Shown here: positions 1-25,332 of the stretch, in pieces | How the letters are laid out: each line of letters begins with the position of its first letter | Position numbering within the stretch: the first letter of the stretch is position 1 | DNA from: a virus | Strand: one strand, 5' to 3' | Virus genome (UHGV): UHGV-0346448 | Length of the DNA stretch: 25,332 nt | The notes under the pieces: generated by a model | Databases searched by the model: none | What the model saw: only the letters and a program-made list of their open reading frames with translations | What the model was told of the DNA's origin: nothing | Position numbers and translations under genes: made by a program

Positions 1-117
1 AGATAACACTACATGATCATCAGGAATTAACGCTGTGTAGGTAATACCCCCATTCTCAACGCGCACAGCATAGAGGCCATCTTCACTAAAAATTTCACGT
101 AATTCTTCGATTTTCAT
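1..117 (-). CDS. Hypothetical protein, N-terminal part only (ORF continues past the window start)
   Basis: ATG at 117-115 preceded by AGGA-type RBS (rc of 118-135); open frame to position 1; N-terminus MKIEELREIFSEDGLYAVRVENGGITYTALIPDDHVVLS; no family recognised. Confidence 0.4.
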   Translation of the reverse strand, partial: MKIEELREIFSEDGLYAVRVENGGITYTALIPDDHVVLS

Positions 118-240
118 CTTCAGAATCCTTCCAGATAAATAGCTCTTCCCCTTCGGGGTCCATCCCTCTTCTCCCTGCGCGCTACTTAAGTATTTTTGAT
201 TCTATTCCGGCACCATCTAAAACTTCAAACGCGTTGAAAA

Positions 241-268
241 TAAAAACAAAAACCCGCCGAAGCGGGTT
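241..268 (-). terminator. Rho-independent terminator at the 3' end of the hok transcript
   Basis: Minus-strand stem ACCCGC/GCGGGT (252-257 / 262-267) with 4-nt loop, followed by a T-run (rc of 241-251). Confidence 0.6.
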
Positions 269-336
269 AAGTGCGGGTGCGTTGAGGATGCCTGACACAT
301 CAGAGGTGGCGAGGGATTTCTCCCCCGCCCGGTCTC

Positions 337-492
337 TTACTCCTCAGGTTCGTAAGCTGTGAAGACAGCGACCTCCGTCTGGCCGGTTCGGATTCGTACC
401 TCGCAGAGGTCTTTCCTCGTTACCAGTGCCGTCACAATGACGGTTAAACAGATGACGATCAGGGCGATTAGCATCGCCTTTTGCTGCTTCAT
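337..492 (-). CDS. hok: Hok/Gef-family type I toxin (51 aa small membrane toxin)
   Basis: Translation MKQQKAMLIALIVICLTVIVTALVTRKDLCEVRIRTGQTEVAVFTAYEPEE matches the Hok/Gef/RelF family as I remember it (single TM helix, conserved CEVRIRTGQTEVAVF core); ATG at 492-490. Confidence 0.9.
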   Translation of the reverse strand: MKQQKAMLIALIVICLTVIVTALVTRKDLCEVRIRTGQTEVAVFTAYEPEE

Positions 493-549
493 AGCCTGCT
501 TCTCCTTGCCTTTCGGCACGTAAGAGGCTAACCTACGTGTGTAGAGCAT
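337..549 (-). CDS. mok: Mok-like reading frame (in-frame N-terminal extension of hok, 70 codons)
   Basis: ORF in the track extends hok upstream by 19 codons (MLYTRRLASYVPKGKEKQA-), as in chromosomal mokC/hokC-type loci where mok is an in-frame extension of hok. Confidence 0.5.
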   Translation of the reverse strand: MLYTRRLASYVPKGKEKQAMKQQKAMLIALIVICLTVIVTALVTRKDLCEVRIRTGQTEVAVFTAYEPEE

Positions 550-665
550 AGATATGGCCTCAGATTAATGTTAAGCGTCTTGCCGGACGCGTAATGTTAA
601 CTGGGGCTTTTCTCTATCTGCCTTTTGGTGTTCATGCCTGAGACAGATAGCCTCAAGCACCCGCT
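540..665 (+). ncRNA. sok: Approximate location of a Sok-like antisense RNA, overlapping the hok mRNA leader and mok start
   Basis: Position inferred from hok/sok architecture only; hok mRNA 5' end motif GCGGGTGCTTGAGGCTATCTGTCTCAGG is the reverse complement of 638-665; Sok boundaries and promoter not resolved. Confidence 0.3.
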
Positions 666-782
666 GCAATTCTACTTAACTCTCCTTTTCCCGCAAACCG
701 TTTTTATCCCCAGCGGCAAATCGAATACACCACCAGCGCCACAGCCATTGCGATTCCTGCCGTTGTAAATGCCTCAGGCCAG

Positions 783-1127
783 TCATCGTAAAATATCCTC
801 CACGCTTATCAGTCCGTTCCGCTCCAGATAACTCATCGCCTTATCCGGTAATTTGCAGTCTGGCTTCGCTTTCCTCAGTTGCCAGGTTAACTGCTTTACC
901 AGCATGGTTAACTCATCGACCAGACGCTGATATCCCACTGGTTTGTATTCATGCAATTTACCGGCTGGCTCTGCTGCCAGCGATACCAGTGCGATTTCCA
1001 GAACAGCAATATCCATCTTATATGTGCGGATGATGTCATGGTCGATTGTGCCCGGTATGCACAGTCTCTGTGCTTCAATAGTCTCCTCTGCGTGAGCTAT
1101 TAACTGCTCTCTGGTAAAAGTCGTCAT
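783..1127 (-). CDS. Hypothetical phage early protein, member of a tandem MTT(F/I)T family
   Basis: 114-aa ORF; start ATGACGACTTTTACC overlaps the stop of the upstream small ORF (ATGA overlap); N-terminus [10 protein letters not shown] shared with two upstream genes. Confidence 0.6.
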
Positions 1128-1291
1128 GCCGTAGCCCCTTCTTGATATTTTTCAAACCAGAACACAACCGGCTCTGCTTCCAGCGATGCCAGCGCAATCC
1201 GTGCCAGTTCCATTTGTTCACCACGGGTAAGCCCGTTTTCAAGCGGATTTTTAATGAACAATTCAATACGTTCTTTGGTAATAGTGGTCAT
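1124..1291 (-). CDS. Small hypothetical protein (55 aa), MTT(F/I)T family
   Basis: Below the ORF-track length cutoff; ATG at 1291-1289 with GGAG RBS; translation [55 protein letters not shown]; stop overlaps the next start. Confidence 0.45.
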
Positions 1292-1301
1292 GTGTTACTC
1301 C

Positions 1302-1564
1302 TTAACCCGCAGTGCTTTCAACTGATGAGGGGAACAAAATCTTTTCATCAAACCCTGCATTCATATCATGAACAGCAACACACCAATCCATCGACGAACG
1401 ATTATCAAGAGTCTCCATGATTTCATCCATGCGGCGCAGGTCATACAGGTAAATGCTTTTATCGCCAATGGTGTAAAAACCAATTTTTTTCGGTGATGGG
1501 CAGCGATCAAGAACGTCCTGTAATTCGTTCAACCATGCCCGTTCTTTTTTTGTTAAAGTTGCCA
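1302..1564 (-). CDS. Hypothetical phage protein (87 aa)
   Basis: Internal ATG at 1564-1562 preceded by GGAGAG RBS; the track ORF 1302..1622 has an unsupported N-terminal extension; product MATLTKKERAWLNELQDVLDRCPSP... Confidence 0.55.
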
Positions 1565-1566
1565 TA

Positions 1567-1920
1567 TCACTCTCCTTTCCCATTAAGCATGGCGGCGCGG
1601 CAGGCGTTCCAGCCTTCATCAAAGCCGACTATGCCATTATTTAAAGACGGACGAGCATCTGGCACCACCGGCACTGGCTTGGCTATATATAGCGGCTGAA
1701 CATACCAGCCCTTTGATAACCAACTGTCAGCAATGTTTTTACTCCTCGTTATTGCCGGAATACCTAAGCCATTTTCTGAATGCAGCCATGCCACCGGCTC
1801 CTCTTCTAGCGATGCCAGAGCAATTTCATAAGCACGGCGCTCAATATCGTCTCGAACCTCTAGGCTGCTGATTCGTTCTTTGATTTCTTTAATCAGTTCT
1901 TTATTGGTAAATGTGGTCAT
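1567..1920 (-). CDS. Hypothetical phage protein (117 aa), MTT(F/I)T family
   Basis: ATG at 1920-1918 overlapping the upstream stop (TAATG); N-terminus MTTFTNKELIKEIKERI...ALASLEEEPVAW parallels the 55-aa and 114-aa paralogs. Confidence 0.65.
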   Translation of the reverse strand: MTTFTNKELIKEIKERISSLEVRDDIERRAYEIALASLEEEPVAWLHSENGLGIPAITRSKNIADSWLSKGWYVQPLYIAKPVPVVPDARPSLNNGIVGFDEGWNACRAAMLNGKGE

Positions 1921-2282
1921 TATGCTCCAGCCTCCGGCGCTTTTGGCATTACTGCCCAGTGAGTGATATTGAAGTTTTCAAGGTCCCCGACCTGAAATGT
2001 CCACTGCCATTCTCCGGTTTCTTTTTGTCCCCAGGTGTACCAGAGAGAACGCCAGCCAATCAGCCAGCCTTCTCCGTTAGCATCAAATAACAGAACACTT
2101 TCATTTGCTGGTGGCAGTTCAGCTGACACTGGTATTATTTTGTTTTCCAGTGCCGCACATTTAGCTTCAAGCGCGTCGAATTTACGTACCAGGTACTCAG
2201 CATTTGTTTCGTTCACTTTCAGATCTCGCGGTACACATTTCCCGCGAAGAAACCCTTCCATTTCGAAAACATTCATGCGCAT
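1920..2282 (-). CDS. YfdS-like hypothetical protein (120 aa); Trp-rich C-terminus reminiscent of DUF551
   Basis: ORF with GGAG RBS 8 nt upstream of ATG 2282; same size and position as yfdS downstream of yfdR; C-terminal ...WQWTF...THWAVMPKAPE resembles the DUF551 motif from memory (unverified). Confidence 0.6.
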   Translation of the reverse strand: MRMNVFEMEGFLRGKCVPRDLKVNETNAEYLVRKFDALEAKCAALENKIIPVSAELPPANESVLLFDANGEGWLIGWRSLWYTWGQKETGEWQWTFQVGDLENFNITHWAVMPKAPEAGA

Positions 2283-2809
2283 TTGCGTAACTCCGATAAC
2301 TCGTTAAAACGTTCCATAAACATCCCGTAGGCATGGCTAGGTGCCAGTGGAATCACGTTGAACATCTCTGTTGCCGGGATGCCTTCCAGTACAGGCCAGA
2401 AAGAGCCATCATCAAGCCCGAGATCGCGGCGTTCGGTTGCCAGCATGATAAGATCGGCATATTTCACGGGCGTACTCATAACTGGGGGTAACCCGTATTT
2501 CTCACGGATTACGGCGTCAATTTTTTCTTCCATCCGTTTATAGTCAGGAAGAAGGCGTTTCAGTGGAGCGGGAATATCCTGGCAATACGCTTCTGTTGCA
2601 TCATGCATTAACGCTTCAAAAGCAAATTCCTGCGGCACCAGCTGGCTGCAAAGCACCGCATGTTGGGCGACACTGTAGAAGTGAGAAAGATGACCGGCAA
2701 AGCGGCAGATATTTGAAAGGGAAACCGCGATATCGTTAATCACGATGTCGTCTTTATTTATCTTGTCATAATAAAAATGCTTCCCGGAAAAAGTTTTAAT
2801 AAATGACAT
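2273..2809 (-). CDS. yfdR: YfdR-like HD-domain phosphohydrolase (178 aa)
   Basis: Translation from the internal Met (MSFIKTFSGKHFYYDKINKDDIV...) matches my memory of E. coli CPS-53 YfdR; GGAGAA RBS 5 nt upstream of ATG 2809; His/Asp-rich HD-type residues (HFYSVAQHA, HDATE). Confidence 0.8.
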   Translation of the reverse strand: MSFIKTFSGKHFYYDKINKDDIVINDIAVSLSNICRFAGHLSHFYSVAQHAVLCSQLVPQEFAFEALMHDATEAYCQDIPAPLKRLLPDYKRMEEKIDAVIREKYGLPPVMSTPVKYADLIMLATERRDLGLDDGSFWPVLEGIPATEMFNVIPLAPSHAYGMFMERFNELSELRKCA

Positions 2810-2936
2810 TTTGTTCTCCACGTATATGCGCTGCACCGCGCTGAGTTTGGGTAAAAGGAAGCCCTCACCATCCGGTGATTATTGAGTTAATTACGTTTCC
2901 ATAAATGCCCCCGCAGGGGCATTTGCAGTAATGAAA

Positions 2937-3761
2937 TCAGGCGGTGAAAGTACCAATAAAGGTTTCTACTTTGCTGTCTTTGAATTTCTCAACAAGCAGA
3001 TCACGAAATTCGTTAGCCATATCTTCCTGCACCGCTTCCAGCTGAATAATGCGCAGAACCAGTACAGGACGATCGCCAGTGATAATGCTGAGGCGTAATT
3101 TAAACGGACGTTCTTTCAGACCTTCAAACGGAACGCATTTAAATTCAAATGCCACTGGCATAATGTCTTTGGTCTTCGCTTCGACAGATTCCATCAGGGA
3201 GCGTTTGCCGCTGAAGTCATTATCTTCAAAACCAGCGGTCTGGTTTGCTTCAATCGTGATTTTACGGACTGCCGCAGCCGCTTTTGTTGCCTGAATAGCG
3301 TCACCATTAGCATCAAAGCCCACAAGGTAGTCGGCCCAGTCTTCAATCCATTCTGCCAGTGACTTCTGGGAGTTACGCTCGTCGTTAACAGACAGCAGGG
3401 CAGAGAACGGTGCTGTCTTTTTCAGTTTGAGAGTGGCGGTGTTATCTGCGTGACCTGGTTCATCAATAGTACCCAGGTTAAGTACACTGACGGCACGCAT
3501 ATTATCAGCATCGATAAAGCAGCGGGTGCCTTCATCTGCAAGATCTTTAGAATAACGGGTAAAGTCATCGATGCTGGCAGTGGAAAGCGCACCACGGAAA
3601 CGGAAGCGATTTAAATTAAATTTTTCCAGATCATGAATGCGGAAATTCTCAGGCAATGCCACAGCATCGGCACCAATCTTACTGATAATTTCATTAACAC
3701 CCTGAGCAGAAATAAGGGCATGGATTTGATTAATTGCGGTTGCGTCTAAGTTCTGAGACAT
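2937..3761 (-). CDS. yfdQ: YfdQ-like protein (DUF2303 family, 274 aa)
   Basis: 274-aa ORF with GAGGA RBS; N-terminus [14 protein letters not shown] and length match my memory of CPS-53 YfdQ; sits immediately upstream of the yfdR-like gene. Confidence 0.8.
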
Positions 3762-3826
3762 AATAAGTCCTCACTATATAAAGATATTCAGTGATGAGAT
3801 AAATAATCAGTTAATTAAGAACGATA

Positions 3827-4188
3827 TTAATGACCTGCTGCGCGGAGTTTTCCGTCAGGTTCACCGGCAAGAGTCAGTAATTGTCCCTGGTCTTCCTGCA
3901 GAATAGTCAGGCGACCACCGCGATTGACATACATCGGCGTTTCGGTGGTGTCTTCTTCGGAAATTTTCCCGCGGTTAGTCGGGCGAACATATGATAGTTT
4001 GTGTTTGATTTTCACACGGTTCTCATCAAATGGTTCGATTTCCAGGTTGAGTGAGACCTTACCTTTGGTTTTCGTGTTCATCACACCGGAAGCGACTTCA
4101 CTGAGAACTGCGCCGATTTTGGTTTCAAATACGCCGCCGTCCAGCTCCCCGATAAATGCCTGCACATCAGTACTGCGTTCGCTAGCCA
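3827..4188 (-). CDS. yfdP: YfdP-like protein (120 aa)
   Basis: Internal ATG at 4188-4186 with GAGGAGC RBS; product MASERSTDVQAFIGELDGG...; the 226-aa track ORF 3827..4507 has a low-complexity, unsupported N-terminal extension. Confidence 0.7.
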
Positions 4189-4238
4189 TTTTGCTGCTCC
4201 TCATCATATCGACCCTGCAAGGTCGGTTGGTTTCTCCA

Positions 4239-4375
4239 CAAAACAGAGAAGAACACCTGCGGTGGCAGCCGCTCGGATGGATTGGGTTATGAGCCCGTCG
4301 TCCGGTGATGCTCTTCTCTGTTTTGTAAAAAGAGCGGTACCAGCCGGAAGCAAGTGTACAAACTGGTACCGCCAG
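4239..4375 (-). promoter_or_regulatory. Structured leader upstream of yfdP: boxA-like CGCTCTTTTTA followed by two long perfect inverted repeats (candidate nut/put-like element)
   Basis: Minus-strand CGCTCTTTTTA (rc of 4326-4336); 14-bp inverted repeat 4239-4252 / 4312-4325 with about 60-nt spacer; 10-bp inverted repeat GCGGTACCAG 4334-4343 / 4363-4372. Confidence 0.3.
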
Positions 4376-4657
4376 GACTACACACAGCATAAAGTTGTGG
4401 TGCCGGGTGCCTCCCGGTGCCTGGCGAAGGTTGCACACCAGACGGGTGGGTATCCACAGAAGGTCGACTGTCAGCCTCAACCTTAACCCGCGTGCGCTGA
4501 GCCGCATTCACCACAACGCTAAGGATTCTCTTTGGTTGAAAATACTTAGCTGTTATGTGCCTGCTTTTAGCCACATCAGGCGAGGTGGACCTGGTTATTC
4601 CCCAACAACAAGGATTTGGTTATTATGTAACCCTCCCCAACAACGATAAGGATTTAT

Positions 4658-4747
4658 ATGGATCTATGTGTAGATAAGTATGAGGAGAGGCATGTGCCGT
4701 TAAGACAAAAGCCTCCAGTTCCTCCAAAACCACCCAAGGAAAACTGA
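4658..4747 (+). CDS. Proline-rich micro-ORF P0 (29 aa) immediately upstream of the membrane-protein gene
   Basis: AAGGA RBS 6 nt before ATG 4658; translation MDLCVDKYEERHVPLRQKPPVPPKPPKEN; stop 7 nt before the 4755 start; tail resembles two further micro-ORFs downstream. Confidence 0.3.
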   Translation: MDLCVDKYEERHVPLRQKPPVPPKPPKEN

Positions 4748-4754
4748 GACTAAT

Positions 4755-5249
4755 ATGACCAGAGACGATTATAAATTTTATATTCACTACTCTTATGTAT
4801 TGGAGAAGATGAATTACACGTTGTTAACTCGCATTGATAAATTAATAACGTTGATGTTAATCGTTCTCGGTTTTTCAGTTTTCGCCCCGTACAGTAATTT
4901 ATTTATTTTTGGTTTGTTTGTTGCCGTACTTTCGGTTCTTCAGTTGGTCTATCAGTTCGGCCAGGAGGCTGGGATGTCTAAAGAACAAGCGAGACATTAC
5001 AAAAGACTGCTGATTGAGTCTGATACTCTTTCTGAAGATCAGTTGCAAGCTAGGTATTTAAAAATCCAAGATACTGATAGTAATCCATGGAAATCACTTG
5101 AACGAGCGGCTTTCATTCGGGCCTGTATTTTTGCTGGTGTTCCAACTAAGTACGATTTAACAACCAAAGAAAAATTTATAGCTTGGTGTGCGGGAGATCT
5201 ACCTCTAGAGAATGAACTAACGGATATTAATGATGAGCAACAAGCATAA
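4755..5249 (+). CDS. AT-rich moron: small membrane protein with two N-terminal TM helices and a charged C-terminal domain (possible superinfection-exclusion or abortive-infection function)
   Basis: 164-aa ORF; hydrophobic stretches LITLMLIVLGFSVFAPY and LFIFGLFVAVLSVLQLVYQF; visibly AT-rich relative to neighbours; convergent to the P_L-like promoter; own terminator downstream. Confidence 0.7.
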   Translation: MTRDDYKFYIHYSYVLEKMNYTLLTRIDKLITLMLIVLGFSVFAPYSNLFIFGLFVAVLSVLQLVYQFGQEAGMSKEQARHYKRLLIESDTLSEDQLQARYLKIQDTDSNPWKSLERAAFIRACIFAGVPTKYDLTTKEKFIAWCAGDLPLENELTDINDEQQA

Positions 5250-5304
5250 TCCAGTTCACGGACATGTACCTCCGAAGCCGAAACCACCGAAACCGAAGAA
5301 ATGA
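5230..5304 (+). CDS. Proline-rich micro-ORF P1 (24 aa), overlapping the 3' end of the membrane-protein gene
   Basis: ATG 5230 in a different frame from the 164-aa gene; translation MMSNKHNPVHGHVPPKPKPPKPKK; C-terminal tail conserved with P2 at protein level despite divergent codons. Confidence 0.3.
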   Translation: MMSNKHNPVHGHVPPKPKPPKPKK

Positions 5305-5323
5305 GACATAATAGGATTGGATA

Positions 5324-5392
5324 ATGAGCCGACCAATAGAGCCTTTTCATATTCCTCCTCGTCCCAGGCCACCAGGTCCAGGCCCAAAGTGA
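5324..5392 (+). CDS. Proline-rich micro-ORF P2 (22 aa)
   Basis: AGGAT RBS 7 nt before ATG 5324; translation MSRPIEPFHIPPRPRPPGPGPK; followed by a terminator. Confidence 0.35.
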   Translation: MSRPIEPFHIPPRPRPPGPGPK

Positions 5393-5413
5393 GGGTTACT
5401 GATTTTTAAAGAG

Positions 5414-5440
5414 CAAAGCGTCCTGTAGGGCGCTTTTTTG
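5414..5440 (+). terminator. Rho-independent terminator closing the moron cassette
   Basis: Imperfect GC stem AAGCGTCC/GGGCGCTT followed by TTTTTT (5434-5439). Confidence 0.5.
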
Positions 5441-5524
5441 TTGCTAACGAATCATCCGGTCATTCATACGCCACCGGCGGCTACTTCGTGGGCGTCCTGC
5501 CTGTTCGTTACTGCAACATCTTTA

Positions 5525-5565
5525 AGTTGTAATCTAGTTGTTGTTTTGGTTGTTGTCAACAACTT
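5525..5565 (-). promoter_or_regulatory. P_L-like early-left promoter with overlapping operator palindrome (O_L)
   Basis: Minus-strand -35 TTGACA (rc of 5554-5559), 17-bp spacer, -10 TAGATT (rc of 5531-5536); 15-bp perfect palindrome GTTGTTGTCAACAAC at 5549-5563 overlaps the -35; half-site CAACAACTTTA recurs at O_R. Confidence 0.5.
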
Positions 5566-5753
5566 TATGTGGTTTTGACGGATGTGAAATGAGGGCAAGG
5601 GTTATCAAAAAAGGAGGTTGTATGGACGATGCGCTTTTAATTACACAAGGGACACTTTCCTTCCGTGATTGGAAACTCTCAAATCACGGGAGGAAGATTG
5701 AAAAGGCGGGTAATAATGGTAACTAAATTTCTGAAGGAAGGTTTTTTGATGCA

Positions 5754-6440
5754 TTACCAAGTGCGCGATGACCAGAATACTCTACCTATAACGTGAATTC
5801 TGGAACGCCTATCTTCGAAGGTGAGAATTTCATCTGGATACTCATCTTTATTGAAACTTCTTAGAATCAGACCACCGTCAGGTAAATTGATCAATATTTT
5901 AACTCTAAGTAATACGCCATCACGTATGGCATAAAGATCCCCATCACGAATAGGAACCGTTTGGGAAACATCAACAGCAACAAAATCTCCATTGTTAAGT
6001 ACAGGTAGTAAACTATTGCCCCAAATTTTTACGATCTTTGCATTGGAGACACATACACCAGCTTTTCTTAAATCAATCCTTCTTAGCGGGAACCAGTCTA
6101 CAGTTGATTCAACTATTTCAGCCAAACATCCATTACCCGCTGATAACTCGACATCTAGGACTGGAATGTTTGCAAAAATGTCAGGATCTAATGCTGTACT
6201 TTCAGCCTCCTTTACAACAAGGTCTGGGAAAGACGCGTTATCCTCAATGCCCAATTGCAACCACTTTTGAGAAACCCCTAACACTTTAGCAATCTCTTTA
6301 ATTTTCCGAGGCTGTTGAGTTTCTCCATTCTCGATTTTCGCTACGGATTGTTGTGAAAGCCCAATTTTTTCAGCTAGTTGCGCCTGACTCATTCCTGCTT
6401 TTTCTCTTTCGCTTTTTAGTCTTTCTGCCAATGTTTTCAC
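5754..6440 (-). CDS. cI: CI-like prophage repressor (XRE-type HTH plus S24/LexA-like autopeptidase domain)
   Basis: N-terminal HTH (MSQAQLAEKIGLSQQSVAKIENGE); Ala-Gly cleavage-site context (ELSAGNG); C-terminal S24-like region; GTG start with GAGGGGG RBS; divergent from a Cro-like gene. Confidence 0.9.
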   Translation of the reverse strand: MKTLAERLKSEREKAGMSQAQLAEKIGLSQQSVAKIENGETQQPRKIKEIAKVLGVSQKWLQLGIEDNASFPDLVVKEAESTALDPDIFANIPVLDVELSAGNGCLAEIVESTVDWFPLRRIDLRKAGVCVSNAKIVKIWGNSLLPVLNNGDFVAVDVSQTVPIRDGDLYAIRDGVLLRVKILINLPDGGLILRSFNKDEYPDEILTFEDRRSRIHVIGRVFWSSRTW

Positions 6441-6577
6441 AACATATCCCCCTCGTTTTTATTGAGGTTACAACTTTATGTTTTAGCTTTCCAACATCTA
6501 AAAGTTGTGATAAAAGTTGTTGTAGTTGTATAATCGAAGTTATCAACAACTTTACTACTTACAGATAGGAGAAAGCT
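6441..6577. promoter_or_regulatory. O_R operator / P_R-P_RM divergent promoter region
   Basis: Plus-strand -35 TTGTGA (6505-6510), 18-bp spacer, perfect -10 TATAAT (6529-6534); repeated half-sites ACAACTTT / AAAGTTGT (6470-6481, 6500-6520, 6544-6554) matching the O_L motif. Confidence 0.6.
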
Positions 6578-6826
6578 ATGACACCTGAGCAATTAGCCTT
6601 ATCAGAGGCAATCGCTCTGGCTGGTGGTCAATCAGAATTGGCTCGGAAGCTCACAGCCAGCAGTGGTCGTTTAGTAAAGCAACAACATGTCTGGAACTGG
6701 TTGAACAGAGAAAAGCGTCCCCCTGCAAAGCTCTCGATATTTATTGAAATGACCACTGGCGTATCAAAAGAAAAATTACGTCCAGATATTTTTCAAAAGA
6801 TTAAAGACTTATCAGATGGAAAGTAA
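6578..6826 (+). CDS. cro: Cro-like / YdaS-like HTH regulator (82 aa)
   Basis: AGGAGAAA RBS; first gene rightward of O_R; pattern GGQSELARKL...V.NW...EKLRPDI resembles my memory of YdaS/Cro-type small HTH proteins. Confidence 0.75.
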   Translation: MTPEQLALSEAIALAGGQSELARKLTASSGRLVKQQHVWNWLNREKRPPAKLSIFIEMTTGVSKEKLRPDIFQKIKDLSDGK

Positions 6827-6848
6827 CCACAGTTTTAAGGAGATAGCC

Positions 6849-7406
6849 GTGGGTAAGCATCACTGGAAAGTAGAAAAACAGCCTGAGTGGTACGTGAAAG
6901 CTGTCAGAAAAACTATCGCAACGTTGCCGGGTGGTTACGCTGAAGCAGCTGACTGGCTGGATGTAACAGAGAACGCATTATTTAACCGCCTTCGTGCTGA
7001 TGGCGATCAGATTTTCCCGCTGGGATGGGCAATGGTTTTACAGCGTGCTGGTGGCACTCACTTCATTGCTGATGCTGTGGCGCAGTCTGCAAATGGCGTC
7101 TTTGTGTCTCTTCCTGACGTCGAGGATGTGGACAACGCCGATATTAACCAGCGCCTGCTGGAAGTCATCGAACAGATCGGGAGTTACTCAAAGCAGATTC
7201 GTTCGGCAATCGAAGATGGGGTAGTGGAGCCACACGAGCAGACAGCAATTAATGATGAGTTGTATCTGTCAATTTCGAAGCTCCAGGAGCATGCAGCACT
7301 GGTCTACAAAATCTTTTGCGCTCCAGAAAAGAGTAACGCCCGCGAGTGTGCAGCTCCGGGCGTCGTGGCGTCGATTGCTTCTGGTTGTGGAGAAACTAAC
7401 GCATGA
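6849..7406 (+). CDS. CII-like / YdaT-like early regulator
   Basis: Position directly after cro; AAGGAG RBS 6 nt before in-frame GTG 6849 (the track ORF starts at ATG 6816, which lacks an RBS); family call from position and size only. Confidence 0.5.
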
Positions 7407-7741
7407 ACAGTTTAACAACACACTACCGTCGTTCGCAACTGATTGCACTTCCTGTACCGGGTGGAAAAGCGAAGGTGGAGTATTGCTATGCAGTGAATGT
7501 ACCAGGTGACAGGGAAATTGTAACCCACAGCTTTGCAGAGTGGGCTGTGGGTGATTTCAACCGGCAGAAGGAGACAGTCCTTTGCGACAAGTTAACCGCT
7601 GGTTCAAAGATCACTACGGAGTGCCCGTCAGAGTCATTCGTTGGGAGCCGGAAACACAACGGGTTATCTACCTCCGTGAAGGCTATGAACATGAATGCTT
7701 CAGTCCGCTCGAACAGTTTCGTCGTAAATTCAGGGAAATAG
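7403..7741 (+). CDS. Hypothetical protein; possible frameshifted gene (see overlapping ORF 7582-7794)
   Basis: ATG 7403 overlaps the upstream stop (ATGA); stop 9 nt before the O-like gene start; C-terminal third is Ser/Asn-rich and looks less protein-like than the overlapping frame. Confidence 0.35.
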
Positions 7742-7794
7742 AGGTCGGTCATGAGCCTGTTAATGACATCCCAGCCCATTGTGATAAATCGTGA
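7582..7794 (+). CDS. Alternative-frame ORF (70 codons) with protein-like composition; possible downstream half of a frameshifted gene
   Basis: Frame opens after TGA 7552-7554; TTG at 7582 with GGAGA RBS 9 nt upstream; translation ...[49 protein letters not shown]; overlaps the next gene by 44 nt. Confidence 0.3.
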
Positions 7795-8743
7795 TCTTGC
7801 ATGCCGTATTGGTCTGAATGAGGCAATTGTGTTGCAGCAGCTTCATTACTGGCTGAATGAAACGAATTCAGGCACTGAGCATGGCGGAATTCGCTGGGTT
7901 TATAACACGACAGAACAGTGGCTGGAGCAGTTTCCGTTCTGGTCAGAGTCCACTCTGAAACGCACATTTGCAAGCCTGAAATCACTTGGGGTTTTGCGTC
8001 GCGAGCAACTCAATAAATCGAAGCGTGACATGACCAACTTCTACACGATCAACTATGAAAGTGAGCTTTTAGAAGAGGTCAAAGTGAACGAATCCATCAG
8101 GTCAAAATGCTCTTCTCCATCGGGTCAAAGTGACCTGATGGATGGGCGCAAAATGACACGATCCATTGGTTCAAAACGACACGCTGTCATCGGGTCAAAA
8201 TGGCCCAATGATCTTACAGAGAATACAACAGAGATTACTACAGAGAATAAAACCTCTTCTCGTCCGGACGCTTCGCAACCGGACACGCAAACGGCTGAAC
8301 AGGAGTTTTTAACTCGCCATCCTGATGCGGTTGTATTCAGCCCTAAAAAGCGCCAGTGGGGAACGCAGGATGATTTGACCTGCGCACAGTGGCTCTGGAA
8401 AAAAATCATCGCCCTGTACGAGCAGGCCGCCGAATGTGACGGCGAGGTGGTTCGTCCCAAAGAACCGAACTGGACAGCATGGGCAAACGAAATTCGCCTG
8501 ATGTGTGTGCAGGATGGTCGTACTCACAAACAAATCTGCGAGATGTACAGCCGCGTCAGCCGCGATCCGTTCTGGTGCCGTAACGTGCTCAGCCCGTCGA
8601 AGTTGCGGGAAAAATGGGATGAGCTTTCCCTGCGCTTATCGCCGTCCGTCAGCACGCACACAGAAAAACGTGAAGACCCGTACTTCAAAGCCAGTTACGA
8701 CAACGTGGACTACAGCCAGATCCCGGCAGGATTCAGGGGGTGA
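7751..8743 (+). CDS. Replication initiator / replisome organiser (lambda O-like role) carrying internal origin iterons
   Basis: 330-aa ORF after the cro/cII-like genes; N-terminal winged-helix-like segment (LNEAIVLQQLHYWLNE); iteron-like direct repeats and an AT-rich tract inside the gene, as in lambda ori. Confidence 0.7.
   Translation: MSLLMTSQPIVINRDLACRIGLNEAIVLQQLHYWLNETNSGTEHGGIRWVYNTTEQWLEQFPFWSESTLKRTFASLKSLGVLRREQLNKSKRDMTNFYTINYESELLEEVKVNESIRSKCSSPSGQSDLMDGRKMTRSIGSKRHAVIGSKWPNDLTENTTEITTENKTSSRPDASQPDTQTAEQEFLTRHPDAVVFSPKKRQWGTQDDLTCAQWLWKKIIALYEQAAECDGEVVRPKEPNWTAWANEIRLMCVQDGRTHKQICEMYSRVSRDPFWCRNVLSPSKLREKWDELSLRLSPSVSTHTEKREDPYFKASYDNVDYSQIPAGFRG
8074..8260. repeat. Candidate replication origin: four or more iteron-like direct repeats plus adjacent AT-rich ACAGAGAATA repeats
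   Basis: CATCAGGTCAAAATG (8095-8109), CATCGGGTCAAAGTG (8119-8133), CATTGGTTCAAAACG (8165-8179), CATCGGGTCAAAATG (8188-8202); then acagagaata / acagagatta / acagagaataaaa at 8215-8250. Confidence 0.5.
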
Positions 8744-8745
8744 TC

Positions 8746-8838
8746 ATGAGTCTGTTAAATGACGTTCAGAAATTCATTGAAGCCCATCCGGGCTGTACTT
8801 CCGGAGACATTGCGGATGCTTTTTACGTGGGGGCTTAA
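8746..8838 (+). CDS. Small hypothetical protein (30 aa)
   Basis: ATG 8746 directly after the O-like stop; stop overlaps the Dam start (TAATG); translation MSLLNDVQKFIEAHPGCTSGDIADAFYVGA. Confidence 0.3.
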   Translation: MSLLNDVQKFIEAHPGCTSGDIADAFYVGA

Positions 8839-9491
8839 TGAGTAATAAATATTGCCAGGCGCTGGTAGAACTGCGGAACAAACCAGCCCATGAACTGAAG
8901 GAAGTGGGCGATCAGTGGCGCACGCCGGACAACATTTTCTGGGGAATTAACACCTTGTTTGGTCCGTTTGTTCTGGATCTGTTCACTGACGGTGATAACG
9001 CCAAATGTGCCGCGTATTACACGGCGGAAGACAACGCGCTGGCGCATGACTGGTCAGAACGTCTTGCGGAGCTTAAAGGTGCTGCCTTTGGTAATCCCCC
9101 ATACAGCCGCGCCAGTCAGCATGAGGGGCAATACATCACCGGCATGCGTTACATCATGAAACATGCCAGTGCCATGCGTGATAAAGGCGGGCGCTATGTT
9201 TTCCTGATCAAAGCTGCCACCAGCGAAGTGTGGTGGCCGGAAGATGCAGATCATATTGCTTTTATTCGCGGGCGTATTGGTTTTGAACTGCCTGCCTGGT
9301 TTATCCCGAAAGATGAGAAGCAGGTGCCGACAGGCGCTTTCTTCGCTGGTGCTATTGCTGTTTTTGACAAGACCTGGAAGGGACCGGCAATCAGCTACAT
9401 CGGGCGCGATGAACTTGAGGCATGTGGTGAGGCCTTTCTGGCGCAGGTTCGCCAGCAGGCAGAAAAACTGGTCAGGGAGATGGTGGCATGA
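8838..9491 (+). CDS. Phage DNA N6-adenine methyltransferase (Dam-like)
   Basis: Catalytic NPPY motif (AAFGNPPYSR), hallmark of N6-adenine methyltransferases; typical position in lambdoid replication / nin-like regions. Confidence 0.85.
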   Translation: MSNKYCQALVELRNKPAHELKEVGDQWRTPDNIFWGINTLFGPFVLDLFTDGDNAKCAAYYTAEDNALAHDWSERLAELKGAAFGNPPYSRASQHEGQYITGMRYIMKHASAMRDKGGRYVFLIKAATSEVWWPEDADHIAFIRGRIGFELPAWFIPKDEKQVPTGAFFAGAIAVFDKTWKGPAISYIGRDELEACGEAFLAQVRQQAEKLVREMVA

Positions 9492-9877
9492 AGCTGATCC
9501 TGCCTTTCCCGCCCAGCGTGAACACGTACTGGCGACACCCCAACAAAGGGGCGTTTGCTGGTAAGAGCCTGATAAGCGCGGCGGGGCGCAAATTCCAGAG
9601 CGCGGCGTGTGCAGCAATAGTTGAGCAGTTACGTCGTCTGCCAAAACCAACGTCGGCACCTGCTTCAGTGGAGATCGTGTTGTTTCCTCCTGATAACAGG
9701 ATCCGCGATCTGGACAACTATAACAAGGCACTGTTTGACGCCCTGACACACGCGGGTGTGTGGGAAGACGACAGCCAGGTGAAAAGAATGCTGGTGGAGT
9801 GGGGACCGGTTATCCCGGAAGGGAAGGTCGAGATCACTATCAGTAAGTACGAGAAAACGGCGGGTGCAGCCGCCTGA
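9488..9877 (+). CDS. rusA: RusA Holliday-junction resolvase
   Basis: Motifs typical of RusA as remembered (LPFPPSVNTYWRH, RDLDNYNKALFDALT, WEDDSQV); ATGA overlap with dam; ~129 aa. Confidence 0.9.
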   Translation: MKLILPFPPSVNTYWRHPNKGAFAGKSLISAAGRKFQSAACAAIVEQLRRLPKPTSAPASVEIVLFPPDNRIRDLDNYNKALFDALTHAGVWEDDSQVKRMLVEWGPVIPEGKVEITISKYEKTAGAAA

Positions 9878-9896
9878 TTAAGAGGAGAAACGAAGT

Positions 9897-10706
9897 ATGA
9901 ATAATCTGATGGTCATTGATGGTATTGAAGTTCGTCGTGATGCTTATGGGCGTTACAGCCTGAACGATCTGCATCGCGCAGCAGTAGCATCTGGTGCCAA
10001 TGCCAGAACCAAGGAGCCAGGAAAGTTTCTTTCCAGCCAACAAACTGTTGAACTTGTTCATGAATTGACCAACACCCAGAATTTGGGTGTTGATCCGGTG
10101 AGTGTGATTCATGGGGGAAATGAACGGGGAACTTATGTCTGCAAGGAACTGGTGTATGCCTATGCAATGTGGATCAGCCCGTCATTCCATCTGAAGGTGA
10201 TCCGTACTTTCGATATGGTAACCAGCACACCGGAAAAATTATCCGGGCAGGCTGCTGACAAGATGCAGGCTGGCGTGATTCTGCTGGACTTTATGCGCCG
10301 GGAGTTAAACCTGTCTAACTCTTCAGTGCTTGGTGCCTGTCAGAAACTCCAGGAGGCTGTTGGCTTACCGAATTTGGCACCGCGCTATGCCATTGATGCT
10401 CCTGCTGACGCGCCTGATGGCTCAAGCCGCCCCACGCTGTCACTGAGTGCACTGCTGAAGCAGTATGGTATCCGCCTGACAGCTAATCAGGCATATCACC
10501 AGATGGCGAAGCTGGGGATCGTTGAACAACGTGAACGATACAGCCGCACTGCGATTAACAACATCAAAAAATTCTGGTCGCTGACGGCGAAAGGCTGCAT
10601 GTTCGGCAAGAACATCACCAGTCCTGCAAATCCGCGCGAGACGCAGCCGCATTTCTTCGAATCCCGATTCCCTGAGCTGTTAAAGCTGCTCGATACCGTT
10701 CATTGA
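9897..10706 (+). CDS. KilA-N domain protein (anti-repressor-like)
   Basis: N-terminal KilA-N/APSES-like segment (MVIDGIEVRRDAYGRYSLNDLHRAA...KEPGKFL); strong AAGAGGAGAAA RBS. Confidence 0.75.
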   Translation: MNNLMVIDGIEVRRDAYGRYSLNDLHRAAVASGANARTKEPGKFLSSQQTVELVHELTNTQNLGVDPVSVIHGGNERGTYVCKELVYAYAMWISPSFHLKVIRTFDMVTSTPEKLSGQAADKMQAGVILLDFMRRELNLSNSSVLGACQKLQEAVGLPNLAPRYAIDAPADAPDGSSRPTLSLSALLKQYGIRLTANQAYHQMAKLGIVEQRERYSRTAINNIKKFWSLTAKGCMFGKNITSPANPRETQPHFFESRFPELLKLLDTVH

Positions 10707-10713
10707 GGTGACC

Positions 10714-11703
10714 GTGAGAGCACTACTGACCCCTGAAATTGCCCCGCGTATGGGGATCGTATTGTTCAGACCAGGTTCAGAGCTGATGCCCCTGTTTATG
10801 CAGGGGCGTGTCCTGCTGGAGCCTGAGCCGGAACGTTATTCATCTTTTGCCAGTGGTGCCGTTCCGGCGGTATCACAACCGCTGGCGGATGATCCTGCCG
10901 TTCGGGGCGTGTTCCGCAATGAGGCAGTGATCCGTCGTGCTGGTGGCGTGGAATGTCTTGAAAGCTGGTTACTTCGTGAAAAAGGCTGCCAGTGGCCTCA
11001 TTCCGACTGGCACAGCGAGAACATGACCACAATGCGGCACGCGCCGGGCGCAATCCGTCTGTGCTGGCACTGCGATAACCAGTTGCGCGATCAGTTCACG
11101 GAACGGCTGGAATCAATGGCAACGGATAACTGTGCCCGCTGGGTGTTATCTGTTGTGCGCCGTGATCTCGGTTTTGATGACAGTCACGTTGTGACAATGC
11201 CGGAACTGTGCTGGTGGCTGGTTCGTAATGACCTGGCTGATGCCTTACCGGAAAGTGCAGCCCGTAAGGCACTGAGATTACCGAAGCCTGTTGTGCCGTC
11301 TGTCACCCGGGAGAGTGACCTTGTTCCTTCGGTTCCTGCCACCAGCATTATCCAGGATAAAGCGAAAAAGGTGCTGGCGCTGAAAGTGGATCCTGAGTCG
11401 CCGGAGTCTTTTATGTTACGCCCAAAACGTCGCCGCTGGGTTAATGAAAAGTACACGCGCTGGGTTAAGACACAGCCGTGTGCATGTTGTGGAAAGCCTG
11501 CTGATGATCCCCACCACTTGATAGGCCACGGTCAGGGTGGAATGGGTACTAAAGCGCATGACCTCTTTGTGTTGCCTTTGTGCAGAAAGCATCACGACGA
11601 GCTGCATGCGGATACCGTGGTATTTGAAGAGAAGTATGGCTCCCAGTTGGAGCTGATATTTCGTTTTATTGATCGTGCGCTGGCAATTGGCGTGCTGGCG
11701 TAA
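10714..11703 (+). CDS. DUF968-family protein with C-terminal Cys/His metal-binding (HNH-like) motif
   Basis: C-terminal CACCGKPADDPHH...CRKHHDELH; size and position typical of DUF968 proteins in nin regions; start ambiguous (GTG 10708 or 10714, GAGG RBS favours 10714; ATG at about 10750 also possible). Confidence 0.65.
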   Translation: MRALLTPEIAPRMGIVLFRPGSELMPLFMQGRVLLEPEPERYSSFASGAVPAVSQPLADDPAVRGVFRNEAVIRRAGGVECLESWLLREKGCQWPHSDWHSENMTTMRHAPGAIRLCWHCDNQLRDQFTERLESMATDNCARWVLSVVRRDLGFDDSHVVTMPELCWWLVRNDLADALPESAARKALRLPKPVVPSVTRESDLVPSVPATSIIQDKAKKVLALKVDPESPESFMLRPKRRRWVNEKYTRWVKTQPCACCGKPADDPHHLIGHGQGGMGTKAHDLFVLPLCRKHHDELHADTVVFEEKYGSQLELIFRFIDRALAIGVLA

Positions 11704-11717
11704 GTGGAGAACTCTAA

Positions 11718-12296
11718 ATGATTAATCCTTCTGAAATTGGCAAAACGGGTGAAATGGTTCGTCTTCGTACTCTGGAAAGTATCTGGGTTCAGGGGAAGCT
11801 CCGCATGTGGGGGCGTTGGTCTTATATCAGTGGAGGGACTAGCGGTAACATGTTTAACCAACTGCTTGTATCCAGCAAAATTACCAAAACTGCAATCAAC
11901 GATGCGCTGCGCCGTATGAAAAAGTCAGGCATTACGAAACCAGAGCTCGAAGCTTATTTGCGCGAAATACTCAACAGTAAAAACAAAAGTAGTCTGGCGT
12001 TTTGCTCGGACGATGAAGGCCTGAAGATTGACGGTGTGATCGCCTCGGTGCTGATGAATAATGATTACCGTTCTCTATACGGTGTGATTGTTGGCCGGTA
12101 TTGTCTGCGTAAGAGCAAGTTGCAAATGGCCAATGAGCTTCATATTAAACATCCTGACTGGGCGCTCATTACCTGTCGCCGCCGAGTTGACACATGGATA
12201 AGTTTGGCCGAATCGCTCCTGTACGCTCCACTATGTGATGCGTTTGGCACAAATAGCGACAGATTTAAATTGCAAAGTGAGCAAGAAAGTGCTTGA
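11718..12296 (+). CDS. Q: Late-gene antiterminator Q-like protein
   Basis: Last gene before a terminated short leader and the lysis cassette; GGAGAA RBS; Trp/Cys-containing pattern resembling phage-82-type Q proteins from memory (not verified). Confidence 0.55.
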   Translation: MINPSEIGKTGEMVRLRTLESIWVQGKLRMWGRWSYISGGTSGNMFNQLLVSSKITKTAINDALRRMKKSGITKPELEAYLREILNSKNKSSLAFCSDDEGLKIDGVIASVLMNNDYRSLYGVIVGRYCLRKSKLQMANELHIKHPDWALITCRRRVDTWISLAESLLYAPLCDAFGTNSDRFKLQSEQESA

Positions 12297-12345
12297 ATTG
12301 TGATAAGCTCGGGACGAAAAGCGAACTGAGCAACATAATAGTAAG

Positions 12346-12370
12346 AACCCGCCATTGTGCGGGTTTTTGC
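12346..12370 (+). terminator. tR'-like terminator downstream of Q (end of a short late leader RNA)
   Basis: Stem CCCGC/GCGGG (12348-12352 / 12359-12363) followed by TTTTT (12364-12368). Confidence 0.55.
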
Positions 12371-12435
12371 GTTTAGGAAAGGCTTGCCAAAAAGAATGAT
12401 GTTATAGTTTTCGAAAAAAATGCAGGAGAATAAAA

Positions 12436-13827
12436 ATGCTCTGTGGAGGTCTTTCTTTGCGAGACTTTATGCATAAACTGCATAAAGTTTTGCGACCAAC
12501 GGGTCCAGTTGTTTCTATGGAACTGTTATTTGGACGTGAAAAACATGTAACCGATCTCGAATTGGCGCTTTATGCTACAGGTCGGCATGCTTTCATTTAT
12601 GGTGATCGCGGAGTAGGAAAGACATCCTTAGCGCAAACTGTTGCTTTTAAGCTGCAGGAAGATGCTGAACCTATTTTGGTTGGCTGCGAGAAAGAATCCA
12701 CTTTTTCAAGTGTCATGAATGACATTATTTTGCGAGGCACACCTCAGGATAAGAAAATCGATACACAGGGATGGAGCTTTGGCTTAAATGTGGCTGGAAT
12801 TGGTGGTATCAATGCTGGTCAAAATCAAAAATATAATTATCCAGAACTGAAAATTGACTCAGTTTCTGCAGCCGTTCGGGCGTTGCAATTTTTAACTAAA
12901 GTTCACTCAAAGATTCCTTATATAGTTATCGATGAGTTTGACCAAATTGACTCTGATGAAGAACGACAAAAGTTTGGATCACTCATTAAACAACTTGGTG
13001 ATCAGGCGTGTGAAGTAAAATTAATTTTTACGGGGATTGGTGATTCTCTCGTTACTTTAATCGGAGGGCATAAATCAAGTGAGCGACAAATACATCAGGT
13101 ACATCTCGATAGTTTACCATGGAATGGTCGTTTTCAAATAATTGATAATGCTTTCGATGAGTTTGGCCTGACTGTCGATGATTCTGTCCGCTATAAAATT
13201 GCGGGTCTTAGTGACGGGTTCCCGAACTACATTCATCTTATTTGTGAAAAAATCCTTTTAACATGTCAAAGCTCAATACGTGAATACAGCTCTGTTGATT
13301 ACAACCTTTTCATTAAAGGGTTAAATGATGCAATTGATTCAGTCTCGGAAACTTTAAGGCAAAGTTACACGGATGCAACAGAGGGACGTGATGAGTCATA
13401 TAAGCATATTCTTTGGGCTATGTCCGATATGGCTGATTTGACCAGACATAAGACTCATATATCAGAATCGTACGTTAAAATTTGCAAATCGCTTGATGTA
13501 ACACCTTTAGATAAATCCACGTTTGAGCGAAAGTTCAATGCATTGAAGAAACCGACATTTGGATGCATCATCATCCCTGCTTTAGGGAATCGTCCATCTT
13601 GGTTTCGATTTAGAGAAAACATGCTTCGTGGTTATATTCGAATGAGAGCGGAGCAGCATGGACTTGAGTTGGACTTCCAAAATTATCGTGTTGCTGGAGA
13701 GCATTCTGCTAGGGCTATAGGCAAATACTCTGCTTATAAACCGTTAACTAATGTTGAAGGACGAGTAGCCAAGCTAAGAGGTGATAACGACTGGCTTGAC
13801 GACATAAAACCAAATCCTATTAAGTGA
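12436..13827 (+). CDS. AT-rich moron: ORC/Cdc6-like (AAA_16 / Arch_ATPase-type) P-loop NTPase, 463 aa; candidate single-gene anti-phage defence protein
   Basis: Walker A GDRGVGKTSLA; Walker B YIVIDEFDQ; AGGAG RBS; sits between Q/tR' and the holin; much more AT-rich than flanking phage genes; own terminator. Confidence 0.8.
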   Translation: MLCGGLSLRDFMHKLHKVLRPTGPVVSMELLFGREKHVTDLELALYATGRHAFIYGDRGVGKTSLAQTVAFKLQEDAEPILVGCEKESTFSSVMNDIILRGTPQDKKIDTQGWSFGLNVAGIGGINAGQNQKYNYPELKIDSVSAAVRALQFLTKVHSKIPYIVIDEFDQIDSDEERQKFGSLIKQLGDQACEVKLIFTGIGDSLVTLIGGHKSSERQIHQVHLDSLPWNGRFQIIDNAFDEFGLTVDDSVRYKIAGLSDGFPNYIHLICEKILLTCQSSIREYSSVDYNLFIKGLNDAIDSVSETLRQSYTDATEGRDESYKHILWAMSDMADLTRHKTHISESYVKICKSLDVTPLDKSTFERKFNALKKPTFGCIIIPALGNRPSWFRFRENMLRGYIRMRAEQHGLELDFQNYRVAGEHSARAIGKYSAYKPLTNVEGRVAKLRGDNDWLDDIKPNPIK

Positions 13828-13849
13828 CGATTAATGTGAATAATTAAAT

Positions 13850-13875
13850 CAGGCTGCCTTCGGGTGGCCTTTTTA
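13850..13875 (+). terminator. Probable terminator after the ATPase moron
   Basis: GC-rich imperfect hairpin (aggctgccttcgggtggcct) followed by TTTTT. Confidence 0.4.
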
Positions 13876-13923
13876 TTTCCAACACAGCACCCGCAAATAA
13901 TCGCAGGTGAGAGATAACTACAA

Positions 13924-14259
13924 ATGCCTCATAACCCAAATACTTGGCCGGACTGGCTGGAGTTGTTCCAGAGCTGGTGGCGTGGAGACACCCCGCTGGG
14001 GGCAGTGATTATGTCGATCGTTATGGCTGGTTTGCGTATCGCCTATTTTGGCGGAGGTGGTGGCTGGAAGCGAAAAACGCTCGAGATTTTGCTCTGTGGT
14101 GCTCTGACGCTGACTTTTGCATCCGCGCTTGAGTATGTCGGATGGCCTAAATCGCTTTCTGTTGCCATTGGTGGTGGCGTTGGGCTGATCGGTGTTGATG
14201 CCATTCGTGGAGCTGCAATGCGAGTAATCGGTAATAAGTTTAGTGGCTCTAAGGAGTAA
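13924..14259 (+). CDS. S: Holin (three predicted TM segments, class I-like)
   Basis: First gene of the lysis cassette immediately upstream of the endolysin; hydrophobic segments LGAVIMSIVMAGLRIAYF, LEILLCGALTLTFASAL, LSVAIGGGVGLIGV; charged C-terminus. Confidence 0.75.
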   Translation: MPHNPNTWPDWLELFQSWWRGDTPLGAVIMSIVMAGLRIAYFGGGGGWKRKTLEILLCGALTLTFASALEYVGWPKSLSVAIGGGVGLIGVDAIRGAAMRVIGNKFSGSKE

Positions 14260-14262
14260 TTT

Positions 14263-14739
14263 ATGCAGATACTAAATTCCCAGCGTAAAGCTTTCCTCGA
14301 TATGGTGGCATGGTCAGAAGGAACGGATAACGGACGGCAGAAAACCAGAAATCATGGTTATGACGTCATTGTAGGCGGAGAGCTATTTACTGATTACTCC
14401 GATCACCCTCGCAAACTTGTCACGCTAAACCCCAAACTCAAATCAACAGCCGCCGGGCGTTATCAGCTTCTTTCACGCTGGTGGGATGCTTACCGTAAAC
14501 AGCTTGGTTTGAAAGACTTCTCCCCCAAAAGCCAGGACGCAGTGGCATTGCAGCAGATTAAAGAGCGTGGCGCTTTACCGATGATTGATCGCGGTGATAT
14601 TCGTCAGGCTATCGACCGTTGCAGCAATATCTGGGCTTCACTGCCGGGGGCTGGTTACGGTCAGTTCGAGCATAATGCTGACAGCCTGATTGCAAAATTT
14701 AAAGAAGCTGGCGGAACGGTCAGAGAGATGGAGGCATGA
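14263..14739 (+). CDS. R: Endolysin, lambda R-type lytic transglycosylase
   Basis: Near-identical to lambda R as remembered ([47 protein letters not shown]...); 158 aa. Confidence 0.95.
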
Positions 14740-15203
14740 GCAGAGTCACCGCGATTATCTCCGCTCTGGTTATCTGCATCATCGTCTGCCTGTCATGGTC
14801 TGTTAATCATTACCGTGACAACGCCATCACCTATAAAGACCAGCGCGATAAAAAAGTTAGTGAGCTGCAGCTGGCGACCGCCACCATTACTGACATGCAG
14901 CAGCGCCAGCGTGATGCTGATGCACTTGATGCTAAATACACGAAGGAGTTAGCTGATGCGAAAGCTGAAAATGATGCTCTTCGGCGCAAGCTTGATAATG
15001 GTGGTAGGGTGCTCGTCAAAGGCAGATGTCCAGTGCCAGCCACAACAAAAGCCTCCGGCACCGCCAGCGTGGGCAATGATGCCACCGTCGAACTCTCTCC
15101 AATTGCTGGACGAAACCTTCTCGGTATCAGATCCGGAATTATCAGAGATCAAGCATCATTGAGAGCGTTACAGGAATATATTGACACTCAGTGTCGGAAG
15201 TAA
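14736..15203 (+). CDS. Rz: Rz i-spanin
   Basis: N-terminal TM segment then coiled-coil-like region; ATGA overlap with the endolysin; an Rz1 gene is embedded in the +1 frame. Confidence 0.9.
14956..15162 (+). CDS. Rz1: Rz1 o-spanin (outer-membrane lipoprotein), embedded within Rz
   Basis: Signal peptide with lipobox (LIMVVGCSS); proline-rich mature region ([12 protein letters not shown]); entirely inside Rz in another frame, as in lambda. Confidence 0.85.
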
Positions 15204-23912: not shown

Positions 23913-25332
23913 CACCATTCCGTCGAATACGCTGGTTCCGCTGTTTTATGCGGAAATGGATAACCAGGCGGCGAATACTGCACAGGACAGCGGAGCATCG
24001 CTGCTGATTGGTCATGCCAATAACGGTGCAGAGATTGTTGCCAACAGTCTGGTGCTGATGCCGTCGGCAGACTATGCACGCCAGATTTGTGGTGCGGGAA
24101 GTCAGCTGGCGCGTATGGTCGAGGCTTATCGCCAGACTGACCCGTTTGGCGAGCTGTATGTGATTGCCGTTCCTGAATCCACAGGCGCGGCGGCAACGGT
24201 TACGCTGACGGTGACCGGGGAGGCAACCGAAACCGGCACGGTGAATGTTTATGTGGGACGTACCCGCGTGCAGGCACCGGTGACCAACGGCGATAACGTC
24301 GCGACGATTGCCAGCAGTATCAAAGATGCCATCAATGCCGTTCCGACCCTGCCGTTTACTGCCTCATCTTCGGCAGGCGTGGTCACACTGACCGCGCGTC
24401 ATAAGGGGCTTTGCGGGAATGAAATTCCTGTCAGCCTCAATTACTACGGCTTTGGTGGGGGCGAAGTGCTGCCAGCGGGCGTACAGATTGCCGTGGCGAC
24501 GGGGAACGCCGGAACGGGCGCTCCTGTTCTCACCGGCGCGGTGGCTGCAATGGCGGATGAGCCGTTTGATTATATCGGCCTGCCGTTCAACGACACGGCC
24601 TCCGTTAACACGCTGGTGACCGAGATGAACGATACCAGCGGTCGCTGGAGCTATGCGCGTCAGCTGTATGGTCATGTGTATACGGCAAAGATCGGCACGC
24701 TGTCAGAACTGGTGACCGCAGGTGACCAGTTTAACCAGCAGCACATTACCCTGGCGGGGTACGAAAAAGAGACCCAGACGCCTGCCGACGAGCTGGCGGC
24801 AAGCCGTACCGCCCGCGCAGCGGTGTTTATTCGCAACGATCCGGCACGTCCCACGCAGACCGGTGAGCTGGTGGATATGCTGCCTGCGCCGAAGGGGAAA
24901 CGGTTCACGATGACCGAACAACAGACCCTGCTGTCTCATGGCGTGGCAACGGCGTATGTCGAAAGCGGGGTACTGCGCATTCAGCGTGATGTCACCACGT
25001 ACAGGAAAAACGCTTACGGGGTTGCGGATAACAGTTACCTCGACAGTGAGACGCTGCATACCAGCGCGTATGTACTGCGCAAACTGAAATCCGTCATTAC
25101 CAGTAAGTACGGGCGTCACAAGCTTGCCAGTGACGGTACCCGCTTTGGTCCCGGTCAGGCGATTGTCACCCCGGCGGTGATCAAAGGGGAACTGCTGGCA
25201 ACCTACCGTCAGCTTGAGCGTGCGGGGATCGTGGAAAACTACGAACTGTTTAAGCAGTACCTGGTTGTGGAGCGTGATGCCAGCGATCCGAACCGCCTGA
25301 ACACGCTGTTCCCGCCTGACTATGTTAACCAG
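23896..25332 (+). CDS. Tail sheath protein (contractile tail), N-terminal 479 codons; continues past the window end
   Basis: AAGGTG RBS then ATG 23896; frame open to 25332 with no stop (absent from the ORF track for that reason); N-terminus MTISFNTIPSNTLVPLFYAEMDNQ typical of Mu-like sheath proteins as remembered; minus-strand ORFs across this region look like GC-rich antisense artefacts. Confidence 0.8.
   Translation, partial: MTISFNTIPSNTLVPLFYAEMDNQAANTAQDSGASLLIGHANNGAEIVANSLVLMPSADYARQICGAGSQLARMVEAYRQTDPFGELYVIAVPESTGAAATVTLTVTGEATETGTVNVYVGRTRVQAPVTNGDNVATIASSIKDAINAVPTLPFTASSSAGVVTLTARHKGLCGNEIPVSLNYYGFGGGEVLPAGVQIAVATGNAGTGAPVLTGAVAAMADEPFDYIGLPFNDTASVNTLVTEMNDTSGRWSYARQLYGHVYTAKIGTLSELVTAGDQFNQQHITLAGYEKETQTPADELAASRTARAAVFIRNDPARPTQTGELVDMLPAPKGKRFTMTEQQTLLSHGVATAYVESGVLRIQRDVTTYRKNAYGVADNSYLDSETLHTSAYVLRKLKSVITSKYGRHKLASDGTRFGPGQAIVTPAVIKGELLATYRQLERAGIVENYELFKQYLVVERDASDPNRLNTLFPPDYVNQ

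What the first reader, a model, noticed from the sequence alone, without database searches (positions are those of the whole stretch)
241..700. Complete Hok/Mok/Sok-type type I toxin-antitoxin locus with long-range 5'-3' mRNA complementarity
Beyond the Hok ORF itself, the locus keeps the RNA architecture expected for a functional hok/sok system. The presumptive hok mRNA 5' end (rc of 638-665, GCGGGTGCTTGAGGCTATCTG...) is complementary to a 3' segment just upstream of the terminator (rc of 271-290), i.e. the fold-back (fbi/tac-like) pairing that keeps full-length hok mRNA translationally inert. There is also an in-frame Mok extension and an intrinsic terminator. A functional type I TA inside the early-left operon of a prophage could stabilise the prophage or contribute to phage exclusion.
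Basis: partly seen in the sequence, partly recalled or inferred. Interest (0 to 1): 0.5.

Follow-up and report, generated by a model that had tools for sequence, protein, structure and literature searches.

The report
Intact prophage hok/mok/sok toxin-antitoxin cassette
This is an ordinary, apparently intact copy of the well-known hok/mok/sok RNA-controlled toxin-antitoxin cassette (the hokD/hokW type found in most E. coli genomes and many lambdoid phages), sitting among the leftward early genes of a prophage.

Summary
On the minus strand, window 696-242 holds a complete hok/mok/sok cassette:
- a conserved -10 box;
- an mRNA of about 418 nt (664 to about 247);
- a 70-codon mok frame (549-337) that runs in frame into a 51-codon hok (492-337, Pfam HOK_GEF);
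- an intrinsic terminator (268-242).

A predicted 71-nt Sok antisense RNA lies on the plus strand (541-611) with its own promoter.

The 5' end (664-651) pairs with 287-273 over 14 bp with one bulged C. This pairing is in the minimum-free-energy fold (z = -7.7). Only 6 of 2000 shuffled 3' UTRs pair as well. It is kept with compensatory changes in 30 homologues.

The other partners of the 5' element described for plasmid R1 are also present: ucb, dcb and the metastable hairpin. U659 covaries with both A278 and A635.

None of this is new:
- The Hok peptide is identical to E. coli HokD.
- 4939 of 5426 complete E. coli genomes carry similar DNA.

Novelty and interest are low. Expression, toxicity and biological role were not tested here.

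The parts
669..696 (-). Putative hok promoter: -35 TTGCGG (696-691), 16-nt spacer, -10 TAGAAT (674-669).
   Evidence: Read from the sequence. The T, A and final T of the -10 box are invariant or nearly so in the 31 aligned loci. The consensus scanner did not call it at its threshold because the -35 box is weak. Promoter activity is inferred.
247..664 (-). Full-length hok mRNA, about 418 nt. The 5' end is inferred at 664-662 and the 3' end in the T run after the terminator.
   Evidence: The Rfam model starts at 662. The MFE fold has z = -7.7. Homology breakpoints between different genomic contexts fall at about 242-248 and about 670-709, so the conserved unit is the transcription unit.
651..664 (-). 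tac (translational activator) element, GCGGGUGCUUGAGG.
   Evidence: Pairs with fbi in the MFE fold. Identical in the 7 closest relatives. Covariation.
635..644 (-). Partner of tac in the metastable 5' hairpin (GUCUCAGGCA, pairing with 659-650).
   Evidence: Forms in MFE folds of the first 130 and 180 nt of the transcript and of 3'-truncated RNA. 96.7% of cells are paired in 31 loci. U659-A635 is UA in 22 and CG in 8.
601..609 (-). ucb (upstream complementary box, the anti-SD of mok), AAGCCCCAG.
   Evidence: Pairs with the mok SD region in the full-length MFE fold (helix 5: column pair 117/157 is AU in 20 and GC in 10). Pairs with tac (662-655) in folds of the first 75 and 110 nt of the transcript and in the Rfam consensus structure. 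The tac/ucb helix is 99.5% paired in 30 loci.
558..561 (-). mok Shine-Dalgarno sequence GAGG, 8 nt before the mok ATG.
   Evidence: GAGG is kept at this distance in 30 of the 31 loci.
337..549 (-). mok reading frame: 70 codons, in frame with hok and sharing its stop codon.
   Evidence: PHROG 251 'MokW-like host killing', E 8e-33. An ATG at the aligned position in 28 of 31 loci; in frame with hok in 19, and in another frame in the other nine that keep it (eight +1 with 55-69 codons, two -1 cut to 19 codons).
524..528 (-). dcb (downstream complementary box), GCCUC, the alternative partner of the mok SD region 561-557.
   Evidence: Rfam consensus structure. 98.7% paired in 31 loci, but nearly invariant, so there is no covariation evidence.
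337..492 (-). hok toxin gene: 51 aa, MKQQKAMLIALIVICLTVIVTALVTRKDLCEVRIRTGQTEVAVFTAYEPEE. Its SD, AAGGAG, is at 507-502.
   Evidence: Pfam HOK_GEF 81.6 bits. 100% identical to Hok peptides in E. coli, Shigella and E. albertii, including the copy next to relE. RefSeq names the homologue HokD.
308..329 (-). GC-rich 3' stem-loop that would end the processed (truncated) mRNA.
   Evidence: Present in the MFE fold. 96.8% paired, with two pairs changed on both sides (helix 16). The protective role is inferred from the R1 work (PMC9841398).
273..287 (-). fbi (fold-back inhibitory) element, CCUCAA-C-GCACCCGC.
242..268 (-). Intrinsic terminator of the hok mRNA (hairpin 268-251 plus a T run).
   Evidence: It is the only strong minus-strand terminator-like site in window 1-7500.
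506..534 (+). Putative Sok promoter: -35 TTGCCT (506-511), 17-nt spacer, -10 TAACCT (529-534). The -35 box overlaps the complement of the hok SD.
   Evidence: Identical over 506-534 to phage 933W. In Sp5, mutation of the sokW -10 region released HokW toxicity (PMC8621323). The consensus scanner did not call it.
541..611 (+). Predicted Sok antisense RNA, about 71 nt: a single-stranded 5' tail (541-555, complementary to the mok start region), a long hairpin (556-608) and a U run.
   Evidence: Maps exactly onto the annotated sokW (L001 1609-1679) through alignment A1. The fold gives an unpaired 15-nt tail plus a hairpin at -28.6 kcal/mol. Expression was not tested.

Best explanation
Window 242-696 is an intact, self-contained hok/mok/sok type I toxin-antitoxin cassette of the hokD/hokW subgroup. 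It is carried as cargo at the far end of the leftward early gene run of an SfV-like lambdoid prophage.

Proposed mechanism. The structures are shown here. The dynamics are inferred from plasmid R1 and from hokW-sokW.
1. A weak promoter makes a stable hok mRNA of about 418 nt.
2. While the RNA is being made, the 5' tac element is held in a local hairpin (659-650 with 644-635).
3. In the finished RNA, tac pairs with fbi (664-651 with 287-273), and ucb (609-601) covers the mok ribosome-binding site. The RNA is then neither translated nor bound by Sok.
4. Slow 3' trimming removes fbi and stops at the 329-308 stem-loop.
5. tac then pairs with ucb, which exposes the mok start. Mok translation is needed for Hok translation.
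6. As long as the short-lived Sok RNA (plus strand, 541-611) is made, its free 5' tail binds the mok start region and the duplex is destroyed.
7. When Sok synthesis stops, the stored mRNA is translated and the membrane peptide Hok stops growth or kills the cell. Sok synthesis could stop on prophage induction, as shown for hokW-sokW, or on loss of the DNA.
For: Family membership and intactness:
- Hok matches Pfam HOK_GEF.
- The leader matches Rfam RF01794 over its full length at 117 bits.
- mok is intact with a GAGG SD.

Structures:
- tac/fbi closes the MFE fold, z = -7.7.
- 6 of 2000 shuffled 3' UTRs pair as well.
- tac/fbi covaries across 30 homologues.
- The whole-mRNA MFE structure is 83.9% paired across 31 loci against 38-46% when partners are slid. 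40 pairs change on both sides, and 0 of 500 shuffles reach that.
- The three mutually exclusive partners of tac are all present: fbi, ucb (99.5% paired) and the metastable partner (96.7% paired).
- U659 changes together with both A278 and A635 (UA in 22, CG in 8 in both pairs).

Sok:
- A promoter, a free 5' tail, a hairpin and a U run lie on the plus strand and coincide with the annotated sokW.
- The promoter stretch is identical to 933W.

Autonomy of the cassette:
- Homology breakpoints coincide with the promoter and the terminator.

Experimental support in the closest named relative (about 92-93% DNA identity; Hok 47 of 51 residues identical):
- HokW is toxic.
- SokW made from its own promoter neutralises it.
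- SokW disappears and HokW appears on RecA-dependent induction (PMC8621323).

The R1 mechanism and the names of the elements are from PMC9841398.
Against: - Nothing here shows transcription, processing, toxicity or antidote activity for this copy.
- Both promoters are weak matches to consensus, and the scanner missed them.
- The tac/ucb and SD/dcb helices are almost invariant, so they have no covariation support.
- The MFE fold of 3'-truncated RNA shows the 5' local hairpin rather than tac/ucb, so simple thermodynamics does not reproduce the 'open' form.
- From my own knowledge (Pedersen and Gerdes 1999), many chromosomal hok loci in E. coli K-12 are inactive. A silent defect cannot be excluded.
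Confidence: 0.88

Rival explanations
1. The cassette is a decayed, silent relic. It looks complete but no longer makes a toxic dose of Hok or a working Sok, as is the case for several chromosomal hok loci of E. coli K-12.
For: - Chromosomal and prophage hok copies are very numerous: median 2 and up to 9 places per E. coli genome.
- Some fetched copies are visibly damaged. L006 has a disrupted tac and L048 a scrambled Hok N-terminus.
- L007 has lost its leader to relBE.
- The promoters here are weak matches to consensus.
Against: - Every tested element is intact here.
- The Hok peptide is the common HokD sequence.
- tac, ucb, the hok SD-to-ATG stretch and the Sok promoter are identical to 933W, whose Sp5 counterpart is active (PMC8621323).
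- mok is open to the hok stop codon.
Confidence: 0.1
2. The 5'-3' complementarity is a chance match in GC-rich untranslated sequence and has no regulatory role. Hok is controlled only by the antisense RNA.
For: - On this sequence alone the duplex is only moderately unusual: 6 of 2000 shuffles reach it, and the shuffled mean is -18.7 kcal/mol against -27.5 observed.
- The outer two pairs (G664-C273, C663-G274) are absent in most distant homologues.
Against: - The core is paired in 30 of 30 homologues.
- Two positions show compensatory changes and no unpaired cases at U659-A278.
- The same change is coupled to a third partner in the metastable hairpin.
- Slid controls drop to 30-55% paired.
- The pairing is an experimentally established control element in R1 (PMC9841398).
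Confidence: 0.02
3. The mechanism is the same, but the main role is defence of the lysogen against other phages (abortive infection) or stabilisation of the prophage (post-segregational killing), rather than help with lysis at induction.
For: - R1 hok/sok on a high-copy plasmid reduced T4 plating, as cited in PMC8621323.
- Stabilisation is the classical plasmid role of hok/sok.
- The cassette moves as a unit between phage contexts, as accessory 'moron' genes do. PHROGs places the family under moron/host takeover.
Against: - The only direct experiment on a prophage copy found that deletion had no effect on growth under normal conditions, and that the locus acted at induction, roughly doubling phage release (PMC8621323).
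- An integrated prophage is not lost by missegregation.
- No data here bear on exclusion.
Confidence: 0.35

Closest known systems
hokW/mokW/sokW of Stx2 phage 933W (AF125520) and Sakai prophage 5
   Same: - Same layout, and alignable from the promoter -10 box through fbi: 93.4% identity over 456 nt and 91.6% over 523 nt.
- A 70-codon mok in frame with a 51-codon hok.
- Sok maps to the same 71 nt.
- tac, ucb, the hok SD-to-ATG stretch and the Sok promoter are identical.
- It also lies in a lambdoid prophage, co-oriented with its flanking genes.
[quoted passage not shown]
   Different: - Hok differs at 4 C-terminal residues (AVFTAYEPEE here, AVFVDYESEK in HokW).
- The Sok 5' tail / mok start region is only 67% identical.
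- The sequence after fbi differs. 933W lacks this terminator hairpin (33% identity there).
- The position in the phage map differs: after the tail genes in the 933W record, after EaA/Ea22-type early-left genes here.
hokD (relF) of the E. coli relBE-hokD locus (K-12-type arrangement; L007)
   Same: - The Hok peptide is 100% identical.
- The DNA is 95% identical from window 506 down to 50. This covers the hok ORF, the 3' stem-loop, fbi, the terminator and about 200 nt of downstream flank.
- RefSeq annotation calls homologues of this locus HokD.
   Different: In the relE-adjacent copy, similarity stops at window 506, 14 nt before the hok ATG. relE sequence takes the place of the promoter, tac, ucb, mok start and Sok RNA. 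That copy keeps fbi without tac. The window has the complete regulatory leader.
hok/mok/sok (parB) of plasmid R1 and related plasmid loci
   Same: The same set of named RNA elements and the same logic: tac/fbi, ucb, dcb, the metastable hairpin, mok-dependent hok translation, and Sok antisense to the mok start region (PMC9841398). All have counterparts here. The toxin is in the same Pfam family.
   Different: - With R1-type plasmid loci (those with a DUF5431/Mok-type CDS), DNA similarity is limited to about 74 nt at about 82% identity, query nt 105-178.
- In those loci the Mok-type frame (DUF5431) is out of frame with hok and ends inside it. Here mok is an N-terminal extension of Hok.
- R1 Hok is 44% identical to HokW (PMC8621323).
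- The carrier is a plasmid rather than a prophage.
hokC (gef)/mokC/sokC-type chromosomal loci of Escherichia
   Same: The Hok peptide is about 80-82% identical (L015-L022). mok is in frame in most copies. The tac and ucb sequences are the same, and fbi pairs in the same register.
   Different: - The leader is shorter because the Sok hairpin region lacks about 18 nt.
- The outer tac/fbi pairs are absent.
- The 3' flank and terminator differ.
- The aligned Sok -10 region differs (AGAGT-G against AGGTTAG on the hok strand).

Membership tests
hok/sok type I toxin-antitoxin family (Hok/Gef toxins, Pfam PF01848; Rfam RF01794) | A small (about 50 aa) hydrophobic Hok/Gef toxin ORF. | tested here: met
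   51 aa. PF01848 scores 81.6 bits against a cut-off of 22, covering profile positions 1-42 of 42. PHROG 251 matches at E 8e-33.
hok/sok type I toxin-antitoxin family | An overlapping mok reading frame with its own SD, starting upstream of hok. | tested here: met
   ATG at 549 and GAGG at 561-558. The frame has 70 codons and is open to the hok stop. The start is conserved in 28 of 31 loci, whereas the frame relative to hok varies. This fits a requirement for translation rather than for the peptide.
hok/sok type I toxin-antitoxin family | A cis-encoded antisense RNA gene (Sok) opposite the mok translation-initiation region, with a promoter, a free 5' tail, a hairpin and a U run. | tested here: met
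   On the plus strand: -35 at 506-511, -10 at 529-534, and the RNA at 541-611 with a 15-nt unpaired tail and a hairpin of -28.6 kcal/mol. It coincides with the annotated sokW. This is sequence-level evidence only.
hok/sok type I toxin-antitoxin family | Long-range tac/fbi pairing between the mRNA 5' end and the 3' UTR. | tested here: met
   664-651 pairs with 287-273. It is in the MFE fold. 6 of 2000 shuffled UTRs pair as well. Covariation supports it.
hok/sok type I toxin-antitoxin family | The mok SD is sequestered by ucb in the full-length RNA. | tested here: met
   In the MFE fold, GCC.CCAG (607-601) pairs with CUG.AGGC. In one search, helix 5, column pair 117/157 is AU in 20 and GC in 10, with one unpaired.
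hok/sok type I toxin-antitoxin family | [quoted passage not shown] | tested here: inconclusive
   Both helices can form and are 99.5% and 98.7% paired across the loci, but they are invariant, so there is no covariation. The tac/ucb stem is the MFE fold of the first 75-110 nt but not of the 3'-truncated RNA. The Rfam consensus structure, which contains both, fits at 117 bits.
hok/sok type I toxin-antitoxin family | A metastable 5' hairpin in which tac pairs with the sequence just downstream. | tested here: met
   659-650 pairs with 644-635. 96.7% of cells are paired. U659-A635 is UA in 22 and CG in 8, coupled to the same change at the fbi partner.
hok/sok type I toxin-antitoxin family | 3' processing of the stable mRNA to a translatable truncated form, and RNase III cleavage of the Sok-mRNA duplex. 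| not testable with these tools
   Only the 3' stem-loop that would bound the truncated form is visible (329-308, helix 16). The process is described for R1 (PMC9841398). For hokW, antitoxin activity was partly RNase III-dependent (PMC8621323).
hok/sok type I toxin-antitoxin family | Hok is toxic and Sok neutralises it. | not testable with these tools
   Shown for hokW-sokW, whose Hok shares 47 of 51 residues (PMC8621323). Not tested for this copy.

The most novel reading that the evidence does not exclude
The cassette could act as a built-in sensor of prophage induction. It lies co-oriented about 5 kb downstream of the leftward early promoter region of a prophage whose repressor has a RecA-cleavable S24 domain. 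The scan found no strong minus-strand terminator in between. Derepressed early-left transcription would then run through the cassette head-on into the Sok promoter and shut Sok off by transcriptional interference. That would release Hok from the stored mRNA.

This would give a mechanism for the RecA-dependent loss of SokW reported for Sp5, whose cause is left open in PMC8621323. The hok cassette is co-oriented with its flanking early genes in all 7 prophage contexts examined (and the window). That is compatible with the idea. It is weak evidence, because phage accessory genes usually follow the local direction of transcription.
Probability: 0.15. Interest if true: 0.4.

Novelty: already known. 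Interest (0 to 1): 0.1.

Why it matters
It matters little as a discovery. The cassette type, its RNA folding pathway and its presence in lambdoid prophages are all in the literature and in database annotation.

It does have some use:
- It is a clean annotation. Automated pipelines label only 'hokD' and miss mok, Sok and the RNA elements.
- It is an example of the complete form of the hokD locus, whose K-12-type copy next to relE has lost its leader.
- It would be one more prophage in which to test whether hok/sok serves lysis timing, prophage retention or phage exclusion.

Tried and rejected
- Alignment-free duplex search between 170-nt upstream and 150-nt downstream flanks of about 40 loci. 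It timed out, and the long inputs gave sprawling, uninformative duplexes with z between -2.7 and +2.2. I replaced it with an alignment-based pair count and a short-segment test.
- Consensus promoter scan. It found neither the hok nor the Sok promoter. It reported TTAACA-18-TATGCT (574-545, -) inside the leader and TTGAAG-18-TAGAAT (228-199, -) after the terminator. Two sites against 0.7 expected is not strong evidence for either.
- Taking the Rfam 'sok' hit as evidence for the antisense RNA itself. I rejected this because the hit is on the hok-sense strand and the model ends at the hok AUG. It supports homology of the leader, not the strand of Sok.
- Looking for DNA-level similarity to R1-type plasmid loci. 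With those loci (the ones carrying a DUF5431/Mok-type CDS) only about 74 nt aligns, so a nucleotide alignment with the archetype was not attempted. The comparison rests on the named elements in PMC9841398.
- Reproducing the 'open' translatable fold by MFE folding of 3'-truncated RNA. The 5' end folds into the local hairpin instead of tac/ucb, so this step stays inferred.
- Protein database searches, structure prediction and fold searches were not used. The peptide is identical to an annotated protein, so they could not change the verdict.
Full report
**What is in the sequence**

All coordinates in this section are on the minus strand unless stated.

- The ORF at 337-549 encodes 70 aa. Its last 51 aa, from the ATG at 492, are MKQQKAMLIALIVICLTVIVTALVTRKDLCEVRIRTGQTEVAVFTAYEPEE.
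- This peptide matches Pfam HOK_GEF at 81.6 bits against a cut-off of 22. It also matches PHROG 251 'MokW-like host killing'.
- Rfam RF01794 matches 487-662 over the whole model at 117 bits, E 2e-26. It is the only Rfam family to reach its gathering score in the 25-kb window.
- A GC-rich hairpin at 268-251 followed by a T run to 242 is the only strong terminator-like site on this strand in the first 7.5 kb.

**The 5'-3' pairing**

GCGGGUGCUUGAGG (664-651) pairs with CCUCAA-C-GCACCCGC (287-273). This gives 14 bp with C281 bulged (coordinates verified). The evidence that it is not chance is as follows.

- The helix closes the minimum-free-energy fold of the 421-nt transcript: -175.2 kcal/mol, shuffle mean -130.5, z = -7.73.
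- On this sequence alone, the 5' 20 nt against the 90-nt 3' UTR gives -27.5 kcal/mol. Only 6 of 2000 dinucleotide-preserving shuffles of the UTR do as well.
- I fetched 53 loci encoding Hok relatives from species-representative genomes: Escherichia, Shigella, Kluyvera, Pseudocitrobacter, Citrobacter, Photorhabdus, Pantoea and others.
- I aligned 29 of them, plus phage 933W, with the window. This is alignment A1.
- Across A1 the six core pairs are formed in 30 of 30 sequences.
- Pair U659-A278 is UA in 22 and CG in 8, never unpaired.
- Pair G651-C287 is GC in 18 and AU in 5.
- Sliding the 3' partner by 1-3 columns drops pairing from 84% to 30-55%.
- The full MFE structure mapped onto A1 is 83.9% paired, against 38-46% when partners are slid. 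40 pairs change on both sides, and 0 of 500 shuffles reach that.

**The rest of the RNA architecture**

The elements defined for plasmid R1 are tac/fbi, ucb covering the mok SD, the tac/ucb and mok-SD/dcb helices of the processed RNA, and a metastable hairpin in the nascent RNA (PMC9841398). All have counterparts here.

- **ucb.** AAGCCCCAG (609-601) pairs with the mok SD region in the full-length fold. One pair there switches between AU (20) and GC (10).
- **tac/ucb.** tac (662-655) can instead pair with ucb (609-603). This is the MFE fold of the first 75-110 nt and the Rfam consensus structure. It is 99.5% paired across the loci but invariant.
- **mok-SD/dcb.** GAGGC (561-557) can pair with GCCUC (528-524). 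This is 98.7% paired and nearly invariant.
- **Metastable hairpin.** tac (659-650) can pair with 644-635. This is 96.7% paired, and U659-A635 is UA in 22 and CG in 8.

U659 therefore changes together with two different partners, at 278 and at 635. It sits in a bulge in the third structure. From my own knowledge, this is the 'coupled covariation' pattern described by Gultyaev, Franch and Gerdes (1997); I did not check that paper here.

One step does not come out of simple folding. The MFE fold of the 3'-truncated RNA keeps the local 5' hairpin rather than tac/ucb. The 'open' form is therefore inferred.

**Sok**

On the plus strand there is TTGCCT (506-511), a 17-nt spacer and TAACCT (529-534). 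A transcript starting near 541 would have a 15-nt unpaired tail (541-555) complementary to the mok start region. It would then form a long hairpin (556-608) followed by a U run.

- Through alignment A1, the sokW RNA annotated in phage 933W (AF125520) maps exactly to 541-611.
- The promoter stretch 506-534 is identical to 933W.
- In Sakai prophage 5, mutating the sokW -10 region released HokW toxicity, and sokW in trans partly restored growth (PMC8621323).
- The Rfam 'sok' hit lies on the hok-sense strand and its model ends at the hok AUG. It documents the leader, not the antisense strand.

**mok**

- The mok ATG is conserved at the aligned position in 28 of 31 loci.
- GAGG lies 7-10 nt upstream of the aligned mok start in 30 of the 31 loci.
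- The frame relative to hok is not conserved. It is in frame in 19 loci (57 nt upstream). In eight it is shifted by +1 and still long (55-69 codons), and in two it is shifted by -1 and cut to 19 codons.
- In a plasmid locus of the R1 type, the Mok-like frame (annotated DUF5431) is also out of frame.
This fits the view that translation of mok matters more than the Mok peptide.

**The cassette as a unit, and its context**

- Similarity between the window and hok loci in other genomic settings begins at 242-248 and ends at 670-709. That is from the terminator to the promoter.
- The window as a whole is an SfV-like lambdoid prophage. Structural, lysis, Q and replication genes are on the plus strand.
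- A CI-type repressor (HTH_3 + Peptidase_S24, 5754-6440, minus) faces a YdaS/Cro-type gene (6578-6826, plus).
- An unbroken run of minus-strand genes leads from about 5350 down to the hok cassette and beyond.
- The two genes just upstream of hok (783-1127 and 1124-1291) match in length and position the 345-nt and 168-nt genes upstream of hok in phage vB_EcoS-689R5 and on pMY504-2. In 689R5 the 168-nt gene is annotated EaA and Ea22 genes lie just upstream; on pMY504-2 both are 'hypothetical' downstream of an ead/Ea22-like gene.
- The closest whole-prophage relative lacks the first 1580 nt of the window, including hok, so the cassette is accessory cargo.
- In other phages the same cassette sits between the replication genes and Q.

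**How common and how well known it is**

- Similar DNA is found in 4939 of 5426 complete E. coli genomes, with a median of 2 and up to 9 places per genome.
- It is also found in 102 phage records and 1540 plasmid records.
- The best match over the whole mRNA is 98.6% identical.
- RefSeq labels the ORF 'type I toxin-antitoxin system toxin HokD'.
- Phage 933W has carried hokW, mokW and sokW annotations since its deposition.
- hokW-sokW has been shown to be a working type I system. SokW disappears and HokW appears on RecA-dependent induction, and deletion of the locus halves phage release (PMC8621323).
- The Hok peptide is identical to the copy that follows relE in the K-12-type relBE-hokD arrangement (L007). 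There, similarity to the window stops 14 nt before the hok ATG, so that copy has lost its promoter, tac, ucb, mok start and Sok.

**Verdict**

- The mechanism I commit to is the canonical hok/sok pathway, with confidence 0.88.
- The main residual doubt is whether this copy is expressed and toxic.
- The biological role is open. By analogy with hokW-sokW I favour firing at prophage induction. Exclusion of other phages, or retention of the prophage, remains possible.
- It is a known kind of element in a known kind of place, so novelty is 'already known' and interest is low.

Noticed in passing
window 541-555 (Sok 5' tail / mok start region), compared with 556-609 and 506-534: Among the 7 closest relatives, the stretch complementary to the Sok 5' tail is the most variable part of the leader: 68% mean pairwise identity, and 67% against 933W. 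The adjacent Sok hairpin (97%), ucb (100%) and tac (100%) are almost fixed. E. coli genomes carry a median of 2 and up to 9 such loci. The variable tail may keep co-resident Sok RNAs from acting on each other's targets. This is inference only.
   Followed up: partly
window 487-662 (-), Rfam RF01794: The Rfam family named 'sok antitoxin' matches the hok-sense strand, and its consensus ends with the hok start codon. As built, the model describes the hok mRNA leader, so the strand of a hit should not be read as the strand of Sok.
   Followed up: yes
window 50-506 against L007 (E. coli, relE-hok) and L028 (Kluyvera): The relE-adjacent hokD copy shares window 50-506 at 95% identity, then switches to relE coding sequence 14 nt before the hok ATG. 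It keeps fbi and the terminator but has no tac, mok start or Sok. A Kluyvera locus (L028) has the same relE-like upstream sequence.
   Followed up: partly
window 1-240 (-): Directly after the hok terminator there is a promoter-like site, TTGAAG-18-TAGAAT (228-199). An ORF then starts at 117 and runs off the window (MKIEELREIF...; PHROG 340, unknown function). This flank is shared with the K-12-type hokD locus.
   Followed up: no
window 545-574 (-): A sigma-70-like match, TTAACA-18-TATGCT, lies inside the hok leader. It would start transcripts just inside mok, lacking tac and the mok SD. It is probably a chance match (2 sites found against 0.7 expected).
   Followed up: no
window 4755-5249 (+), terminator-like site 5415-5436 (+): A 164-aa plus-strand ORF with no Pfam match is followed by a strong terminator-like hairpin. 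It is embedded against the direction of the leftward early gene run, just downstream of the repressor. It looks like a separate accessory gene.
   Followed up: no
L018 (Acinetobacter idrijaensis, 275-nt contig), L023 (Xanthomonas pisi, 431-nt contig), phage record PP818812 (Actinobacillus phage vB_Apl-pPE4): Hok sequences that are near-identical at the protein level (L018 96%, L023 100%) turn up on two tiny contigs, and 97% identical DNA turns up in a phage record, all attributed to unrelated hosts. Contamination or mislabelling seems more likely than true occurrence.
   Followed up: no
L006 (E. coli) and L048 (Shigella flexneri): Some chromosomal copies are visibly decayed. L006 has a disrupted tac (ACTGCATGTGGCTATG...). 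L048 encodes a Hok with a scrambled N-terminal half. This contrasts with the intact copy in the window.
   Followed up: no

Follow-up and report, generated by a model that had tools for sequence, protein, structure and literature searches.

The closest studied system is the dicBF operon of the K-12 prophage Qin, in which DicF is made only from dicBp, with no internal promoter, and is released when RNase III (190-nt form) and RNase E (53-nt form) cut the operon transcript; no read-through species past DicF was detected in Qin (bioRxiv 10.1101/2023.04.14.536235). The spacer between dicF and dicB contains a mapped RNase III site (supplement of PMC5371410). Terminated, Hfq-bound sRNAs are the form in which canonical STnc100 and PasD accumulate (PMC5331693; bioRxiv 10.64898/2026.05.13.724894). 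STnc100 copies are expressed in EHEC lysogens, with one confirmed by northern blot (PMC5331693), and PasD, found associated with Hfq by RIL-seq, ranks with the most abundant sRNAs on Hfq in EPEC. The put RNA of phage HK022 spans ~70 nt and forms two side-by-side stem-loops with conserved residues U28, G35, G45, and A64 (PMC9378689).

We analyzed a 25,332-nt stretch of DNA from the virus genome UHGV-0346448 (hereafter, the window), in which the minus strand at 4190-4540 is a single composite, conserved, and highly folded RNA leader of four parts located 5′ of yfdP (Table 1). The folding z-score equals -4.95 for the minus strand and -4.12 for the plus strand (4190-4545), in line with the initial annotation, which had described a structured, non-coding leader on the minus strand. 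All repeats and motifs that it had placed between 4200 and 4750 are present, including a long inverted repeat with 25-nt arms of 84% complementarity (4238-4262/4302-4326; perfect core, 4238-4252/4312-4326) and a GGTACC-containing repeat that is perfect over 10 bp (4334-4343/4363-4372). Its fallback suggestion, that the region encodes an sRNA, is borne out by the relationships to STnc100 and DicF described below. A leader occupies the matching position, in the interval separating the repressor from the first early-left gene, in SfV, ST64B, e14, phiES15, phiNP, and Kp4866-6, and the same layout is found in many enterobacterial temperate phages as well as in the Qin dicBF operon. The leader is conserved across 100 unique phage leaders, in which the terminator, the long hairpin, and the small hairpin all covary, and homologous sequence is present in about half of the complete E. 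coli genomes (2780/5426).

Table 1. Features of the early-left leader and its surroundings, from the repressor gene to yfdP (window order on the minus strand: cI-like gene, PL, leader, terminator, yfdP)
Feature	Position	Strand	Remarks
cI-like gene	5754-6440	-	
Early-left promoter PL (probable), TTGACA-17-TAGATT	5531..5559	-	promoter scan 10 of 12; reads 5559->5531
62-nt structured element	5446..5509	-	5′ end of the PL transcript
Moron 5′ leader	4598..4657	+	two ~36-nt units, TCCCCAACAAC..AAGGATTT
Invariant block CCACCUCGCCUGAUGUGGCUAAAAGCAGGC (minus-strand reading)	4559..4588		between the RNA and the plus-strand moron start
STnc100-like RNA	4325..4539	-	full extent of the RF02076 alignment: structured domain, linker, terminator
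P1-closed core domain, ~125 nt	4394..4517	-	P1, A, X, D, E
Helix P1	4509-4517 with 4394-4402	-	recovered in the MFE fold
Hairpin A	4493-4506	-	recovered in the MFE fold
X segment	4478-4484	-	pairs with the hairpin D loop 4427-4433 (pseudoknot)
Hairpin D	4420-4442	-	recovered in the MFE fold
Hairpin E	4403-4417	-	recovered in the MFE fold
DicF-like module	4325..4393	-	linker, terminator, U-tract
Linker UUUAUGCUGUGUGUAGUCCUG	4373-4393	-	part of the DicF-like module
Intrinsic terminator hairpin	4334-4372	-	8 stem pairs with compensatory changes
U-tract	4325-4333	-	region earlier called boxA-like CGCTCTTTTTA
Long hairpin domain	4238..4326	-	20-25-bp stem, directly 3′ of the terminator
Conserved core GACGGGCUCAUAACCCAAUCCA of the long hairpin	4278-4299	-	in at least 120 viral contigs
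Conserved GGAGAAAC	4230-4237	-	within the 4197..4237 element
Small hairpin, (U)GCAG loop	4210-4225	-	covarying stem, loop kept
Shine-Dalgarno sequence GAGGAG	4197-4202	-	before the yfdP start codon ATG 4187-4189
yfdP	3827-4189	-	

The 5′ part of the leader belongs with the STnc100 family. The covariance model (RF02076) aligned over its entire length (cmscan, 42.1 bits, E 8e-8, model positions 1-206 of 206, 4325-4539 on the minus strand), with a score below the Rfam gathering score of 47 bits. Matches at the same position were obtained for phiES15 (40.6 bits), SfV (39.5), ST64B (35.1), and e14 (29.2), and a sister copy (locus L018) reached 47.8 bits. The invariant 22-nt core of the family, CACCGGGAGGCACCCGGCACCA, is exact in the window at 4398-4419(-) and occurs at 110 genome loci overall; loci sharing this core are bona fide STnc100, canonical copies of which score 56-208 bits. 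The GGUGAAU junction of the family is likewise present in the window domain.

Alignment of all 110 core domains with MAFFT and RNAalifold mis-aligned the variable middle and was replaced by anchor-based helix detection combined with cross-sequence permutation. By this approach, the X:D-loop pseudoknot, formed in the window by AAGGUUG pairing with CAACCUU, was detected in 107 STnc100 family members. Every helix examined, the pseudoknot included, was far more complementary within sequences than in the cross-sequence permutations. The complementarity of the pseudoknot is 6.16 in matched versus 4.56 +/- 0.11 in cross-sequence comparisons (73 distinct helix sequences); the corresponding within- and between-sequence values are 7.20 and 5.18 for hairpin D, and 2.72 and 1.85 for the P1 extension. 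This pseudoknot is new for the STnc100 family and is first defined in the present analysis. The conservation of the core exceeds what a base-pairing sRNA would need, which hints at another function, possibly in cis. Canonical STnc100 genes have their own TTGACx-17-TAAATT promoter abutting P1, and the terminator follows P1 by 20-45 nt in 76 of 117 family members. By contrast, scanning and inspection of the minus strand directly upstream of the window domain (4540-4600) revealed no evident sigma-70 promoter, only weak hexamers, and nothing convincing as a sigma-54 or sigma-70 promoter was found at 4540-4590. Expression of the window RNA in the lysogen is therefore uncertain.

Downstream of P1, the leader continues into a module resembling DicF. 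Local alignment of this module with the 53-nt K-12 DicF scored 26, compared to 13.2 +/- 2.3 (maximum, 25) in shuffles, and relatives scored still higher: e14, 35; locus L207, 34 (nearly the whole of DicF); and O111, 30. The Rfam DicF model (RF00039) gave 15.4 bits at 4332-4386(-), short of its threshold of 48, as well as weak matches in L207 (29.6), L195 (29.1), and e14 (28.5), K-12 DicF itself scoring 76.7. The linker GCUGUGUGUAGUC is retained even in phiES15 and L227, despite a completely different terminator sequence. The U-tract UCUUUUUAC is short, interrupted, and poorer than in typical Hfq-dependent sRNAs. Qin contains the same building blocks in the order P1-closed cassette, linker, DicF terminator, STnc100-like domain, and dicB, within the gene order dicA, ydfABC, cassette, DicF, and dicB; DicF is the terminator module there, and the STnc100-like domain forms the 5′UTR of dicB. 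An antiterminator pairing between the 3′ arm of hairpin D (CGCCAGG, 4420-4426) and the 5′ arm of the terminator (CCUGGCG, 4374-4380) is possible in the E. coli and ST64B copies; it was dropped because it is absent in phiES15. The cassettes of L207, L213, and L195 are tRNA-like, atypical, and span 125 nt. A real tRNA or tmRNA was rejected, since ARAGORN found none in the window or in 32 loci.

The long hairpin that follows the terminator was predicted de novo by RNAalifold on 19 diverse phage leaders, with broken pairs nearly nil and double changes of the types CG<->AU (n = 5), CG<->GC (n = 6), and AU<->GC (n = 3). In alignment A2, 91.3% of cells are paired versus 84.9% in shuffles, and 16 pairs carry double changes versus 6.4; none of 500 shuffles reached either value. 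The base of the stem is extendable, as the U-tract can pair with GUGGA. The long hairpin is probably an RNase III site and a regulator within the 5′UTR. The stem of the small hairpin occurs as CGACC/GGUCG, GGCGG/CCGCC, and GCGCC/GGCGC, and the 4197-4237 element precedes varied first genes, namely those of the yfdP/sb37 family, xisE, and genes which by eye are N-terminally RdgC-like.

The site at 5531-5559 is probably PL and the likely source of the leader-carrying transcript; the same promoter, together with the same downstream element, is found in L146, and its equivalent in Qin is dicBp. The 62-nt element at the start of this transcript is represented by 57 unique variants, which lie immediately downstream of strong promoters belonging to many immunity types, and its consensus comprises three helices, including a 4-bp helix with 12, 4, and 11 double changes and hardly any broken pairs. 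It is present in one copy in the window, with no Rfam match and no BLAST similarity to HK022 putL. By position, this element is a better analogue of putL than the 4190-4540 leader.

Part of what had been attributed to the leader belongs to the opposite strand. The three ACAAC-n-AAGGATT copies are real (4511-4527, 4600-4616, and 4638-4654), and AAGGATT occurs nine times in the window versus 4.0 expected, three of the occurrences falling within 134 nt on one strand; the motif, however, is a plus-strand one. Judging by sequence, two copies, at 4610 and 4648, are Shine-Dalgarno sites within the plus-strand moron's 5′ leader, and the third, at 4521, falls in the RNA's 5′ flank. The AAGGA of the second unit is the Shine-Dalgarno sequence of the previously noted micro-ORF (29 aa, 4658-4747), and that of the first precedes the ATG-TAA pair at 4625-4630, both confirmed here. 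AAGGA also precedes plus-strand ORFs at the same position in phiES15, e14, SfV, and L017, and a paired CCCC(A/T)ACA repeat, ~36 nt apart, is shared by the window and the Hafnia, 689R2, and Kp4884-1 phages. The block at 4559-4588 is conserved in phiES15, e14, SfV, L017, and Hafnia, E. coli, and Klebsiella phages, and always adjoins the start of a plus-strand moron gene. It could form an H-type pseudoknot, the candidate helices of which do not vary, so that covariation says nothing either way. A plus-strand promoter in this block is ambiguous: TAT(G/A/C)CT comes after the block in e14, phiES15, L017, and SfV, and the window lacks it there. A type III toxin-antitoxin system, suggested by 36-nt repeats before a 164-aa ORF, was rejected, given that the ORF is a predicted 2-TM protein for which ToxN, PADLOC, and Pfam gave no match, and that Shine-Dalgarno sequences sit in the repeats.

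The analysis shows the homology and architecture of the composite leader, its covariation and conserved position, and the lack of any conserved ORF. Our favored explanation, to which we assign a probability of roughly 60%, is that this leader is organized like the dicF locus, gives rise to a processed sRNA ending at the terminator, and causes attenuation of the early-left operon; the ends of the transcript, its processing, its binding to Hfq, its targets in trans, and the attenuation are what we infer by analogy. The PL transcript would carry first the 62-nt 5′ element, then run antisense through the moron, and then through four modules: the ~125-nt, P1-closed, and pseudoknotted STnc100-family domain; the single-stranded linker GCUGUGUGUAGUC; the strong intrinsic terminator; and, on read-through, the 20-25-bp hairpin and the small hairpin that immediately precedes the ribosome-binding site of yfdP. 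Termination and processing by RNases III and E, as for DicF, would produce a stable ~215-nt RNA and possibly a ~60-70-nt 3′ fragment. The latter may act in trans like the Hfq-associated base-pairing sRNAs DicF, STnc100, and PasD, the conserved linker being its likely seed. The terminator would limit expression of yfdP-yfdQ-yfdR...xis-int, and the long hairpin may correspond in function to Qin's long P1, located downstream of DicF, and to the RNase III hairpin of the lambda N leader.

Two other readings of the region fare poorly. That it is a decayed ymfH gene with incidental RNA structure is very improbable, even though K-12 e14 contains an intact 103-codon ymfH ORF overlapping the RNA, PGAP labels the region in homologues as "hypothetical protein, frameshifted," and over-expression of a ymfH clone triggers the retron-Sen2 toxin (bioRxiv 10.1101/2020.06.22.160242), a phenotype that the RNA could cause. 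On sequence comparison, ymfH is not conserved as a reading frame: in tblastn searches with YmfH, the frame was split into 2-3 pieces in 10 of 10 homologues, being broken at differing places in all of them, and amino acid identity (63-71%) is lower than DNA identity (89.5%). The K-12 copy itself has a 1-nt deletion and a G>A change in the otherwise invariant hairpin E and is therefore a derived, damaged copy. The helices are preserved by compensatory base changes. The minus-strand frames in the gap lack any Pfam or PHROG family, as expected from the initial annotation, which saw neither a convincing ORF nor an N-like protein here. Our literature search found no paper linking ymfH to an sRNA. 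That the leader holds lambda-type nut sites (boxA and boxB) for an unrecognized N-like protein is exceedingly improbable. This proposal derives from GCTCTTTAA at 5407-5415(-), which matches the rrn boxA core, and CGCTCTTTTTA at 4325-4335(-), which resembles boxA. Both motifs (4325-4335 and 5408-5414), however, consist of a terminator stem's 3′ end and the U-tract after it, the U-rich tail of a GC-rich hairpin, with no boxB hairpin after either. The shared heptamer GCTCTTT (minus strand, 4329-4335 and 5408-5414) is not enriched (7 versus 3.9 expected; 6 of 100 shuffles reach 7). Across homologues, the motif varies freely within the covarying terminator stems. Together with the lack of an N-like ORF, these observations largely refute the nut-site reading.

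The remaining alternatives accept the RNA and differ in how it is made or what it does. An independent sRNA gene, constitutively expressed, like canonical STnc100 and PasD, from its own promoter in the repressed prophage and confined to acting in trans on host mRNAs, would agree with the promoter and terminator arrangement of the canonical members, with their expression in EHEC lysogens and abundance on Hfq in EPEC, and with the terminator that the SfV authors annotated just upstream of the element. We consider it doubtful: the scan yielded no promoter-like site, the sequence 5′ of P1 is unlike that of canonical members, and dicBF has no internal promoter. Unlikely, yet the likeliest of the rivals, is a cis-acting elongation switch, in which the STnc100-like domain, with or without the 62-nt element, would modify RNA polymerase, or sense a protein or ligand, and so set read-through of the 4334-4372 terminator into yfdP...xis-int as a put-like or riboswitch-like substitute for N-nut. 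No N-like ORF is present, and the core, being invariant and pseudoknotted, resembles an aptamer or a site for protein binding. In the O111:H8/mEp460-type loci (L005, L181), a related P1-closed cassette starts at the transcription start site of a strong promoter flanked by operators, and the same terminator comes 12 nt after it, so that any early-left expression there requires read-through. The domain abuts the ribosome-binding site in L017, L018, L023, L042, and Qin dicB, and specialists have speculated about put-like RNA in N-less relatives such as phage LLS (PMC12315714). Against such a switch, put-like identity, which had been proposed earlier, is not supported, although the RNA may yet act like put: there is no likeness to HK022 putL in sequence or architecture (PMC9378689), and comparison of the HK022 immunity region with the leader or the PL leader gave no match (blastn, word size 7). 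Moreover, STnc100 and PasD accumulate in terminated form, so their own terminators work; the possible antiterminator pairing is not kept in phiES15; no second copy of the STnc100 core or the 62-nt element exists in the window, the rightward operon included; and read-through past DicF was not detected in Qin. In its broadest form, the composite leader, with the 62-nt element, an exchangeable P1-closed cassette (STnc100-like, Qin-type, or tRNA-like), the DicF-like terminator, and the long hairpin in this order, would be RNA-based elongation control taking the place of N-nut in a large group of enterobacterial lambdoid phages that lack N, which we regard as unlikely. If true, the pseudoknotted core or the 62-nt element would decide read-through by acting on RNA polymerase or recruiting a factor, and STnc100, PasD, and DicF would be terminated by-products of such switches.

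Several consequences follow from the leader as defined here. The region, annotated as ymfH or as a frameshifted hypothetical protein, is due for re-annotation as RNA. STnc100/PasD and DicF, previously handled as two distinct families of prophage sRNAs, appear together as parts of a single conserved early-left leader, both in the window and in the textbook dicBF operon. For the STnc100 family, a conserved pseudoknot is added and an invariant core is defined. The passage of early terminators by lambdoid phages without N, such as SfV, ST64B, e14, and LLS, is now testable on defined RNA elements.

Of the known systems, the lambda N leader shares with the window a long leader from PL to the first early-left gene and a large hairpin just before the ribosome-binding site of that gene, the window's hairpin being a plausible RNase III substrate. 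Unlike lambda nutL, the window has no boxA-boxB unit and no N gene, and a strong intrinsic terminator lies inside the leader. HK022 put, which binds the RNAP beta′ zinc-binding domain and suppresses termination in cis, is likewise a structured RNA encoded in cis within the early operons of a lambdoid phage that lacks N, with terminators directly downstream; like putL, the cassette of O111-type relatives begins at the start site of PL. It differs, apart from sequence, in consisting of two stem-loops and a triplex within ~70 nt, as opposed to a P1-closed multi-helix pseudoknot of ~125 nt; in location, putL being just downstream of its promoter and the window leader ~1 kb from PL; and in having a second copy in the PR operon, without rightward counterpart in the window.

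STnc100, PasD1, and PasD2 are Hfq-associated sRNAs encoded by prophages. The window RNA differs from them in scoring 5 bits under the gathering threshold, in the stem of hairpin A (UGCG/CGCA versus CCCC/GGGG in the family), in residing in an early-left leader rather than in the late region near Q, stx, and tRNA genes, in having no obvious promoter of its own, and in being followed by a conserved 5′UTR domain. Nevertheless, the alignment to the covariance model is full-length, the 22-nt core is identical, the GGUGAAU junction, P1, hairpins A, D, and E, and the X:D-loop pseudoknot are shared, and P1 is followed by a linker and an intrinsic terminator. With respect to Qin, the window cassette is STnc100-like instead of "type 3"; the candidate seed is CUGUGUGUAGUCCUGGCGG as compared to CUGGUGACGUUUGGCGG in DicF; the Rfam DicF score is only 15.4 bits; and a separate 90-nt long-hairpin domain follows the terminator in place of the STnc100-like dicB leader. 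The terminator loops of the window and DicF are unrelated; that of DicF contributes to ftsZ pairing. What the two loci have in common is a lambdoid immunity region, in which the module lies between a leftward promoter under repressor control and the first kil-like or early-left gene, inside the leftward operon, and ends at an intrinsic terminator before the next early-left gene; a P1-closed cassette (closing helix GUUGUGG/CCACAAC) followed by a linker and a GGCGG...CCGCC terminator with U-tract; and recognizable similarity over UUGGCGGUA(U/C)CAGUUU and the terminator tail.

The minus-strand interval upstream of yfdP is homologous to the E. coli prophage sRNAs STnc100 and DicF. A permissive Rfam scan returned a full-length STnc100 match (RF02076; 42.1 bits, E = 8e-8; gathering score, 47 bits), and in neither of the two related families does the leader reach the gathering threshold. 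L018, a compared locus from the same sub-group, scores 47.8 bits, above the STnc100 threshold. STnc100 matches that fall short of it were found in SfV, phiES15, ST64B and e14 at the same site, with the repressor on one side and the first gene of the early-left operon on the other. The 22-nt core of the family, CACCGGGAGGCACCCGGCACCA, is present exactly in the window, and a search with it retrieved 110 loci from many genera of Enterobacteriaceae, of which those sampled are bona fide STnc100 (56-208 bits), often in tandem and adjoining tRNA genes. Canonical STnc100 genes form arrays of 2-3 tandem copies with same-strand tRNA genes directly abutting (L035, L061, L097, L113, L084, L104, L074). The 3′ end of the match is the GGTACC hairpin followed by UCUUUUU, which is an intrinsic terminator. 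The boxA-like CGCTCTTTTTA of the initial annotation is the end of this terminator's stem plus the U-tract and not a supported boxA; the heptamer GCTCTTT is not enriched in the window (7 versus 3.9).

A common architecture was derived from 107 non-identical core domains: a closing helix P1 (GUGGUG/CACCAC), AAU, hairpin A, segment X, a variable region, hairpin D, hairpin E (CCGGG-AGGCA-CCCGG) and the 3′ strand of P1. X pairs with the loop of hairpin D to form a pseudoknot, for which 73 different helix sequences were found (AAGGUUG/CAACCUU in the window, AAGGCUG/CAGCCUU in phiES15). For every helix tested, complementarity within matched sequences exceeded that of cross-sequence permutations: pseudoknot, 6.16 versus 4.56 ± 0.11; hairpin D, 7.20 versus 5.18 ± 0.10; P1 extension, 2.72 versus 1.85 ± 0.08; hairpin A, 4.41 versus 4.04 ± 0.05. 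Hairpin E covaries with its loop kept, as GGUGG-AGGCA-CCACC (L227, L242, Kp4866-6) or CCUGG-AGGCA-CCAGG (Qin).

Directly after the terminator U-tract stands the long inverted repeat, whose conserved core GACGGGYTMATWACCCRAYCCA matched at least 120 viral contigs, yielding 100 unique leaders. In all 100 the terminator, whose stem varies freely in sequence on a GGCGG/CCGCC base, is followed in turn by the long hairpin, GGAGAAAC, a small (U)GCAG-looped hairpin, a Shine-Dalgarno sequence and the first gene, which may be of the yfdP/sb37 family, encode an RdgC-like N-terminus (judged by eye) or be xisE. RNAalifold on 19 diverse sequences recovered a 23-bp stem de novo, with compensatory change at three positions, broken pairs almost absent and the stem base taking in the terminator U-tract. 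Across the structure of the leader as a whole, a seven-sequence alignment gives 91.3% pairing versus 84.9% in shuffles and 16 double-change pairs versus 6.4, neither value being reached in any of 500 shuffles, and slid controls gave 44-50% paired. Over 4190-4545, both strands fold far better than shuffled sequence (minus, z = -4.95; plus, z = -4.12).

Features of the early-left region and its surroundings
Feature	Coordinates	Strand	Remark
hok/sok type I toxin-antitoxin locus	487-662	-	Rfam sok, 117 bits
yfdP	3827-4189	-	
Long inverted repeat	4238-4262 / 4302-4326		core perfect over 15 bp
STnc100 match	4325-4539	-	
10-bp perfect repeat with GGTACC	4334-4343 / 4363-4372		
AAGGATT	4521		within 5′ flank of the RNA
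Invariant 30-nt block	4559-4588		CCACCUCGCCUGAUGUGGCUAAAAGCAGGC as read on the minus strand
AAGGATT	4610, 4648	+	Shine-Dalgarno sequences of two 36-nt units of moron 5′ leader
Moron	4658-5392	+	
Tiny proline-rich ORFs	4658-4747, 5230-5304, 5324-5392	+	...RQKPPVPPKPPKEN; MMSNKHNPVHGHVPPKPKPPKPKK; MSRPIEPFHIPPRPRPPGPGPK
164-aa protein	around 4755-5249	+	phrog_6315; two membrane spans predicted from sequence
Strong terminator	5415-5436		end of moron
Three-helix RNA element	5446-5509	-	first 60-70 nt of PL transcript; 62 nt
PL-like promoter	5559->5531	-	TTGACA-17-TAGATT; promoter scan
CI-like HTH/S24 repressor	5754-6440	-	

The layout of repressor, PL, moron and yfdP places the leader within the early-left transcription unit, as had been assumed. 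All features of the initial annotation were recovered at their coordinates, including the three ACAAC-n-AAGGATT motifs, the ATG-TAA pair and the 29-aa micro-ORF. AAGGATT is enriched in the window (9 versus 4.0 expected), three of its copies falling within a 134-nt stretch, and an AAGGA Shine-Dalgarno sequence stands at the equivalent place before plus-strand ORFs of phiES15, e14 (ymfI), SfV and L017. A CCCC(A/T)ACA pair about 36 nt apart recurs in Hafnia, E. coli and Klebsiella phages, where it precedes sieB and other moron genes. In the window, the three proline-rich micro-ORFs flank the 164-aa protein gene. The invariant block, which could form an H-type pseudoknot, always separates the leader RNA from the start of the opposite-strand moron (sieB, ymfI and others), even in distant phages. 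A hok/sok locus is also present in the window.

In K-12 e14 (L003), the leader is overlapped by an ORF annotated as ymfH (3002-3313). Of 5426 complete E. coli genomes, 2780 carry the region, which PGAP labels "hypothetical protein, frameshifted". A protein gene was rejected: YmfH is split over two or three frames in all 10 homologues tested by tblastn, its amino-acid identity (63-71%) is below the DNA identity (89.5%), and the frames match no Pfam or PHROG family, leaving no conserved ORF. Since the K-12 sequence carries both a 1-nt deletion and a G>A change within hairpin E, which is otherwise invariant, it is a damaged copy rather than the ancestral gene. In one report, over-expressing a ymfH clone set off the retron-Sen2 toxin RcaT (bioRxiv 10.1101/2020.06.22.160242); the RNA might be the cause.

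Between conserved flanks (...CGUUGUGG and CCACAAC...), different phages carry different RNAs. This slot, closed by GUUGUGG/CCACAAC, accepts interchangeable structured cassettes of STnc100-like, O111/mEp460, Qin and tRNA-like types (early-left leaders L205-L245, L005, L181, L207, L213, L195). Against Rfam tRNA, the tRNA-like ones reach 29-44 bits across about 125 nt and pass the threshold; ARAGORN rejected them as real tRNAs. In phages of the O111/mEp460 type the cassette begins at the PL transcription start. In the O111:H8 prophage it starts where transcription from a strong promoter begins; operator-like palindromes flank this promoter, the terminator of the repressor gene lies just before, and the DicF-like terminator follows P1 by 12 nt; therefore, early-left expression of any kind needs read-through.

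With no N-like ORF evident, antitermination had been suggested as possibly put-like or reliant on an unrecognised factor. Pfam and PHROG searches found no N-like ORF. Neither the leader nor the PL leader resembles HK022 putL in sequence or in fold (comparison with PMC9378689), and the put-like reading of the leader is not supported. A better positional analogue of putL is the conserved 62-nt element, comprising a closing stem RCGAACA/UGAUUCGY, a GGC-AGGAC-GCC hairpin and a covarying 4-bp helix (12, 4 and 11 double changes). It lies directly downstream of strong promoters in many immunity types (57 variants). Rfam holds no family for it, and we regard it as a candidate for a new cis-regulatory RNA. 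The use of put-like RNAs by N-less relatives is a speculation of Casjens and colleagues (PMC12315714).

The best-supported reading, to which we give a probability of roughly 60%, is a dicF-type leader: PL transcripts would be terminated and processed into an STnc100-like/DicF-like sRNA, and the terminator and long hairpin would gate expression of yfdP through xis-int. The kinship with STnc100 and DicF supports the fallback suggestion that the region encodes an sRNA, which partly anticipated this finding. The main rival, that the structured domain itself acts in cis as an elongation switch, appears unlikely. The comparisons made here establish homology, architecture, covariation, the conserved position and the absence of a conserved ORF; for the dicF-type leader, the ends of the transcript and its processing, its dependence on Hfq, its targets and attenuation are all predicted.

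Weak Rfam DicF matches fall exactly over the linker and terminator (window, 15.4 bits; e14, 28.5; L207, 29.6; L195, 29.1), and alignment to K-12 DicF scores 26 for the window versus 13.2 ± 2.3 for shuffles (e14, 35; L207, 34). In the K-12 Qin dicBF operon, ydfC is followed by a P1-closed cassette (GUUGUGG..., 3′ strand CUGCAAC), a type that in many phage leaders found here closes with CCACAAC, then by a linker and DicF (76.7 bits). Immediately after DicF comes a domain that is STnc100-like and belongs to the same sub-type as that in the window, such that the dicB 5′UTR (L246, 7640-7815) is this domain, with hairpin E as CCUGG-AGGCA-CCAGG; its long P1 (GAAUUUUGUGAUG/CAUCACAAAAUUC) starts just after the DicF terminator and abuts the dicB Shine-Dalgarno sequence. 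We found no description of this domain in the literature on the system examined. The operon is without an internal promoter, read-through past DicF was not detected, and the operon transcript yields DicF through cleavage by RNase III (190-nt form) and RNase E (53-nt form) (bioRxiv 10.1101/2023.04.14.536235); the spacer between dicF and dicB contains a mapped RNase III site (PMC5371410 supplement). Judged by its length, the 190-nt form would span both the cassette and DicF.

Follow-up and report, generated by a model that had tools for sequence, protein, structure and literature searches.

The locus considered here raises the question of whether three very short proline-rich reading frames around a gene for a small membrane protein are genes at all and, if so, what their products do. 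It lies in a window of 25,332 nucleotides, the whole stretch of DNA analysed, from the virus genome UHGV-0346448, and its host element is a yfdPQR/SfV-type lambdoid prophage of E. coli. The cassette occupies about 4553-5442 of the plus strand and consists, in this order, of a leader, the micro-ORF P0, the gene of a 164-aa two-transmembrane (2TM) protein (4755-5249, plus strand), the micro-ORFs P1 and P2, and a terminator, so that the gene content between leader and terminator is restricted to the peptides and the 2TM gene. An ORF check of the window recovered all four ORFs where the initial annotation had placed them, and both hydropathy and AF2 modelling back its assignment of two TM helices. 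The PGAP annotation calls the 164-aa gene only and none of the micro-ORFs.

The further proposal that this cassette is a moron convergent to P_L is borne out. The cassette is a discrete insert with its own terminator, its cargo varies among relatives, and its base composition differs from that of its surroundings, with a GC content of 0.37-0.44 versus 0.51-0.55 immediately to the left in the window. Its flanks are common to SfIV, SfII, SfV, and Kati, each with other cargo, and its site between leftward early genes and a leftward repressor is constant over varied phage backbones. Outside the cassette, a P_L-like promoter of the minus strand (TTGACA-17-TAGATT, from 5559 to 5531) belongs to an immunity-specific operator region whose operator-like sequences vary among phages with different repressors. 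This promoter is directed leftward, antisense through the cassette, which is convergent to it and ends with a terminator-like hairpin at 5415-5436. In P2-like phages, the cassette lies antisense within the early lytic operon. A consensus scan of the plus strand between 4300 and 4658 gave no promoter for the cassette.

The leader (4553-4657, plus strand, about 100 nt) is a conserved part of the moron slot and near-invariant across loci. Indeed, its nucleotides are almost unchanged in 12 loci despite diverged coding regions, including SfIV with its unrelated cargo. It contains a hairpin in which GCCTG (4559-4563) pairs with CAGGC (4577-4581), with one compensatory change in the locus comparison, and two CCCCAACAAC...AAGGA repeats (4600-4615 and 4635-4652), the second of which supplies the Shine-Dalgarno sequence (SD) of P0. 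At the other end, the cassette is closed by an intrinsic terminator (5415-5442, plus strand) made of a 9-bp stem and a T run, which is kept in SfIV, SfV, and AH04 3' of different cargo. Neither 4600-4800 nor 5200-5445 folded better as RNA than shuffled sequences did. An interpretation of the region as an RNA element was rejected; the Rfam matches were limited to an STnc100-like sRNA of the opposite strand and, at the terminator, a Phe_leader match at noise level.

P0 (type U, 29 aa, MDLCVDKYEERHVPLRQKPPVPPKPPKEN) is encoded at 4658-4747 of the plus strand and is backed by its SD, by the linkage of the U type, and by pN/pS. The SD, AAGGA (4648-4652), stands 5 nt 5' of the ATG, and the P0 stop lies 7 nt 5' of the ATG of the 2TM gene, whose own SD (AAGGAA) falls within the last codons of P0. 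P1 (type D, 24 aa, MMSNKHNPVHGHVPPKPKPPKPKK; 5230-5304, plus strand) has a weak GGA only as ribosome-binding site and overlaps the 2TM stop by 20 nt, an overlap by which its translation is probably coupled to that of the 2TM gene. With the exception of the distant L071, all lambdoid-type loci examined have either P1 itself or a different D-type peptide in its place. P2 (type D_A, 22 aa, MSRPIEPFHIPPRPRPPGPGPK; 5324-5392, plus strand) is preceded by AGGAT 6 nt before its ATG, and the well-spaced SDs ascribed earlier to P0 and P2 are thus both present. Proline content and net charge amount to 24% and +1 for P0, 29% and +6 for P1, and 41% and +3 for P2. P1 ends with KPPKPKK and P2 with PRPPGPGPK.

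On sequence comparison, the three peptides are paralogues within an as yet unannotated family of small, proline-rich proteins of 21-39 aa. The core of the family, H-Φ-(P/L)-x-x-[K/R]-P-x-P, takes the form H-Φ-P-P-[K/R]-P-[K/R]-P-P in the clade of the window. With linkage defined as a motif-bearing ORF ending at most 45 nt from the 2TM start, an upstream peptide adjoins the 2TM gene in 99 of the 109 distinct homologous loci, whereas the same motif is present in just one of the 2469 other small ORFs of those loci (0.04% background). In Fels-2, Yersinia, and Providencia phages, the linkage is kept with 2TM proteins of 31-46% identity. Micro-ORFs unconserved or broken by indels in relatives, the outcome named beforehand as speaking against them, are not what the relatives display: conservation of the micro-ORFs reaches down to 31-40% identity of the 2TM protein. 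Further copies include those of E. coli UMNK88 (NC_017641, 298070-298870) and W224N, and in Fels-2 (NC_010463) the upstream peptide is encoded at 30253-30333 and the 2TM protein at 30343-30804. Genome comparison on this scale shows the peptide family to be obligately linked to the 2TM family in temperate phages of Enterobacterales, and the pairing is a real gene module because roughly a hundred diverged temperate phages share it. When viral contigs were scanned, non-GC-rich DNA showed the motif beside the 2TM gene only, bar one virion-like protein. This protein of about 450 aa, which bears the motif at its C-terminus (…GGHLPPNPRPPGR) and is found in AT-rich environmental contigs, was judged unrelated, and the remaining matches in viral contigs were discarded as chance frames of GC-rich DNA.

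The peptide genes carry the marks of coding sequences. Entropy is 1.69 at the third codon position versus 0.74 at position 1 and 0.58 at position 2, Arg codons swap between CGN and AGR among the copies, and the pooled pN/pS is 0.11-0.27 with a pS of 0.68-0.86, the synonymous sites being close to saturation and shifted frames exceeding 1. For the U type of P0, pN/pS is 0.27 and pS 0.86; for the D_A group of P2, represented by 12 distinct DNA versions, the values are 0.11 and 0.68, and shifted frames exceed 2. An SD and an ATG are found at nearly every peptide copy across loci. Selection at the peptide level is strong, and the suggestion that it acts on the peptide and not on a DNA repeat holds in the light of the pN/pS values and the Arg codon switches. 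The micro-ORFs might nevertheless be frames that stand open by chance in a DNA or RNA element rich in proline codons, and yield no protein. Such an origin would agree with the PGAP call of the 164-aa gene alone and with an exact-sequence lookup in which none of ten peptides, including the three of the window, was found in a collection of 15 billion proteins. It is contradicted by the wobble-position pattern, the Arg codon-family switches and the pN/pS, to which the SD and ATG conserved at almost all copies, the low motif background, and the lack of significant RNA structure must be added. Its probability is thus close to nil; the comparative data effectively refute it, and on the same data the three micro-ORFs are shown to be real, translated genes.

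The number and arrangement of the peptides vary, with two to five motif copies per cassette. Across the sequences compared, the ancestral unit is shown to be one upstream peptide plus the 2TM gene, and the lambdoid clade has gained one to three downstream copies. Peptides are fused to one another in three loci (L049, L006, and L043), the motif is doubled inside one peptide in others (L050/56/63), and in Pectobacterium P0015 it is fused in frame onto the 2TM C-terminus. L066 has no upstream peptide, although its 2TM gene is intact and is followed by three downstream peptides, and in AH04 the downstream peptides are swapped at the DNA level with retention of the motif. Stop codons are mostly TGA-G in upstream and mostly TAA in downstream peptides; this bias was rejected as a sign of RF-specific arrest, because the upstream TGA-G is part of the next SD.

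The 2TM protein comprises two hydrophobic helices, at about residues 26-47 and 42-69 according to Kyte-Doolittle and AF2, which are modelled by AF2 as a helical hairpin (pLDDT 75). An N-in/C-in topology is predicted from the charge distribution, together with a helical cytoplasmic C-terminal domain of about 95 aa, and the motifs YSY.LE, QDxDSxPW, and AGDLP are conserved. The family forms a tight, stand-alone set of 302 clusters, all of about 150-180 aa. With the protein of the window, no Pfam, NCBIfam, or PADLOC model rose above noise, SLATT models included, and it falls into phrog_6315; PHROGs gave this entry and phrog_23697, neither of which carries a functional name. Among diverse, distant family members, 15 of 55 match NCBIfam SLATT_4 (best E 2.2e-5) and one matches SLATT_1. 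Single close homologs weakly match SLATT_4 and SLATT_5 (E about 0.06), three homologs carry the UniRef name SLATT, and Pfam SLATT matched none of the 2TM proteins searched. Taken transitively, these matches hint weakly at a relative of the SLATT pore-forming effectors.

Two possible roles of the peptides involve the ribosome. Micro-ORFs could be cis-acting translational regulators at which ribosomes pause on proline-rich nascent chains, in an EF-P-dependent way or as a new arrest peptide; at P0, occlusion or coupling of the 2TM RBS by a ribosome that pauses or terminates there would set the level of a toxic membrane protein. P0 is indeed, like arrest and leader peptides (SecM, ApdA/ApdP RAPP, mgtP/mgtL), a small upstream ORF that is proline-rich near its C-terminus and houses the SD of the downstream gene. 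Such a role would suit the stop of P0-type ORFs, found 3-20 nt 5' of the 2TM ATG with the 2TM SD inside the ORF at all loci, as well as the two diprolyl motifs of most lambdoid-type peptides and a conserved His about 7 residues ahead of R-P-P, a spacing appropriate to exit-tunnel contacts; proline-codon leaders and RAPP-type arrest peptides are precedents (PMC12992588). P0, like all U-type peptides, lies directly upstream of the 2TM gene, but P1, P2, and the remaining D-type peptides are paralogous copies downstream of it, and P1 and P2 are followed by a terminator and no further gene. Diprolyl motifs are unconserved across the family, as Pro-Pro is absent from 13 distinct upstream peptides, including all six of the Fels-2 group, which keep the H-Φ...[K/R]-P-x-P core, and L066 retains its 2TM gene without any upstream peptide. 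The core of RAPP/SecM-type peptides at the arrest site, R-[A/G, partly S/P]-P-P or RAGP (PMC12992588), was not found by a motif check in P0, P1, or P2, and the family differs from arrest and leader peptides in being devoid of an R-[A/G/S/P]-P-P/RAGP core, of a signal or TM segment, and of an attenuator structure. RNA structure does not exceed that of shuffles around either junction, and the tolerance of peptide fusions also counts against a cis regulator. The EF-P-dependent stalling leaders put forward in the initial annotation are therefore not sustained, given the Pro-Pro-less upstream peptides, L066, and the downstream copies without a gene. Polyproline stalling of this kind is unlikely as a conserved function, and cis regulation by any pausing mechanism has a low probability.

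Alternatively, the peptides could be phage-made intracellular analogues of PrAMPs, binding the exit tunnel or DnaK and inhibiting translation of the host or of a rival phage, with the 2TM protein as partner, anchor, or second effector, which is rather improbable. The resemblance to apidaecin and oncocin that had been pointed out stands for composition and cores: as in apidaecin, oncocin, and Bac7, the peptides are about 20 aa long, proline-rich, and positively charged, with 29-41% Pro and net charges of +6 and +3 in P1 and P2, and their PRPRPP or PKPRPP-type cores are identical to those of oncocin and of active apidaecin variants. In some D-type tails (...PKPRPPAPKG, ...PRPRPPQPGK), the spacing from PRPP to the C-terminus is that of apidaecin. 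The general features of PrAMPs (at least 25% Pro, cationic character, repeated P-R-P) are found in P1 and in P2, which has PRPRPP, but not in P0 and the P2-like upstream peptides. The resemblance does not extend to the C-terminus. Apidaecin needs a C-terminal PRPPHPRL in which P11, R12, R17, and L18 are essential, with a free carboxylate and a fixed spacing (PMC11347161), whereas P1, P2, and the rest of the family have 2-7 variable residues after PRPP, none ends in RL, and neither the HPRL of apidaecin nor the Y-L-P-R-P register of oncocin occurs. Ungapped identity to six PrAMPs is limited to 4-7 residues, mostly prolines, and PrAMPs depend on free termini, which are buried in the internal fusions. 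Intracellular expression in E. coli leaves Api and Onc active (PMC11347161; PMC12529121). Constitutive production of such peptides would poison the producing cell. Unlike PrAMPs, the micro-ORF products are of phage or bacterial origin without a secretion signal, are always linked to a membrane protein, and have an invariant His-Φ before the core, while the ancestral upstream members are neutral or acidic and without PRP repeats. The reading is weakened accordingly, and a two-pronged abortive-infection or exclusion device combining phage PrAMP-like peptides with a SLATT-like protein is doubtful; if it were true, these peptides would be the first proline-rich inhibitors of translation from outside the eukaryotes. 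SbmA is an entry route of proline-rich peptides into Enterobacteria. This route, together with the proximity of the cassette to the lysis-lysogeny switch, would favour peptides that leave the cell via the 2TM protein or by lysis and serve as a microcin-like toxin or for communication between phages. Nevertheless, the cassette encodes neither a signal peptide or leader-cleavage motif nor an ABC exporter or receptor, the fusion onto the cytoplasmic 2TM C-terminus in P0015 argues for the cytoplasm, and a motif identical across phages offers no specificity, which makes export very improbable.

The explanation favoured here, held tentatively, regards the peptides as polyproline-II ligands in the cytoplasm that gate the membrane effector of an exclusion or abortive-infection module expressed in the lysogen. 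Among the initial ideas, the module of peptides plus membrane protein acting in exclusion or as a toxin best fits the evidence. According to composition analysis, the peptides are hydrophilic and, because they have no signal sequence or hydrophobic segment, they would remain in the cytoplasm, the compartment of both predicted 2TM termini. Fusions, duplications, L066, the AH04 swap, and the multiple copies per cassette suggest that they act in trans and in several copies, as multivalent polyproline-II ligands. They would dock onto cytoplasmic surfaces of the 2TM protein at which aromatic and acidic residues are conserved, and so hold or tune a membrane-permeabilising effector in a gatekeeper- or antitoxin-like manner, an effector-like nature being suggested by the SLATT_4 matches within the family. 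In the AF2 model of the natural fusion P0015, the tail has a pLDDT of 46-53, which shows docking neither way. Since the cassette stands between leftward early genes and the leftward repressor, its position is of the lysogen type; expressed from the prophage, the module could lead to superinfection exclusion or abortive infection, and convergent P_L transcription would silence it at the prophage's own lytic switch. Proline-rich peptides withstand most peptidases, and a labile-antitoxin version therefore fits poorly.

Several known systems share part of this organization. SLATT effectors of CBASS-like, retron, and DRT systems also occur on mobile elements and join a two-TM hairpin to a cytoplasmic partner domain, whereas no SMODS/SLOG nucleotide-signalling enzyme or reverse transcriptase lies beside the 2TM gene, its partners being proline-rich peptides of 21-39 aa only. 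Lambda RexA/RexB and P22 SieB likewise occupy an immunity-adjacent moron slot and include a small membrane protein that possibly depolarises the cell, and expression in the lysogen is expected for the cassette as for them. However, the cassette is unrelated to them in sequence and runs convergent to cI and P_L instead of being cotranscribed with cI, and a set of micro-peptides takes the place of a RexA-like sensor. The tight coupling of a small upstream gene to a potentially toxic downstream gene recalls type II-like toxin-antitoxin pairs, and the modulation of a membrane protein by small proteins recalls MgrB and AcrZ. In contrast to both, the peptides have neither a DNA-binding domain nor a TM helix, and are of a soluble polyproline-II type with two to five paralogous copies.

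No description of a prophage module pairing SLATT with proline-rich peptides was found in the literature searched, and the pairing of the 2TM gene with proline-rich micro-genes is a previously undescribed gene module. It adds a conserved and strongly selected small-protein family, missed by every annotation pipeline, to prophages of E. coli, Salmonella (Fels-2), Klebsiella, Yersinia, and others, and gives a stand-alone 2TM/SLATT-like effector family a new kind of obligate partner in the form of soluble polyproline-II micro-peptides. This constitutes a candidate for a new control logic of membrane-targeting immune or exclusion effectors. With about 800 bp, the cassette is a small system open to direct tests of prophage-mediated defence and of ribosome or chaperone targeting, and repressor-adjacent moron slots merit searches for micro-ORFs. 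Of 5426 complete E. coli genomes, 51 carry the cassette, as does Salmonella LT2.

The window is a yfdP/Q/R-type (CPS-53/SfV-like) E. coli lambdoid prophage. Four plus-strand ORFs, all found exactly as described in the initial annotation, lie between yfdP and the repressor: the proline-rich micro-ORF P0 (4658-4747), the gene of a 164-aa membrane protein with two TM helices (2TM; 4755-5249), and the proline-rich micro-ORFs P1 (5230-5304) and P2 (5324-5392), the latter followed by a terminator-like hairpin (5415-5436). The minus-strand genes yfdR, yfdQ (DUF2303) and yfdP stand to the left, and a minus-strand HTH+S24 repressor (5754-6440) and a plus-strand cro-like gene (6578-6826) to the right. 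Beyond the hairpin, a good minus-strand sigma-70 match (TTGACA-17-TAGATT, 5559->5531) sits inside immunity-specific operator-like repeats, so the cassette is convergent to P_L, as had been proposed. Its GC content is 0.37-0.44, versus 0.51-0.55 immediately leftward. In a megablast against phage genomes, matches are confined to both flanks: about 150 nt upstream and the terminator region are common to SfIV, SfII, SfV, Kati and others, with unrelated cargo between them. The cassette is thus a moron in a variable slot, in line with its first description. It is intact in 51 of 5426 complete E. coli genomes (95-99.6% identity, chromosomal in every case), where RefSeq annotates the 164-aa gene alone, as a 'hypothetical protein'.

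Homologs of the 164-aa protein at 55-92% identity occur in Enterobacter, Salmonella, Klebsiella, Citrobacter, Cronobacter, Leclercia, Pectobacterium, Sodalis and Brenneria. Among 67 loci retrieved around such homologs for comparison, those that extend past the 2TM gene in both directions all carry same-strand proline-rich micro-ORFs, nearly all with an AAGGA/GAGG-type Shine-Dalgarno (SD) sequence and ATG. One upstream peptide per locus (type U; ..DYEE[K/R]H[M/L/V]P..[K/R]P.PPKP with an acidic end) has its stop codon 6-20 nt ahead of the 2TM start. One to three downstream peptides (type D) belong to three recurrent sub-types, MS[K/R]PIEPFH[V/I]PP.P.PP.PGK, MS.P.PIIPNH.PP.PRPP.P.. and ..EGP.PDS[H/Q][V/I]PP[K/R]P.P.PRP[R/K]. 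U and D peptides of this clade have the core H-Φ-P-P-[K/R]-P-[K/R]-P-P in common. In strain AH04, the DNA beyond window position ~5268 is swapped for a different sequence, yet two motif-bearing peptides are still encoded.

The association extends to distant relatives. Both U and D peptides are retained at 40-46% 2TM identity (loci L166 and L168). At 31-36%, in P2-like phages (Salmonella Fels-2, Yersinia vB_YenM_42.18) and Providencia phage PSTNGR2lys, the upstream micro-ORF persists with its stop 3-10 nt before the 2TM start, as MSDSDNFHVLPRPAPAPKPEPGQDKK in Fels-2 and ...NDFHILHKPAPPEEKK... in the Yersinia phage. The peptides kept in these loci therefore define a family-wide core, [acidic or aromatic]-H-Φ-(P/L)-x-x-[K/R]-P-x-P. 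A proline-rich micro-ORF likewise precedes the distant homolog in Elizabethkingia phage EKP1, but it has no H-Φ core and falls outside the motif definition. With one loose motif definition applied to both sets, a U-type ORF whose end is no more than 45 nt from the 2TM start is found in 99 of 109 distinct loci, versus 1 of 2469 other 15-60 aa ORFs of the same loci. A back-translated scan of 2.9 million viral contigs finds the motif in non-GC-rich DNA solely beside the 2TM gene, with one exception. This is a conserved virion-like protein of ~450 aa (L075, L107, L108, L133, L149; environmental viral contigs, GC ~0.41) whose extreme C-terminus, ...PDNGDQGGHLPPNPRPPGR, matches H-Φ-P-P-x-P-R-P-P; the protein is probably unrelated and the match a coincidence. 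None of ten peptides looked up in a 15-billion-protein collection is present, and the family has therefore never been called. The initial observation is thereby confirmed, and is considerably stronger than could be known from the window. In the literature library searched, no paper describes the module. The Fels-2 (L174) and L175 records annotate neither the 2TM gene nor the micro-ORF ahead of it; the opposite-strand CDSs overlapping the 2TM gene there (STM2733.1, L174 2914-3318; vBYenM4218_008, L175 2297-2962) are probably mis-annotations.

Selection on the peptide, suggested early on, is borne out at the codon level. Across 56 distinct versions of the 27-nt core, entropy reaches 1.69 bits at codon position 3 versus 0.74 and 0.58 at positions 1 and 2, and Arg codons switch between CGN and AGR. 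Pooled Nei-Gojobori pN/pS is 0.11, 0.16 and 0.18 for the D sub-types D_A, D_B and D_C and 0.27 for U, values in which pN is biased downward by the choice of segments on peptide-level patterns; the other two frames of the same DNA give 1.2-6.6. As pS is near saturation (0.68-0.86), the informative point is that peptide patterns can be found at all in loci with ~70% diverged synonymous sites. An explanation by RNA structure finds nothing in its favour in folds of 4600-4800 and 5200-5445 (z -0.46 and -0.62) or in Rfam, whose sole match on the cassette strand is at noise level, at the terminator.

The U stop codon overlaps the 2TM SD in all loci, as would suit cis-acting polyproline or EF-P leaders. 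Such a role is nevertheless improbable, and EF-P-dependent stalling, one of the functions first proposed, is unlikely to be the conserved one. Indeed, D peptides come after the 2TM gene with only the terminator beyond; Pro-Pro is missing from 13 distinct U peptides, among them all of the Fels-2 group and one lambdoid type, although these retain His-Φ...[K/R]-P-x-P; in locus L066 the 2TM gene is intact and accompanied by three D peptides despite the lack of a U peptide; and the arrest core R-[A/G/S/P]-P-P (PMC12992588) is absent from the peptides. Inhibitors resembling proline-rich antimicrobial peptides are equally doubtful. P1 and P2 are cationic, contain 29-41% Pro with PRPRPP/PKPKPP cores, and apidaecin and oncocin are active on expression in E. 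coli. Whereas apidaecin has an obligatory C-terminal PRPPHPRL, the cassette peptides end in 2-7 variable residues after PRPP; U peptides are neutral or acidic, and termini are buried in fusions.

Trans-acting ligands of the 2TM protein fit several observations. Each cassette has 2-5 motif copies; peptides are fused to one another in L049, L006 and L043, and the motif is duplicated inside a single peptide in L050/56/63. Judging from L066, U and D peptides appear redundant. In the Pectobacterium fusion protein P0015, the motif stands in frame on the cytoplasmic C-terminus of the 2TM protein; in an AF2 model of the 2TM-peptide fusion, the fused tail has a pLDDT of only 46-53. Two hydrophobic helices with basic residues flanking both sides and a short neutral loop predict an N-in/C-in topology, and the peptides and both 2TM termini are predicted to share the cytoplasm. 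AF2 models the 2TM protein as a long helical hairpin with four short helices (pLDDT 75), and its cytoplasmic parts contain invariant aromatic and acidic residues (YSY.LE, QDxDSxPW, AGDLP). It has no match in Pfam or PADLOC and belongs to phrog_6315, where function is unassigned; an exhaustive HMM search delimits a family of 302 clusters, every one of ~150-180 aa. Since NCBIfam SLATT_4 is matched by 15 of 55 diverse members (best E 2.2e-5) and three homologs bear the SLATT name in UniRef, the protein is termed SLATT-like, SLATT membership itself being inconclusive.

The cassette always lies between leftward early genes and a leftward repressor, pointing toward them, despite varied early-left genes (yfdP/Q, RdgC, YdfE, ParB-like) and varied repressors; in P2-like phages it is antisense within the early lytic operon. 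This context supports a lysogen-expressed conflict module, and the peptide plus membrane-protein part of the original interpretation stands. On the favoured, though tentative, reading, co-translated cytoplasmic polyproline-II micro-proteins may gate a putative SLATT-like membrane effector; the role of the module would be exclusion or abortive infection mediated by the prophage, and convergent P_L transcription would silence it upon induction.

Several neighbouring elements accompany the cassette. A ~100-nt plus-strand leader (4553-4657; also L001 2554-2660 and ten more loci) is nearly invariant in nucleotides across loci with diverged genes and precedes unrelated cargo in SfIV; it may serve morons as a portable element for their expression or regulation. 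It comprises a GCCTG/CAGGC hairpin and two CCCCAACAAC..(A)AGGA repeats resembling CsrA sites (ACAAGGAU), the second being the SD of the first cistron. A minimal ATG TAA ORF (4625-4630, plus strand), 9 nt past the AAGGA of the first repeat, is limited to the window-type leader, other loci having TTAATCTGG there. Between yfdP and the cassette, in the same orientation as the P_L transcript, lies an STnc100-like prophage sRNA (4325-4539, minus; Rfam RF02076, 42.1 bits versus a gathering score of 47, E 3.7e-7); a 2026 preprint links STnc100 with the PasD prophage sRNAs. It overlaps the 5' part of a mechanically called 226-aa ORF (3827-4507, minus), which is too long, RefSeq having only the 120-aa yfdP (3827-4189). 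Directly downstream of the P_L-like promoter, a 60-nt stretch (5448-5507) is 88-98% identical across many otherwise unrelated temperate phages, including ST64B, SfV, Yersinia YeP1-3 and Eeyore. As a possible nut- or put-like leader, it may let P_L transcripts past the terminator; the minus-strand RNA 5535-5395 folds somewhat more strongly than shuffles (z -1.64). Finally, a plus-strand 34-aa ORF (5622-5726; MDDALLITQGTLSFRDWKLSNHGRKIEKAGNNGN) appears to be what a deletion left of the 306-aa BRCT-domain gene that occupies this neighbouring slot in AH04 (L003 4022-4942), with the N- and C-termini brought together; the AH04 protein weakly matches the candidate defence family PDC-S48 in PADLOC (E 2.4e-7).

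Follow-up and report, generated by a model that had tools for sequence, protein, structure and literature searches.

Origins of replication in lambdoid phages lie in the middle of gene O and comprise iterons and an AT-rich tract, with four iterons in lambda and six in Stx phages (PMC7466680). Lambda O binds the iterons via its N-terminal domain (N-domain) and recruits P-DnaB via its C-terminal domain (C-domain). Iterons embedded in the coding sequence of the initiator itself, and an initiator with an N-terminal winged helix, are also features of SPP1 (oriL in gene 38) and of RepA_N plasmids such as pSK41. Here, 25,332 nucleotides of the virus genome UHGV-0346448 (the “window”) were analyzed, in which positions ∼8072 to 8284, inside an initiator gene, very probably form the origin from which a lambdoid prophage of the e14/SfII/mEp460 kind replicates vegetatively (Table 1). 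The prophage is most likely of a lambda-like type with E. coli as host. The locus fits an ordinary in-gene origin layout, as in phage lambda, combined with a new type of specificity.

Table 1. Features of the predicted origin, its gene and its surroundings (window positions)
Feature	Position	Strand	Remarks
Candidate rightward early promoter	6505..6534	+	TTGTGA-18-TATAAT; consensus scan only, 10/12 matches
Initiator gene, O-like	7751..8743	+	330 aa; PHROG 391 “replication initiation O-like”, E 1.7e-101
N-terminal domain (about aa 1-107)	7751..8071	+	Presumed iteron-binding winged helix
Candidate degenerate seventh unit	8049..8071		TCAACTATGAAAGTGAGCTTTTA; 11/23 to consensus by eye; weak
Iteron 1	8072..8094		GAAGAGGTCAAAGTGAACGAATC; 15/23 to consensus
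Iteron 2	8095..8117		CATCAGGTCAAAATGCTCTTCTC; 15-mer matched exactly
Iteron 3	8118..8140		CATCGGGTCAAAGTGACCTGATG; near-perfect palindrome, dyad 9/10; hairpin z-score -5.9; 15-mer matched exactly
Iteron 4	8141..8163		GATGGGCGCAAAATGACACGATC; left arm degenerate
Iteron 5	8164..8187		CATTGGTTCAAAACGACACGCTGT; spacing to iteron 6 24 bp
Iteron 6	8188..8210		CATCGGGTCAAAATGGCCCAATG; adjoins A-rich tract; 15-mer matched exactly; dyad 8/10
A-rich tract	8211..8258	+	Presumed unwinding or loading element; three 12-mers ACAGAGAWTACW
First 12-mer	8216-8227	+	ACAGAGAATACA; in frame, coding strand
Second 12-mer	8228-8239	+	ACAGAGATTACT; in frame, coding strand
Third 12-mer	8240-8251	+	ACAGAGAATAAA; in frame, coding strand
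Short inverted repeat	8262..8284		GTCCGG-11 nt-CCGGAC; right edge of origin; role uncertain
C-terminal lambda-O-like domain	8285..8713	+	Lambda O homologue
Tail SQIPAGFRG	8714..8740	+	Matches E. coli DnaT C-terminal tail

The initiator gene carries the NCBI label “hypothetical protein” and is identical over its full length at 98.2% to a gene of the sequenced phage mEp460_4F5. The first-pass annotation had taken it for an O-like initiator, and both the PHROG 391 match (Table 1) and the C-domain agree: BLASTP aligned residues 147 to 294 with residues 135 to 270 of lambda O (33% identity over 148 residues, E = 1e-26) and returned no N-terminal similarity to lambda O. Searches of Pfam and NCBIfam with the whole protein and with each half gave no family (Pfam: no match at E ≤ 0.01), and a PDB sequence search gave no match at E ≤ 1. 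Comparison of the family with the Phg_2220_C-type C-domain by hhalign also gave nothing (probability 0.1), a result made uninformative by a profile Neff of 1.4. The N-domain matched PHROGs 6493, 11233 and 428, all replication initiators (E = 8e-34 to 3e-18); the best of them, PHROG 6493 (E = 8e-34), is named “DnaD-like helicase loader”, which is an annotation only, and PHROG calls several of these phage initiators “DnaD-like”. At E ≤ 1e-3 the N-domain matched 10,586 representative clusters, with relatives in phages of Staphylococcus, Bacillus, Listeria and Geobacillus. An AlphaFold2 model built on a shallow alignment of 10 sequences (mean pLDDT 53) gave the N-domain the order helix-helix-hairpin-helix-helix-hairpin (pLDDT 58 to 69), and its best Foldseek matches were the N-domains of plasmid (staphylococcal) RepA proteins (4pql and 5kbj); these matches were weak (E = 0.03 to 0.3, all above 0.001) and were taken only as a hint. 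The N-domain may be a winged helix, and it is unrelated in sequence to the N-domain of lambda O. Since Pfam, NCBIfam and PDB returned no relative and the model is poor, its designation as an iteron-binding winged helix rests on PHROG annotations and analogy. Between the two folded parts, residues 85 to 180 are predicted to be disordered (pLDDT 24 to 39); the predicted origin encodes residues ∼108 to 178 within this stretch, and in the model the peptide that it encodes looks like a linker.

The iterons form six 23-bp units arranged head to tail (8072 to 8210), with starts spaced by 23, 23, 23, 23 and 24 bp and an imperfectly palindromic consensus, CATCrGGTCA-AAr-TGACCyGATG. Four of the six match this consensus at 15 to 18 of 23 positions only, their right arms being weak, and outside units 3 and 6 (Table 1) the two halves of the dyad agree at 5 to 6 of 10 positions. 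The first-pass annotation had described at least four direct repeats of about 15 bp; their presence and place were borne out, while their count and length had to be revised, its consensus CATCrGGTCAAArTG representing the left two-thirds of the 23-bp unit. Tandem Repeats Finder reported a period of 23 with 5.4 copies (score 77), and CATCRGGTCAAARTG has three exact matches against 0.0002 expected. Self-identity of the array at a lag of 23 is 0.58, a value reached at any lag by none of 20,000 shuffles (maximum 0.46), and the 11 most periodic 139-nt windows in the 25-kb window all overlap the iteron site; the periodicity scan found no second comparable repeat cluster in the 25-kb window. A chance origin of the periodicity is excluded. 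Lag-23 identity was highest for windows starting at 8051 to 8061, near the candidate seventh unit. At the position of iteron 4, relatives carry GAAGAGGTCAAAATGA.

An AT-rich repeat tract following the iterons had likewise been noted on first inspection, and was confirmed (69% A+T, against 50% for the window, with three 12-mers). Its coding strand is 71% purine and 55% A, a GATC (8210 to 8213) marks its left edge, and no other 40-mer of the open reading frame is as unstable (−44.6 kcal/mol; window mean −55.2, SD 4.35), a value in the top 0.9% for the window as a whole. As judged from sequence comparison, the 12-base repeat is common to very distantly related phages: across the very large, Pfam-less initiator superfamily the motif CAGAGAWTACW recurs in two to four copies with a 12-bp period, on the coding strand and right behind the iterons. 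At the DNA level it is retained, far more deeply than the full iteron sequence, in phages infecting E. coli, Pseudomonas, Bacillus and Geobacillus. Of 115 motif-bearing genes, the first N-domain HMM missed 41; five representatives of these turned out to be initiators from the same PHROG families at a greater distance, so the 41 mark a limit of sensitivity and are not exceptions. Literature searches for the 12-mer and for the peptides TEITTE and TENTTE returned unrelated primer or text matches only.

The arrangement parallels ori-lambda, which likewise lies midway along its initiator gene, in the part that codes for the linker, and consists of tandem dyad-symmetric repeats at ∼20- to 24-bp spacing, then an A-rich tract on the promoter-distal side, then a short palindrome. 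In the alignment with lambda O, iteron 6 coincides with lambda iteron 4 and the A-rich tract with the lambda AT-rich region, so that the parallel with iterons inside gene O, which had been drawn at the outset, is upheld by the positional match of the repeats as well as by the C-domain homology. The locus shows these marks of a lambda-type in-gene origin: position within the open reading frame, at least four dyad repeats, a promoter-distal AT-rich region and constraint that acts at the DNA level and is type specific. Of the features of the lambda O family in the strict sense, in contrast, the initiator has the C-domain homology and lacks the N-domain, the iterons and a downstream P gene. Ori-lambda has four 18-bp iterons with spacers, whereas here there are six contiguous 23-bp units of different sequence; lambda-type iterons (ATCCCTCAAAACGAGGGA) are unrelated to them, as is lambda O's N-domain by sequence to the N-domain here. 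The C-terminus (IPAGFRG) and the specific 12-mer repeat of the tract also differ from lambda. The Stx phages 933W and P27, themselves lambdoid prophages of E. coli, resemble the window in having six iterons within O (PMC7466680), but their O, P and iterons are of the lambda type. SPP1 and the RepA_N systems have repeat sequences of their own, and the likeness of N-domains is the weak Foldseek one. The Rac prophage oriJ/YdaU was considered as a relative and rejected, as YdaU belongs to DUF1376 and the gene after it is DnaC-like.

Conservation of the repeats in homologous replication genes, on which the first-pass annotation had made its reading depend, was found throughout: all relatives retain the array and the tract, with synonymous sites conserved, and six units plus tract are kept in relatives from Escherichia, Citrobacter and Salmonella that are 71 to 88% identical. 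In the natural variant P0013, just two units are left. Among 50 distinct distant relatives, 41 had a best period of 22 to 23 bp immediately behind the N-domain, with an identity of ≥0.55 in 28 of those 41; in control regions this period was found in 8/98 and such identity in 0/98. The distant relatives' arrays abut a CAGAGAnTAC tract, and a CAAAATG-type core is also present in relatives from Bacillus and Staphylococcus phages. Plasmid iterons act in copy-number control, titration and handcuffing, and the repeats might in the same way be sites at which the initiator or another phage protein exerts autoregulation, copy-number control or exclusion (by titration or handcuffing), with the firing origin elsewhere in the prophage; the absence of an adjacent loader gene would suit such a role. 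We consider this improbable, since the array adjoins the gene's least stable segment, sits where ori-lambda does with respect to a homologous C-domain, is paired with the tract across the superfamily and is the only cluster of its kind found in the 25-kb window.

Comparison with the “primosomal protein” gene of the Shigella phages SfII and SfIV revealed a mosaic. SfII, SfIV and many other phages match the window only from ∼8241 onward (query positions 491 to 497, window 8241 to 8247), at 97% DNA identity. The SfII/SfIV gene has the same C-terminal half (97 to 98% DNA identity from ∼8241), tail, gene order and absence of P. Its N-domain is another one, its repeats are also different (TCAAAATCTGACCCG, five to six copies with a 15-bp period), and it contains no ACAGAGAWTAC 12-mers. 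At the level of sequence, the repeats therefore covary with the type of N-domain: SfII shares the C-terminal half and differs in N-domain and repeats alike. The P0009 gene resembles HannyBb on the left side of the tract and the window on the right side, and across the superfamily one tract type connects differing N-domain types to differing C-domains. These breakpoints in or at the tract, and its joining of varied domains, are what would be seen if repeats and tract were conserved mainly as a homologous “linker” for module recombination, a cassette junction between N- and C-domain with no direct role in initiation. However, recombination cannot hold one motif across phages of E. coli, Pseudomonas (63% G+C) and Bacillus (34% G+C), it leaves the 23-bp dyad units and their covariation with the N-domain unexplained, and breakpoints are expected anyway at a conserved functional element; we regard this explanation as quite unlikely.

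Because 23 is not a multiple of 3, the iteron units pass through all three reading frames (offsets of units 1 to 6: 0, 2, 1, 0, 2 and 2), and only units 2, 5 and 6 yield similar peptides (SIRSKC, SIGSKR and VIGSKW). The earlier expectation of a repetitive peptide from iterons embedded in frame hence fails for the 23-bp units and holds for the 12-mers, which are truly in frame and encode TENT-TEIT-TENK. Third codon positions were compared among relatives about 78% identical: between the window and HannyBb, they were identical at 50% in the N-domain, 46% in the C-domain, 83% in the iterons (15/16 in iterons 5 and 6) and 100% (16/16) in the tract, and within the iterons codon positions 1 and 2 were identical at 81%. 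Translation in three frames and third-position conservation together make the repeats a feature of the DNA and not of the peptide. Within tracts from hosts of 33 to 55% G+C, Glu is encoded by GAG in 93 of 105 cases (330/953 elsewhere) and Thr by ACA or ACT in 141 of 142 (306/624 elsewhere), a bias that reflects nucleotide-level constraint and not AT-richness, which would favor GAA. That the periodicity arose because a disordered linker of repetitive sequence was selected for, the DNA itself having no function, is strongly disfavored and the least probable explanation. The encoded peptide is indeed modelled with low confidence and probably disordered, and the 12-mers give TExT repeats in frame; but the 23-bp units run through three frames, conservation at their codon positions 1 and 2 does not exceed that at position 3, and the codon bias of the tract acts on nucleotides.

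No P, DnaC or DnaB gene was found near the initiator, which is followed by a 30-aa remnant of a PerC-like gene and then by dam and rusA; the absence of a helicase-loader gene beside the initiator leaves the loading step without known precedent in lambda, which has a P gene. The same P-less gene order is common to mEp460, SfII, Stx2a_1447, Ayreon and Citrobacter relatives, and one relative with a different tail has Phage_lambda_P. The possibility that a hidden loader is encoded by the 162-aa gene after the initiator in mEp460, SfII and Stx phages was rejected, since this gene is a member of the PerC family, whose proteins are transcriptional activators. The tail of the initiator is identical at 8 of 9 positions to the last nine residues of DnaT (SQIPPGFRG; hhalign E = 1.7e-4 over 18 columns), and in HannyBb-type relatives ∼13 of the last 18 residues match DnaT by eye. 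In some Stx-phage “O” genes, likewise without P, the final 76 nt, coding for the DnaT-like tail, are common to them and the window. The match is confined to the last 9 to 18 residues; neither the N-terminal trimerization domain of DnaT nor its three-helix single-stranded DNA (ssDNA)-binding C-domain was found in the initiator. The RAST name “Primosomal protein I” for this gene presumably reflects the tail match only. In DnaT, the tail is flexible and 20 residues long, and its function is not stated in PMC5778457 or PMC13377028.

From these comparisons we infer a course of iteron binding, unwinding, helicase recruitment and origin firing. Rightward early transcription would lead to expression of the initiator, whose N-terminal winged-helix dimers would bind the six contiguous dyad-symmetric iterons and form an O-some-like complex in which the DNA is bent and stressed. 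The adjoining 12-mer tract would then melt, and the lambda-O-like C-domain together with the DnaT-like tail would bring in the host replicative helicase. Deep conservation of the 12-mer sequence is not predicted by a mere AT-rich unwinding element. It is possible, though we advance it tentatively, that the tract is a sequence-specific origin element read in a conserved step, and that the enterobacterial initiator dispenses with a P-type loader via the C-terminal tail of host DnaT type. A candidate for that step, if this is true, would be strand-specific capture of ssDNA by the initiator or the helicase machinery, and the analogues would be the oriC 13-mers, the DnaA-trios and the DRE of DnaD. 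Like the tract, the E. coli oriC 13-mers and the B. subtilis DnaA-trios/DRE are short repeats beside the double-strand sites of the initiator, in the melting region, and DnaD reads the DRE as ssDNA (PMC10201434); the sequence CAGAGAWTACW and its 12-bp period differ from both, and the analogy serves as a lead only.

The candidate promoter sits between a divergent repressor gene (5754 to 6440, minus strand) and a cro-like gene (6578 to 6826), and its transcript would cross cro, a cII-like gene and the origin. The initiator gene contains no DnaA boxes, the closest lying at 7127 and 7386. At the right edge of the origin, positions 8260 to 8284 (alignment columns 510 to 534) are nearly invariant among the aligned relatives; in Citrobacter-type IMG/VR relatives the inverted repeat reads GTCCGGTTGC-NNNN-GCAACCAGAC with a variable loop. 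A strong hairpin at this repeat was rejected, given a fold z-score of only −1.7.

As an origin, the locus mainly improves annotation, turning a “hypothetical protein” into an initiator that carries its own origin. A 12-bp repeat marking the melting side of in-gene origins in phages of Gram-negative and Gram-positive hosts could serve computational origin finding, and may indicate a conserved step of strand recognition. Lambdoid initiators that lack a loader and end in a DnaT C-terminal tail could offer a handle on the role of that tail in replication restart. Among 5,426 complete E. coli genomes searched, at least 144 contain a close match to a 2.1-kb stretch comprising the gene and its flanks (≥80% covered).

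The first-pass annotation had described at least four direct repeats of about 15 bp inside the O-like initiator gene. Repeats are present at that place, but read in register they form six units of 23 bp (starts at 8072, 8095, 8118, 8141, 8164 and 8188; consensus CATcGGGTCAAAATGACCcgATc). Chance is a poor account of them: the annotated 15-mer occurs in three exact copies versus 0.0002 expected, six of its nine matches in the 25-kb window at ≤3 mismatches fall within 131 bp, lag-23 self-identity is 0.58 (20,000 shuffles gave at most 0.46, whatever the lag), and the top 11 139-nt windows by periodicity across the whole window all overlap the site. Each unit is an imperfect palindrome centred on AAA/AAG (dyad match to its own reverse complement at 9/10 arm positions in unit 3 and 8/10 in unit 6), and the left arm of unit 2 and the right arm of unit 3 make a perfect 13-nt inverted repeat. 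A 5-nt spacer overlapping GATC separates the last iteron from three 12-mers; no other 40-mer of the ORF is as unstable as this tract (-44.6 kcal/mol versus a window mean of -55.2 ± 4.35), which on the coding strand contains 55% A and 71% purine. A scan of the whole window for the DnaA box TTATCCACA (≤1 mismatch) returned 16 sites versus 5.6 expected, a count reached in 0 of 100 shuffles; none lies in the origin.

Features of the predicted origin, its gene and neighboring sequence
Feature	Position	Strand	Details
DnaA-box-like sites	4232-4677		four (≤1 mismatch) within 450 bp
112-aa ORF	7403-7741		PHROG 1170, function unknown; other frame, over DUF4222 ORF stretch
70-aa DUF4222 ORF	7582-7794		overlaps initiator gene start by 44 nt
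Initiator ORF	7751-8743	+	330 aa
Possible seventh unit	8049-8071		may be a degenerate 23-bp unit
23-bp-period array	8077-8202		5.4 copies, score 77 (Tandem Repeats Finder)
GATC	8210-8213		exact junction of last iteron and 12-mer tract; kept in aligned enterobacterial relatives
12-bp-period array	8216-8253		3.2 copies, 80% matches (Tandem Repeats Finder)
Three 12-mers			after spacer: ACAGAGAATACA, ACAGAGATTACT, ACAGAGAATAAA
Short inverted repeat	8262-8284		GTCCGG...CCGGAC, 3' of 12-mers
Initiator C-terminus	8714-8740		residues 322-330
30-aa ORF	8746-8838		in-frame remnant of 162-aa PerC-family activator gene (396-bp deletion)
Dam methylase gene	8838-9491		prophage's own; two genes downstream of initiator gene

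The initiator protein, named "hypothetical protein" at NCBI, matched no family in Pfam or NCBIfam and no relative in the PDB by sequence. The whole protein was assigned to PHROG family 391 ("replication initiation O-like"; E = 1.7e-101) and its first 110 residues to PHROG initiator families 6493, 11233 and 428. Residues 147-294 aligned to residues 135-270 of lambda O (33% identity, E = 1e-26), placing lambda iteron 4 and the AT-rich region on unit 6 and the 12-mers; no similarity to the lambda O N-domain was detected in this alignment. By homology, the gene encodes an O-like initiator with an N-domain foreign to lambda O. An AlphaFold2 model was poor overall (mean pLDDT 53), giving at low confidence a helix-helix-hairpin-helix-helix-hairpin N-domain and a helical C-domain, with very low confidence over the repeat-encoded residues 85-180, as expected of a linker. 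The top Foldseek matches were staphylococcal plasmid RepA N-domains followed by many winged-helix regulators, all with weak E-values.

As 23 is not a multiple of 3, the units are translated in differing frames (offsets 0, 2, 1, 0, 2 and 2). The repeats are conserved in homologous replication genes: those of HannyBb, PhiR42_1 and mEp460_ev081 are ∼78% identical, and all three keep the six units, their spacing and the tract. Between the window and HannyBb, identity at third codon positions versus positions 1+2 was 50% versus 86% in the N-domain and 46% versus 79% in the C-domain, but 83% versus 81% across the iterons and 100% (16/16) versus 94% across the 12-mer tract, so that it is precisely across the repeats that the usual signature of protein-level selection vanishes. 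The pattern was the same in relatives from Citrobacter and Salmonella (73-74% protein identity), and the repeats are under selection as DNA. Natural copy-number variants, found at IMG/VR loci among L015-L094 and in the related proteins P0013 and P0115, fit a frame constraint: in two IMG/VR loci one 23-bp unit is missing and the resulting frameshift shortens the protein to 119 aa; in P0013 an in-frame deletion of 93 bp, reaching from unit 2 to unit 6, leaves two units; and the 12-mers differ among relatives by whole copies, some having a fourth. Together with the lambda O homology and the positional match, this selection supports the annotated lambda-like in-gene origin, predicted here at 8072-8284; the kind is already known, and its specificity type is distinct.

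Specificity appears to travel with the N-domain. In many phages, including SfII, SfIV, Kati and SKA5, the match to the window begins only at query 491-497 (8241-8247; 97-98% identity), a mosaic breakpoint inside the last 12-mer (∼15 phage records among the matches listed). SfII shares the C-terminal half of the protein and has a different N-domain, with five or six repeats of 15-bp period (TCAAAATCTGACCCG) and no ACAGAGA 12-mers at the corresponding place. Repeat sequence covaries here with the N-domain, which is the modular N-domain-plus-iteron layout known from lambdoid phages. The related protein P0009 is a recombinant whose parent switch lies inside the tract.

The N-domain alone matched 10,586 representative clusters (E ≤ 1e-3), with named matches in Staphylococcus, Bacillus, Listeria, Geobacillus, Klebsiella, Pseudomonas, Xanthomonas and Bacteroides phages. 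Fifty distinct IMG/VR relatives were chosen by protein only, without use of DNA pattern; their identity was 36-68% to query proteins that in turn share 51-55% with the window N-domain. A 22-23 bp period was the best one directly after the N-domain in 41 of these (identity ≥0.55 in 28), versus 8/98 control regions of the same loci (identity ≥0.55 in 0/98). Arrays of distant relatives end directly at a CAGAGAnTAC tract, and the five 23-bp units of Bacillus phage BMBtp2 have a core (GTGTCAAAATGA) very similar to that of the window (GGTCAAAATGA). Many N-domain relatives, such as P0122 and P0131-P0139, are 400-880 aa long and have two stretches that match the query, suggestive of a tandem duplication of the N-domain. 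P0175 (loci L168-L173) joins the N-domain and a TETTTEITT tract to a C-terminal part (with …FIDYWLSEGKVFNQTQWEQKF…) that looks by eye like the three-helix ssDNA-binding domain of DnaT.

The 12-mer tract is probably a specific motif, beyond AT-richness. Across ∼38 distinct distant relatives (contigs of 33-55% G+C), tract Glu codons were GAG in 93/105 cases versus 330/953 elsewhere, and Thr codons ACA or ACT in 141/142 versus 306/624; AT-richness alone does not explain the GAG bias, because it would favor GAA. The + strand carries the 18-mer ACAGAGAWTACWACAGAG in 121/184 loci, with its relative position unchanged, and the tract reads ACAGAGACTACAACAGAGACTAC in Pseudomonas phage 8P (63% G+C) and CCAGAGACTACACAGAGAATACCAGAGACTAC in BMBtp2 (34% G+C). 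A 22-mer alone recovered at least 120 IMG/VR stretches; among the matches listed, 115 extended far enough upstream to be judged, and in 74 of these the N-domain HMM lay upstream in frame; five representatives taken from the remaining 41 belonged without exception to PHROG initiator families 270, 428, 9773 and 6493, which the window N-domain also matches. The motif is absent from lambda and SfII, and no mention of it was found in the searchable literature. The nearest analogies for its reading, and analogies only, are the oriC 13-mers and the single-strand motif opposite DnaA-trios read by B. subtilis DnaD (PMC10201434). Such deep DNA-level conservation goes beyond the textbook picture and deserves experiments.

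No P, DnaC or DnaB homologue was found downstream of the initiator gene in the window, nor in mEp460, SfII, Stx2a_1447, Ayreon, HannyBb or the Citrobacter relatives. The initiator ends in SQIPAGFRG, E. coli DnaT in SQIPPGFRG (hhalign E = 1.7e-4), and most relatives share the IPxGFRG ending; one with a different tail (...DGWEDVL) has a Phage_lambda_P gene next. The 1.5 kb downstream of 176 distinct motif-bearing loci was scored for a P/DnaC-like gene, and one was present in 3 of 100 with a GFRG-type tail and in 23 of 76 with other tails (loci uncorrected for relatedness; queries left out Gram-positive loaders), so that, by gene content, the GFRG-type tail tends to go with absence of such a gene. 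The last 20 residues of DnaT are described as a flexible tail, with no function given (PMC5778457, PMC13377028); we infer that the DnaT-like tail may stand in for P, a configuration beyond the textbook picture that deserves experiments. The gene usually next after the initiator was rejected as a loader, as it encodes a PerC-family activator. In mEp460_4F5, SfII, Stx2a_1447 and Ayreon, this 162-aa gene separates the initiator gene from dam; in the window, the 30-aa remnant is followed by dam, rusA, a KilA-N gene and a DUF968 gene. The predicted origin lies in an e14/SfII/mEp460-like prophage, common in E. coli, and ≥80% of a 2.1-kb query spanning the remnant junction is covered in at least 144 complete E. 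coli genomes.

What the first reader, a model, noticed from the sequence alone, without database searches (positions are those of the whole stretch)
12436..13827. Orphan ORC/Cdc6-like P-loop ATPase inserted between Q and the lysis cassette
The Q-to-holin gap is the classic lambdoid moron hotspot (where Stx toxins sit in Stx phages). Here it holds one AT-rich 463-aa gene with its own RBS and terminator, clean Walker A (GDRGVGKTSLA) and Walker B (YIVIDEFDQ) motifs, and a ~250-aa C-terminal region with no motif I recognise. That architecture (AAA+/STAND-like NTPase plus unknown C-terminal sensor/effector domain, single gene, in a prophage hotspot) is typical of anti-phage defence or abortive-infection proteins, but I cannot assign it to a named system from the sequence alone. 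It is the strongest candidate in this window for an undescribed defence function.
Basis: partly seen in the sequence, partly recalled or inferred. Interest (0 to 1): 0.8.

Follow-up and report, generated by a model that had tools for sequence, protein, structure and literature searches.

The report
Solo ORC/Cdc6-like ATPase prophage cargo gene
A real, strongly conserved but uncharacterised gene in a variable cargo slot of an E. coli prophage encodes a stand-alone ATPase built like the proteins that mark replication origins in archaea and eukaryotes; it is a plausible but untested new anti-phage gene that has no obvious killing domain.

Summary
The ORF (12436-13827, +, 463 aa) is real, AT-rich (GC 0.40 vs 0.50) and under strong purifying selection (dN/dS about 0.015). 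It sits between a Q-like antiterminator and the holin, with an upstream tR'-like hairpin, a possible extended -10 promoter, an RBS and its own terminator.

The family is large: 956 clusters at E<=1e-30, and relatives in 346 of about 185,600 species genomes. Nearly all listed members are 410-470 aa, with no fused domains. In 78 loci no partner gene is conserved. Copies occur in prophage cargo slots, plasmids (Y. pestis pMT1) and islands beside Gabija, Septu and Menshen genes. In a sibling E. coli prophage the same slot carries DS-1, reported as validated in the DefensePredictor study.

No PADLOC, NCBIfam or Pfam defence model matches beyond the P-loop, and no paper mentions it. Best reading: an undescribed, effector-less, DNA-binding ATP switch with a conflict (probably anti-phage) role. 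The function is inferred, not shown. Only about 10-15% of loci have a known defence gene within two genes.

The parts
11718..12296 (+). Q-like late antiterminator (DUF1133). It travels with the ATPase as one 2.15-kb mosaic module in Enterobacteriaceae prophages.
   Evidence: Pfam DUF1133 2.9e-88 and Phage_antitermQ 1.1e-08; phrog_753. Homology to sibling E. coli prophages breaks at about 11712. The block 11718-13880 is 78% identical in Enterobacter L020, which has different flanks.
12346..12374 (+). tR'-like intrinsic terminator: stem AACCCGC/GCGGGTT, loop CATTGT, then TTTGCGTTT. It lies between Q and the ATPase.
   Evidence: Read directly from the sequence. The scan lists the same 12346-12365 hairpin, on the minus strand. 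The stem is conserved and the loop varies in Enterobacter L020 and in L184; L182 has a different hairpin in the same place.
12400..12408 (+). Candidate extended -10 promoter element, TGTTATAGT (TGnTATAGT). It could drive the gene in the lysogen, downstream of tR'.
   Evidence: Read from the sequence. TGGTATAGT is found at the same position in Enterobacter L020, and TGATAGAAT in E. roggenkampii L182. The element is not clear in L184. No -35 is conserved and the promoter scan did not list it. This is inferred, not shown.
12424..12428 (+). Shine-Dalgarno sequence AGGAG, 7 nt upstream of the ATG.
   Evidence: Read from the sequence. GGAG is conserved in three of the four aligned copies.
12436..13827 (+). 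CDS of the 463-aa solo ORC/Cdc6-clade AAA+ ATPase (WP_021562676.1, annotated 'ATP-binding protein').
   Evidence: ORF. 100% identical in 56 of 5,426 complete E. coli genomes. phrog_6841 6e-103 over the full length, function unknown. AF2 model pLDDT 83.6, pTM 0.77. dN/dS about 0.015.
12601..12624 (+). Walker A P-loop, GDRGVGKT (residues 56-63).
   Evidence: G56, R58, G59, G61 and K62 are invariant in 41 sequences. Pfam AAA_16 39.8 bits (cut-off 32.6) and AAA_22 30.1 bits (cut-off 27).
12751..12855 (+). Loop of the helix-extended-helix insert after strand 2 (residues 106-140). It is predicted disordered and is the fastest-evolving segment; candidate specificity determinant.
   Evidence: pLDDT <50 for residues 106-133, flanked by helices 90-101 and 143-156. 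Highest column entropy in the family. 83% of positions vary among copies at least 72% identical, against 35-53% in the other long segments.
12919..12942 (+). Walker B, IVIDEFDQ (residues 162-169), a DExD type as in Cdc6/ORC.
   Evidence: D166, E167 and F168 are invariant and D169 is at least 90% conserved. Strand 162-166 in the model.
13069..13086 (+). Motif H212-x-S214-S-x-R217 just before strand 5; R217 is the candidate arginine finger.
   Evidence: H212, S214 and R217 are invariant. Strand 5 is 219-224 in the model. [quoted passage not shown]
13120..13281 (+). AAA+ lid / helical bundle (residues 229-282), carrying the invariant G261-F-P263 ... H267 motif.
   Evidence: Helices 229-241, 249-258 and 263-279. 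R232, G261, P263 and H267 are invariant.
13390..13614 (+). ORC/Cdc6-type winged-helix domain (residues 319-393), net charge +5. The wing hairpin is 379-392 and carries the conserved R386 and W389.
13615..13665 (+). Closing helix ENMLRGYIRMRAEQHGL (residues 394-410), the most conserved C-terminal element.
   Evidence: E394, R398, G399 and A405 are invariant and R402 is at least 90% conserved. Only 12% of positions vary among close homologs.
13851..13878 (+). Intrinsic terminator ending the cassette (AGGCTGCC-TTCG-GGTGGCCT, then TTTTTATT). It also marks the right edge of the swapped module.
   Evidence: Terminator scan. Stem conserved with a different loop in Enterobacter L020, and homology ends just after the T-run. 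Homology to sibling E. coli prophages resumes at 13864-13922.

Best explanation
The gene is accessory cargo (a 'moron') of a lambdoid prophage. It encodes a stand-alone ORC/Cdc6-clade AAA+ switch ATPase made of an AAA+ base, a lid and a basic winged-helix domain. It has no enzymatic effector and no partner gene.

I propose that it serves the lysogen, and so the prophage, in conflicts with other mobile DNA, most probably as an anti-phage or superinfection-exclusion factor. Proposed mechanism: ATP-bound protomers assemble through the R217 arginine finger on invading phage DNA or on a phage replication or nucleoprotein intermediate. Contacts would be made by the winged helix and by the fast-evolving loop in the insert after strand 2. 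The assembly would block replication or late development sterically, without cutting anything.

Shown here: the gene is real and under purifying selection; the fold and motifs; solo status; mobility between cargo slots, plasmids and islands; absence from known defence-model libraries. Inferred: expression in the lysogen from a TGnTATAGT promoter downstream of tR'; DNA binding; oligomerisation; the anti-phage role itself.

For: ORC/Cdc6 hallmarks (as listed in PMC12839542) are present: an insert after strand 2, an invariant R217 before strand 5, and a helical bundle.

Functional gene: dN/dS about 0.015, with synonymous sites saturated against pN 0.054.

Solo and compact: the best 150 representatives are nearly all 410-470 aa and match the profile end to end, out of 956 clusters at E<=1e-30. 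No neighbour family occurs in more than 11 of 78 loci.

Cargo behaviour. GC3 is 0.31 against about 0.5. The cassette has terminators on both sides. Close relatives occupy the same slot in prophages with three different lysis and packaging modules. More distant relatives sit in other cargo positions: next to the integrase, on the cI side of the prophage, and after DUF968. Actinophage relatives lie in the variable regions next to the lysogeny genes. Others are on plasmids.

Conflict context. The same slot in E. coli O103 holds DS-1, a system of the DS series that the DefensePredictor paper reports as validated. Neighbours elsewhere include Gabija GajA (1081 bits), PDC-S28 and PDC-M66, and also Septu, Menshen, SoFic, PD-T4-2, McrBC and Mrr.

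ORC/Cdc6-like ATPases with wHTH domains are recurrent DNA-sensing scaffolds in BREX-type systems (PMC12839542).

The loop of the insert is the fastest-evolving segment, as expected for a recognition surface.
Against: There is no experimental evidence of any kind. No effector domain exists, so how infection would be stopped is speculative.

Only about 10-15% of loci have a PADLOC-recognised gene within two genes. I estimate this as a modest enrichment over background and could not run a control. Some loci are flanked by housekeeping genes.

Selection is strongly purifying over most of the protein, unlike many immune sensors.

The proposed promoter has no conserved -35, was not found by the scan and is unclear in one of four close copies. 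The gene could instead be expressed only late, by Q read-through.

The closest structural relatives (PAB2304, SSO1545) have no function named in their PDB entries, so the fold does not dictate a role.

DNA binding and oligomerisation were not tested; no multimer or DNA complex model was available.
Confidence: 0.45

Rival explanations
1. It is a minimal NOD-only (STAND-like) sensor. The protein binds a phage protein, oligomerises, and causes abortive infection indirectly, for example by sequestering an essential phage or host factor, by runaway ATP hydrolysis, or by recruiting a host effector encoded elsewhere.
For: 39 of 41 family members hit Pfam nSTAND1 at E<=1e-3, with a best value of 1.9e-09. 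CED-4, Apaf-1 and plant NLR NOD modules are strong Foldseek hits, about 2e-09. NB-ARC winged-helix domains appear among the C-terminal hits. The invariant G261-x-P263 lies in the lid, at the position of the STAND GxP motif (plus my own knowledge of the motif).
Confidence: 0.17
2. It is not a defence gene but serves the mobile element itself. It could be an ATP-dependent DNA-binding regulator or maintenance factor, for example modulating prophage or plasmid replication, copy control, transcription or host physiology. As a conflict-related variant of this idea, it could be a counter-defence factor.
Against: No synteny with replication, partition or regulatory genes is conserved across 78 loci. 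The prophage already has its own replication genes (a DnaT-like gene and P). The gene's position differs completely between genera. It is patchy, present in 56 of 5,426 E. coli genomes and 346 of about 185,600 species, so it is dispensable for the elements that carry it. Known counter-defence proteins are, to my knowledge, usually small.
Confidence: 0.25
3. It is a transposition or target-selection ATPase of the TnsC/MuB/TniB/IstB type, or a replication initiator or helicase loader of the element.
Against: No transposase (TnsB, TniA, IstA or MuA type) is conserved next to it. TnsC and MuB structures are ranked below the Cdc6/ORC and archaeal-ATPase hits, and the C-terminal winged helix matches Cdc6/ORC best. 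All sequence hits to these families are below threshold. Its position among late genes, or at prophage ends, is not where replication modules sit.
Confidence: 0.04

Closest known systems
Archaeal Orc1/Cdc6 replication initiators (e.g. PDB 1fnn, 2qby, 1w5s, 2v1u)
   Different: Sequence identity is only 13-16%. The TIGR02928 score is 35.6 bits against a cut-off of 181.3, and it covers the N-terminus only. The sensor-2 position carries G-F-P rather than the GDAR-type arginine (the latter is from my own knowledge). The protein is bacterial, is encoded as dispensable cargo of prophages and plasmids, and is not linked to any origin or helicase.
'Archaeal ATPase' family PF01637 (ATPase_2): PAB2304 (2qen) and SSO1545 (2fna)
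   Different: The query is below the Pfam gathering score, 24.7 against 33.2 bits, and matches only residues 32-187. The PDB entries name no function for these proteins ('Walker-type ATPase', 'conserved hypothetical protein'), so the resemblance gives none.
ORC/Cdc6-clade ATPases of BREX and related systems (BrxC, BrxD, DUF499 ATPases)
   Different: BrxC is 1,200-1,300 aa and works within a six-gene system with a methyltransferase and PglZ. This protein is 463 aa and has no conserved partner. PADLOC lists no BREX model among its five hits at E<=1.
STAND NTPases of bacterial immunity (Avs, bNACHT, nSTAND1-type)
   Same: They share the NBD, helical domain and winged-helix core, and a GxP-like motif in the helical domain. 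They also share defence-island and prophage contexts and patchy distribution. The nSTAND1 hits are sub-threshold for the query but recurrent across the family.
   Different: There is no C-terminal repeat sensor and no N-terminal effector. An arginine-finger-like residue is present. ORC/Cdc6 structures match better than any STAND structure. The query is below the Pfam cut-offs of all STAND models.
Single-gene prophage-encoded defence proteins acting at phage DNA replication, e.g. BstA (PMC8585504)
   Same: BstA is also prophage cargo and a single protein. [quoted passage not shown] This is the closest functional analogy to the mechanism proposed here.
   Different: No similarity was detected or tested, and BstA is not, to my knowledge, an ATPase. 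This is an analogy of lifestyle only.

Membership tests
[quoted passage not shown] | AAA+ core with intact Walker A and Walker B | tested here: met
   GDRGVGKT and IDEFD are invariant at their core residues in 41 sequences. AAA_16 and AAA_22 score above the Pfam cut-offs.
[quoted passage not shown] | Helix-extended-helix insert after strand 2 (hallmark as stated in PMC12839542) | tested here: met
   In the AF2 model strand 80-83 is followed by helix 90-101, a loop at 102-142 and helix 143-156 before the Walker B strand. The loop itself has low confidence.
[quoted passage not shown] | [quoted passage not shown] | tested here: inconclusive
   An invariant R217 lies two residues before strand 219-224, which is the right position. 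No oligomer model or mutant could be made to show that it reaches a neighbouring ATP site.
[quoted passage not shown] | C-terminal helical bundle (lid) followed by a winged-helix domain | tested here: met
Orc1/Cdc6 replication initiator proteins (TIGR02928; PF24389) | Score above the curated model cut-off over the full length | tested here: not met
   TIGR02928 scores 35.6 bits against a cut-off of 181.3 and covers residues 29-115 only. PF24389 scores 13.1 against 27.
Orc1/Cdc6 replication initiator proteins (TIGR02928; PF24389) | Genomic linkage to a replication origin or replicative helicase | tested here: not met
   The gene lies between the late antiterminator and the holin. The prophage's replication genes are about 6 kb upstream. 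No synteny is conserved in 78 loci.
PF01637 ATPase_2 ('archaeal ATPase') | Score above the Pfam gathering cut-off | tested here: not met
STAND NTPases (nSTAND1, NACHT, NB-ARC) | Pfam model score above the cut-off | tested here: not met
   nSTAND1 scores 22.4 against 27.1, NACHT 18.5 against 26.7, and nSTAND3/6 are below their cut-offs.
STAND NTPases (nSTAND1, NACHT, NB-ARC) | Tripartite build: effector, NOD, and a C-terminal repeat or sensor domain | tested here: not met
   Nearly all of the 150 listed representatives are 410-470 aa and align end to end, with one 576-aa exception. No fused domains were seen.
STAND NTPases (nSTAND1, NACHT, NB-ARC) | GxP motif in the helical domain after the NBD | tested here: met
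   G261-F-P263 is invariant and lies between lid helices 2 and 3. That this position is equivalent to the STAND GxP motif is from my own knowledge.
Named anti-phage systems (PADLOC-DB v2.0.0; NCBIfam 20.0 anti-phage equivalogs, including the DS series) | Significant match over most of a system protein's profile | tested here: not met
   PADLOC gives mad8 2e-4, PDC-S01, IetA and JetA, each over only about 25-45 residues, mostly the P-loop. NCBIfam DS41_1 scores 15.8 bits against 370, and ATPase_Sll1717 scores 19.2 against 75. DefenseFinder models were not available.
Lambdoid prophage 'moron' (accessory cargo cassette) | Deviant base composition, own transcription signals, presence or absence between otherwise related phages | tested here: met
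   GC3 is 0.31 against about 0.5. Conserved terminator stems flank the gene and a candidate extended -10 precedes it. Sibling prophages with the same backbone carry other cargo in the slot. Promoter activity itself was not tested.
Defence-island-associated gene family (guilt by association) | A large fraction of family members lie next to known defence genes | tested here: inconclusive
   Known or candidate defence genes (GajA, PtuAB, NsnA, SoFic, PD-T4-2, restriction enzymes, PDC-S/M) lie within two genes in roughly 10-15% of 78 loci. Mobile-element genes are more frequent. No matched background control could be run, and only the two genes on each side were scanned.

The most novel reading that the evidence does not exclude
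A widespread family of effector-less, single-protein immune factors. In this reading a miniature bacterial ORC/Cdc6 homologue, carried by prophages and plasmids, recognises invading phage DNA or replication intermediates through its winged helix and its fast-evolving strand-2 insert loop. It then stops infection simply by ATP-dependent assembly on the target, as a 'false origin-recognition complex', without any nuclease, NADase or membrane effector. That would be a new mode of immunity built from the replication-initiator fold, and a bacterial counterpart to the evolutionary link between ORC/Cdc6 and STAND/NLR proteins.
Probability: 0.2. Interest if true: 0.8.

Novelty: new variant of a known kind. 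Interest (0 to 1): 0.55.

Why it matters
If the gene protects against phages, it would add a compact (52 kDa), single-gene, effector-less system found in at least four bacterial phyla or classes, on the Y. pestis pMT1 plasmid and in the pandemic E. coli ST131 lineage.

Its mechanism could not be the usual 'sensor activates a toxic enzyme'. It would have to work through ATP-controlled binding, which bears on how ORC/Cdc6-type ATPases such as BrxC act in BREX, where the restriction step is still unexplained.

It is also a clean test case for the antiterminator-to-holin slot of lambdoid prophages as a defence hotspot, since a sibling prophage carries DS-1 at the same place.

If it is not a defence gene, the family is still a large, well-conserved, wholly uncharacterised group of mobile-element ATPases that deserves a name.

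Tried and rejected
1. Named defence systems: PADLOC v2 and NCBIfam 20.0 gave only P-loop-level or sub-threshold hits. Rejected.

2. Sequence search of the PDB with the single protein and with the family profile gave only P-loop matches to ArsA, Clp and Lon. Uninformative; fold comparison was needed.

3. Conserved partner gene or two-gene system: clustering of neighbours in 78 loci found none. The co-travelling Q is lineage-specific; in E. roggenkampii the upstream gene is only 24% identical to it.

4. Domain fusions that might reveal an effector: none among the representatives listed.

5. Transposition ATPase or replication initiator: no transposase or origin synteny.

6. Stx-phage-like content of the slot (tRNAs, RNA genes): no tRNAs, and no Rfam hit in the slot.

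7. Literature. The accession is not in any held paper. It was not found in the DefensePredictor text or in its stored supplements, some of which were cut when stored. Nothing relevant turned up in the metagenomic-selection preprint or the STAND survey. Brenes & Laub 2025 on E. coli prophage defences is not held, so it remains unchecked.

8. My recollection that COG1672/PF01637 ATPases are enriched in defence islands could not be verified, and I do not use it.

9. The sigma-70 scan's only hit near the gene (TTGGCA-16-TAAATT at 12244-12271) is not conserved in the Enterobacter copy, so I do not call it pR'.
Full report
OBSERVATION. The quoted Walker A (GDRGVGKTSLA) and Walker B (YIVIDEFDQ) strings are present. 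Their core residues (G56, R58, G59, G61, K62; D166, E167, F168) are invariant in a 41-sequence alignment of relatives that are 34-84% identical. The gene is compositionally foreign: GC 0.398 and GC3 0.312, against 0.496 for the window and GC3 of about 0.48-0.66 for the neighbours. Upstream lies a DUF1133/Q-like antiterminator (Pfam 2.9e-88). Downstream lie a lambda-family holin, a product that RefSeq annotates as glycoside hydrolase family 24 (my Pfam scan gave it no hit) and Rz. The window matches, at 100% identity over the 2.5-kb Q-to-holin stretch tested, a prophage in 56 of 5,426 complete E. coli genomes. Several of these are labelled ST131. The product there is annotated only as 'ATP-binding protein', WP_021562676.1.

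CASSETTE ANATOMY. Several signals lie between the Q stop codon (12296) and the ATG:
- an intrinsic-terminator hairpin at 12346-12365 followed by TTTGCGTTT;
- TGTTATAGT at 12400-12408, an extended -10 consensus;
- AGGAG at 12424-12428.
After the stop codon there is a second terminator at 13851-13870.

In an Enterobacter prophage the block from the Q start to just past this terminator (window 11718-13880) is conserved at 78% nucleotide identity, although the flanks differ. Both terminator stems, the TGnTATAGT element and the RBS are kept there, while the loops and the -35 region drift. E. roggenkampii has only a 24%-identical Q-like gene upstream, a different hairpin and TGATAGAAT at the matching place. 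A fourth copy keeps the hairpin, but its promoter-like element is unclear.

Compared with sibling E. coli prophages, homology breaks right after DUF968 (about 11712) and resumes at 13864-13922. In E. coli the exchanged unit is therefore Q plus the ATPase, not the ATPase alone. I infer that transcripts not modified by Q stop at the first hairpin. Expression in the lysogen would then need the putative promoter. During lytic growth, Q read-through would also transcribe the gene. None of this was tested.

WHAT THE PROTEIN IS. Profile libraries give only generic P-loop hits above threshold (AAA_16 39.8 bits, AAA_22 30.1 bits). There are sub-threshold hits to ATPase_2, nSTAND1 and the N-terminus of Orc1/Cdc6, and a full-length match to phrog_6841, whose function is unknown. 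Sequence searches of the PDB see only the P-loop.

So there is no effector or separate sensor domain. The protein is one AAA+ base, lid and winged-helix module. The hallmarks of the ORC/Cdc6 clade as listed in PMC12839542 are all visible:
- the helix-extended-helix insert after strand 2 (strand 80-83, helix 90-101, loop, helix 143-156);
- an arginine at the base of strand 5 (invariant R217 before strand 219-224);
- the helical bundle.
One STAND-like trait is also present: an invariant G261-F-P263 lies where Cdc6 has its sensor-2 motif. That positional equivalence is from my own knowledge.

THE FAMILY. An exhaustive profile search of 1.84 billion representatives finds 4,990 proteins at E<=1e-3 and 956 at E<=1e-30. 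Of the 150 best that are listed, nearly all are 410-470 aa and match the profile end to end, with one 576-aa exception. No fusions were seen. Relatives occur in 346 of about 185,600 species-representative genomes, spanning Gamma-, Beta- and Alphaproteobacteria and Acidobacteriota. They also occur in 87 IMG/VR viral contigs and 80 plasmid records, including Y. pestis pMT1. At 25% identity they occur in the temperate actinophages Kevin1 and Cashline.

The gene is maintained by strong purifying selection. Against the Enterobacter copy pS is 0.78 (saturated) and pN is 0.054. For a 93.5%-identical copy dN/dS is about 0.015. Among copies at least 72% identical, the loop of the strand-2 insert (106-140) varies at 83% of positions, against 35-53% in the other long segments. 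The closing helix 394-410 (ENMxRGYxRMxAE) varies at only 12%.

CONTEXT. Crude gene calls and all-against-all clustering of the four genes on each side in 78 loci show no conserved partner. The commonest neighbour family occurs in 11 loci at varying positions and is probably a resolvase (my inference: Pfam finds 8 Resolvase hits among the neighbours). Everything else occurs in 4 loci or fewer.

Positions differ between lineages:
- the Q-to-holin slot in Enterobacteriaceae prophages with three different lysis and packaging modules;
- after DUF968 in a variable region of Vibrio parahaemolyticus prophages;
- between the integrase and icd in Erwinia;
- on the cI side of an Edwardsiella prophage, next to PDC-M66A/B;
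- in a Pseudomonas island beside Gabija GajA (1081 bits) and PDC-S28 (941 bits), near an integrase;
- downstream of RtcB in Nitrogeniibacter;
- downstream of parAB on pMT1;
- between the lysis genes and the integrase/repressor genes in Kevin1, and between the tail genes and the integrase in Cashline.

Pfam and PADLOC scans of 266 neighbours within two genes find integrases, resolvases, ParAB, McrBC, Mrr, OLD/AbiEii-like ATPases, Fic, PIN, Septu PtuAB, Menshen NsnA, SoFic and PD-T4-2. They also find housekeeping genes. By my rough count only 10-15% of loci have a PADLOC-recognised gene that close. I treat this as moderate association and could not run a background control.

The hotspot claim is well supported. 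Sibling prophages with the same backbone of KilA-N, DUF968, Q, slot, holin, GH24, Rz, HNH and terminase carry unrelated cargo in the slot. In E. coli O103 WL1467 the cargo is DS-1, with both NCBIfam equivalogs above their cut-offs. DS-1 belongs to the DS series that the DefensePredictor paper reports as experimentally validated.

IS IT ALREADY KNOWN? I found no evidence that it is. No PADLOC v2 or NCBIfam 20.0 anti-phage model matches beyond the P-loop. The accession appears in no held paper. It was not found in the DefensePredictor text or in its stored supplements. Two gaps remain: DefenseFinder models were not available, and the Brenes & Laub 2025 paper on E. coli prophage defences could not be read.

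MECHANISM. Best-supported reading (confidence about 0.45): a solo ORC/Cdc6-clade switch ATPase carried as mobile-element cargo and acting in conflicts between genetic elements, most likely as an anti-phage or exclusion factor. It has no enzymatic domain. The likeliest mode of action is therefore ATP-dependent assembly on foreign DNA or on a replication or nucleoprotein intermediate, with R217 acting as the arginine finger. The basic winged helix and the fast-evolving loop would serve as contact surfaces, and the assembly would block replication or late development sterically.

The fold, motifs, solo status, mobility and selection are shown. DNA binding, oligomerisation, expression in the lysogen and the phenotype are inferred.

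Rivals:
- a NOD-only STAND-like sensor of a phage protein that acts indirectly (0.17);
- a role for the element itself in regulation or maintenance, or in counter-defence, suggested by the pMT1, RtcB and Q linkages (0.25);
- a transposition or initiator ATPase (0.04), which the lack of synteny makes unlikely.

VERDICT. The family is large, compact, mobile and uncharacterised. It is a reasonable but unproven defence candidate, and its lack of an effector would make the mechanism interesting if a phenotype exists. Interest 0.55; novelty: a new variant of a known kind.

Noticed in passing
window 15309-15917 (+): A second AT-rich cargo gene (GC 0.379, GC3 0.325) encodes a 202-aa DUF2441 protein (Pfam 2.5e-11; phrog_9842 3.4e-131, function unknown; no PADLOC or NCBIfam hit). 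It lies in the slot between Rz and the HNH/terminase genes. In sibling prophages the same slot holds iss (O157 FRIK2455) or trkG (AR_0006).
   Followed up: partly
window 487-662 (-): An Rfam sok antitoxin RNA (RF01794, 117 bits, full length) marks a hok/sok-type type I toxin-antitoxin module in the early region of the prophage. hokD is annotated in the matching RefSeq prophage.
   Followed up: no
L017:1842-4235 (E. coli O103 WL1467, NZ_CP193491.1): The Q-to-holin slot of a sibling prophage carries the two-gene DS-1 system on the opposite strand (NCBIfam DS1_1 408 bits, DS1_2 375 bits). This is direct evidence that this slot carries anti-phage cargo.
   Followed up: yes
L100:7001-8392 (Y. pestis CO92 pMT1, NC_003134.1 66212-67603): A 44%-identical family member (WP_002211751.1) is found in 63 Yersinia plasmid records, including pMT1/pFra. 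It lies 385 bp downstream of parAB, beside a RelE/Phd pair and a block with a DNA methylase, ArdA and a ParB-like gene. Its role there is unknown, and this context fits plasmid maintenance or counter-defence as well as defence.
   Followed up: partly
L184:9498-9779 and L185:9498-9779: A related lambdoid prophage carries a 76%-identical ATPase in the same slot. It also encodes a protein with the Acb2/Tad1 hairpin domain, a family of anti-CBASS/anti-Thoeris sponges, between the lysis and terminase genes.
   Followed up: no
L009:4844-9365 (Nitrogeniibacter aestuarii): One distant family member lies 30 bp downstream of RtcB, at the end of an apparent Band_7, zinc-finger, RtcB gene set next to RtcR. 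This hints at a link to an RNA-repair stress operon in that lineage.
   Followed up: no
L013:5545-7200 (Mycobacterium phage Kevin1 gp31-gp30): The 25%-identical actinophage relative (gp30, annotated 'AAA-ATPase') sits directly after a HicB-like antitoxin gene. Both lie in the variable region between the lysis genes and the integrase/repressor, and are oriented like the lysogeny genes.
   Followed up: no
window 11712 and 13864-13922: Mosaic junctions. Homology to sibling E. coli prophages ends within a few bases of the DUF968 stop codon and resumes inside or just after the terminator that follows the ATPase. The antiterminator type and the cargo were therefore exchanged as one unit.
   Followed up: yes
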